Position numbers and translations under genes: made by a program. Below the pieces are notes generated by a model. That model saw only the letters and a list, made by a program, of their open reading frames with translations, made no database searches and was not told the DNA's origin. A DNA stretch of 64,000 nt, taken from NCBI GenBank assembly GCA_043228905.1, contig JBHGNT010000007.1, positions 12,772,001 through 12,836,000 on the forward strand, given 5' to 3'. This document shows, in pieces, positions 1-64,000 of this stretch (its first letter is position 1; each line of letters opens with the position of its first letter). Source of the stretch: Azolla caroliniana. Taxonomy: Eukaryota; Plantae; Polypodiophyta.

Positions 1-42
1 GAGGACTCCTCCAAGGCAACGCGGAGGGGATTCGAGGATTGG

Positions 43-1725
43 GTGGAAACGTCAGGTAAGGGGCTGAAGGTCCTCGAAGTGTTTTCGACATTCGAAAGTC
101 GGTTCGGGAGGTTGTCCGCGAGAGATCAAACTATTCTTGCACCGGACAAAGTCATCATGTTTTTGCGAGCTGTGGACGTCCGGGACCGGAAAGATCTCGG
201 AGTGCTTCTTGAGGACACGGCCACCGAAAGCGGCCTCACCGAAACATGGGAAAGCGTGCGGGATATCGTCGCGCGGTACACGAAGAGGGGGCAATGGCTT
301 GCCAACGAAGAAAAGAGGGTTTCGGAACCGATTCCGAAACCGAGAACGGGACTGGAAGACCATCAACCGAGGGCTCGGGAGATTACGGCCGAGAAGGGAG
401 TCGACGCGTCTACGGTGGAGCAGCTGCTGAAGGAGATGGAGAATCTAAAGATCGCGATGGTGAAGAAGTCGGATGACCGCCCCACAAGCTCCAAATATAC
501 GGATCGACAGTGCATATGGTGCGATAGCGCCGAACACGATCGGAGGGATTGCGACGACCATAAGGAGGCGCTACGACGGGATCTCATCTACTACGAGGGA
601 AACCGGATTCATTCGATGGACTCTCGGAAGCCACTCCGACCGAACTTCCGGAAAGGCGGCATGAAGAAGGTGCTCGAGGAGGAGTTAGCGGCAAGAAGCA
701 ACTATGCGACAACCGCGGGAATATGTGTCGGGGAGTCATCGGGAGCGAAGGCGTCTTTCTGGCCGGAGGTGCTAGGAAACACCGAGAAAACCGACTCCAA
801 CGATATCCGAAACACCGCGGAAGGCGTCCGGGAAGCTACGGGATGGGAGTGCCCTGTCGACAAGAATAGCATATACGCCCTGTGTCAATTACATGAGGTG
901 TATGTGGACGAGAAACGACGGCGCACGGAGGATGCGGCCGGACCATCGAAGATACCGGAAAGCTGGAACTCCGGAGGTAAGGGAAAAGAAAAGGCGACTC
1001 CGGCATTCAAGCTCGCCTCGGACATAGAACAACAAACCGACTTGAAAAGAGTGTTCGAGGAAAGAATCTTGGATAGCCGGGTAGATTTTTCGCTGCGGGA
1101 ACTACTCGGAATAGCGAAGAAGGAGTTTCACGATCTTCTCGTGGATCTCGTAAAAAGGAAGAGACAAAGTACGGAGGAAAATGCTCCAAGGGTGAATGCA
1201 AATACCGTTTCAATGAACGACACCGAAGTGGAAGGTGAAATTCCGAACTCCCACTATACAAGGCCACACTGGGCACGTGCGACTACGGAGACTCCGGTCC
1301 GAATCGGCAACATCAAAGAACCCGTGCTAGCATTGATTGATCACGGATCGGAGATCAACTTGATGTCCAAGGAGTTCTACCGAAAGGGGAAGTGGCCTAT
1401 AAACACCAACCATGGATGGAAGATTCGGGCAGCCACGAAAACGACAGAAGACCTATTTGCGGCTTGTCTGGATGTGACGGTAAAGATCGGGGATGTCGAA
1501 ATTGACCAAAATTTCTTTGTGCAGGATGAGGTTTCACATTCTGTCATCCTCGGCCAACCCTTTATCACGGCTTCACGGATGGAGACGAAGGTGCTCGATA
1601 GTGGTGCGGCTTTTGCGCGAATTCGGAGCCAAAACGGAGGGAAATCCGTCCAATTCCTAACGGTGCCGACAAATCACGAAAGGAACAAGAGGGAACTCTT
1701 GTCCCAAGTGAGAATGGATTTTTAA
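43..1725 (+). CDS. gag: Gypsy gag-protease ORF (probably 5'-partial)
   Basis: Zinc knuckle CIWCDSAEHDRRDC. Aspartic-protease-like ALIDHGSEINLMS and VILGQPF. Ends ATG GAT TTT TAA. Confidence 0.88.
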   Translation: METSGKGLKVLEVFSTFESRFGRLSARDQTILAPDKVIMFLRAVDVRDRKDLGVLLEDTATESGLTETWESVRDIVARYTKRGQWLANEEKRVSEPIPKPRTGLEDHQPRAREITAEKGVDASTVEQLLKEMENLKIAMVKKSDDRPTSSKYTDRQCIWCDSAEHDRRDCDDHKEALRRDLIYYEGNRIHSMDSRKPLRPNFRKGGMKKVLEEELAARSNYATTAGICVGESSGAKASFWPEVLGNTEKTDSNDIRNTAEGVREATGWECPVDKNSIYALCQLHEVYVDEKRRRTEDAAGPSKIPESWNSGGKGKEKATPAFKLASDIEQQTDLKRVFEERILDSRVDFSLRELLGIAKKEFHDLLVDLVKRKRQSTEENAPRVNANTVSMNDTEVEGEIPNSHYTRPHWARATTETPVRIGNIKEPVLALIDHGSEINLMSKEFYRKGKWPINTNHGWKIRAATKTTEDLFAACLDVTVKIGDVEIDQNFFVQDEVSHSVILGQPFITASRMETKVLDSGAAFARIRSQNGGKSVQFLTVPTNHERNKRELLSQVRMDF

Positions 1726-1779
1726 AGCGGACTGTTGCGGAGTGGGGAAGTGATAGTCCGAGAAGCCCTGATACCCCAC
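1716..1779 (+). promoter_or_regulatory. predicted -1 programmed ribosomal frameshift signal (G GAT TTT plus H-type pseudoknot)
   Basis: Slippery heptamer 1716-1722. The -1 frame is open from there into pol. Stem 1 is 1728-1738 with 1750-1760; stem 2 is GTGGGG 1742-1747 with CCCCAC 1774-1779. Confidence 0.75.
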
Positions 1780-4700
1780 ACAGGAAGAAAACTCTCGGAG
1801 CAAAACAAGTACGAATCGGGCCGGATGGGGCATCTACGTACACGGCCGTAACCGGAGGAATGAAGAAACAATACCGACAAGTGGAGGATAAGTTACGGTC
1901 GGCATCAATAATAAAAGAAGACGAAGAAATCGTGGGAGTGATCGAGGAAGTGTTCTATGGGAATACACTACAACGGCTTGAAGAGCTTGCGGAAGATAAA
2001 AGCCAAGGGAACCGGGTAGTCCCGGTGGAATCGGTCGAGATGTACGAGATCGTTGCGAAAATGGGGCCGGATGCGCTCCGCAAAGAAGAAGCAATGCTAA
2101 GTACGAAATACAAGACCGTAGAGAAGAAGGTGAAACCGGCCACGGGACCACTACCCGTCGATAGCGAACAAAAGAAGAAAGAAGTCTCGGGAGATCCGAC
2201 ACTTCGGAAGTCCGTGGATATCGGACATGCCTTCACAGATGAGACCCGGAAGAAACTTCGGATCGGTGGAGGTGGGTTCCTCTTACAAGAAGAAGAAAAA
2301 CGGTTTCGAGAGATGTTGGAGCAACATGGCAAAGCATTCGCGTTCACATCGAGGGAGATCGGATGCATTGATCCAAAGATAGTGGAGCCGATGGTGATTT
2401 TCACGATTGATCATGTACCGTGGAACCTGAAGCCGATTCCGGTGCCACGGGCGCATATTCCGAAAGTCATCGACTTGCTCAAGGAGAAGGTGGCGATGGG
2501 GATTCTAGAGCCATCAAGTGCTTCGTACTCAAATCGATGGTTTACGGTTCCGAAGAAGAATGGGTCACTCCGATTCATCCAAGACTTGCAACCGGTGAAC
2601 AAGGTCACGATCCGGAACTCGGGAGTCGGTCCGATAGTGGACGAATTCGCGGAAGCTTTTGCCGGACGTGCGATATACTCCATCAGGGACCTATACTCGG
2701 GGTATGACCAATTCCAACTAGCCGTGGAGAGCCGAGACATCACTACCATGCGGACACCGATAGGACTAGTTCGAATGTGCACACTACCGCAAGGAGCGAC
2801 AAACTCGGTTGCACATATGATGAACGCGATGAACAAGGTGCTTCGAGATTGCATCCCGGAGATAACGATGCCGTTTCTAGATGACATTCCGATGAAAGGA
2901 TGCGCGGTGGAAGAAAAAGATGAGACTATGGATGATCGGGGATGCCGAAAGTTCGTGGTCGACCATATTCATGATTGCGAGAAAGTGTTGCGAAAGCTAG
3001 AAGATGTGCACCTAACACTTTCCGGGGAGAAATCGACATTCGGGCAAGAAGAAATATTGGTGGTCGGACATCTATGTGGACCCTACGGCCGAAGACCGTC
3101 ACCAACAAAGATCGATGCGATTCAAGCTATGAAGGAAGTATGTGAGTCAACATCGGAAGTCCGAAGGTTTCTGGGTGCGTGTGCATTCTATCACATATGG
3201 ATTCCGCACTATGCACATATAGCGGACCTGCTCTATCACTTGTTGCGGAAAGGTAAGAAATTCGAGTGGAAACCGGAACACACTAAAGCCATGAGGAAGC
3301 TCAAGAAGACACTATGGAGGGCGGAATCACTTAAGAAGCCAAGCTACGAGCGGCCAATCATAGTAACGGTTGATACAAGTCCAACCGGTATCGGGTGGGT
3401 CATCAATCAAGCCGACTCGGATGGTTCGCGGTATCCGATCCGATTTGGAGCAAAGGTCCTCAACGAAAGGCAACGCGGATATGCACAAGTCAAAAGAGAA
3501 TTGTGGGGAGTCGTGTCGGCGATAAAATCGGATCGGGATTATTTGATCGGAGCTGAAGTGGTGATCGAGACGGATTGTCTTCCGATACTCGGGATGATGC
3601 GGTGTTGTACGATACCGGATGTGGCTATGCTAAGGTGGATTGCATATGTCAAGTCACTTAATCCGGAGGTTCGACACATCTCGGGGAAGGACAACGCGGT
3701 AGCGGACATGTTATCGAGGGCGCGGTTTGAAGACGACATAACCGAATCAGATAATGAAGAAGTTTCTGAAGACTACTTCACGTCAGAACACATATGCCGA
3801 GTGAACGTGATCCGAGAATTCCGGGAAGAAGAATACGAGGGGGAAACCTTGATGATCGGGAAGATGCTACAAGAGGTCGAGGATTCAACCAATGATAAAG
3901 AAAGGAGAGCCGAGATCCGAAGGAAGAAGAGGCAAGTCCAAAAGTTCTTCTTGGAAAACGGTTTAATATGGAGGACGCCGAAAAGACCGGATGGGATACC
4001 ACTTCGAGTAGTCGGGACGAAAGAGCAACGAAACCGGATAATGTCCGAGTTCCACGAATCCGATTGGGCTGGACATCGAGGAACATGGGCAACTTTTGTG
4101 AAAATCAAGCAAAGATATTGGTGGAAGAACATGTATAAAGATGTCGCGGAGTTCACAGAAAGCTGCGAGAAATGTCAAGTCTACTCCGGGGTCCGACACC
4201 GAGATGAGCTGCATCCGACATTCTCACCGACAATCAACTTCAAGTGGATGGTCGACATTGTAGCTATGCCGACCGGGATTGGACAAAAGAAATACTTGGT
4301 GTTAGCTCGAGAAGATCTCACAAACCAAGTTGAAGGTCGAGCGCTTCGGAGGAAAACGTGTGCTGCGGTGTGCCAATTTCTTTTGGAAGAAGTGTTTTGT
4401 AGGTACGGCTGCGTAGGACAAGTGATTGCGGACCGGGGAGAACTCGACTCGGACAAAGCTAGGGGATTCTTCGCCAAACATGGAGTTCGGTTAACGTTGA
4501 CAACGGCCTACAATCCGGAGGCCAACGGGAAGATCGAACGAGGACATAGTCCGATCGTGAAAGCACTTGCGAAGGCATGCGACGGAAGGGTGAAGGATTG
4601 GCCACAAATGCTTCCGTATGCACTATGGGCGGATCGGACGACGCATAACTCCGTGACCGGTTACATGCCGGCAGAACTCATGACCGGACAAGCACCGGTA

Positions 4701-5327
4701 ATGCCAACGGAAACCGCAATCGCAACATGGACAATACTACCGTGGAAGGAAGAGATGAGCCGGGAAGAACTACTAGCGGTCCGGATATGACAACTGGAGG
4801 GAAGACCGAAAGATGTAGCGGACGCGTCACGCCGACAACAAGAAGCACGGTTCCGGAACAAAAGCCGGTTCGACACAAAGCACCGACTACGACCGAGGAG
4901 GATTGAAGAAGGAGATTGGGTGATCGTCTATGATAGTAGCTTGGACCACCAACATACAACGATGCGGAAATTCGCGAAAAGGTGGTTCGGACCGTACGAG
5001 GTTCGGAAGGTCTTCGACAACGGGACGTACCGATTGTCCGAGTTGGATGGAACAATACTACGAGTGCCTATAGCCGGGAAGCGGGTGAAGATTTTCAAGA
5101 AGCGGACCGACGACAAACCTTATGTGATCCAAGTCGAGGCCGACAACGAGGAGCAATCGGACGAAGATCACAATGATGCGGGAAGCGAAGAAAGTGGATT
5201 ACAACTCATAGTCGACATAAGGGGAGAATCGGAGGAAGCTTCGGATGAAGACGGATACGAAGAATCAAGAACTTCGGCACATACCGGAGGATGTGCGGGT
5301 TTGGAGGGGGCGAGTGTCGTAGTGTAG
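1722..5327 (+). pseudogene. pol: Gypsy pol (RT, RNase H, integrase, GPY/F) with one premature stop at 4788-4790
   Basis: RT LPQG...PFLDDI; RNase H VDTS; integrase HHCC and D,D,E (DRGE, NGKIER); GPY motif after the stop. ORF 4920-5327 is in the same frame as 1860-4790. Confidence 0.93.
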
Positions 5328-6099
5328 GTTGCACACTATGTGGAAATTATATTTTTGTCCCTCCGGATAGAGAATGGAGTGCTCGGTGAGAACCGGAAGA
5401 AAACGGCATACCGGCAAGGAGGAAAACGGCATACCGGCAAGGAAGAGCCGGATAAAGAGACATAAATGTAAAAAAAAAGGAAATACTCACTACTGCGCAG
5501 GGCGTGATTCAAACTCTGCACCTCCACGTTGACAAACCTCAACCTTACCATTACATTAACTTATCTTAAGTGTTTTAAATAAATAGATTTAATACGTATA
5601 AGACCTTTATTTATGCATACCTTTATTAAAAGGTAAATCGTGTATTTTTTTAATATATGAAAAAGAAAAAACACGAGACACTAAAAATAACTCATGCACA
5701 TCTAGCGTGCATGAGCCCTATACTTAGGAAATAAAAAAGCATCACATGCACATTTAGTGGACATGAACACTTTTTGTAAAAAAAAGCATGAAGCCATGCT
5801 TAGCTCTTCTTTCCTTATATAAGGAGGAGAGAAATATGTAAAGGGTTGTTGATTATTTGGATTAAGTATTAATCAATACAAAAATTATTCGTGGGATTCA
5901 CGATTTATACATCTACTTCTCTCTTAACACCCTAAGTACCAATTAATATAGTATACTCGTGTGATTCACGAGTTTCTTATCTTTCTCTTCGCTATTTATT
6001 CATAATTAATCTCTATCTCACGAACTTCTTTCTCCTAGTCCAAGACCTCTGTGGTTCCCACCCGACTCACGCAACGATCCGGAGCCGAAAGGCACGACA
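5315..6099 (+). repeat. Gypsy 3' LTR (785 bp)
   Basis: Follows the PPT. TGTCGT/ACGACA termini. Homologous to the solo LTR at 50558-51279. Confidence 0.92.
5494..5566 (-). ncRNA. tRNA-like (SINE-head-like) Pol III unit within Gypsy LTR, degenerate copy
   Basis: Minus strand: TAATGTAATGGTA (A-box-like), AGTTTGAATCA (B-box-like), then a T9 run from A9 at 5470-5478. Confidence 0.5.
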
Positions 6100-7820
6100 C
6101 CGTCTGACCGAAGACATCGTACATGACGCCCAATTGTCTTTTCGACTTCGCTTTTGAATTTTTGGAAGTGTGTAAACACTTCGCTCTTCATCCTCATGGG
6201 AAAGATCCATGTGTATCTAGAGAAGTCATCGATGAAGGTAACATAGTACCGACATCCTCCGAACGTAGCCGTTTGTGCTAGTCCCCACACATCCGAGAGG
6301 ACTACATCCAATAGGCCTTTGCTCACATTCCTCTCCTTCGGGAACGGGTGCCGATGTTGCTTGCCGAATTGGCATGCTTCACATACTCCTTCAATCTCTT
6401 TCTCTTTGAAGGTCGGGAGCCCAATGACGACTCCTTTCGATTGCATCGCCTTGAGTTTGTTGAGATTGATATGGCCGATTCTTTTATGCCATAGCTCTAT
6501 GTCGGTGTTGAATTTGAGGCCCTTTGCAAACATAGCCGATTTTACCTTATTTGTTTCGAGGATAAACATTCGGCCTTCCCTTCGACCACGAGCAAAGTCG
6601 ACGAACCATACATCTTCCGGATTGGAGGCATTAGTTGAAGTAGAGGCCAACATAGATCTTCATAGTCTCATTACAAACATTCCACCATGATCTTCCTAGT
6701 TGAAGTTGGTGGCGTAATTGGTGAGTTGTCGGCTTGTGGAAGCCGACTCACACTTCTTCTTTCGGCACTCTTCTTCATGGTGGCCGATTTTTCCGCAATA
6801 ACCACATTCGATCGAGGTTTGTTGACTCGGACCAAAATGGAAGCTCCCCCTTCTTCCGAAGGTTCCTCGATGGCTTCCGTCTTGATGCCAAAATTGCGAG
6901 TTGTTTTCGTAAGTCGGGCCTCGTCCACCTCGTCCTTGGCCGAATCGGCCTCTTCTTGCATGACCGCGTCCTCTTCCTCCATCTGAATGCGTGTAGAGCA
7001 TGTGACCTTTCGAGGCGTTGCCCCTTGTTCGAACGTGATTTTCTTTGACCAACAACATGGATTGAAGATCGAAGAAGGAGGGCGGATTCTCTCATCCTAG
7101 TATGGCGGTCCGCATCACGCCAAACCGTGGTGCAAGGCCACCAAGGCATATTTGCACCATTTCGTCATCCTCCACAGTGACGCTTATCGAACCGAGTGCA
7201 TCACAAAGCTCCTTGATCTTCAAGGTGTAGCTTGTGATGGACATATCCCGTTGTTGGATGTTGTTCAACTCTTGGCGGAGTTGATGCTTTCGTGCCGTTG
7301 TATTGGCGGCAAATATCTTCCTTAGATTCTCCCATGCTTCCTTTGGCGTCACTTCTCGAATGTAGCCGAGCATGTGATCATGAACACATGTCGCCAAGCA
7401 ATACATTACTTGACTCGCCACTTGCTCCCATGTTGAGTAGTCAGCGTCTTCCGGGCCGGGTCGGTTTTCTTGTGCTCCCTTGATGTAACCCCAATAGCCT
7501 TGGACGACAAGGTATTGGTGCATCTTGTACTCCCAAGATGCGAAGTTGTTTTGATCCAACTTCGCGCTAGGGAGAGCACTCCCCATTTGAGTATTCATGG
7601 TGTTCGATGTAGATTTTCTTCTTCTTCTTCTCTCTTGAATACGAGCTATGTAGCTGCACTACGATAATGATGAGCCGTTTCTTCTTGAATGTCGGCGTGG
7701 AGCACAACACACGCGGATGGGCTAGATCGGGCTACCAAACCGCTCTGATACCATGTAAAGAATCGATGGTGATTCTTGTGCAGCGGATTAGACTAGAGAT
7801 ATGTGTTGTGAGTGTCTGTG

Positions 7821-7903
<83 letters not shown>

Positions 7904-8198
7904 ACAAGATAGATTTGAACAACAATAGAATACTCAAGAAGATGTATATTACAAAGGAGATTAATCGACCTGATTACAAAGTAGGAGGAGAGTGCTTTAT
8001 ATAGTCACTCTCTCTCTTCATTAACTACCGAAGCTCATGGGTCATGGGGAATGTGAAAACTCATTAGTTATGTGTCATAGAATATGATTCTATGACACAT
8101 AGTTAATGTGTAGATAAGAGTGGTGACTTTTGACCTTTGAGTGCACACTCTCAAGGGTGTGTTCACACACTAGACTAGGTTGAGCTTGATTCTCAACA
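6100..8198 (-). mobile_element. Ty1/Copia element #1 (5' LTR, PBS, gag, partial integrase), interrupted by the Gypsy
   Basis: LTR 7754-8198. PBS TGGTATCAGAGC (tRNA-iMet) at 7742-7753. gag NNFASWEYKM. GAG-pre-integrase WHKRIGH...CEAC. Most of the protease is deleted at about 6597 (VWFVDF|ARGRREGR). Confidence 0.92.
7824..7900. repeat. (GA)n microsatellite in Copia LTR
   Basis: Long uninterrupted GA run. Confidence 0.98.
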
Positions 8199-9884
8199 AA
8201 TATGATATGCGAAAGGATATGTGAGGACTTGCAAGAAGATGTGTACAACAAGCAACACAAACAGAGTATCAATATGCAATAAGGTAAAAGGTAAGGTAGA
8301 GACGATTATCTCTAATGGTAAATTGTATTTCTCTTCTTTAACTCTCTCTCTATACAATGTTAGGGTTGGGCTTATATACTCAAGCCCTAAATCAAGAACG
8401 TGTTCACGCTTAAGGTTACAATGTGGAAGGAGGGGGAGGGTGCTTTATATAAGGTCACCCTCTCACTAAACCACTCACTCACTCTCTAGAATCTTGGGGA
8501 GTGGGGAATCTCATTAACTATGTGTCATACAGTGTAACTCCTATGACACATGAGTTATGTTACAAGACTCATTAATAATGTGTCATAGAATGTAACTCCT
8601 ATGACACATTAGTTATATTATGTTGGGAATTCAGTCCCTCTGGATGGGATCCGGATGAGATGGATCGGAGGAGCTAAAGGAAGGTATCCGGATGGATCCT
8701 GTGTGAACCAGATCCAGGGAAATATCTGTAAATATGTTTCTAGTGTGCTTGTCATGGCCATATTAGTAATTAGTCCTAAAGTCATATAAGTATAAATATG
8801 ACTTAGGGCAATCACTTTCTGCTCAGGTAAACCCCAACTTGAAGGATTCACGGATTCAGATATGTCGGATGATGCGGATACCAACTGCTCAACGTCCAGA
8901 TATGTTATGACATATGCAGAGGGAGCTGTATTGTGACAATCGAGGCTGCAGAGGTCCGTTGCACTATCTACAATAGAAGCAGAGTACATGGCAGTTGTAG
9001 AAGTCGGTAAAGAGGTCATTTGGATGAAGGACTTCATTGGAGAGCTAGGGATATGACAAGAGGAATTCCAGCTCTATTGCGACAGTCAAAGTGCCATCTA
9101 CCTTGCAAAGAACACGGCGTACCACTCCAGGACCAAGCACATCTAGAGGAGATATCATTGGCTTCGAGAGAAGGTAGAAGATAAAGAGTTCTTGTTGATG
9201 AAGATCCATAAGGAGGAGAATGGGTCAGACATGTTGACCAAGGTGTTGTCAACCGACAAGCTGGATGTGTGCAGGAGACGGATCGGATTGACAAGACATC
9301 CCATGTTGGAGTGAAGGGGGAGCTAGTTGGGAATTCGGTCCCTCCGGATGAGATGGATCGGACGAGCCGAAGGAAGGTATCCGGTGTGAACCGGATCTAG
9401 GGACATATCTGTAAATATGTTTCTAGTGTACCTATCATGGCCATATTTGTAAATAGTCCTAAAGTCATATAAGTATAAATATGACTTAGGGCAATCACTT
9501 TATGTAGTTTTATATATGTGAGTGTTGTTATATTGTTATATATATAGAGAGAGAGAGAGCGAAAAGTTTTCTGTTGTAATCGCCGATTGGTGAAGGCATA
9601 GAGCTCGAGGTCGTTGCCTCTGAGTCTTGCATTGTAACCTTCTCTTCTCATGGTGATAGTTGGAGTCTATGTGCTCCCATGGTTTTTCCCTATTAGGGGT
9701 TTCCACGTAAATATCTGGTGTCATCTCATTCTGTGTAAGTGTATTAATCTCCATTTTTGTTTTGATCTTCCATTGACTATTCAACTCAGTTGAGGCCAAG
9801 TGTTATTCCTCACATATTACATAGTGGTGGTGTAACTCTCTAGTGCGTTTTCACACTAGGATGGATTGAGCTTGATTCTCAACA
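8199..9884 (-). repeat. older LTR of the Copia #1 family, interrupted by insertions
   Basis: Ends GAGCTTGATTCTCAACA at 9884, as at 8198. Shares the TATA context and TGTGTCATAG...CTATGACACA palindromes. Confidence 0.75.
8621..9814 (+). mobile_element. internally deleted Copia (partial 5' LTR fused to RNase H, PPT, 3' LTR)
   Basis: 5-bp TSD TATTA (8616-8620 and 9815-9819). 8621-8818 is repeated from 9325. RNase H LEGFTDSD...ALSTIEAEY...RTKHI. PPT GAAGGGGGAG before 9325. Confidence 0.9.
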
Positions 9885-10330
9885 CTTCACTCGTGAGCAA
9901 ATTTTTTTCTTCTTCTCCTCAGCATATTTACTGTCTTATGGTTTAATTTTCTTTTTCGTGATTGAAATTTACCACCTTTGTAATCAAAATATTCCAAAAT
10001 CTTGTAACCCCTACTTTATAAATGGAATTTCTTTCATAATCCAATGTTTTGAGCCTATAAAGTGGACATTTTCCTTTGAGGAGCCTTCGAGTCTGAAGAG
10101 TCTTTGACTCTCAAGAATCTTTGACTCTAGGTTACATTCAACTCTGATTAATCTTCAACTCTAGATTACATTCGACTTAGAAGAGCGTTCAACTTTGATC
10201 TACCTTCAACTCTACACAACCTTTGACTCTAACGATCTTTTAACTCTGCAAGCCTTTGAGTCATCCATCCTCGTTGGTTGAAGTCCCAAGTGGCGCCCCT
10301 CAAGTAGCATGCATACACACGTAACTTCGT

Positions 10331-10541
10331 GACAACGGTTTAACAGTTTAAAGGTTTGAGAGTCTCTAAAACCATTTGGTTTGAGCTCTAAATTTTTTGT
10401 AATGGTTCGGTTTGGGATTAGGGATTAGGGTTTAAATGGTTTTATGGTTCGGTTCAGTTCGGGTTAGGTTTCAATTTTTTTAAACCGTTCAGGTCTAAAC
10501 GTTTTGAGTTTCACCGTCTCGAACCGAACCGAACCATTGTC
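10331..10541. mobile_element. possible MITE remnant with AACCG/CGGTT subterminal motifs
   Basis: GACAACGGTT...AACCATTGTC is a 9/10 inverted match. Repeated GGTTC/GAACC motifs. No TSD confirmed. Confidence 0.4.
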
Positions 10542-11528
10542 GATTGCTACATGCAATTAACATAATTGTATACTTTATAAAAAAAGAGAGAAAGAGAGAA
10601 ATGGGTTATGAGCCAAAGAAGAGATTATATTTGAAACTATTGTCTTGTATTTGAGAACAACAAACAAAAATAAAACGTAACTAAGTAAAAATGGTAAATA
10701 AAAATAAATGCTATTGAAGAATCTCGTTATCTATCTATTCATGTAAGATTCTCAAGTAAGATAGATTGTAATTTTTGTCTTTGAAAGTTATGTAGCATAG
10801 ATCAATCAAGAATGGAGAAATCTTGGAAGTGAGGGAGGCACTTCCGATGGAAAGTGTGGTATAGAAATATTTTCTATGTTAATTTAAAGTTTTATGGGGA
10901 GAAATGGAGAAAGAGGAAGGGGAAGGGGAAGCTTATAATGAAAACAATCCCTTTTAAAAAAATGGCGCAGATTGTCATTTTGAAAGCGAATAATGAGACA
11001 AAAGTCCATGCCGATTTGTAATTTGTAAAAACAATCTTTGGGCCACAAGAAAAGTGTGGGACCGGTGGAGAAGTAGAAGTTGGGGTCGAGATGCGTTCGG
11101 AGCCTAGTGTGATCAATTGATTCAAACATCAACTTTTGTGTTTCTATGTGGGCCACGTGGGAGTCGATGGCCTGCCTGCCTCTATGGAAGAGATGCTAGA
11201 AAAAAGTTTGGATTCGGTTTGGATGCCGAAGGAAGGAAGGACAGCGCCCTTGCATCTAAAGCAAGCAAGGAAGGAATGGATGTCTGACTAAATGTTCGCC
11301 GTGTGTGCACACGTAAAACACATAACATACATACGTACATACATTTGTGGTGGGTTTGCTTCTTCTTGTTTCTCGCAATTGTTGGGAAAGCTGCGGTAGA
11401 ATAATAATAACTTATAAGCTATAGAAAAAATAACAGAAGAATATTTATACATATGTATTACATATGTATGTACATATTAGGAGGAAAACGCAAAACAAAT
11501 TTGTCAAATCCGAAAAGGCAAACCCAAG

Positions 11529-11578
<50 letters not shown>

Positions 11579-11759
11579 CCATTTCCTTTCGTCTCATCAT
11601 CCATCGCTCTACTTCGGAGCTACATCGATAAGCAACCACATATCCTCTCAGACTTACTTCTTCATTCTTTCTGATTCATCTTCTTCTCGTCCGTTTGTTG
11701 CCGTCTTCGTCTTCATCTTCATCTTCATCTTCATCATCATCATCTTCTGATCTGATTCA

Positions 11760-14700
11760 ATGCCTGTTCCCCAGTATTCCCCTCCTCATCTTCATCCTCA
11801 TCCTCATCCTCCTCAAATTTCTGCAGCAGCATCAGCAAATCCTCCTCCTTCTTCATCAGGTAAGCATCAAACTCATTCTCTGAGAAAACGTTTCTTTAAT
11901 TATAATCTAACGAAGTCTTGTGATTAACGACGATAAGGATATCTTGTGATCAATTACAAGAAACTCGTCCAACGAAAATGTTTTCTTTCTTCTGTTGATA
12001 CAATTATTTCCATGTGTTTAACGAAGTTATATATGATACCTTGTAAGCCATTGTGGAAATTTCTGTGAAAGAAAGAAAAAATTGCTTCTGTCGATGTGTG
12101 GAATGCCTTCACAATACCTGCCAAGAAATTAAAGAAATTTCTTTCAAGTTAATGTTTTTTCGGTGGATATAATGAATGCCTTGGAATCTTTAATGATGAC
12201 ATATGATATCTGTAAGAAACTATAAAAACCTCTGCGAAAAAAGGATTTGTTTCGATATAAGAAATTCCTTGTGATTAACGATGGTAATGAATCCTCGTAA
12301 GCAATCAAAAAATCTTTTCTGAAGAAAACGTTTTTTTGTGGAGATAATGAGTGCCTTGTGATGAACAATGATGCCATGTGAAAGACATCAATCATTTCTT
12401 TTGTGGATGTAAAGAATGCCTTGTGAACAATGATGATAACTATACTTTCTCAGCAATCAAAAACTTATAAAAAAAAATCATTTCTCATGTGGATGTAATA
12501 ATGCCGTGTGAACAATCAATGATAAATTGTAAGCAATGTTAATATATGCCAAGACATTTACGAGGATAAGTATATCTTGTAAGCATTCCCAACTTTCTCT
12601 GAAACGTGTCAATGAAACCTATACCTTGTCGCTAGTGATGATACCTTGTTTTAATAATTAAACTTTCTCTGGAGACATGTGTCTGAAAGTGATTGCTTAA
12701 TATGAACTATGATGGTAAACCCTCATAATCCTGAAATGTTCTATTAGAAAAACGTTTCTCTGAAAGCTAATCAGTAATACCTTGAATGCATTAAACCTTC
12801 CGTGAACAGTGTTTTTCTTTCCTAAAGCATTGATTTGTGATGATGATATTGCATTGGAAACATTTGAACTCTGACAAATGTTCTCCAGTATCTATGCTTA
12901 ATTTGAACTCTGACAAATGTTCTGCAGTATCTATGCTTAATTCTGAATGATGATTGTAAAGTCTAAGCATTTCATCAGACATGTCTTATAAGCAAATATT
13001 AAACCTTTGGATCTGAAAATGTTTGTCTGATAGTGTTGTATCACATGCTGTGAATGATGCTTGTTAGACTGTACAAAAAACCTTCTGTAAAAATGAACAT
13101 TTCTTTCAAACTTGTGAATAATGATGATGCCTTCTAAGCTATGCTTTATGAATTATGATTATACCTCACAATCATGAAGCCTTCTATGGAAAGTCTCATT
13201 GGAACTAGGACTGGTGATCAATAATACTTCTGTGGTATGCTTTTTGCTGCATATGCCTAACCTTGTAGCAAATCATTCTAAAATGTCCTTGGATAGCTTT
13301 CAATGAAAGCTATGCCTTGTGAGTGATAATCGTAAACCTACTCCACTGAAAGCTATGCTTATGAACAATGATGCCATATTCCATATATCATGTATTTGCT
13401 GTGCTCGATCATTGAAGAATGTACTTTGGTCTCTAGATCTTGTCCTCATGGTGATATTTTTCATGCATGTTCATTGGGGGCGGGTTGATTGTCACTGAGA
13501 CCAGCTTGCTTATGACAGGTTCTCAAGGTCAGGTAGTTTGCAATGGCTGCAGAACTCTTCTTGTTTATCCCCAAGGAGCGGCAAATGTTCGATGTGCGCT
13601 TTGTAGCACAGTAACAGCTGTTCCTCCTCCAGGTATGTGAGGTTCATGGTAATTAAGACTTAATCAATTATAATTTTACCTCCTTGAATGCATATCTGCA
13701 GCTGGTAACTTTGGAGTGATTGATTATGCCAATACACTGCTATAATCTCCTTAATTCACTAAGTGCCACTGCTTAAAGAATTGTGTGCAATTCCCTCATT
13801 TACTTACGAGGACTCTTAGCACAAAATTCCCTGATTCAATTATATGCTATCACAAAATCTTCCTGACATCCATGATATTTAAATCCTATTCAACTGTATT
13901 ATGTATATATGGCTCATCAAAATAAACTTGGAACTCAATGATTAGCTATCTCAAGAATATGATTAACATGTGCATATGTAGTGTTTGTTTGTCTTCCCAT
14001 TTATGGTTGCTAGATGAGTTGGAGGAACTTCAAAAGGAAGAAGATTGTGTAATCATATGGGAGAGAAGAATCTATTGGTGTATCATGAAGCAAATGTGAT
14101 GCATCCCATTTTCCAAACGATTTCTTCATATCTTCCATCCTTTTAGAACCCAACATGTTTCTTTTGTGTGTATTTCAAATCTTTTTATTTGCTTCCCACG
14201 CAATCTTAGGAAGTTGATGTGAGGATTTGTTTTGATCCTGAAGCGATGACCTTTTCTATGCCACGATCTCATGCAGGAACATTTGTGGCATTTTGGCCTG
14301 ACTTGAAGAAACTTCATAAGAAAGTGTGTTTAGACATTTTCAAACTCCTTCCACGTAGACTTGGGGATGCTACCACCCCATACTTCAATCCCATAGAGAA
14401 GCTTTGGTGTTACCAATGTGTCAAAAAGTATTTCATGCAAAGCTAACATTAATTTCTCTACCATGAGATATGTCCTCCAATTTGTAGTAAACCCTATTTC
14501 TTGCTTTTAAGCTGTGGTTGCACATTCATTCCATTGATGGTTAAAGGGAACTTCAAGCCCAATATATTTGAAGCTTTATACAGTTTCTAGTGGCTCATTA
14601 TTGTAAATAGTGCATATTTTATCCATATTTTGAGTCTACACAAGCATTACCTTTGTTTTTGGGCCATTGACTCTCAACTTACTAATGCTTACAATTTTTT

Positions 14701-17700
14701 TCCAATACATTCATAAGCTTTTGGACATCTTACAATGTAGATAATCTTGATAGCATTTGATTGCTCCTATACTTTCTGATAATAAATATATGTTTCCTCT
14801 TTGTCTGAAAGAGAACTATAACACATAATCTTTCTAGCAGTTGATTGTTTCTATAAGATCTTACAATGGATATGTATACAAGTCCATGACAGTTAAATTA
14901 GCATAAAATTCTGAACACATTTTCCCATGAGATTTCTCCAAAAGTTTCTACATGCATTTGCGTTCTCTTGGGTATGGAGAATACTTCGATTATCTTCCCA
15001 TATTCTTCTTTTATCTTTGAATAAGTCTTTTGTATGCATGTAGAAACCTTCGGTGGTTTTTCTCATATTTACCTATATTTAAAGTCATAAGGTACTTTTG
15101 AGCATCGTGGCATTACTTACCATACCAGTTTTTCCTTGAGCAAGATCCATTTGAACTATTGTAAGGCATATATGCTTAACTGAAAAACAATTCTTTGCGC
15201 ATGCAGAAATGGTTTTCATGAAATCTTCTTGTTTGCATTCTAGCGTTGTGCCATTTTAAAACTTTTTCTTTTGTAGCACATCCTCAACCATTATGGTGTA
15301 CATATGTGCTCTCTTTAAGTTTACACAAATATGGCTGTCTTGCACTATGATTTATTTCATATACTCAAATTCTTCCACACATTTTAGGTTGATACGTAAG
15401 TTCCATTATCTGATTTCAGAGTACATAGTTTCAATCACACTATTTCCGTTATTTTCCAACATGTAAAATCATTGGTGTCATTCCACAAAGATACACCATT
15501 TGCAATAAACATTCCATTGCTATTACATATTTGTGGAAATAACTTTCCATATTGATCAAGATCTTTTGGTCTCAATATCCAAGGTATAACATAAGGTAAT
15601 GTTTAGAGGTATGGGACACTGATTATATTTTATGTTCATCTCTATCCTTCTTTCAGGGACAGTTGGTGTGGTTAAACACCCTTAAACCATTCTTTTCCTA
15701 ATCTAAATGTTCATTGCTTTATAATTAGTATTTCAATTCTTAATAGGCATATCCCTAGGGCTGACCCTTGTATACATGCATATACTTGTACATATTGTGA
15801 TTTGCAGATATATTTTTGGAACTTCTCTAGCGTAGTCTAGTAATTTTCATGCTTGAATATATTCATCATTTTTTGCATGATTTATTGATATGATTTTTTA
15901 ATTATGCGTCTTTATTCCATCTCTCTCTCTCTCTCTTAGAATTCAGTTATTGTTTGTCTTTGGGCACATCTTTAACCTCTTTAATAGGGTTAAGTATGTG
16001 CCCAACGAAGAAAAGATGGCCAAATAGGGAGTTGTGACCTATGGAGCCAATTCACATCTTCCACGTCTAAAGAATAGTATAAAAGAGAATAGTAGGGGAG
16101 GAGAAAAGAGAGAGAAAGAAAGAAAAGAAAAGAAAGATATATTAATGTCTTTTAAGAGGCCAAAATGGTCTATAAGACCAAATAAGAGATTACATCTTAA
16201 GTGTTGTCTCGTATTGGAGAATAAATCAAAATCAAATAAATATTACACAGAAAATATAAAAGTAAATAACATGAAAAGAAAAGAAATGAGGGAATCTGGT
16301 TTTTGGCACATGTGAGATCCTCAAGTTAGGTATATTGTAGCTTTCTTCTTCTATATTATAGTATAGGTCGATACAGAATGGAAATGTCTCCGAAGCGAGG
16401 GAAGCACCTACGATGGTGGGAGATAATGGCTTTTATCTGTCGATGACAAGGGTGTCGAGGTCGTGGTCCATGGGGTCGAGGCCTACGTGCACGGCAAATT
16501 GCCATTGCCCGATCAATTGTAACCCCTTTGTTATGTCCTGGTCTAAAGCCCATTTGTGTATCCCGGGGTTGACTTCTAGCATTAGGAGTGATGGGGCTAA
16601 AGAAAGTTGTGATTTGTGGATGAGCTTGTGTGGTTGTATTCTTCAACAACTTTTCCCGATGTCTCTTGAGCTCTAGCAAGAAAAGTCCTAGGCATCGTTG
16701 GTCCTCATATTCCATTACCTTGCGTAGTGGGCCAAAGCCTTGTTTAAAGAGGCAATGGTATCTCTCTCTGATTTCATAAAAGACACTACAATCACAAACA
16801 TAGTGTTCTTCAGATTCCACTCCTTGATGGCACAATTGGCAAATTCTCTCTTCTAGAGGTAGTCGTGTATATCTGCCTACCTCAATCTATAGCTGATGTG
16901 ATGAAGTTCGCAGCTGCCCTATCACACTATGCAATGCATAGCATAGATGTATGTCCATATAAGGTGGCCTGATGACAAATCCATCCTCCGATGTATGTAA
17001 GAAGTGTGTCTTATAGTGGGCCATCTTTGTACCAAGTGGTATTTTGGGGCTGATCCATGTTATCTTGTTTTCCAAGATAATAATATCAGTTCGGATCACT
17101 CTATTCTTTTCCACTTTGGTCATATTTAGATGGGGACAGTCCAAGTTATATTGGAACGGGGGTAGTGCATTTATACTCATGCCATGTGACTTGAACCATT
17201 GTTGCATTTCAGCATACCAACAATGAGTGTCTCCATTTTCAGCCAGTTGTTTTGATGACATAAGTGCCAACCTTGGGTACCTTCGTTTACGGAGCTCCCA
17301 AAGACGTTGGATAAATGTCATTGATCGGAACAACGCCTCAGTTATTATAGGTGCTGCTCCCATCTCTACCCGGATTATATCGTGGGGCACCGATGCTTTG
17401 CTCCTTATCATGCGAGCAATCATTGACACTAAAGGTCTCTCTAAATCTTTCCAATGATTTGCCTTGTTAAGACTCGGTTCCCATGTCTCTACTCCATAGA
17501 GAAGAGTTGGTGTGACAAGTGTATCAAATAACCATAGCTTAGTCCGTGGCTCTTGGAATTGCAAATGTGCACATTGTCTCTTGAGAGCACCAAGAGCTGC
17601 ATATGCACGAGAAAGTCGGGCACAAGCGGCCTTTTGTAAGGAGAACCTAGGTCCTGTAAATGTTACTCCTAGGTATGTGTAGGAGCGTGTGTATTCCACC

Positions 17701-20700
17701 TTTTCCTCTCCCAAGAAGAATTCTGGTTCTCATCTTGTTAGCCATGCTTGGGTGGTGTTAAACACCATCACTTTAGTTTTATTCATGTTGATTGATAAAC
17801 CTTTGTCCGTACAAAATAGTTTTAAGGCATTTAGATGTCTTTGTAGTCCCTCCGGAGAGTCAGAAATCAACACAATATCATCGGCATATAGTAATATTTG
17901 TATAGCTATACCTGCTAGGTGTGCTCCGGAACCCCCAAATCTCTCTATGTACTGTGATACCTCATCTATATAGAGACCGAAGAGTGGGGGGGATAGTGGG
18001 CATCCTTGCTTCACACAATTGTGCTAGCCACCGCCTCTGACAAGCCCTTAGAAGACCGCACTTTTCCTGACATAGATTCGTAGAGTGTATAGATTCCCCA
18101 TTGCATATCTATAGGAACACCCAGGGCTTCTGGCTGCTGTATAACCTGAGCACGTGGCACAATGTCAAAGGCTTTTCGGAAATCCACATGCAGTTTGCCG
18201 ATTGAAGAAGCCATTCTATGGACTGAAGCAAGCCCCAAGAGCATGGCATTCAAAGATCACATCATATCTTCACGACATTGGGTTTCGGATGTCAAAATCT
18301 AATAACTCATTGTATGTTCAGGACAATCCCAAAAGCCCCATCTTCTTAATCTTGTATGTCGATGACCTTGTCATCGGTGGAGAAAGCCTCACCGAGATAC
18401 AAAAGATTAAAAAGCTGCTTTTACAAAAGTTCGAGATGAAGGATCTGAATGACTTACATTATTTTCTCGGCATCGAGGGCATTCAAACTCCAAAAGGGTT
18501 CCTACTCTCACAACGGCACTGTGTTGAACTTGCTCTACAAGTTCGGAATGACCGAGTGTAAGTCCATCTCGATACCCCTTGATCGAAATATGCAGCTAAC
18601 AGCAGATTCTAGAAAATTCTGTGAGCCGACAAAGTATCGCCAAATAATTGGGAGTCTTATCTACTTAACTATCACCCGACCAGACCTGAGCTATCCGGTC
18701 GGGGTTCTTAGCCAGTTCATGGCAACCCCTCGCGACACTCACATGGATTTTGCTAAGCAAGTGCTATCCGGTCGGGGTTCTTAGCCAGTTCATGGCAACC
18801 CCCCGCGACACTCACATGGATTTTGCTAAGCGAGTGCTACGTTATATTAGTGGAACACTTAATTATGGTATCTTTGATAAGCATGGAACACCACTTCAAC
18901 TCGAAGGCTTCACGGATGTTGATTGGGTAGGCAATGCATCTGATAGACGATCCACTTTGGGATTTATGTTTTCACTCGGTAGTGGAGCAGGCTCTTGGAG
19001 CAACAAGAAACAACCAACAGTCGCTCTATTGAGCACTGAGGCGGAGTATAGGGCCGTAGTTGTAACTGCTTGCGAAGCTGTATGGCTTAAAAGATTGCCG
19101 AAAGACTTCAACAAATTGGTGAACAAGCCAATGCTAATCCACTGCGATAATCTCAGCAGCATCCAGCTTGCAAAGAATCCGGTGTTTCACGCCCGGACTA
19201 AGCACATCGAGGTGCAGTATCATTATATCCGTGAGCGCATATTGGCCGGTGACATTGACCTCCAATACGTTGGCACCAACATGCAAGTGGCTGATATTTT
19301 CACTAAGCCACTAGTTCTCGACAAGCTACGGCAATTCTCAGTGGATCTAGGCCTTAGACCACTCGATATGCTGAGCTTGGGGGAGAGTAAAAGTACAAAG
19401 AGGAAGGAAAACATGGAGAATCAGCACGATACAAGAGGAAGAGTGAGACCGGCATCGGCAAAGTAAGGCCGGCACATCTAATCGACTTGTGAGAGTAGGA
19501 ACCCTTCTGGAGTTTGAATGACCTCGATGCCGAGAAAATAATGTAAGTCATTCAGATCCTTCATCTCGAACTTTTGTAAACGTAGCTTTTTAATCTTTTG
19601 TATCTCGGTGAGGCTTTCTCCACCGATGACAAGGTCATCGACATACAAGATTAAGAAGATGGGGCTTTTGGGATTGTCCTGAACATACAACGAGTTATTA
19701 GATTTTGACATCCGGAACCCAATGTCGTGAAGATATGATGTGATCTTTGAATGCCATGCTCTTGGGGCTTGCTTCAGTCCATAGAGCGGCTTCTTCAATC
19801 GGCAAACTGCATGTGGATGTTTGTTTGATTCGAAGCCAGGTGGTTGCATCATGTAAACTTCCTCCTCGAGCTCACCTTGGAGGAATGCGTTCTTCACATC
19901 CATTTGATGCAAGTGCCATCCTTTCTCTGCTGCGAGTGCAATTACCGTCCTCATGGTGGTCATTTTTGCCACTGGGGCAAATGTTTCCTCATAGTCTATG
20001 CCATGGGTTTGAGCATACCCTTTGGCGACTAGACGAGCCTTGAACCGATTGACCTTGCCATCCGTATTATACTTTATCTTGAACACCCAGCGGCAACCAA
20101 TTGGCTTTTTCTTGATTTCAAAGGATGGGACTAAATCCCAAGTATCGTTGTCAAACAACGCGCGCATCTCCTCCCTCATTGCCTCGATCCACCGGGGATC
20201 TTGGGCAGCTTCTTTGTAAGTCTCGAGTTCTTGGTCTGCTGCGACCTTCATCATGAATGCATAGTGGTGGGCCATGTACTCATTGTACCCAAACCTAACT
20301 ATCGGGTTCTTTTGTCGGTTCGATTGATGGAGTTTTCCTTTGGTCACCTCCGGGGCCTTCTTCATTTCATACTTGCTGTGGACCGATTGAGGTAAATGAT
20401 CTGAGTCTTCACCAGATGTCATGTCTTTGGCCTCTTGCTCAGGCATCTTGCCCTTTTTCTTCTTTCTAAGGGTGTAACACCAAGGTGACAGCACATCAGA
20501 GGTTTCTTCATGCTGTGCAAGACTCTGATTGCTGGATGACACCTCAGGTCTAGTCAGGTGGAGTGTGGGCAGACTCTCTGCTGGTTCTCCACCCATAATG
20601 GTCGTTAGCATCTCTTCTTCTTCACTCTCAGAATCTGCTCCAGATCTGCTTGTTTTGAGCACGGTGGGGGTCACTGATGTTGGGCCATACCATGATGTCA

Positions 20701-23700
20701 CCTCATCAAATACCACATCTCGGCTTACTCGTGACTATCGAGTGATGGGGTTAAAACACTTATAACCCTTTTGCTCAAGTGAGTAACCGACAAGGATCAT
20801 CTTCTCCGATTTTGGGTCAAGCTTTCTCCGCTTCTCATCGGGGACATGCACAAATGCAATGCTGCCAAAAACCTTCATGTTATGGTCATGACCATTTAAT
20901 ACTTCAAGTGCAAAAGGTTTGGCTTTGTCCCAAAATACTTCTTGTGAGGGGTGATGTCATGGACACCCTCGGTCGTGCACCTATTGATGAGATACAAAGC
21001 CGTAACTGCTGCCTCTGCCCAATAAATCTTGGGCATGTTCTTCTCCTGCAGCATGGCGCGGGCCATCTCAAGAATTGTACGATTCTTCCGCTCAGCAACA
21101 CTGTTTTGTTGTGGTGTGTACCGGCAAGAGAATTCCCGGCGAATCCCCTTCTCTTCTTGAAAGGCTTTGAACTCGGTTGAGAAGTATTCTTGGCCACCAT
21201 CAGACCATAAGCATCGAATCTTGCAATTCATCTCATTTTCCACACGATTCTTTAACTTGAGAAAGTGGGAGAAGACCTCACTTTTCGACTTCATCGGGCA
21301 TATCCAAGTATGCCGCGAATAGTCGTCAATGAAGGTAACGAAGTACCTACACCCACCGATTGTCATTGTTTGAACTGGGCCTCATACATCTGAGTGGATG
21401 ACGTCCAGCAAGCCTTTACTCACATTTCTTTCGCTTAGGAATGGATGCCTGTGTTGCTTGCCTAGTTGACACGCCTCACATACATTATCAGGATGTTTCG
21501 AAGTAAATTGTGGCAAGCCCTGCACAGCCCCTTTTGTTTGCATTGATTGGAGTTTACCGAGGTTTACATGGCCAATCCTTTTGTGCCACAACTCAATATC
21601 AGACTCAACCTTGAGTCCCTTTGCATACATTGTTGTGTTCACCTTGGTCGCATCAAGAATAAACATGCGACCTTCTCTTCTTGCATGAGTAATGAGATGG
21701 CCCTTATGCTCAATGAAGCAACCTTCCTAGTTGAATCGTACTTGCATTCCTTGCTCGACAATTTGGCCAACCGAGACCAAATTCTTTGTGATTGTCGGGA
21801 CATGCAGTACGTCCTTCATGTAGCCCTTGTTGTCGTGATTGTTAAGTGCCAGATCTCCAATGTGCTCAATCATGTGTGTGGAGTCATCAGCAGTCTCCAC
21901 CACGCCGAGTCTCTCGGGTTTCCTCAAATTCATGAACCATTCTTGATGACTTGTCATGTGATTTGAGGCACCTGAGCCCATGAACCAGACATCATCAGGA
22001 TGGGAAACACTTGTTATCATGCTATTCGCCCTGTGTCGCATAACAAACATCGGCCCCTTGTTTTTTATGTCAGCCATCACAGCATAGTTTGTTTGCTTCC
22101 GGGATGAGGCAGCTGAGTCATTCTTCTTCTTCCGACACTCGGCTTCAATGTGGCCAGGCTTTCCACAATACCAGCACTCGGTTTGCTGGTTGTGCCTGGT
22201 TGATGCAGGCTGGTGGAAGCTCCCCTTTCTACCGGAATTCCCTCGGCTGTTTCGACCTTTTCTTGCTGCCTGGAATTAAACTGTTGTGGACCTCGTCCAC
22301 CTTTTCCTTGGCCATTCCTCCCCCGATTTCCACGACCACGACCGTGACCTCGACTGAGATCATCATGTGTATATAGCATCTGCCCATCAGATGCTGTGCT
22401 TTTCGACCGTGTATGGTTCTCCCTTGTTGTGCCATATTTTTGTGCAAGGCTGCCAAGACAGATATGCACCATCTCGTCATCATCAACTGTGACATTGATG
22501 GAGCCAAGTGAATCGCATAAGTCTTTGATCCGGAGGGTATAGTCCGTCACGGACATATCCCCTTGCTGAATATTGTTCAACTCCTGCTGGAGTTGAAGTT
22601 TTCTCGCTGTGGTTGAAGCCGCGAAAATCTTCTTCAAGTTTTTCCACGCTTCTGTTGGGGCTTTCGCATCTCGAATATACATGTGATCTTGCACACATGT
22701 TGCCAAACAATACATTACCCTACTGGCGCCTTGCTGCCATGTGGGGTAGTTGGGACTTGTAATATCGGGGGCTGTTTCCTGAGCTCCCTCAATATAACTC
22801 CAATAACCTTGCCCAACTAAGTACTGTTGCATCTTATATTCCCAAGATGCGTAGTTGTGCCTGGCCAACTTCTCTGTTGGAAATGCGCTACCCATTTGTG
22901 CATTCATCTCTCTGATTTAGCTTGATTCGTATGCTCCTGTTAATGTAAGCCTCTTGCCGTGCAACATTACACCGATGATAGCTGGTTTGAAACAGCGTCT
23001 CTAGCTGCTCACACAGTTTCAATGGTAGAGCTCAGTGAAGGATCTCTAACCCTCACGCTCTGATACCATGTAAAGAATCTAACTCTAGTAGAGTTGAGTA
23101 TTCAGAAGCGTAGTGTGTTTGTGTGAGAGTGGGTGAATAAGCAAGAGAAGAAATCAGAGAGAATAACCAGAAAATAATAAGAAAATACACAATAGGGGGA
23201 TGACAGCTTATGCACTGAAGAGAGCTATATTAATTAACTAAAGATCATCAACTAAACTAAATGGCCAAAGGGGGTTTTATATACAAGTCCTCAAGGGACT
23301 GCCCTATTAAATGTGTTGGTGGAATCTAACCAAATATCCACTTGAGTACGATTTTGTCATAAGAATATGTAATATTCTTTGACCACACTAACACTCGACA
23401 ACTACATGGATTACAATAAAGTGTGCTCTCACATACTCGACAACTACACGGATTACAATAAAGTGTGCTCACACACTTTTTCACACATCGTCCTTTTCTT
23501 CATGAACACATGTTCACACAAGTTGAGCTTGATTCTTAACAGTACCACTCAAGTAGCGAAAGATGTGCTTAACTACCTGCCAATGCTTAACTCTTGGGCA
23601 ATGCATAAACCTGCTCATCTGAGAGACAGCAAACTGAATATCAGGTCGGGTTATGCATAAGTAAATCAAGCATCCAACGGCTTGCTGATAGAGAACAGCA

Positions 23701-26700
23701 TCGAATGCATCTCCAGCATCATGAAGGCTCAAACGCAAAACCTGTCTCCATGGGAGTGGCAATAGGTTTACAATCTTCAAGGCCAAAACGCTGCAATAAT
23801 GTGACAATGTATTTCGGTTGACACAAAGCTATTCCACCATCAACTTGCATAAATTGAATGCCCAAATAATGATGCAAATGCCCCAAATCTGACATCTCAA
23901 AAGAGGCATGCAAATCAGCCTTAAAGTCAGCAATAGGCTTCTCATTGGGACTAGTGAGCAACATATCATCGACATACACAACCATGATCAGAAATACATC
24001 ATCAGCACGCTTAACATATAAGGTGCTTTCAGTTTGACTATTCTCAAACCCAAATTCAATCAAATAAGTATGTATCTTTTCATACCAAGAACGTGGTGCT
24101 TGCTTCAAGCCATATAATGCCTTTCTCAACCTGCACACTTTGTGTTCATGCCCTTTTTGCACAAAACCACGCGGCTGGGATACATACACTTCCTCATGAA
24201 GATCACCATTTAGAAATGCTGTTTTAATGTCCAACTGATGTACATTCCAACCACGATGAGCTGTAATTGCACAGATGCTACGAACAATAGTCATACGGCA
24301 GGTGGGCACAAAGGTCTCATCAAAATCAATGCCTTTTTCTTGGGATAACCTTTCGCAACAAGCCTAGCCTTATACCTGTCAATTGTTCCATCAGGTTCAC
24401 GCTTTAGCTTATATACCCACTTAGAGCCAATAGCCTTCTTGCCAGGAGGCAAGTCACATAAAGATCATGTACCAGTCTTCATAATAGCATCATATTCTGA
24501 TCTTACCAACACCCATAACTGGATAAAGTGAGTTGTTGGCGCATGTGACAATATTCTCTGTAGGGGTAGGCTCCAATGAAGTTAAGAAATTGCGCTGCGA
24601 GGTAATATGTTTGGTTGCCCCATTGTCGAAGTACCAAACATCTGATTGTACAACAGACATAAATCGTTCAAGTGAAGATGGGTTAAAACTGCAAACAATA
24701 GTAAATACCCATTCTTCATTCTGCACAAGATTTGCAGACTCTGTTTTTGATGCAGAGACTTCTGCAATAACAAGTCCTGCCTCCTTTTTCTTTGCCTCTT
24801 TTGCAGCCAATTTTGGACAGTTCTTCATAATATGATCAATTCCTTTACACTATTTGCAAAACAATATTTGTTTCTGCTCTCGTTTTTTTTCATTCACTTG
24901 TGAATTATTAACAAATCTTTGCTTGCTAGCAAAAGAGTTCCATTTACCTTTGCCCTTCTGACTAGCTAGGAAAGCTTGATCTGTAACACGCATAATAGAC
25001 CTGTTTTGCCTAGACTGATCTTCCTGTAACAAAACAGAGATTAGCTCCTCGAATGATAAGGCATTGGGATTACCTTTCATCATTAAACGAAGAGTAGAAG
25101 CAAAACTCTGATATGAATCAGGAAGACCATTTAGAACGGTTTGCACAAGTGAACTATCTGGTATCATTTCATCAGCAGAAATTAATTGTTCCTTGAAATC
25201 TTTGATTTTTGTAAGAAAACTGTCCATAGAATATCCCCTTCATTCATGTGCTCGCTATCCAATTGTTTTCAGAGATAAGCAACACGAGCCTCATTTCTTG
25301 CTTGGTACAAAGTGGAAAGAGTATCCCAAGCATCCTTTGCTATCTTGCAAGAGCGAATATGGGGAATAATGGCACGTTTCACAGACAAAGCTATCAAAGC
25401 ATGTGCCTGAGCATCTCTGCCATCCCAACGAAGTTGCTCTGCAGTTGGTACAACAGAAACTGTAGCATGGGCATGAGCAGGATGATCAACATCCTCGACA
25501 GAATCAGTACCATCAGCATTTGTGTTCTCAACAACAGGACGTTTTTCAGCCCCTTAAACCACATTCCACAACCCCTTTGCTACTAATACATGGTGCATCA
25601 TACCAAAGAGGGGTTTAGGGTTTAGGGTTTAGGGTTTAGGGTTTAGGGTTAGGGTTATGAGAGTATATATAGACAAGGGGAAAAACCTTCCTAAAGAGGG
25701 AAAAAACGCCCTTGTTGTCCTAAGTGTGTTCACACACATCATTGTCCTAAGTGTGTTCACACACATCACTATCCTAAGTGTGTTCACACAGCATTGTCCT
25801 AAGTGTGTTCACACACATCACTACCGAAATATGTCAACAAAAGGTAAATGAGAAGCTTTCAAGAAAGTCATTTTCTCACATACAAACAAATGTTTTTCAA
25901 CCAAGCACATAATTGGTCAAGGCTCAAATGTCTTTTAAGAAACAAATGTGGCTTAAAAAAAATGGTTTGATAAGGATTTACCTTAGCACCTTTTCAACAC
26001 TTTGGTGACACCAGTACTTCTCTATTGGGTGGAAGTACGGGGCAATAACATCCCGAAGTCCACTTGGAAAGTTTGAAATGTCCAAAAACATTTTCTTGCA
26101 GAGTTTCACCAAGTCAAGAAACAAACATATACAACATCCTTGAGACGGGACAACTTCCCATTGAGATCATGGCAATAGAAAGGGTGGTTGCTTAAGGTTC
26201 AAAAAAGTTCCTCACATTCACTTCTTGAAATCGCATGGGAATTAAGCGAACAAAACAAATAGACAAATTAAAGCAAAAGTGTGTGTTCTTGTTGGATGCA
26301 AGATATAGAAAAATGGTTTGGAAGATGGGATGCAACACTTGCTTCATAAAAGCAAAAGTTTGTTTTCTTGTTGGATGCAAAATATGAAAAAAATTTGTTT
26401 GGAAAATAGGAGAGCGCTTCATAAAGCAAAAGTTTGTGTTTTGGTTGGATGTAAGATTTGGGAAAATGGTTTGGAAAATGGGATGCAACACACTTGTTTC
26501 ATGATGCTTTAATAGATTCCTGTATGAATGAGGCCTTTTTGGTTTGATGCAAGATTTGGAAAAATGGTTTGGGTATTGGGATGCAACACACATGCTTCAT
26601 GATGCATTAATAGATTCCTCTATGAATGAGGCCTTTTTGCAATACCAATGTATCATGACATGGGAAAAATATGGAGGCTCACACTTCACACATTATACTA

Positions 26701-27288
26701 CATATGTTGTACCCAACTACAGAACCATGTTCTTTATGAAAGGTGAAACCGCACACGTCAATACATGCTAGAGCCCATCCCATTGTCTGCCATTCGAACC
26801 ATTGCTTTCATGCAATGTGGCTCACACTCATTATGGTGTGCAACAAGGCAGTGGAGTAAAACTGATGAGAATAATCGACTATGTACACTTTGCCCTAAAC
26901 AAGTTCGGGAATCCGAGTAACAATGCTCTGCCTTTGATCATAGTCACAATGTCCACTCTTGATTGCGACATTCATCAGTAAAGTTCTTGAACATTAAGAG
27001 ACATGAATCACTTGCACATGTACTATGTGAAAATGTAATATTTTTGGTCTCATAGGTCATATTTGACCTTCGAAGATGATAAATAAAATCAATATATCTA
27101 TCTATCTACCTATCTTTTGTGATCTCTTGTTTGGTTTATAGGCCATTTTGGCCTCTTAAAAGACATTAGTATGCCTTTCTATCCCTCTCTCATTCACTCA
27201 TTTGCTCATTCACAAATCACAATTAATTTTGTTAGCATAGAATCTGAATCCCTGTAAATTCATTCCATGTATTCAATGATCTCTGTAT

Positions 27289-27337
<49 letters not shown>

Positions 27338-29598
27338 TTGAAAAGAAAAAATGTTAACATTTGAGGAATTTTTATTATGTGGAGTGCTCATCAGAATTAA
27401 AACCTATTGTCTGTGTTGATTTGATGTTTTATGCTACCACAGGCTTTTATATGAATTCTTAACCTCTTCAAGCCAGTATCTGTATTCTCTTTAAGTGCAT
27501 TTCTGCTATGCATTTTGTAGTATGCATTTGGACTTTCTTGGAGGCAATTTGCAATAAGGTTGTTTTTTAATAACCATTTGCTACATTCAGGGACAGAAAT
27601 GGCCCAGTTGATTTGTGGTGGTTGCCATACTCTGCTTATGTACGTACGTGGTGCTACAAGCGTGCATTGCTCATGCTGCCATACTATCAATCTTGCAATG
27701 GAAGGTTTTATTTTCTCAAATTTAATAATTCAGTTTAATCTGTATTGAGATATTATATGATATATAGGAACTTCTGAGTGGAATGTGCAGTATCTTATTA
27801 CAGCTAAGTGATGAAATTGCTGATTGTATTCTGTCCTCTTTTCCAGCCAACCAAATGGCTCATATTACTTGTGGGGGCTGCTTTGCCACTTTAATGTATC
27901 CATCTGGTGCTCCATCAGTAAAATGTGCTGTTTGTCAGTTTCTCAACGCAACTGGGGTATGTTCTTTTTCCTTTATTCTTTTTCTGTCAATGACTTCAAT
28001 TATTGTTATGATTTCATCATTTAGGTTCATTGCGTAAGCAGTTTGATGATAAGAACACAAATGATATTTGATCTACAGTCGTATATGATGTTGGCTCATG
28101 AAGATTAATAATGATTAATCTTCCATCAGAAAGAAATTGATTAATAATGTTAATTCCACCAGAAAGAAGTTGACTTCTTTGGACAAACTGGGTTTCTGTT
28201 ATATGAAACCATCTTCGAGACATTTACCACAGAACTCATTAAATCGACTCTGTTATGAACTGAAATATATTTTCTTCATCATTTTCTTTGATGTGATTGT
28301 ATTTGTGCAATTGATACATCACTCATGGTATTCCACCTCAGCATCATCTACCTCAGAAGACTAATTATCTTCTGCCTTGAACCTCCAATGCTCCCAGAGG
28401 GTGGAAACCCTCTGTTTATGTGCCATAGCATCTTCTACAGATTGATTTTGTTGTTTCGGTTTTATATTCTTTCCTCTGGGTATCTCCTTTTTCTTTTGCA
28501 TGTTTCTAATCTCAAATTGTTTCTTCATCTTCGGCCACTTGTGCAACTGGAACTCCATATTAACTCCATACTACGAATGTTGCTCCATGGGAACTTCACT
28601 CCCAATTAAATTCTGAAACAAAACAATCTCGGTCAATAGTTAATATATAGGATAAATCCTCATTGTTTACACCAAACCATAACTCTAAGGCTAAATGAAT
28701 AAATAGTACTAAAACCTATTTTAACTGCTAAACATGTTTGCAATCCTAGAAGCAATGCAGTCTTAGAAGGCTTCTAGAAAATATCAAAGATTTTGCAGAC
28801 AAATTGTGGGTGAGTATTGAAACAAATATGACATTCATAGGTTCCATTTAAGATTTAACTTACGAAAATCCAAGATAAGACTGGATTTGTTAATGATTTT
28901 ATCTCATTCTAGTTTAATGCTTTTCACAATTGGTTAACTTTACCATCTGTGATTGTTTGTTTAAATAAGATTATCATACTAATAAACATTAAAATGGCAT
29001 ACAGCATCAATTTGTTGTCTCTTGAGTTAATGCCATATTTTATAATACCTTATTAGACTTGTATATCTGGGTAGAGGCCATGCCCTTTTTATTATTTTAG
29101 GTTTTAATGTGGCTTTCACATTTTCCTGTATTTTTGCATCAAATAATTTTTACTGATTTCAGGCTGGGAGTACAAGAGTGGCCCCTTCTGTGCAGCGTGT
29201 TCCTTTAAATACCTCATCTTCACAACCACCTTCTCAACAGGTTCACTGAATTTTACATTAATCTATTGTTAGATCACATCGAAATAGAGCTACAATAAAC
29301 CTTAGTAATTTTGGATCACATGGAATTCAAAGAGTGTTTGAGTTTGAATAAACACAGCCTATTGTTATCTGATTCTGGCCTGATGATGCATGCAGCCTCC
29401 ATTTCATGCACAAACAGTAATCGTGGAAAATCCAATGACGTTGGACGAGAGTGGGAATCTGGTAATATAATTTAAATTCAGTTTGTTGTTATTGAAAGCA
29501 TTTTGCAGCGAACAGAATTTCATTAATACAAATAGAAATTTGACGGCCATCTTCAGGTAAGCAATGTTGCAGTTGGAGTAACAACCGAAAGGAAGTGA
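11760..29598 (+). CDS. LSD1/LOL1-family zinc-finger protein, 207 aa; exons 11760-11859, 13519-13632, 27591-27704, 27847-27956, 29163-29240, 29396-29461, 29557-29598
   Basis: All introns are GT-AG and phase-consistent (624 nt). Three zf-LSD1 fingers: [67 protein letters not shown]-terminal [28 protein letters not shown]-rich 5' leader at about 11530-11759. Confidence 0.93.
13980..15600 (-). mobile_element. old degenerate RTE-type LINE fragment in intron 2 (limits approximate)
   Basis: Minus strand at about 14375-14440 reads [18 protein letters not shown], homologous to [17 protein letters not shown] of the younger RTE. Confidence 0.65.
16125..18188 (-). mobile_element. RTE-type LINE, 3' half (RT core to 3' tail)
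   Basis: [27 protein letters not shown] and C-terminal CxxC...ESEEH...C. The 3' end is followed by a (TCTTT)n tail. Confidence 0.9.
18182..23541 (-). mobile_element. Copia element #2 with inverted 3' part (18182-19486 on + strand)
   Basis: LTR 23069-23541 and PBS 23057-23068. gag/PR/INT/RT on minus strand down to 19487. RT-RNase H on plus strand 18182-19466. No 3' LTR. Confidence 0.92.
23542..25839 (-). mobile_element. Copia element #3, deleted (LTR remnant, gag, protease, RT)
   Basis: LTR start TGTTGAC at 25839 with 24-26-bp tandem repeats. gag [10 protein letters not shown]; protease WYFDNGAT; integrase deleted at about 24500; RT YVDDM. Cut by the Copia #2 LTR at 23541. Confidence 0.85.
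25611..25656 (+). repeat. plant telomeric-type repeat (TTTAGGG)5 plus TTAGGG
   Basis: Read directly from the sequence. Confidence 0.95.
26270..26640. repeat. degenerate tandem repeats (TTGGAAAATGGGATGCAACAC / GTTGGATGCAAGAT units)
   Basis: Several imperfect copies of these motifs. Confidence 0.7.
27040..27195 (+). mobile_element. two tandem RTE 3'-end remnants
   Basis: Match the reverse complement of the RTE 3' end at about 16130-16193. Followed by TCTA/TC-rich tails. Confidence 0.65.
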
Positions 29599-31649
29599 AA
29601 AGATTCAAAGAATTAAAGACTTGGTAAGGATGCAGAGGTTTATCTATATATTATGATGGTACTTCTCAAAAGCTAAAACAGCATTCCATGCCGTCTTTTG
29701 GTTTTTGCTTCTCATATAAGATAGATCGTCAACAGCATTATTGTTTGTGGATATATGACTTGGATAACAATATATATTTACACTAACATTCTGTAATTTC
29801 TATGTGTTTGCTGTTATCTATACATTATTTTTGTAAATAAGCCAGAATAACAAGGTATTCTTGAGTCAATAATTCATTGCAGTTCAGTTATTGAACACAA
29901 ACAATTGTTGACTTAACAATTCGCTGCAGTATATGTTTATGTTTTTCAATATATTTTATACTTGTAATGAATTTTTTATATCTTTAATACAAGGGAAACA
30001 GTGCAAATTTTATTATTCAGATATTTCAATAGGTGAAGTTATTTACAGGTGTATGGGGAACACCAAAATGGTGGAAGATATATATATATACTGATTAGTT
30101 TTTGAAGTTCGAAAGTGATCTTGTTGTGTATACTATAATTTAGTTAAGGAACTTTGGAAAATGCAGAGTTTTTGTTATTGCCTCCAGCAGTCAAAAGTTT
30201 TGTTATTTCTTGCTTACTTTAATTCCCCCTTTTCTTTTCCTTCACCCAAGCGTCCCTAAATTCGCATCAATTCAATTCATCCCCCCTTTCTCCCAGCTAC
30301 ATGTGCTAATTTGGGCAATGATGTGTTGCAAATGATCCCCTTTTTTTCTCTTTCCATGCTTTCACCAGGGACATATGGGGAAATAAAAGAAAAAATGGGA
30401 GGTATTATGGAATTTTTCATCTAGGTGAACACTCAGTGCTAGCACTGCCGTGTGGTTCACATTCATTATTCTGTAATTAAAATGATAATGTAGGCACTCT
30501 TTGGAGCTGAGGCATTTGAGATCATCAATATTGAAAACTGCAAATTCCAATTGAAGTACACAGTTGCCTATCTCTGAACTAGTACCATCTTCAGTATTAT
30601 TGGTTCGTCAATAGAATCTTTTGTGAAATACATCAAAGATGGTTTCTAACATATATTGTGCCAAGCTTTTGCAACCTTTCAATGGTCCATGGTGGTTCAA
30701 TCTTCTCGAATTTTGTAAGTTATATATTACGGTTAAGGTTGTTATACTTGAGGTTGTTGCACCAAGTAATTTATTTTATCGCATAAAACATTGTTTACAG
30801 AAAGCATATGAGTTCATTCCTGATAGAGAGAACATATATGGTCTTAATTACTGTTTTGCCAGTAAAGTTTGGGAAAACATTTCTTGGCATGTACTTGCTC
30901 CAATTGATGGATATATCTATCTGTTTCCATGTCAGTACTGAGAAAACAGGAGTAAATTGCATCAACTATTTCATGAGCTAAATTTATCATTGTTTAACAT
31001 CTTGATTGATTTGGTCAGAAACACAAATTGATCCAGTAAAGAACACAGTTTTAACCATTCTTTACCAATCGAGTTTAGGAAAACATTTGTCGAAATGTAC
31101 TGCTCTGACTGATGGATATATATATATATGTTTTATGGTGAGTGCATAGTAAATTGAAGTAAATTGTATCATCTGCTGCAGGAGTTTTGATTATTGTATG
31201 CCGGTCTTTCAAGCCAAGAAAACAATCCCCATGAAAATGTTGTGAAAGGCTTTGCATGTTTCTGTGAATGAACATCACTAAAATATCGAAAACCTCAGAT
31301 GTCTCACTCATATTCTTACAAAAGTCAAGTACGTATGAGTAAAGACAGTTTGTGCAGTCATTCATTTCTAACATGTGTATTGGATTTGTCATATAGTTAA
31401 ACATGTACCCATTAGAATTTTCAACACTTGTGTAATTGGAGTTGTATAACCATTAAACTAGACATGTGTATTATTGTTGAAATGAGTACACATGTGCATT
31501 TCCAGACATGTTACTTTCAGATTTCTATTGTATGTCTATATAGTGAATACAGATGGCTCTGAGTGGTGATTGCAATGATGGAATCAAATTGTGCTTGTTT
31601 GTTTCTGACAAGTAGGCCTAAACAATTGGAGCATCTACAACTTTGAAAT

Positions 31650-31905
31650 GCTAATGGTAACAACAATCTTTGAGACGTTCAATTATTGATTTAAATATTA
31701 AAAAGCATAAACAATGCCAAGTGGACACAATGCAATTTGCAAATTAAAATGATATATTTGTATTGTTATTTTTCGAAATGGTGATGTGATGGTAACAACA
31801 ATCTTTGAAATGTTCAATTATTGATTGCGGGTTAAAAAACATAGACGATGCTAAGTGGACACAATACAAGTTGCAAATTAATATGTTATATTTGTATTGT
31901 TATTG
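31650..31905. repeat. about 135-bp imperfect tandem duplication
   Basis: ATGGTAACAACAATCTTTGA...TATTTGTATTGTTATT occurs twice. Confidence 0.85.
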
Positions 31906-33167
31906 ACGGCTTGTTTCATCCTTAACGCTTTTGATCACTCACAATAATAGTCTTGATGAAATAATAAAGAATCATGGACTGATTGATTAGATCTAATATA
32001 TGGAGGCAATGACAAGCCTTGAATATATAATCAATGGATACAATTGGTGTATCTTTTCCTATTCAAACCTATGAGGAAGGAAACCCACAATATCAACTCA
32101 ATTACAACACATTCTGAATAGAAAGTTCAGATCAGAAAGTTGGGAAACCACCAATGCCTTCAAGAGTATCGATCAGGGTCGCCTTCATTACAAATAATGG
32201 ACATATAATAGATACGTTTAGATTATTAACCTAATCTTCTAAAGTAATGTCTAATCAAATTATCACGTACTTGGTACACTTGAAAGTAAGATTTTAAAAT
32301 TAAAGTCCTCCTAATTAATATTAAAATCTAAAGTCCTAATTAATATTATGCTAGCATGCCTGCCCTTTGAATTAAACACTTAAAATTAAGCTTCTCATTT
32401 GACCAAACTAAAGGATTTAAGCTTCTGACTATACGAATTAACAAATGCCCATTCTTTATTTAGAAATACTAAATGCTAATATTTGATGACGAAAAATGCC
32501 AGGATATAAGGGTTTTCTGCTTTAGAAGACACCAAATTTTGGTGCTACATGCCATTAGAATATACATGATCTTTCTTTCTTTCGTTCGTTCTTTCTTTCT
32601 TCAGACAACAAAATATTCACCATCTATACACGCACACACAATAGATCTTCCTGCTCGAGGAACCAAAGGACTGATCATGGTATAAATAACAAATGCTTAA
32701 GAAACTAGACTCCACCGATATGTGGCGAGTAGGTTCTCTTCCATTTTTCATTCAATAAATATGCAAGTCTATAGAACAGCAACAAATAGAGAGCAAAGAA
32801 GCTGGGAAAGAAAATGGATGGATTAGAGAACGAAAATGACGGGGAAGAAATTAAACGAGAAGGGGAGTAAAAGCACATCACATGGAAAACCTCACATGAG
32901 ATGAGAGCTATCTCTCGATAATCGAAAGAGAAACATGAGAACCACGTTATCTACGACGTGAGGCAAAGAAAACAAACAACATATCGAACATGGAAACAAG
33001 ACAGATAAAAACCAAATTACAAAGAAGAGCGCGGGAAGAAACAAGGTTCAAAGAAGCAGACGCAGACGCAGACGCAGACGCAGGAAAGGGAGCCCCAGCA
33101 TCAGGAGAAGAAGAAATAAGGGATGTTCGAAGTTACCCCTTCTCGTGCTGTAGAATCGGCATGTATG

Positions 33168-33287
33168 GGTGGATCGTACAGAGATCGGTTAGAGTAGCAA
33201 GCAAAAGAACAGACTCGAAAGGAGGAAGAGCTGTCTGTCTATGCCACTCTTTGCCTGCAACTCCAACTGATCTATGCTAGATCCACC
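33168..33287 (-). ncRNA. pre-miRNA-like foldback (family not recognised)
   Basis: 120-nt hairpin with arms of about 40 nt. The core duplex of about 24 bp has 2 mismatches and G:U pairs on the minus strand. A CT-rich leader and TA-rich tract lie upstream on that strand. Confidence 0.6.
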
Positions 33288-33531
33288 TTCCATTTCAGGT
33301 TTCTTGTCGGAGAGCAAGGTTCATTCAGCCACAAGATATTTGTGCACTGCAGATGATGTAGAGAGATAATCAAATATATACATACATAGGTCTCCTATAA
33401 TTTAGAGAGACAGCGCACAATCCCTACAGAAGGGAGCGAGGACGGAGAGTCACCTCCTCCCCCATGTATAAGATAAATATAAATATGTATATATAGATAT
33501 ATCTATCATATATATATATATATATATATAT

Positions 33532-33562
<31 letters not shown>

Positions 33563-36374
33563 CATATATATATATTATAGATATACTTTATGTATGTATG
33601 CATATAGAGTGAGGGAGAGAGGGAACGCAAGTTGTGTTTCCCAACATCATCACATTCATATCATTTCCATGCCCATGGAAATACATACATACATTATTAC
33701 ATACATACATACATAGTAGGTCAGGGTCAGGGTCACGGGTCACAGGTCACAGGTCGATCGGCCCATTCGTCTCTCTCACTCCTCCTGTATTATTTGCTCG
33801 TAGATTCATCTTCTTCAAGGTTTTCACCTTTTCCACTGAAACTCCAATGTTTTGAACATGATGATGGTGCTCGATCGCAAATGCTTTGTCTTTATTAGAT
33901 ATTTTCTCCCCCTAGTCATTGGCATGACCCTCGATAACAAAGTGGCTTTATAAATCCCACACGTGAGTTTTTCCCACAACACACCACATGGGTTTTGAAT
34001 ATGGAAATCCGTTGATGATTGTCCTACCTTCCCCCTTGTTCAGAATGATCAATATGTACATATTAGATTGTGCACATTAGGCTCTTAGATAAAAACCATA
34101 TCTACTCCTTATGCTCAAACATCTCCCTAAGGTTACAACAAATATGCGCTTCAGTAATAATGAGATGTACCAATAAAATGATTGTGAAGATCTTTTTAAT
34201 CCAAACTTTATGTAATACTAACCTCTTGAAGCAAGTTTTCTGGCTTCGCATACATCATATTGGACTTCTTGTACCAAAAATGTCAACAATTTTCTTAGAA
34301 AAAGAAATGTTAATAACCTTGATATATAATATATATGGCCAAAAGTACCCAAATATGTTCTGTTCTTACCTTTTATACAACTCCGAACTTCTACATAGAA
34401 ACACAAAGGATCTCTACTTATATTTCAAAAGTTGATACCACAACTCAATTTGGTGCTAATAGACAAACACTAGTGAGAACCAATAACATTGAGTGGAATT
34501 TTTGAGTTATTGATTCGTAAAAGGTAAACACAATGCCTTGATGTTAAAAGTGACACTTTATAGAGGTACTCTTTCTTGGGAAACCTCATTAATTTTTTCC
34601 ATGACATTAATATTATGGAGAAACGAAAAAAGAAACAAATGAGTTCATGCAAAGGTGTGATAGGAATCCATAACAAATGCAATACAATAGGAAAAGGTTA
34701 CACCATAACACCTTACGCTAGTCAGATTACCTTCAATGTGAGGTAGGCTTGTACACCAATGACTATTTCCTATCCATTGTCTTGAAAACTGCATTTTTAA
34801 GGTAAACAAGCATTAATTATACAATTACCTCATCATTTTAAAGGTTGATTTATTACATGTGTTTTGAAGTTGTTGAGGCCCGAGAGCCTAGAGCTAATTA
34901 ATGTTTCTTTTTAGTTTAAAAATTTCTTGGTTGTTGGCTGTTGCAGATGGAGACAATGTCAATAATTGTAAATTGTAATAATAATCCATTCATGTACTCC
35001 ATATGTAAATAGCATATAAGCCTATGAATTTTGGAGAGGGAGGGAGAGCGTATTCTTTATTCATTGAATTATATGCAAATAGTAATCAAATGTGGAGAGA
35101 GAGAGAGAGAGAGAGAGGAGGAGGAGGAGGAGGAGGAATACGAGAGGTACTTAGGATGTTTGTTGGGGTGAAAACATCTTTACATTGTATTCACAACTTG
35201 GTGAAGAAATATGTTGCCAAGGTTAAAACGATTTCTTTTGTGGCAATGTCTATTGTCAGAAAAGTTAATGAATCTTTCACCGAACGAATGCCAATAATGT
35301 AAGGTGACATGTCATCATTGTCGTAATTTGAATTTGGGATGGGATCCTTAGTTTTTGGATTCCAAAGAAATCCAAAGCTCAATGTAAATTAGTCTAGGTG
35401 GGCTGGATCCAAATCCCATTGTAATTTGTCATGGTGATGTTTCTTCTTTTGTAATGAAAACTATTATTGCTTATGGAAAAGAAAGAAAGTGGGAGATGTC
35501 TTCTAAGGGTAACCTAATTGCATAGAAAAAATTGTATCACAATGAAAGATAATTCAAATTTCCAAAATCTAACTAAACTTGTTGAGATCATTTTGAAAAG
35601 AAAAGAAAAACTTTTTTCTTTTCATTAATCATCCCACAATATATATTTCCATAGCATGTCTCATTTTTGTATGCTCATAACTTTCTCAAATGAAGGGAGT
35701 TTCTTACATAAGAATGTCGAAATGTATGGCATGCCTATACTCAAACACGCACTAAAGAGCATATCAACTTGAAAACCTTCATAAATTATTTTATGTACGA
35801 AGAAGGACAAGTATGGTCACCAACATAGAGCATCGGTGATACAAGTGTGAGACATATAGAGAGCACTCATATGGTGAGAACGAAATATAGCTCCTCTCTC
35901 GATTGGGATGTGATAATGGATACAAAAATACATTAGGTAAGATTTCCACAAGGATTGTTGTTTGTGACATGTCCTTTAATTGACATTAAAGTGACCAATA
36001 TAGGAACTTTTTGATCTTATGAATTGAATTTTTATCAAAATAAAAACTATCTCAATGCTTAGGATTTTGTTTTCACCTATTAAAATAAAAGAAATAGTTG
36101 TTTACAAGGATTATTGTTTACTATGTCTTCTATTTTTTTTTTTACGAGGGTGGTTGTTTACAATATATGTCCTCTTGTTTTTTCATGAGGATTGTTGTTT
36201 ACCGTACGCCCTCTAGTTTTCATATCAGTCTTCAGACAGTATAGAAGCTTTCTCCCCCTCATAGGTTTCGATTACTTCATAGGCTTTTAACCCCCTCATA
36301 GGAACATTTTGTGTTGCGTGCATGCACGGCATAATGCAAAACACCACAATAAAAGTGGTGCTTTTAATACTTTG

Positions 36375-36960
36375 AAAGTTTACACATACAACTTATGTAT
36401 TTCAAAATTTCCTCGTGATCTTAAAAGCTTGAATGAAGTAACCACAAATAAAGAAGTTACGTTTAATCCTCGTGTACACTCACGCTATATATGGCTTTTT
36501 AAATCAAGCATTCACGTGGCCTTTATTGGCATGTAGAATCAAGCTACTATATTTTTTGGAATCATGCACTTCAAGTTGCCTTTGTTAACAATTCTTTTAC
36601 TTTGCAATATCATAGTTTTAGATCTTCTCTATTTTGGAAAATATGATGTGCCAATATCATCAGTCCATTATTTGAAGAGCAAACTAGTAGCATGAATGAG
36701 ATCAACCTCAAAATATGAAGAGTTTTTATGACAATTACACGCGTACCATATGTATTTCAAAACCCACATTCTCGTGATCTTCAAACTTGCATAAACAACC
36801 ACCAAATAGGAAGCTATGTTTAAACCTCGTGTGTACTCTAATTGAAATGGCTTTTGGAGTCATGCACTCATGTTGATATGCTCTCATGTTGCCTTTGTTA
36901 GCAATGTTATTGTTTTCAATCCTTTGTATTTCAAAAAATATGGCAAACTCACTATTATCC
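36375..36960. repeat. old imperfect duplication, period about 355 bp
   Basis: TATGTATTTCAAAA...CTCGTGATCTT...CCTCGTGT occurs at about 36390 and 36750. Confidence 0.7.
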
Positions 36961-37899
36961 AACAATTTTTTGACTAGAAAATTAGTCCCTTCAATGAAAT
37001 AAACCTTGAAATTAAAGGGTTTTTATAATGAACAAACATTAAATTGATTAGTAGAGCATTTCGTCCACAACCTTCTTTACTCCACCACACTATCATGATA
37101 TTGTACATATAATTTAAGAATTTAACTAACACAATAATTGTACTCGGCCATGTAATGTCTTGTTAACTCTACCTCAAGGTAATGATATTGTTTTTGACCT
37201 TTGGATTGTAGAAAGTGAATTGTAAAACCACATATTTAGGAGCAAGCTGAAAATGAGAAGATTTTTTTAACATGAACTTAATGTAAATAGTAAGACCCTT
37301 TGCTTGAGAATTGAGCTCTCAACCTCAATGTAGGAAAGCACAGAATGCTTGCATGGGAAGTGATAAATGATAATTTGTGAGAATTAATTGTCGAAATGAT
37401 TAAAGTCCATTACTTAATATATAAATCAATACTTTTATATTATGTTTTCATATGCTCTGCTTAATAAAACTTTCAACGATCTTTATTATCCTTAAAGTTG
37501 TTGTTTTCTAATTTTTTTTCAATACGATAATTAACAAGGCCATGAAGAAAGATAATGTTACTTTAGCTTCATTCCATTTTTCCACACCATAGTATGAAGA
37601 TATGTGCCTCCATTTAACAAACATGTTAGAAATGTAGAAGAATCATGGTAGTCTTTTAATATCTAAAGCAGAAGGCAAAAGATAGAGAAGAGATTCATGA
37701 TGTGGAAACATGGAGTTCTTTAGTGTAAAAAATAAACAACCAATGGACAACATAAAAATAACTTTGATAAACAATAATGTTGGAAATACAACTATGAGAT
37801 AGTTGAGCACTTCTCATATATTTAAATATTTATTAGAAAACACTATGATTATTTGATAATTGCACAAGGTAAAGCAATTTTTTTTTTGACAAAAGCTAA

Positions 37900-40800
37900 G
37901 TTACGAGAGTTTACGTAGCCAAGGAGTAGCAACGGAGGAGGAGCGGCACGCCAGTGCAGGGCAGAGATTTGTGGCGTGAGCACTTCAACAGGAAATCCGG
38001 AGTAGCGGAGCAGGTGGTTTGAACCGTGTTAGTGAGCAACGGAAATGAAGCCGGAGCAAGTTTGAACCGCGCCAGTGCAGGGAGGAGGTCTGCAAACGTG
38101 GGGCACAAAAGCCTCTCTCTGCTCATTTCTGCAGACGACCCACAGTCGGTGTCCCCCCCCCCAAACAAAAAAAAAGAAGTCTAACTACTACCCCCCAAAC
38201 ACATTGGCAGACTTTGTCAATCATGGAAACTTCGAACATCCCACTATCGAACACATAGCACAAACATGCCCCTCGATCGATAACGGAAAAATGCAAGATA
38301 AAAACAACTCTAATAGTGGGGGCCCTGTTGAGATTATTTTCAATAACGAAGAGATGCTTTGACTTGAGCAAGAGATAGAGTGCCTTGAGCGAATAGCGGT
38401 CATATGCCGCATGATGGGATCACGACCAAACCGAGGATTGTTGCGAGATATGCTGCAAGCTAAATTTCATTCACAACTATGTGGTATAAAAGAAGTCCAA
38501 CTGCTTGGTAAAGGCTTCTATCAAATCATACTAGAGGACAAGGAGTCTGCAGTGAACCTCATAGCAATATCTCCCTGCTAGATCTGAAACACATGGTTGT
38601 TCACGCGTCAATGAACACATGGTTTTAACCTAGAGAAAGCCGCGCAATAGGATGATTCCATGAAAAAGGTAACAATGCTGTTTCCGGGATTATCCTTAGA
38701 ATATAACATGTTACTTCCTACTATTGGAAACTCCTTGGGTATGATGTTGGACGAGGAACTAACGTTAGCGGACAGGCTAAAGAAACACCGAGGCCCTCCC
38801 TCTATCCGCCTCTTGGTGCATGACATCAACAAACGTCCTTCCAAGATCCTCATTCTGGGGAAAAACGGAATACGGATTGAACAACGCATAGAAGTGATCG
38901 GCGCACTGGGACAATGTTTTGCATGCAAAAAGCTTGGTCATTTTAAAAAGAATTGCCCCACGAGACGCATTAAGGATCCCACCATGGAGACCTTGGAAGG
39001 TTGGGACACCATAGGAAATCAAAAGCCTCCCCCACCATGCCCCGATAAGGATGTGATTGGAATAAAACAGAATTCTGGTGCACCATGGAAGAAGAGGAAC
39101 CTCATCTCTACCACATCCACCTGCGGATTATCATAGACACCCAACTAACTCCAGGCTTCTTCTATTTCTATGAGAAGCACGAAGGGACTATTGAAGCTCA
39201 CCGGATAGCCCACAAACTCCACTCTTGGATTTGGAGCAACATTCCATCCCTGGAAATGACCAAATGTCTAAATGGTGAATGCTCCCCACTCATGACCTGT
39301 TGTGTAAAGCACCAAGAACATGGAACGTGCAAGGGCTCAGAAGTCGACTAGACCAGCAAAACAGATGGAAACTGAGAAGGGATCTTGAAGAATATTTATT
39401 AGGAAGTGTTGCTGGCAATCTCCCACCCCATTCCATGAGTATGAAGATTGTAACATGGAACGTGCAAGGGCTCAGAAGTGGACTAGACCAGCAAAATAGA
39501 CGGAAACTGAGAAGGGATCTTGAAGAATATTTATTAGGAAGTGTTGCTGACAGCATCATGTTGCAGGAACACTACCTCGATATCACGAAGTTAAAGGAAG
39601 TTGGAGACCTTCTACCAAGATCATGGCGAACAATTTGGGAGCCAACAATAGGGGAGGATGGAAATCATGGTGGTATTTGCACTTTGATTCGGGAACATCT
39701 AGCCCAAGGCTTAATACACTAGTGTTGAGAGACAAGCTCAACATCGGCCGGATTGGCTGAAGAAGCCGAGGACCGGATCGGTTGGGACCGATCGGTTAGG
39801 CCGGGTGCGTAAACCGGGAGGTCGTTAGGAAAGATATTCCGTGAGGAATATATTTTGGAGTTAGTGTAGGAGCTCTTAATGAGCTTTGAAGTACTGTCAG
39901 TCCTTCTAGGACTTGTATAAAAGTGTTCACTGAGCACGTCTTATGTATAGACAGAGTATTATTGTTGAATATAGTTCTTGTGTTCTCTCTCACTCTCTCT
40001 GTCTCTCCTGTGTATACTGCGTAAGCTCAAGCTCTCCATTAAACCTGAGTGTTCTTCCTTCTGTTCGGTCTTCATACCTGCTTCCGCATGCTACTTTCTA
40101 CATGGTATCAGAGCGCGAGGGTTGAGAACCTCTCTGCAGCCGACACAGCTTGACGAAGAAGAACAAGAAGAACGATGGATAGAGGCATGGTGAGCTCGAT
40201 TCCAACAGAGAAGCTCGACAGAACCAACTACGCATCTTGGTCCTACAAGATGCACCAGTACCTGCTCGGGCATGGCTACTGGAGTTATGTCGAAGGAGCT
40301 AATGTCGCGGCACCCGAATCGACACACAGAGACTTCCCGTCGTGGGAGCAATCGACGAGTAGGGTATTATACTGCTTCGCGTCGTGTGTGGGCGAACAAC
40401 TATTGAGCTATGTTCGGGATGCAAAGACGCCGAAGGGTGCGTGGGAAAATCTGAAGAAGATTTTCGCTGCGAGCACCACAGCTAGGAAGCTTCAGCTCCG
40501 ATAGGAGTTGAGCAACCTACGACAACGCGACTTGTCGGTGGCGGACTACACCTCGAAGATTAAGGATATCTGCGACTCCCTCGCCTCCATAGAGGTGAAC
40601 ATCGAGGAGAGTGAGATGGTCCAGATTTGTCTCAGAGGTTTGGCGTTGAAGTTCGGAGCGTTCTGAACGGCTGTGTACCCGGGAGAATACGCCGTCCTTT
40701 TCGGACTTACAGTCAATGCTCCTGGTAGAGGAGAACCACGCGGGTGCGTCTACAAGCACGCACACCGACAACAGAATGTTGTACACGGAGGGAGATAGGC

Positions 40801-43800
40801 CCCGTGGACGTGGAGGACGAGGCGAGTCAGCGCGCAATGGAGGCGGCCGACGAGATCAAGGAAGAAGGCACCGAAGTGATGCCAACAGCAACTCCGGACC
40901 CTCCGGAAACAGGGGGAGTCGAAGCGATGAGAACCGGCAAGGGAAGGCCATCGCCGAGTGATGATACTGTGGCAAGAAAGGCCACAGGGAAAGTGAGTGC
41001 TGGAAGAAGCGTGCCGATTCAGAGAGAACCTGTTTCGGAAATGGCTCCGGACACACCGACAAGGGAAATCGGCAGCGATCGCACTACGCCAAAGACTCCG
41101 GGAGAGTCGGAGAAGGGTCTGTCTTCGTGACGAGACACGAAGCAAACTCAATGAAACAGAGCACCCCGAGATCGGACGAGGTGTGGTACGTAGACTCCGG
41201 CGCGTCAAACCACATGACGAGCCATAAGGAGTGGTTCTCGTACCTTGAAAAACCGATACAACCTGGAGTAGTCGCAACTGGAGACGACACTCCGCATCCG
41301 ATCGCGAATGTCAGAGAAGTTCCCCTTAGCCATGTCGGGCAGAAAGGGAAACTCATGAACGTGCTCCATGTTCCGACAATCACGAAGAACTTGGTCTCGG
41401 TCGGACAGATCGTCGACCAAGGGATGGAGGTTCGGTTTACACACCTCGGGTGCTTCATTGAGGAAGAAGGCCGTGTGATTGCGCGAGGGCGTAGAGACGG
41501 GAGGATGTTCATCCTCGACTCCACTGACGGCGGCACCGCAATGTTCGCGAAGGGACAAAAATCCGAGTCGGACATCGACTTGTGGCACAAGCGGATAGGC
41601 CACGTCAACCACCAGTGGCTTCAAGATCTGCAATCGAAACAGGTAGTGTTCGAATTGCCCAAATTTAGTGGCCGAAAGGCACAAATTTGTGAAGCCTGCC
41701 AGCTCGGGAAGCAACACCGACTTCCTTTCCCAAACGAGCGAAATCGGAGCTGGAACAAGCTCCACCTTATACACTCTGATGTATGGGGGCCAGCACAAAA
41801 CGTTAGTCTTGGCGGGAGCCGATATTTCGTCTCCTTCATCGACGACCACACACGGCACACGTGGATCTACCTCATTGAGAGGAAGAGCGAAGTCTTCGAC
41901 TGTTTCCGGGGACCTCAAAGGGTTCGTGGAAACGGAAATGGGACGGAAGATCAAGTGCCTGCGGTCGGATGGCGGAAAAGAGTACTTTTCCAGTCAATTC
42001 AACGGTTATCTACAACAAATGGGAATTCGGCGCGAATTTAGTTGTAGATACACGCCGGAGCAAAATGGCGTGGCCGAGAGAAAGAATCGGTCAGTTGTGG
42101 AAGCGGCACGGGCAATGCTGGAGGAGAAGAGCTTGCCCAAGTTCTACTGGGCCGAGGCGATAAGGACCGTGGTATACATCCAGAACCGGATCGGAGACAA
42201 AGTGTCGGCGCACGAGCTATATTTCGGAACGAAGCCGAACTTGCGACACTTGAGGGTGTTTGGTAGCATTGCGTATGTGCATGTACCGAAGGAGAAAAGG
42301 AGGAAGCTGGACGCAAAGGCTGAGAAATGCAACTTGGTCGGTTACTCGGACGAACAGAAGGGTTATAAGTGCTATAACCCTCGCACCAAACAAGCGCGTG
42401 TCAACCGCGACGTTGTGTTTGACGAGTCCGCGTCCTGGTACCTACCCCCGACTCCGAACCCTGCCCCCAATCCGAGCTCTGACGATGAGGTCAGCGAGGC
42501 TGAGATGCCTTCGGATGAGCCCGAAATCGAGACCCGCAAAGAGAGTCCGATTTCACTCCGGTTAAGTGGACTGATTGGACGACTGAGTCGGTACGACTAG
42601 TCCGATGAAGAGCCGGTGAGTAGTGGAGACTCGGTCGTGCATTCCCCGTGCAGGAAGCCGAGGAGACGGCTTACGCGCAAAGAGAAAGGGAAGAAGAAGG
42701 TGTCGGATTCCGGCACGGATAGGAACGAGTCAGACTGACGCGAGTCCGACTTTGAGGGAACTGGTGACGGGTCTTTGAAGGTGAAGTTCGCGTCGACCGA
42801 GAAGGCCTCGACATCGGCTAATGTGAGATTACGCCGATCTACCCGCCAGAAGAATCCTGTTTTGTGGTTCGGATACAACGAGTACATGGCGCATCATTAT
42901 GCGTACATGACCCGTGTAGCGGAAGTGCGTGAGCCGGAGAGCTACGCAGAAGCGGCTAAAGACGCGACTTGGCGTGCCGCAATGGAAGAAGAGATGCACG
43001 CATTGGCGGAGAACGAGACCTGGGACCTGGTTGACGCACCAACAGGGGTAAAACCGATCGGGTGTAGGTGGGTGTACAAGGTCAAGTACAACACCGATGG
43101 CTCAATCAACCGGTACAAGGCTCGGCTAGTGGCAAAGGGCCACGCGTAGAAACACGGCATCGACTATGATGAGACGTTTGCGCCGGTCGCGAAAATGACG
43201 ACCGTCTGTGTTTTGCTCGCAGTAGCTGCGGCGAAGGGGTGGCACCTACATCAGATGGATGTAAAGAATGCGTTCCTGCAAGGTGACCTTGAGGAACAAG
43301 TGTACATGGTACAGCCTCCCGGATTTCACTCTGGAACGAACTCCTCGGCAGTATGCCGACTGAAGAAGTCCCTTTACGGACTGAAGCAAGCTCACGAAAA
43401 ACCCCGTTTTCCACGCACGGACCAAGCACATTGAGGTGCACTACCATTTCATCCGTGAGCGTGTCCTTTCCGGTGAAGTCGAACTTCAGTATGTTCCGAC
43501 GGCTCGACAGACTGCCAACATCTTCACTAAGCCTCTTGGTCTGGACAAGTTGCGGCAATTCTCCAGTGCGCTCGGATTGCGTCACCTCGACGTGCCAAAT
43601 TTGAGGGGGAGAACAATCCCGAACGACCAAATAAAGCAGCAGGAATGGAGCGGAGGCCGCGACACCGAGTCGGTTGACTCGGCTGTTGACTCGGTTGTCG
43701 AGTTCGACTTCGGATCGGCTGAAGAAGCCGAGGGGGGACCCGCGGAAAAGTCCGAAAGCAGACAAAAGGGGAGCAGCCGAAGGAGAGAGCCGAAGCCAAC

Positions 43801-46800
43801 CACATATGGGGAAGATGATGCCACCGAGGGCGAGAAGACCGAAGACGAGTTGGAGATAGCCAACTCGGACGAGAGCGAAAACCGATCGGGTGTAGCCGAG
43901 TCAGTTCGGATGTTTGATTCAGATACGCTGAATCAACCGAGGCCCAAGCGGAAGAAAAGGCAGCAGGAGAAGTGTCAACACTGCCACAATAGAAGAGCTG
44001 ATAAGGGCCACATGAGCAGACAAGCCAACCGGAAGGGTCGAAGCGCGCGGAGTCGAACAGGTCGAGGAGCGCGAGCGAGGCGTAAAGCCAGGAGGAACCG
44101 GAGCTGTGAGCCCGAAGATCCCGAAGAGCCTCAAGTTGAGCTTGAGGGGGAGTGTTGAGAGACAAGCTCAACATCGGCCGGATCGGCTGAAGAAGCCGAG
44201 GACCGGATCGGTTGGGACCGATCGGTTAGGCCGAGTGCGTAAACCGGGAGGTCGTTAGGAAAGATATTCCGTGAGGAATATATTTTGGAGTTAGTGTAGG
44301 AGCTCTTAATGAGCATTGAAGTACTGTCAGTCCTTCTAGGACTTGTATAAAAGTGTTCACTGAGCACGTCTTATGTATAGACAGAGTATTATTGTTGAAT
44401 ATAATAGTTCTTGTGTTCTCTCTCACTCTCTCTGTCTCTCTTGCGTATACTGCGTAAGCTCAAGCTCTCCATTACACCTGAGTGTTCTTCCTTCTGTTCG
44501 GTCTTCATACCTGCTTCCACACGCTACTTTCTACAACTAGGAATAACTTATACTTGGTAGGCCATCCAAGGGCAACGCTGGAATTTCATGAATATTTATG
44601 CTCCAAATAGCAGAATAGAAAGGGCAACATTCTGGGACCGCATCCGCCTACAAGTAGCGGGTGTGGAAGAGTGGTGCATTGGAGGGGATTTTAATATGAT
44701 TGAATCCATTCACGATAGCTCCAACAACAACCCCATGGTTCTACAAGGAAGGGAACGTAAACAATAGGAGAAGCTATGTGTACACCTTAACTTGCGAGAC
44801 ATCTGGCATTCTGACAACTTCCAACGAAAAAGGGATTCTCTCTTATTCTCCCAATCAGATGGGCGGAATAGTGGACCCACCCTATCTCGCATTGACCGCA
44901 TTTATGTGGGCAAGGCTCTAGAAGCGAAGGGAGGGTGGTGTCGCATAACTCCAGGCACGACTTTCTCTAACCATTACCCGATAGTTGGTCATTTATAGAG
45001 GTGAAGGAACAACTCTCCAACCAATGGTCATTACCCGTCAATGACTCATCAACATTTGACAAAATTCTAGCTAAATTAACAAGAGCTTCAACTCTCCTAC
45101 ATGAGATTGTCAAGACCAGAAGCAAGGATGCTCAGGAGAAGCGATTGAGGACAAAACAAGGACTAATAGCCTTGCAATGACTCCAATAGAGATAGCCGTC
45201 ATGTATTTGGATTGCAGGACAAGTCACCATGGCCAAACATGAACTCAACATGGCGGAAAAGGAAATATATGACATGGAGTTTCATGGAAATATGGCGCTA
45301 TGGATTCGAGTAGGGGACAAAACCACGAAGGAATTCTTCCGCTCCAAAGGCCTGAGGCACGCTAGAAAAGTGATGCGCAGCCTCAACCGAGAGGATGGAA
45401 CGATCACTGAGGATGGAGACAAAATGAGGAATATTGCCACAAGTTACTATAACCGCCTACTTACCAAAGATACTATGGCTACAAGGGAAGACATAAGAGA
45501 AGATATTATCCTCCAAAACATACCCGAGAAAGTCACGCCGGAAATGAATACATGGCTCGTGCGCCCCCTATCAATCATCAAGATATGGGAGGCCCTCTTT
45601 GATTTGGATGCCGATAGTTGCCCTGGAATCGACGGCCTCACCCCGCACTTTTTCACATGCCTTTGGGACACTATTTTAAAGAAGACCTCCTCAAGGCATA
45701 TCAGGAGATCATCACCTCTAGAAGCATGCTAGAGGAATTTGGACAGGGGATGATACATCTCATTCCTAAAAGTGGTGGGAGTGCCAACGACATTAGCAAG
45801 TGGCGGCCCATAACTCTTCTCAATACTGTCAATAAGTTGCTTGCAAAAATACCTCTTCTCATTTTGGGAAGCAATATCCCTTGCCAAGCATACTAACAAC
45901 AAGGTAGCGGTGGTGCTACTAAATTTTGAGAAAACATATGACAAGGTATGTTGGAACTTTCTAGAAAGTGTGATAGGGAAACTCGGCTTTGGCTTTCAAG
46001 AGACATGGATCAAAGGCATTGCAGGACTTTATAGGAACGACAACAGTTGCGTTTCACTAGCAGGTGAAAGGGGCCCCATCCTTATTTCTATTATATGCCG
46101 AAGCACTCTCTTGCTTTCTCAACTCGCAACATCTCAACCTATGGAGTCTTCCCATATCTCATTCTCACCAAATCATCATGGATATAGAATTTATAGATGA
46201 CACAACGGTCTACCTGCAAGGGGACTTGGAAAACCTCCAAAAGCTAGAAAGTGGGTTAGTCATATTTTGCAAGAGATCCAATGCCATGATCAATTGGCAC
46301 AAATCTTGCACAATATGGCTTTCTCATGAAACACATCCAACGTGGTACCCACATCCCGCTTTCAAATGGATCAATCAAGGAGTGAACACCAAATATTTGG
46401 GTTTCCAAATTGGTTTCAACATACCGCTGAAGACTATGATTGCACCCCTTATCCATTCCATTCGACAAAAGTTGATACATTGGAGTTCGAAAAAACTATC
46501 ACTAGCGGGTCGCATCATAGTGGCAAACTAGGTACTACTCACAACAACATGGTACAGTCTATCATGTTGGACAATCTCCAAGGAAAGTATACATCAGATT
46601 CAATGACTGGTCCACAACTACATTTGGTCTAGTAAGGAAGAGCATGTAACTTCCGCCAAGGTGGCATGGCCTATACTCACAACGCCTAAGTCGAGAGGGG
46701 GATTGGGTCTTATTGATCCCCTTTCACAATAAAAAAGCCTTACTTGCCAAATTTGTGGTGCGAGAACTCCAACTAGGAAATGACTGTTGGAAAATGCTTC

Positions 46801-48420
46801 TGTGGTTTACATTTTGCTTACTTTAGGCCACGAAAAGGGGTCAGTTGGGCCCCCCAAATGGGATGGATTCTAAACATGGATCTCAAACCTAGTTTCTCTC
46901 GCCAATTAAAGGATAGATTCAATGCATCCATGTGGAAGGCATGGTGTGACATTAGATGAGGGCTCAAGTGCGATCAACCGAGTTCCGAACCTGCCTGGCT
47001 CAGCCAACGTATCCTATGGAACCCATGTATCAAGGATGAATCTAATCAACTATTGGGATCACGTAAGGGGTTGTCATGGGGATACATTGCAGAAGGTTCA
47101 GGAAAAAGTATAGAATGTTGGTGACGGTTTATGTCACTACCACTACAAGATCAAGCCAACATACTTCATGGAATTAGGGGCGGATGGACTATGAGATCGG
47201 AAATCATTAACGCTCTACTGATTAGGGAAACTGCTACTCAAAGGATGACAATGGAGAAATGGATAGGCCACAAGGAGGAGGGATCTCTGATCCCGAGAGG
47301 TAGGGGAACACCAGACAGGATCGAAGGCTCTGAATTGCGAGACACTGAGACACCAACACAGAATAACGCAATTCGAGTACTCGCGTATACTGGTCATAAA
47401 TGGATTGTAGATCCTGATCCGATCAAAGTACAACTGGATTGACACATATGTACTCATGAAAACACATGGCTACGTAAGGTCAGTTGGAACCCTTTGCAAT
47501 GGACATGGCGTGATCCTTACGCGGGGCAAGGAAGCAAACCCATCCCTTTCTTCCAATTCACAACTAGATTGGGTCGCCACATTCTAGTTGCTCAAACCGC
47601 CCGAGAGCCGGCAGTTGCAAAGCTCTGGCACATATTTCAAGTTCCTCCCACAATTATCACCAAGTTTTGGCAGAAAATCTGGAAACAACAACACGCGAGG
47701 TGAATTACCACGTTCCAATGGCGATTAATACATAAGTCCCTACTGGTGGGAGCATGGCCACGTGGGAACCTTAGCTCTCCTAATTGTGTAGAGTGCCCAA
47801 ATGTAGTAGAATCAATACGACACGCTTTGTGGGACTGCCCAACGTTCCATCAAATATGGCGGGGGGTTGGCCGCTTGTTGCAATTATGCCAGGTGCAAGG
47901 CTCAATTAAGTGGGGAAATATATGTTGGCTATCATGGTAGACCCCAGTTGGCAGATATGAGCATCAAGAGGAGGGGATTAATTTGGTGATAAAAGCACAA
48001 GAGTTTTTTTTCTCCACCAGCGGCAATGTCCACTCAACTCCTCTTAATGACAAATCTCAAGTTGTGTTGGAATTGGTCAACCCAATAACTCTTTGGATTC
48101 TATGGAAACAACGGTGTAGACGGGTCTTCTCCAACCAAACCTCGCATCCAACAAGGTAACTGCAAGAGATATGGAGTGAAATTGTGGCCACTGTAAAGAG
48201 CCAATACGATGGCCTCAAGGGTGGCTCCGACGGAGTTGAAAGACAACGAATAGCCTTCATCCAACAATGGTCGTCCTCTCCCTTTCTTGAGTTAGTGGGC
48301 ATCCACATAAGATAGAACTATCGCGTCCCTACAGGGATTTGTACATAATCGTCTCATTTGTAAAATTTTATAACTAATGGAAGGAGTTTTTTTGGGGAAA
48401 AAAGAAAAAGAAAAAAAAAA
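37900..48420 (+). mobile_element. degenerate near full-length L1 LINE interrupted by Copia #4 (5' end approximate)
   Basis: ORF1 zinc knuckle CFACKKLGHFKKNC. ORF2 endonuclease MKIVTWNVQGL, NIYAPN, GGDFN, SRIDRIY. RT WRPITLLN, FEKTYD. C-terminal CVEC...ESIRHALWDC. A-rich tail at about 48397-48420. Confidence 0.9.
39723..44535 (+). mobile_element. Copia element #4 with both LTRs, internal RT deletion
   Basis: TSD ACTAG (39718-39722 and 44536-44540). LTRs 39723-40102 and 44153-44535 differ by 8 substitutions and a 3-bp indel by my count. PBS 40103-40114; PPT 44144-44152. Deletion at about 43392 joins LYGLKQA to [10 protein letters not shown]. Confidence 0.97.
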
Positions 48421-49591
48421 GACCTTATATTGTAATCAAACAAAACGCTCATAAATGTCTAAAGCATAGTATGAACCATATGTACTATATATGCATTCAC
48501 ATTCGAGTATGTTTTGATCATTTGATTATAGTAAACACCCTCCGAGTTATGTATTCATTATTTACCCTCGAAGGACCGAGAGGGCAAAGTAGTGGAGAGG
48601 CGTGGTGAAGGCGGATTGGTGGAGTTGTAGTGGTTCCATTCTATGGTACTACATATGGTGTAAACATCATATGGATATTCACGAATAATGCAGCAAACCA
48701 ATCATCATGCGATCCAACCCCACCCTACACATCAATCATAACAATAATAATAATATTAGTAGCAGTACAATACTATTGATAATAATGTTATGATTATTAT
48801 TAAAGAGATCACACTCGTCTTTTTAGGTAGATGTTTGCATGGCCACTAATTGCATCCTAATTACTAATTGTCCATACATACATACTCTAATAATTAGTAT
48901 CTACTTACCATTTGGAGGTGTCCTAATCAAGGGCAAGGTTTAATGGGTGCTAATTCTATTCAATTAGGCAATTCATCAAGGATTAATCCATGCCTCCATT
49001 AGAGTGGTGGAGGGACGAAAGGGAAAAAGCAGCGTGGAGGTGTGGCGAAGTGGGACCATGGAGGCATGATAAGGGTGGTGGCATGGTGAGGGTTGACGCT
49101 TTCGACGGTCTGTTACCCACTTGACCCTTTATGCCACGATTGAATCACCCAAAGTGAGCCAAAAAAGAAGAAGTAAAAGTCAAAAATAAAAAACATAAGC
49201 ATGTTTGGATAATACACGCATTTGTTTGCAAAAATACGAAAATGAATGCGTATATTACATTGTCATGAAGGATTCCAGCCATAAAGAGAAACAGAGCCAA
49301 GTGCGCATGAACGGGTGTGTACACCGATACACATGAATCAAGAACTATGTACAAACATAATGTAAATAGCATTGGACTGGTAAGTACTAGGTGGTAGGAA
49401 TTAGTGGGTACTTTTAAGGTCCCACACACATAGAGAGAATACGGGGGATTTGATGTGAAGAAATTAAAGGGGGGGATCTCTGGCACCGATCACGATGTAA
49501 CGGTCTCCCCTTGTGCTATAAAAGGGGAGGCTTGAACCTGCTTTATGGATTGACGATTAAGGAGAACGAAGTGTTGTTGGTTTGAGTGCCG

Positions 49592-49625
<34 letters not shown>

Positions 49626-49976
49626 GCAACTTGACGTGATGTGGAAGCAATATTGAAAATAAGGGAACGTGAGCTACACCGCCTAGAAGCCATGGATAGG
49701 GCACTCTCTACATTGGAACCACGGGTCACACCCACATCAAGACCCTTTGACCCCCCACTTCTGTTCGAGAGGCTTGGGTGGAAATAAAATTAGGCTTAGT
49801 GTATAGTCACTTTCGAGTATACTACGTATTGTACACTACTAGAACTCTTTTAGTTTAAGTTCTATTTTTTACTTAATTTTATTTTAGTTATGATGACGGG
49901 ATAAATACTCTTTTGTTGTAAACCAATTGTCTCATGGGCCAAATTTGGCCTTAGAAGACGTTAATATATCTTTCTT

Positions 49977-50014
<38 letters not shown>

Positions 50015-50219
50015 ACTGGTGTTCTAGACTGAAGGTGAAGTCTCTATTCGTGCAGGAAGCCCGAGAGCTCTTGACTAGAGGTTCATTTTTCCGTTTCTGA
50101 GTGTTTTGGAGAGCATGCAACTCTGACACCAGCCGAGTCCGGTTGTACCTTTCTCTTGCATCAATCTGTTACATTTCACTGTTTCTTGTTTGCTATTCTT
50201 TGTGTCGCATACGCGTCTC

Positions 50220-50267
<48 letters not shown>

Positions 50268-50557
50268 CTAATACATTTTTTGTTTACTAAAGGATTCTAT
50301 TAACGTTAACTATTTATTGAGTGATGCAGGCTGAATTGTTCATGAACTTCAAAGACCAACATCCTAACATCAATCTTGAAGTTCACAAGTTCCAAGGAAG
50401 CCCGAGAGCTCTTGACTAGAGGTTCATTTTTCCGTTTCTGAGTGTTTTGGAGAGCACGCAACTCTGACACCAGCCGAGTCCGGTTGTACCTTTCTCTTGC
50501 ATCAATCTGTTACATTTCACTGTTTCTTGTTTGCTATTCTTTGTGTCGCATACACGT

Positions 50558-51279
50558 TGTCGTAGTGTATTTCGTACACTACGTGAAAAAGTAAAAATAA
50601 TATAACCGATTTAATTACATATAAATAAATAAAATAAGAATATCAAAATATTTATCACGTGCATAGGGCAGGATTTGAACCTTGTACCTGCACGTAGCCA
50701 AACCTCAACTTTACCATTATGCTACCTTATCTTTAGTGTTCTATAAATAGATTTAATAACTATAAGTGCTTTATTTGCGCCTACCTTTATTAAAAGGTAA
50801 ATCATGTATTTTTAGAGTGCGTGAATATTTTATAGAAAAACGCAAGCAACTAAAAAGTGACTCATGCACATCTAGCGTGCATGAGCACTATATTTAGCAA
50901 ATAAAAGCAAGGATTAGAAAAGCATCACATGCACATTTAGTGTGCATGAACATATTAGAAAAAAGCATGTAGATATGCTTAGTCTCTCCCATCACTATAT
51001 AAGGATGGGGAGCACATTGTAGTTTTTGTTGATTATTTTTCTATAATGATCAATCAATCTAAAATATTCGTGGGATTCACGAATTTGCTAAAATAATTCT
51101 CTCTTACTACCTAAATATTGACTAAATATACTAAACTCGTGGGATTCATGAGATTCTTATCTTATAACTCTTTATACCTATTCTATACTAGCCTTATTTG
51201 TATTTTTCTTTCTCCTAGTCCAAAACCTCGGCGGTTCCCACCCGACTCACGCAACGATCCGGAGCCGAAAGGCACGACA
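50558..51279 (+). mobile_element. solo LTR of the Gypsy family at 1-6099, with 4-bp TSD ACGT
   Basis: TGTCGTAG...GGCACGACA termini. ACGT at 50554-50557 and 51280-51283. An empty site exists in the first duplicate copy. Confidence 0.95.
50661..50731 (-). ncRNA. tRNA-like Pol III unit within solo LTR
   Basis: A box TAGCATAATGGTA (50724-50712), B box GGTTCAAATCC (50681-50671), partial acceptor stem ATAAGG/CCCTAT, TTTT downstream. The anticodon stem does not pair. Confidence 0.6.
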
Positions 51280-51286
51280 ACGTCTC

Positions 51287-51336
<50 letters not shown>

Positions 51337-51398
51337 CTAATACATTTTTTGTTTACTAAAGGATTCTATTAACGTTAACTATTTATTGAGTGATGCAG

Positions 51399-54300
51399 GC
51401 TGAATTGTTCGTGAACTTCAAAGACCAACATCCTAACATCAATCTTGGAGTTCACAAGTTCCAAGGTTTGAAACCGTTTTTTGTTAGAAAGTTATAAGAG
51501 AGGAACACATGTTGTTGTTTGTACCACATTAAAATGGACATGTTAAGGCTTGGCCTAAACACAATGTGTATTGATTCTAAGGGTATACATGGGGATGAGT
51601 GTGTTTGCACTTGTGAGGTATGTAGATCAAATGGGAGTGATAATAGATGTAATGCACGAAACATGACTTATGCATCCGTTTCTGAGTTATGGAGGTCTTT
51701 TGTTTGTGAAAAACAAGCATCATCTAAGTGGCATAATCGTACATGTGTTCTAAGAACATGTAAGGTTGCCCACAACCGCTATTTTGTAGACATGAGCTTG
51801 AAGTAGATAACTGTCGTATTGTGAAATGGAAATATTTAGAGTATGTGACAGAAAATATAGGTAAGGGTCTCATTAGTAAGCGTATCAAGGAAGTATATAA
51901 GGAGACATGTGCTACTACTCTTGTCTTAGATTTTAAGAACCAACTCAAGGAGTTCATTCCACATAACTTTAGGAGTTATTGGCAAAATTCACAGTTCAAG
52001 GAATGTATAAATAACTTACCACCAGATGTTATGGTATCTGTTATTGACTTTGCAGAGAACTATACGTTTAAAGTTCAAAATGAGGTTTAGTCAACCCATT
52101 GGTACAATGACCAATGTACAATACTTGTAAATATTTGCTATTGGAGAGAAGATGGTGAGTTACATAAGAAATCAATATTCTACATTTCAGATGATAAAAA
52201 GCACGATGTGCTATTTGTTCAACATTGTTTTAAGCTTCACCATGCAAATTTATTGTCCTTGGGTGTTAACATTAATCGCCATTGGGTGTGGTTTGATGGT
52301 GCTGCCTCGCAATTTAAGGCAGCCCGGTCCTTCTACTTCATTGCAAGGTGAGGAAATAATCCATATGTTTGGTACTTATAAATGGAAGCCTATTTTGGTA
52401 ATACTCTATAGTACTTATAAATGTTTGTATAAAATACAATTAGTAATTCTCCTACTACATGCACCAGTACTGTCTTGAAATGTGAATCTGAACTGATTGG
52501 CCATTTAGTTCTCTCCTCCTAGATTCACTAATATTGATTATGGTAATAACTGTGTTAAGTAAACTTAATTTACAACTTAGCATTGTCCTCCTACGTGCAC
52601 AAGTACTAATTAAGGTTCAGGCCTTGTAATGTATCCTTAATTTACAACATAGTATTGTCCTCTCTAGTGCACATGCACAAGTATTGACTATGGTTTACAA
52701 CTAAGTACTCAGATTAAGCATGCACAAGTACTAATTTATAACTTAGGATTGTATTCCTTCGTTGGCAGGAGTACTAATTTATATCTCAGCACTGTCCTCT
52801 CTTGTGCATTAGTACTAATGAATAACTTAGTATTATCCTCTTTCGTTCATTAGTACTAATTTATAACTTTGGACTACTATATTCGGCAAGCACGAGCACT
52901 AATTAATACTTAGCATTGTCCTCTGTCATACATTTGTACTAATTAATAACTTAGTTGTATTCAACTTTGTTCATTAGTACTAATTTATAACTTAGTATTG
53001 TCCTCTCTCATTAGTACTAATTATTAGCTTAGTACTATCCAACCATGTTCATTGGTACTAATTTATAACTTAGGATTGTCCTCTCTCATTAGTACTAATT
53101 ATTAACTAAGTATTATCTAACCATGTTCATTAGTACTAATTTATAACTTTAGACTACTATATTCGGCAAGCACGACCACTAATTAATACCAAGCATTGTC
53201 CTCTCTCATACATTTGTACTAATTAATAACTTAGTTGTATTCAACTTTGTTCATTAGTACTAATTTATAACTCCGGATTGTCCTCTCTCATTAGTAATAA
53301 TTATTAACTTAGTACTATCCAACCATGTTCATTAGTACTAATTATTAACTTAGTACTGTCCAACTTTGTTCATTAAGACCAATTTATAACTTAGGACTGT
53401 CCTCTCTCATGCATTAGTGCTAATTTCCTACTTAGTACTGTCCAATATTGTTCATTATGACCAACTTATAACTTAGGACTATTCTCCCTCACGCATTAGT
53501 ACTAATTAATAACTTATCACTTCCCTCTCTTGTATGTTAGTACTAATGTCCAACTTAGTACTATCCTCTCTTGTGCATTAGTACTATCCTCTCTTGTTCA
53601 TTTGAACTGATTCGGGTTTTAGTATTGTCCTCTCTCAAGCATAAGTAATAATTATGGTTTAAGTCATGTAATTAATTGTGTTTGTTGGTGAACTATCATG
53701 CAAAACACCCAGATACTTCTCATTGACAAACATTAGGATGCAATGGAACTACTTCGGGTCTGGACATGGAAAGGGAGAGCACGATGGCACAGGGGCTGTA
53801 ATCAAGCGTGCTCTTACAAGTGAGCAATTGCATAATAAAGGTGCTAAGTTACAAAATGCACATGATGTTGTGGAGTGGCTCACATGGAGATGTCAAATGA
53901 TGGTAAGAATAGATTGTTTATTGAGGTTCGTGCTAATGGGGTGGATATGAGTAAATCATATGGTTGTAAAATTGTGAAAGGGACGCGCAAGACCCATTGT
54001 GTTTTAGGGTTTAGTCGCAACGATACAACACAATTGTTATTCTGCAGTTTATTGTGTTTTTGTTCCATGTGTTTAGATGAAGCTTGGGATGAATGCACCA
54101 ATCTATCAATTGTGGAGCCATAGAAGCTACAGAAGCTTGAGATAGAACAATGTGTGCATATCCAAGAAAACGAACATTCAGACAATATTGTATACTACAA
54201 CTAGTGTGAGGACTTGGCAATATTATTGGAAGTTGGAGATCATTTTGCGGTGCTCAAATCTCCTCAAAATGAAGATTTTGAAGACTACTACATTGTGGTG

Positions 54301-54580
54301 TGCAAGCAAGGAAATACAATATTGGAAGAAGTCGTGAGGGATGGTTGGGGCACTATGTTCAGTGTTAGTGAGTTTGTCGTGTATGGCAACTACTATGCAA
54401 AGTTGCCACAATGCAAGAACACATATTGCCACCGCAATAACCTATGTTGATGCCATTATCGCAATCAAGTTCACTATGACTCAAGCAAAGCACAAGGTTA
54501 AGGGATACAACATTGTCTACAAAGTCCCCAAAGTGGTACATGAACACATATTGGGGGAGGTCTCCCTCTTTAATGCTTAG
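51399..54580 (+). pseudogene. Sola2-like DDD transposase pseudogene with intron 52348-53712
   Basis: FKDQHPNI...TCCCLYH; VIDFAENY...STHW; SDDKKHD; WFDGAASQFK; in-frame splice AG|A to QWNYFGSGHGKGEHDG. Several stops and frameshifts. Superfamily assigned from my recall of the motifs. Confidence 0.75.
52430..53660. repeat. AT-rich minisatellite (TTAGTACTAAT...AACTTAG...GTCCTCTC, about 40-bp units) filling the transposase intron
   Basis: Many imperfect units with a higher-order repeat of about 290 bp. Confidence 0.9.
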
Positions 54581-54652
54581 AATGGCAAGCACTCTTAATA
54601 TGTAACTTTCGCAAGTATTCAAACCCCGACTTACAAATGAAAGGAAATATAT

Positions 54653-57600
54653 TGTGAAAGTGTTTTTAGAATTCAAGGTATTGAAGTCTACAAAAATATA
54701 AGGTATGGAGCATTCACACCCGAAGGCCAAGAACACGAGCTAAGGTTTCAAGTATAAGTCAAACTAAAAGCAAGAAAGATGGAGAAAAGTAAAAGAAGGA
54801 AAAAGCAGACCACCAAAAAGCAGTCAGAAACAAACGCTCATAAATCTCTCGTTTGACACCCAAATATCACGTGTAAATATGGGTTAGAAAGCTTATGACG
54901 AGAGCTATCCGTAGCTTTTGAAAACTCTAAAATTGGAGCATGGATGAGGGAGATATGACGATTAGAAGATCGTTGTGTCATAACTAAGAATAGGAGATAG
55001 AAAAGCTCTAAAAAAAGCGTGAAAAAGAAAGCAAGCGAAACTTATCTACTAGAGGAGAACTTCATATAAAGCAAGAAGAGTGAGGTGGTGAAGAGAGCTT
55101 TTTTCTTGTGGTGTTTTTCTTGCCTATTCATGTAGTGCGTTTTTCTAGTGATCAATTCATCCTTGTAGGCTTGAGTTTATGTATCTTCTTTCTCTTGTTT
55201 CTATGATCATCACTCCTTATTAATATATCTTTGTAGATTTGGGTTTCTATATCTTCCTTCTCTCTCTTTTCTATCATCATCTCTCTTGAAAAAGAAAGCA
55301 AGCGAAACTTATCTACTAGAGGAGAACTTCATATAAAGCAAGAAGAGTGAGGTGGTGAAGAGAGCTTTTTTTAGAGCTTTTCCATCTCCTATTCTTAGCT
55401 ATGACACAACGATCTTCTAATCGTCATATCTCCCTCATCCATGCTCCAATTTTAGAGTTTTCAAAAGCTACAGATAGCTCTCGTCATAAGCTTTCTAACC
55501 CATATTTACACGTGATATTTGGGTGTCAAACGAGAGATTTATGAGCGTTTGTTTCTGACTGCTTTTTCCTTCTTTTACTTTTCTCCATCTTTCTTGCTTT
55601 TAGTTTGACTTATACTTGAAACCTTAGCTCGTGTTCTTGGCCTTCGGGTGTGAATGCTCCATACCTTATATTTTTGTAGACTTCAATACCTTGAATTCTA
55701 AAAACACTTTCACATTTAGCCCTCCCCCTTGCTTTTAGGTGAACCATTTATGGTGAACCCTAAGCTACTAATAAAACTAAAGGTTCTCCTTCGCCTTATT
55801 CATGGCTATAGACAAAGAAGGAGAAAATAAATAGAAAAGAAACAAACTATGTGAGTAAAACCCCCGTTAGTCGATAGGAAAAACCTCACACTTCTAAACA
55901 CACACATATACACATTGACAATTGCCATCACCATCTTTCTCCTTGTCAACACAAAGAAAGAGGTTACAACAATTAGTATATCTTCATCAACTTTCCAAAC
56001 AGAAGTAGGTCTATGTGATACATAACTCTTGATAGAAGTAAGCATGTTAACATATGAATAAATCTTTCGAGCGAGCGAACCTTTTGTACAAATACCTTCA
56101 AAGCTTCGAGACTTGTCAGGATTGTCATATTTTGAATTATGTCAATCTTTGCTTCATCAACATGACTTTGTTCATGGCACACCACATTCTCCACATTACC
56201 TTGTTTTGTATGTATGACCATTTCATCTAGAATCTCATCTCGAAAAGGAAGCAAAAATAAATCTCGTTTGGTTGAATCATTCAAGGGTTGGAAGTTGACG
56301 TCTTTCTCCTTTGGAACAACCACAATAAGTGAGACAAACTTCAAATTCTCCAACTTGATGTGGTGCTTGATGCCTTCTACTCTTATCTGTGAATAGTCAT
56401 TTATGAATAACTTTGTAAACTTAAAAAAGAGAGAAATAAACCTTAGATCCTCTTCTCCTTGGACATTGTTTGAAATCATCTTCTTTTTCCCTTCTTCAAT
56501 GACTTCTTCTTCCTCCTTAGACACCATATGGAATGATTTGTTTTCCCTATCCCACGAATATTCATCAATTGTTATGCTTTCCTCTTCTTGCTTGCCATTG
56601 TCGATAGATGATTCCTCCTACTTTATACATTTGATTAGTTGTGGTGGATCCTTTGATGGTGATAAATTCATGATACTCCAATCATGCATTACAAGTAATT
56701 CTCTTGGCTCTTGGTCAAATTGTTGTTGAAGAGTTAATGCCCACATAACTTTGTTGCTACTCAATGCAAAACCAAAACACAAATCTTTCACGAACACCTT
56801 CATACACTGCAACTTGGCACTTACCAATGCTTCCTTACACGCATTGATCTCCAAAAACCAATCTCCAGCTATCACTTTGACGTTACCTTCTTCATCTTGC
56901 AACTCCCTTGTGGGTACTTCACCATCAACAACTTCTTTTGTCATATCTTCCATTTCATCTTGCACATATTCATCATCAACCACCATATCGCTTGTTGTAT
57001 CAATAATGTCCTCAACATGATGTACATTGGCATCACCATACATAACATCGCTTCTCATAACAATCTCCTTAGATTCGTCTTTCACATCATCATTCTTTAT
57101 ATCATGGTTGTCCTCATGAACTAGATGGGGGAACTCCACATTCATCACCTAGAAGTGTGAGGTTTTTCCTATCGACTAACGGGGGTTTTACTCACATAGT
57201 TTGTTTCTTTTCTATTTATTTTCTCCTTCTTTGTCTATAGCCATGAATAAGGCAAAGGAGAACCTTTAGTTTTATTAGTAGCTTAGGGTTCACTATAAAT
57301 GGTTCACCTAAAAGCAAGGGGGAGGGCTAAATGTGAAAGTGTTTTTAGAATTCAAGGTATTGAAGTCTACAAAAATATAAGGTATGGAGCATTCACACCC
57401 GAAGGCCAAGAACACGAGCTAATGTTTCAAGTATAAGTCAAACTAAAAGCAAGAAAGATGGAGAAAAGTAAAAGAAGGAAAAAGCAGACCACCAAAAAGC
57501 AGTCAGAAACAAACGCTCATAAATCTCTCGTTTGACACCCAAATATCACGTGTAAATATGGGTTAGAAAGCTTATGACGAGAGCTATCCGTAGCTTTTGA

Positions 57601-57978
57601 AAACTCTAAAATTGGAGGATGGATGAGGGAGATATGACGATTAGAAGATCGTTGTGTCATAACTAAGAATAGGAGATAGAAAAGCTCTAAAAAAAGCGTG
57701 AAAAAGAAAGCAAGCGAAACTTATCTACTAGAGGAGAACTTCATATAAAGCAAGAAGAGTGAGGTGGTGAAAAGAGCTTTTTTCTTGTGGTGTTTTTCTT
57801 GCCTATTCATGTAGTGCGTTTTTCTAGTGATCAATTCATCCTTGTAGGCTTGAGTTTATGTATCTTCTTTCTCTTGTTTCTATGATCATCACTCCTTATT
57901 AATATATCTTTGTAGATTTGGGTTTCTATATCTTCCTTCTCTCTCTTTTCTACCTTGAATTCTAAAAACACTTTCACA
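54653..57978. mobile_element. rearranged fold-back LTR-retrotransposon derivative with TSD TATAT
   Basis: LTR copies at 54653 (+), 55364-55714 (-) and 57332 (+). PPT AAGGGGGAGGG at 57316-57326 and its reverse complement at about 55720-55730. TATAT at 54648-54652 and 57979-57983. Confidence 0.85.
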
Positions 57979-58811
57979 TATATCATCTTGGGTTTTCATA
58001 TGTATCTTTTTGAAATATTATGAGTTTGCAATGACAAATCTGACGATATCCCTCTTTGGTTTAGATATGTACGTTTCTTTTACATAAAGTGTCTAGGGCT
58101 TGTTAAAAAATCTCTTTGGTTAGTACTCAAACTGCGTTAAGTGTTTACTAACCTAGAGATATCCAAGTTAGGAGGGTTCATTCCAAGTTTTACTCACCTC
58201 CTCACACATGTTAAAAGTGTGTGCCTATAACTCTTTAGGAGTTCACATGTATCAAAGTTAGTACAATGCATATCAAGCTAGTACTAAAATTGTGTTAAGT
58301 GTTTGCTAACCTAGACATATCTAAGATAGGAGTGTTCATTCCACTCATCACTTATCTTCTCACTGTCACATGTGTGCATAACAAGTAAACCAAAATAGTG
58401 TCAAGATGAGGGTAATCAATAACTTAGCATTCCTATCAATTACAGACAACCACCCAGATACAATAAACTTAGCACTTCATCATCGGAGGTAGTAGACTAT
58501 TGAGTGGCATGAGGTAGTAGACATTTGGCTACAATGCATATCAAGTTAGTACTTAAACTTTGTTAAGTGTTTACTAACCTAGACATATCTAAGGTAGGAG
58601 TGTTCATTCCACTCATCACTCATCTTCTCACTATCACATGTGTGCATAGCAAGTGTCAATGTGATCCACCACAAATATATGAGTTTGACCAATTGTATCA
58701 AATTCACAATTTGGATAAGTAAACCAAAATAGTGTCAAGAAGCAAGTAATTAATAACTTTGCATTCGGTAATCAATTACAGACAACGATCTAAATACAAT
58801 AAACTTTGGTT

Positions 58812-60805
58812 TTAGTTATTTTTGGATCTTGTAATGCACTTATTTTTTGTTTCTTTCTTCTCAGATTTCACACCCTTCTTCATCTTAAAGCCACGAGGTA
58901 GTAAACTACTTAGTGGCAATTCATCACCGGAGGGTGAAGCCAAGCTTGAGGGAATAGTGTGCTCTATTGCAACTGTCTGAGATGCACACACTTCCAAGAA
59001 GATGTGGTCGATAGTCTCACCATTAATCTCCTGGAAGTCATTGGACACCTTGTTCTGCAATTTTCCCAGCTCCTCTTCATGGGTAGTAATCAGTAATGTT
59101 AGTACTAAACAACCAAGACCTTCATGTGGTGTTGTTCGGTCATGCAGAGCCTAAGTAAGGTGGACACAAAACGTACAATGTAATGAACAATTTAGTACAA
59201 ATACAAGTAGTTCACTAGACATTTAAGACCTTTAGTACTAACTAATCAATACTTAATCAAGTGATCACCAAGAAATACAATGTAATCACTATTGTTTGTA
59301 CTTAATCAACAAAAATGAGACTTGAGGGCACAATACTAAACCATCTAGACATGCAGTCGATATATTTAATGTGGTAATGGACAATGTTAATAATAAACAA
59401 CCAAGACCTTCATGTGGTGTTGTTTGGTCATGCAAAAGCTAAGTCAAGTGAATAGAAAACGTACAATGTAATGATCATAACAGTACTAATACAAGTTATA
59501 CAACTATACATTTAAGACCTTCCGTACTAAATAATCAGTACTGAATCAATTGATCACCAACGAATACAATATAACTAGTAATGATAGTACTTAATCAACA
59601 AAAAAGGGACTTGAGGGCACAATAATGAACCATCTGGACATGCAGTTGATATTTCCTGTGGTAATGAACAATGTTAGTACTAAACAACCAAGACCTTCAT
59701 GTGGTGTTGTTCGGTCATGCAAAACCTAAGTCAAGTGAATAGAAAACGTACAATGTAATGAACAATTTAGTACTAATACAAGTTATACAACACATTTAAG
59801 ACCTTCAATACTAAATCAACTGGTCACCAAGGAATACAATGTAATCAGTAATGTTAGTACTTAATCAACAACCTAGGAACTTAAAGGAATAGTACTGAAC
59901 CACCTAGACATGCATATTTCATGTGGTAATGAACAACCAAGACCTTCATGCCTATTTGTTTGGTCATGCAAAGCCTAAGTCAAGTGGACACAAAAAGTAC
60001 AATGCAATAAACAATGTTAGTACTAATACAAGTTATACAACTAAACATTTAAGACCTTTACTACTAAATAATCCGCACTGAATCAACTGATCACCAAGGA
60101 TTACAATGTAATCAGTAATGTTAGTACTGAATCATGAAAAAAGGATCTTAAGGGAACAATACTCATAGGTATAAGAACAGAACCAAAAGTAAAATTATAA
60201 AATCATAGTATAAAAATTGCATAATGCTAATCACATACCATAGGAGTGTACTTTCAAACCCCAAGCTAGGTACCATTTAGCTCCAACTCTACTTTTATAG
60301 TCCAAACATATATTTTCTTTCCCAAAATGGTACTTAACGCATAATAAATGATATGTGTGCAAGCATGGTGTAACGATAACATCCATAGCCTCAAGCTCGA
60401 ATCCAAGGCCACAAAATAAACACCTTCCGTAACGAGACACAACATACACTATATTAGCACCAATGATATTTTATACCATAGAAGGTCAAAAAGGAAAAAT
60501 ATAAACCATTACCATGATATAGTAATACTTGTAATTGTAATTTCCATGCAAGAAGGGTGCTCAACTACGTCTGGACACAGAGTATCTAAAACTTTTTATT
60601 TTAGACCCTTCATCAAACATGTTAGGTTCTCTGAATGCAGCTTTAAGGCTAATAACTGCCCATCAATTTTAGAACGAAAAGACCTCCATGTCTCTAGATC
60701 TTTCTTCTGTGCTTCTAGATGAGTACCCATATTTGTGAGCTCCTTCTTCAACTCCTCTTTTAACACATCGCTTTTAGAATTTTGGATTGTTGTGTTGTCC
60801 ATAGG
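58812..60805 (-). pseudogene. spliced coiled-coil plus RING-H2-like gene remnant; exons 60805-60513, 60423-60239, 59074-58812
   Basis: GT-AG introns join in frame. CLFC-x13-CLHTYHLLC-x10-CLDY (last Cys is Tyr). One in-frame TAA at 60596-60598. No 5' exon identified. Confidence 0.7.
59085..60160. repeat. tandem repeat (units of about 270-300 bp with TAGTACTA motifs) filling the RING-gene intron
   Basis: AACAACCAAGACCTTCATG occurs four times (about 59108, 59396, 59683, 59931). Confidence 0.9.
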
Positions 60806-61019
60806 CTAGAAATATAAATATATTATGTAAACTCGCCATTAGGTAGAAGAGTAGGTGAGGAAATAGGTAAGACTAGAAATAGCCGTGTTTTAGCCCTCAC
60901 AATCAGCCAATGGCTCGGCTCTGTTTGAAGGGGAAAACTATATAGCCCAAGTTATGCATACCTCAAGGGGGGATTATCTAGATCATTCTTAGTGACAGTA
61001 ATATCACAACAACAAGTTC

Positions 61020-64000
61020 TGTACGAATTGTTTCCGGCTGAGGCTGAGTACTATAATCACTGTGAGCTTCATCATTTAATATAAGTTTTGTTTTTATTCT
61101 TCTATCTGTGTATTCTCCCCATACTCGTAAATAAAGCTACGTTTATGCCTAACGGGTTGTAGCTGGGTACGCTCCTCATTCTCCTTTCTTCTCCCCGTGT
61201 AGAAGAGACTTCCATGTAACACGATACCTTGACACTGATAGCCTGTGGGCTCATCGAAGGTGTTTTCCCAGAAACGGTTAACACAATTTGGCATGCCCGG
61301 TACAACTGTAAGGTCATAGCGAACTACGTTGGAAGCAAACTCTAGCCGCCATTACGGCGCCCAATCGCATCACACGGTCTCGGCCACCTGCCTGACGCCC
61401 TGAGCCAGTTGAAGGAACTTCCGACTCGGCGGTTACTGACCAATCGTTCCAGGAACTATCGGAGGCTCACCAGTTGCAATCCTCGCCACCCGATACCCAG
61501 TCGCGAGTTGATTCCGCACCAACCTCCCCGCCGAGCCCTCCAGAGGTCACCCAACCTAACTTTAACCCTTTTCCGGCTTTACCCGAGGACCCGGATCTCG
61601 ATACCATGCCTTACCCTTTCCCACGGTATAATGACGGCCCTGACACGGAATCACACACCTGGGTGTTCGTGTCCACATGGCAAGCCAACCACTCGACGCA
61701 GCGGTTATCGGCTGCCGAAATCGAGGCCTCCAAACTCGCGGAATTTTCTTTATCCCTCGATGGTCCGACTGCTCGATGGTATTCCCGCCTCGACATGGGA
61801 GAGGTCACAACGTTCCAGGATGTCCGGACAAAATTCCTACAATTATTTCATCGCCAAGTTCCGAAGTGGGAACTACTCCGGCAATTCTTTTCCATAAGCC
61901 AAGAACCTCACGAGATGGTCGCCCAGTTCACGATCCGGTTTCAGGATCTCTACCGACAACTGGCCGACGATGTCTCCACTCATCACATTCTGGATACCTT
62001 CCTGTCCAGCCTACGGGAGCCTCTATGAACCACTCCCGCACTTACAGATTTCTCCAACCAGACTATCGAGCAAGTCATCGCACGCGTCCTTGCAATCGAT
62101 CGGACACAGCATACCACGGTTTTCTCCACGGGCTCTTTGCAAAACTTCCTTCCTCAGGAGGAGAATCGTTTCCAACAAGCCCTTCAATGCACGGCCTACT
62201 CAGGCTCAGGCCATCTGGCTCTTGAGTGCCCTCACCGGCCACACTACCCCATATGTTTGTCCTAAGCTCACACGATCGCACAATGTGAGTACAACATGCT
62301 CAACCGCACAATGACGACTCCGGTTCGCCAGATCGAGCTGCGCAATACATACTCCCGGCAGGATGAACGTCAGTCATACCGACATCAGGCAAACGAGCAA
62401 CCACGATCCCCGGATCGCCAGCACCGTGACGACGACTACCGCCGTGACGACAACTATCGTCGCCACGACAATCGGTACCGCCATGACAATCGTAGGAGAT
62501 CAGGCGACCGTGACCAGTACCACGACGACCAATATAGAGCAAACGATGAGTATGATCGGTATGACGACGACTGGGAGGACCGGTATGATCAACGGTATGC
62601 ACGAAATGATCGACGAAACTCTTATAGAGGTTCGCGGAACAATCGACGTTAGAACGACAATCGTCGTTGGGAGCCCCCTCCAAACGCCCCGCACACCGCG
62701 CCACGGGCCAAACGCCTACCCAAGCGGTCGGGAACCAATCACAACCCTTCCCACACACTGAGCATGGTGACACCAACAACTCGGCATCCGTTATCTGGTT
62801 TAAGTGTAACCAACCCGACCACTAAGCTACCGAATGCCCAACCACAGACTGCGGAAAGGCCCCGACTGTGAATACTATTATGGCCAATGTCCAGCACGTC
62901 ACTACATGTAGGAAGACCCACGCCAACCAATGGCAAGAACAAGATAACGTCCGACAAGTAGCCAAGGAATGGATTGACACCGCCAACAAAAGCAACGTGG
63001 TACGGATGCACACAGAGATGTAGGACGTGACCATCGACGCACCATCGGCCGTAGGACCATCCACCACGGCAGAAGATGACCATCTATGGGAAGCCCTTAC
63101 AAGCGCTAGGATCTCGCTGCCATTACATAAGCTGTTACCACTCATGCCGCGCTTTCAGGATACCTTGGCTAAGCTCACGGCTAACGACAAATCGGTCGTA
63201 CCCCCTGTTAACTTGACGGAGCCAGGGACGGGCCCACCCCTCATGGATTCCTAGAATCCAGCCGTGAAAATCATGATTAAAGGAAGCGACCTTCATGGGT
63301 GCATTATCGACGGTGGCTCCGGTGTGAACGTCATCAGCGAGGCCACATGTTACACCCTTGGCATAAACCAATGGGAGCCTTGCCCCTTCTGGCTGCGGAT
63401 GGTAGATACGTGATCGGTTCACCCCATCGGGTTAATCCGCCACCTTGATTTCACGTTAGCCAGCCACTTGTTCACTATCTCGGTAGTCGTGTTATGTCTC
63501 GAAGCTCCGGGTGCTTACCCAATGCTGCTTGGCCGACCCTAGTTGCGCACAACAAATATTAAACAACATTGGCAGCGGAATATGATCTCCTTCCGTTGGG
63601 GGAAGTCCAAGGTATGGCTAATAACTAAAGAACACCTAACCATGCCTCACAAAAGTACGCCCTTACTCGCGGAAGGGGTACACATGCTCGACGGCTTAGT
63701 CGACGAAGAGGTGGATGACTTCCTAGAAGATCACCCCACTATCATACCCCTCTTCGAAATAAATGCCATTTTGGGTGTTGGCACACCACTAGACGAGGAT
63801 GGCACGACATATTCCCTTCCCCAGGACGACGTCGATCCCACCACTATCGCAGAACTACGACAAGCGCGGGACGCGTTTGAATGAGAACTCGCCATTTCCC
63901 AATGGTTAAAAGCATCAACGCTCGAGTCATTGAACCTCGGCTTAGACGAGACACTTCAAATCGCTAATAACTTACCAGCCGACGAACGGTCAACCCTGAT
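61020..64000 (+). mobile_element. degenerate Ty3/Gypsy element, 5' part (LTR start uncertain; PBS, gag, protease); runs off window
   Basis: ...TTAACACA followed by PBS-like TGGCATGCCCGG at 61289-61300. gag LSLDGPTARWY...FLQLF; R/D-rich linker; protease IIDGGSGVNVIS...LLGRP. Many stops. Confidence 0.85.

Follow-up and report, generated by a model that had tools for sequence, protein, structure and literature searches.

The LTRs of Gypsy retrotransposons in this genome carry a tRNA-derived unit, an A box and a B box, that is real, conserved and recurrent. It is present in both LTRs of the analysed stretch of 64,000 nucleotides (the window). A preliminary description of this DNA had noted the unit in one family; we also found it in further Gypsy families, in either orientation. 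LTR-borne Pol III boxes have been described for miniature non-coding elements, in which they are regarded as the element's promoter. Here, they occur in autonomous elements that possess a TATA promoter and they mostly face the wrong way, so that they must do something else.

The A/B-box unit in the two window LTRs

The preliminary description placed an A box and a B box at tRNA spacing on the minus strand of both window LTRs, and this was borne out by their coordinates (Table 1) and by matrix scores. The distance from T8 to position 52 is 43 nt, as in the host tRNA-Trp and tRNA-Thr. Using a box-pair matrix built solely from the tRNA genes of the host genome (14 isotypes), we obtained scores of 28.4 for the unit of the solo LTR and 17.8 for that of the 3′ LTR. 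The former falls inside the range of the 12 isotypes with class-I spacing (27.6–40.1), in line with the earlier view that the solo boxes are near consensus. The maxima of 500 dinucleotide shuffles per LTR were 16.6 (solo) and 18.1 (3′ LTR), corresponding to p values of 0.002 and 0.004, and the two units were the two top-scoring of 64 window tiles. The lower score of the 3′ LTR is due to a C-to-T change in the B-box CpG. This break at C56 is common to the 5′ LTR of the same element, and the GTTCGA B box is intact in 15 of 23 copies of the subfamily. In the solo LTR, the CpG of the B box has decayed to a box-compatible A57.

Table 1. Positions of the unit, its LTRs and related features (window coordinates unless a locus is named)
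Feature	Position	Strand	Remark
tRNA-derived unit of solo LTR (tRNA positions 1–73)	50660..50731	-	no cloverleaf
A box TAGCATAATGG of solo unit (T8–G19)	50724-50714	-	
B box GGTTCAAATCC of solo unit (G52–C62)	50681-50671	-	
T4 run, candidate Pol III terminator	50645..50648	-	conserved in place (15 F1 lineages)
Conserved AACACT block immediately 5′ of unit, candidate Pol III start	50735..50740	-	
A box TAATGTAATGG of 3′ LTR unit	5558-5548	-	
B box AGTTTGAATCA of 3′ LTR unit	5515-5505	-	broken by CpG decay (C56 to T)
T9 run downstream of 3′ LTR unit	5470..5478	-	
Solo LTR, Phygy-type Gypsy family F1, subfamily C	50558..51279	+	
TSD of solo LTR, ACGT	50554-50557 and 51280-51283		4 bp
3′ LTR of autonomous-type element, F1 subfamily A	5315..6099	+	
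TSD CCGT adjoining 3′ LTR	6100-6103		
5′ LTR partner of 3′ LTR, upstream of window	G000:C7:12770888-12771647		755/760 aligned bases identical
Polypurine tract (PPT), normal	5303..5314	+	
gag-protease frame (DUF4100)	1..1725	+	begins upstream of window
pol: RT, RNase H, integrase	1602..5327	+	no chromodomain
TATA box TATATAAG of solo LTR, putative Pol II promoter	50996..51003	+	272 bp from A box
TATA box of 3′ LTR	5816..5823	+	258 bp from A box
Antisense units, Phygy-type families	L300, L196, L197, L199, L192		
Sense units, Phygy-type families	L173/L174, L181/L182/L190		
Chromovirus loci	L330, L331, L428-L447; LTR e.g. L308:2653-3107	-	LTR ~440 bp

The unit is not a tRNA gene, as had been stated before. 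ARAGORN reported no tRNA, Rfam gave no tRNA match for the units, neither in the window nor in 10 loci, and the units did not fold better than shuffled sequences (z −0.72 to +0.45). Together with stem pairing, these results rule out a tRNA gene, because a cloverleaf with acceptor and anticodon stems is missing. The acceptor-stem remnants reported in the preliminary description did not hold up: the stem of the solo unit pairs at 4 of 7 positions, and across 29 units (28 from LTRs, one from a SINE head) acceptor stems paired at 0.32 and anticodon stems at 0.34, not above the 0.41–0.42 of shuffles (0.41 for the acceptor stem). The D and T stems of these units pair at 0.60 and 0.65, compared with 0.82–1.0 in real tRNAs. 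The T-stem pairing is partly imposed by the B-box sequence itself. As for the oligo-T run that had been noted downstream, a T4 run is expected by chance within 30 nt of 54% of U3 positions, but its place in F1 is kept, in 13–15 of 15 lineages per position. Among the carrier families compared, a terminator at a fixed place was seen in F1 only. The AACACT block on the other side of the unit has a between-subfamily identity of 0.87–0.98.

By TSD, PBS and domain order, the window element is a Phygy-type, that is, non-chromovirus Ty3/gypsy, retrotransposon. The Phygy lineage was described in Physcomitrella, with a 4-bp NCGN TSD, a tRNA-Trp PBS and no extra domain (Neumann 2019, PMC6317226). Judging by this agreement and by the chromovirus family (see below), the host is likely a moss. 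Our Pfam search of the window element recovered RT, RNase H and integrase in Gypsy order, with no Chromo match and no aRH; the pol frame runs from 1602 to 4790 and, after an in-frame stop, continues with an SH3-like integrase tail (4791–5327). The PBS begins 4 nt behind the 5′ LTR and is an exact complement (18/18) of the 3′ end of the host tRNA-Trp plus CCA. The genome holds 63 tRNA-Trp-type 3′ ends and 748 exact LTR–PBS junctions of F1. Insertions of this family follow an NCGN target in varied flanks, and of 23 copies classed as solo, 20 are bordered by identical 4-bp repeats of this type. The two window LTRs had been taken as copies of one LTR; they belong to the same family, but to different subfamilies. 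Viral contigs contained no relative.

Several other features of these LTRs were observed. The solo LTR lies inside a short tandem duplication of flanking DNA with a period of ~345 bp (50054–50557 and 51281–51466). Downstream of its TATA box, an imperfect, highly conserved palindrome of the CGTGGGATTCACG type occurs at 51069–51082 and 51137–51150; in related LTRs (L010, L029) it is repeated up to four times. The palindrome provides the best-conserved windows of the LTR. This palindrome is possibly an R-region hairpin. The part of U3 that separates the unit from the TATA box also contains conserved CATGCA/TGCATG palindromic blocks (50860–50965), which resemble RY-type motifs.

Conservation of the boxes within family F1

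From the head of the list of 748 junctions we sampled 70 loci, of which 67 had a full LTR; the three without an LTR start were omitted. An antisense A/B pair was present in U3 of 66 of these 67 unbiased 5′ LTRs, ∼260–270 bp upstream of the TATA box and in all four subfamilies, which are mutually 64–80% identical. The unit is therefore built into the LTR of the family, as the preliminary description held, and is not a sporadic SINE insertion. A box score of at least 20 was reached by 51 of the 67 LTRs.

We further examined 40 F1 elements for paired LTRs and omitted seven that had no second LTR in reach, leaving 33. Subfamilies A and D are autonomous, with full pol in 17 of their 18 elements with both LTRs (internal regions of 5.6–6.8 kb; one partial). 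Subfamilies B and C are non-autonomous and account for 15 of the 33 elements, with internal regions of 1.6–2.8 kb and no pol. The family had been called autonomous: the unit is indeed present in autonomous elements, but subfamily C, to which the solo LTR itself belongs, is non-autonomous. The non-autonomous subfamilies had median box scores of 31.2 and 25.1, above the 23.4 and 21.5 of the autonomous subfamilies. Loci with the short internal regions of subfamilies B and C include L335 and L371–L387. The non-autonomous L335 (868–2940) has an open frame of 691 aa without a Pfam match and with little similarity to the autonomous internal region.

Conservation was assessed on 15 F1 lineages, drawn both from this genome and from contigs of metagenomes, with pairwise identities of 60–87%; near-duplicates, the long-branch L223 and rows without a PPT–LTR junction or with <400 nt of LTR were omitted. 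A comparison of the boxes with their flanks had been named beforehand as a check on the unit, and the boxes were found to stand above the U3 background. The ten tRNA-invariant box positions reached 0.947, compared with 0.795 for the 334 other U3 columns (p = 4e-4) and 0.783 for 20 spacer columns (p = 3e-3), and after removal of the two window lineages the boxes still reached 0.938 versus 0.791 for U3 (p = 8e-4), p-values that are optimistic because neither alignment columns nor lineages are independent. Among conserved 10-nt windows of the LTR, the boxes rank only 10th and 16th. Since the boxes are kept while the acceptor and anticodon stems pair at chance level, selection appears to act on promoter DNA and not on RNA shape.

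The CpG of the B box decays readily. Among 134 copies, it reads CG in 81, is box-compatible in 24, broken in 25 and otherwise changed in 4; a bias towards box-compatible decay was not found in these copies (25 broken versus 24 compatible). All 31 changes at this CpG fall on shallow branches and none on deep ones, whereas deep-branch changes were seen at 7 of 7 other CpG sites in U3. Within LTR pairs, the B-box CpG was discordant in 3 of 17, ACGT sites in 8 of 48 and other CpGs in 7 of 355. We had considered the B-box CpG a unique hot spot and dropped this idea, as ACGT sites in the same LTRs decay equally fast. In a set of 16 pairs, decay of the B box seemed always to precede insertion; this impression was given up when 8 of 33 further pairs proved discordant. 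Several F1 elements did insert with a broken box in both LTRs. The fast decay of the B-box CpG after insertion makes most copies look methylated there. Our reading is that most copies are methylated and decay while active lineages keep the box, a pattern seen in small numbers.

Recurrence in other Gypsy families and origin of the unit

Outside F1, units occur in four other Phygy-type families and in one chromovirus family (Table 1). The units of the other Phygy-type families score 26–37, and the integrase tails are 65–80% identical. A young Phygy-type element (L293, 783–1880), whose LTRs are 99.9% identical and which has open frames of 680 aa and 1164 aa, carries three A/B units in one LTR, two antisense and one sense. 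At L361, a related unit is tandemly duplicated.

In the chromovirus family, an antisense unit lies within the 70 bp that open U3; we detected it in 18 of 20 unbiased 3′ LTRs. It shows a Chromo match after the integrase (E = 7e-14) and has 804 exact PPT–LTR junctions; a TGG-type PBS was not found behind its 5′ LTRs. By the features that PMC6317226 lists for the clades, the family is Tcn1-type. The B box has decayed at L436 and L442. As the chromovirus LTR ends ∼15 nt past the B box, any Pol III transcript would enter flanking DNA.

Globally, a strict A/B pattern had 5,079 matches in the genome, compared with none for the reversed-pattern control. Of the first 30 matches, 28 lie antisense in Gypsy LTRs (F1 7, F4 7, F3 2, chromovirus 12), and the remaining two belong to a free SINE of low copy number whose head differs. 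Shuffled loci yielded two matches scoring at least 20 in 843 kb. In the LTRs with a recognised TATA box, the distance from this box to the unit upstream of it is 166–272 bp in either orientation, and both boxes recur at a spacing of 43–44 in unrelated LTRs and in both orientations. Scans for tRNA boxes in mosses are predicted to be swamped by LTR matches. Further single A/B units, scoring 22–31, were seen at L306:8669, L082:2996, L042:3024, L308:609 and L213:3207. Hairpin arrays that combine ends of chromovirus LTRs with a short, perfect palindrome (L211:1500–2120, L161:4130–4260 and L089:2230–2520) contain several A/B units in both orientations.

The commonest family with a Trp-type PBS (L236–L265) does not have the unit: 20 of its 22 LTRs score <13. 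In the other two, a score of ∼21 comes from a site in U5 whose A box is weak, and the match at L295/L246/L258 was rejected as a unit for this reason. The unit was also absent from L194/L195, L186, L191 and two of the 20 chromovirus LTRs. Its absence from the commonest Trp-PBS family and others indicates that it is not needed to amplify. The LTRs of L236–L265 are GC-rich (0.46–0.58 versus 0.34–0.42), and such CpG-rich LTRs without the unit suggest a different promoter design, a weak correlation seen in one lineage.

The spacers of F1, F4, L192 and F2 share 14–21 of 31 bases on average, and the units of these four may be homologous. Those of F3, F5 and the chromovirus share 8–11 of 31 with F1, where shuffles give 8–9. 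From these spacers, we infer more than one capture, from a tRNA gene or the head of a tRNA-type SINE, a pattern with which long divergence is also compatible. A tree of 105 columns resolved too poorly for a count of how often the unit was gained or lost. No donor tRNA was assignable among 12 host isotypes: the best between-box identity was 12–19 of 31, within the 6–28 seen between unrelated isotypes, and the isotype set was incomplete and partly organellar. Tandem clusters of tRNA-Trp, tRNA-Lys/Asn and tRNA-Ile genes are present in the genome (G000 C5, C8 and C16; L131, L148), and some genes in them show CpG decay in the B box.

The preliminary description had asked whether the segment exists as a free SINE, and the answer was negative for the loci covered: all seven F1-type matches among 30 unbiased loci lie within LTRs. 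Likewise, no free F1-type copies were found in 1.75 Mb of fetched, LTR-enriched DNA, in which 256 of 259 profile matches have LTR flanks and the other three resemble the F4-type LTR unit. The heads of tRNA-derived SINEs resemble the LTR unit in that the boxes are kept and the cloverleaf is lost. They differ in that no SINE body, tail or TSD was found around the LTR unit. A free, low-copy tRNA-derived SINE of ∼330–400 bp does exist in the genome (L344, L347, L448–L459), with a sharp 5′ end, an A-rich tail and apparent TSDs; its head is unrelated to the LTR units.

Possible roles of the unit and comparison with known systems

Antisense and located in U3, the unit cannot make genomic RNA. Common to all carriers are only the two boxes, the distance between them and their location in U3; they differ in orientation, spacer, fold and terminator, which argues for a role at the DNA level. 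On these sequence patterns, we give roughly even chances to the reading that the unit is kept by selection as a cis-acting TFIIIC/Pol III DNA site beside the Pol II promoter. In such a mechanism, an old tRNA-derived A/B pair would have been fixed in U3 of F1 and several other Gypsy families, and TFIIIC or Pol III at the boxes would form a barrier or open-chromatin element between flanking DNA and the Pol II promoter of the LTR. The promoter of the 5′ LTR would be held open in a few active copies, most copies being methylated and their boxes decaying. Normal reverse transcription would copy the unit to both LTRs, and an antisense transcript of ∼90 nt in F1 would perhaps be a by-product. Genes for tRNAs in yeast block the spread of silencing and require intact A and B boxes to do so (PMC7990762), and TFIIIC organises chromatin also at sites without Pol III (PMC11346459). 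That TFIIIC sites can act as barriers is documented for yeasts and mammals; we found no moss test in the literature. CpG methylation impairs or excludes TFIIIC binding (PMC11346459), which, together with the apparent methylation of the B box in most copies, counts against this reading; the absence of the unit from the commonest Trp-PBS family and the fast decay of the B-box CpG speak against an essential role. A broader proposal would be that moss Gypsy elements of two distant branches (Phygy-type and chromovirus) repeatedly captured the boxes, and that their occupancy by TFIIIC/Pol III acts as a portable anti-silencing shield for the Pol II promoter, with ∼5,000 near-perfect sites scattered through the genome. 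We put this forward tentatively, as something that may well not hold.

The selected product might instead be the short antisense Pol III RNA itself (∼90 nt in F1, predicted from 50737 to 50646 in the solo LTR), regulating the element or acting on the silencing machinery. In F1, the conserved block at the likely start and the kept place of the T4 run agree with this, as does the antisense orientation of all 28 LTR matches; in plants, transcription of tRNA genes relies on an AT-rich upstream region, a CAA triplet and T runs (PMC7544208). However, no fold is conserved and the spacer varies freely, L300, L199 and L192 have no T4 within 90 nt, none lies inside the chromovirus LTR, and sense units exist. 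We consider such an RNA unlikely to be what selection maintains.

The persistence of the boxes beyond spacer and stems, and of the B-box CpG on all deep branches, also speaks against a neutral passenger, in which case a SINE or tRNA fragment would long ago have become fixed in an ancestral LTR and would be decaying slowly. Passenger status would fit the commonest Trp-PBS family, which lacks the unit, the fast and symmetric decay of the B-box CpG, and the elements with broken boxes in both LTRs. The same arrangement where spacers share only 8–11 of 31 bases with F1, and the duplicated units of L293 and L361, add to the case against it, and we regard this explanation as distinctly improbable.

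Boxes that serve as integration bait or for positioning in the nucleus, by attracting Pol III-targeting elements or clusters of tRNA genes to the LTR, would have a precedent in the established targeting of Ty3-type elements to Pol III genes (PMC5911963); given that F1 insertions follow their NCGN target in varied flanks, and that no pile-up of insertions was seen around the unit (an uncounted impression from the loci read), we hold this to be very unlikely. There is little chance, in our view, that conservation reflects motifs of the sense strand, for Pol II or for packaging, with an accidental likeness to the boxes: the LTR does have other conserved palindromes and repeats, and the B box lies within a short hairpin in several families, but both boxes recur at a spacing of 43–44 in unrelated LTRs and in both orientations, and shuffled loci gave two matches of at least 20 in 843 kb. 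Finally, the earlier suggestion that the unit supplies the element's own reverse-transcription primer had only its tRNA-like look in its favour and can be set aside, as the PBS matches tRNA-Trp exactly, with 748 exact LTR–PBS junctions, the genome has 63 tRNA-Trp-type 3′ ends, and the longest complement between unit and PBS is 5–6 nt.

With respect to the lineage itself, the window element resembles Phygy as presented in the accessible part of PMC6317226 in that the coding region fills the internal part. At ∼7.2 kb it is shorter than the 7.7–10.0 kb range listed there, and F1 has Pol III boxes, which that part does not mention for the lineage. The closest precedents for the unit are TRIMs. In the open-access literature, Repbase reports being outside its scope, we found Helenus/Ajax and Cassandra and no description of the unit in autonomous or moss Gypsy elements. 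Cassandra TRIMs, as summarised in the available part of PMC10886601, similarly carry Pol III promoter boxes in the LTR; theirs are of the 5S rRNA-derived type, in sense orientation, and drive the RNA of a non-autonomous element.

Helenus TRIMs, or ‘TRIMp3’ (Kojima 2024, PMC10886601), which the preliminary description had not cited, are non-coding elements of 311–1263 bp whose tRNA-derived unit is taken as their own promoter. F1 likewise has a tRNA-derived sequence with A and B boxes in its LTR. In contrast, F1-type carriers are 3–7 kb long, some are autonomous and the TATA box is kept, and the unit, which is sense in the Helenus-1_SMo LTR (PMC10886601 supplement), is here mostly antisense in U3. 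In two of three respects that define Helenus/TRIMp3, the present carriers are thus different: they are not short (under ∼1.3 kb) non-coding TRIMs, and the unit is not placed for Pol III to transcribe the element, as it points away from the TATA box and the PBS. PMC10886601 argues that LTR sequence of this sort is unlikely to be found in autonomous partners as well. The paper also states that ‘not a few’ Repbase LTRs resemble parts of tRNAs, of which only short ones were analysed, so that similar cases may sit undescribed in Repbase.

If the boxes recruit TFIIIC, they would represent a transposon-borne anti-silencing or insulator device in plants, with thousands of potential TFIIIC sites within retrotransposon DNA. 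The nearest functional parallel would be the tRNA-gene and TFIIIC barriers of yeast (PMC7990762, PMC11346459, each in part), where, as proposed here, the boxes act as DNA elements independent of RNA. The yeast barriers are fixed host loci and experimentally proven, whereas the LTR unit is a mobile, putative site present in thousands of copies; if its proposed role is true, it would offer a ready test of TFIIIC-site barrier action in plants, in a moss in which genes are easily targeted.
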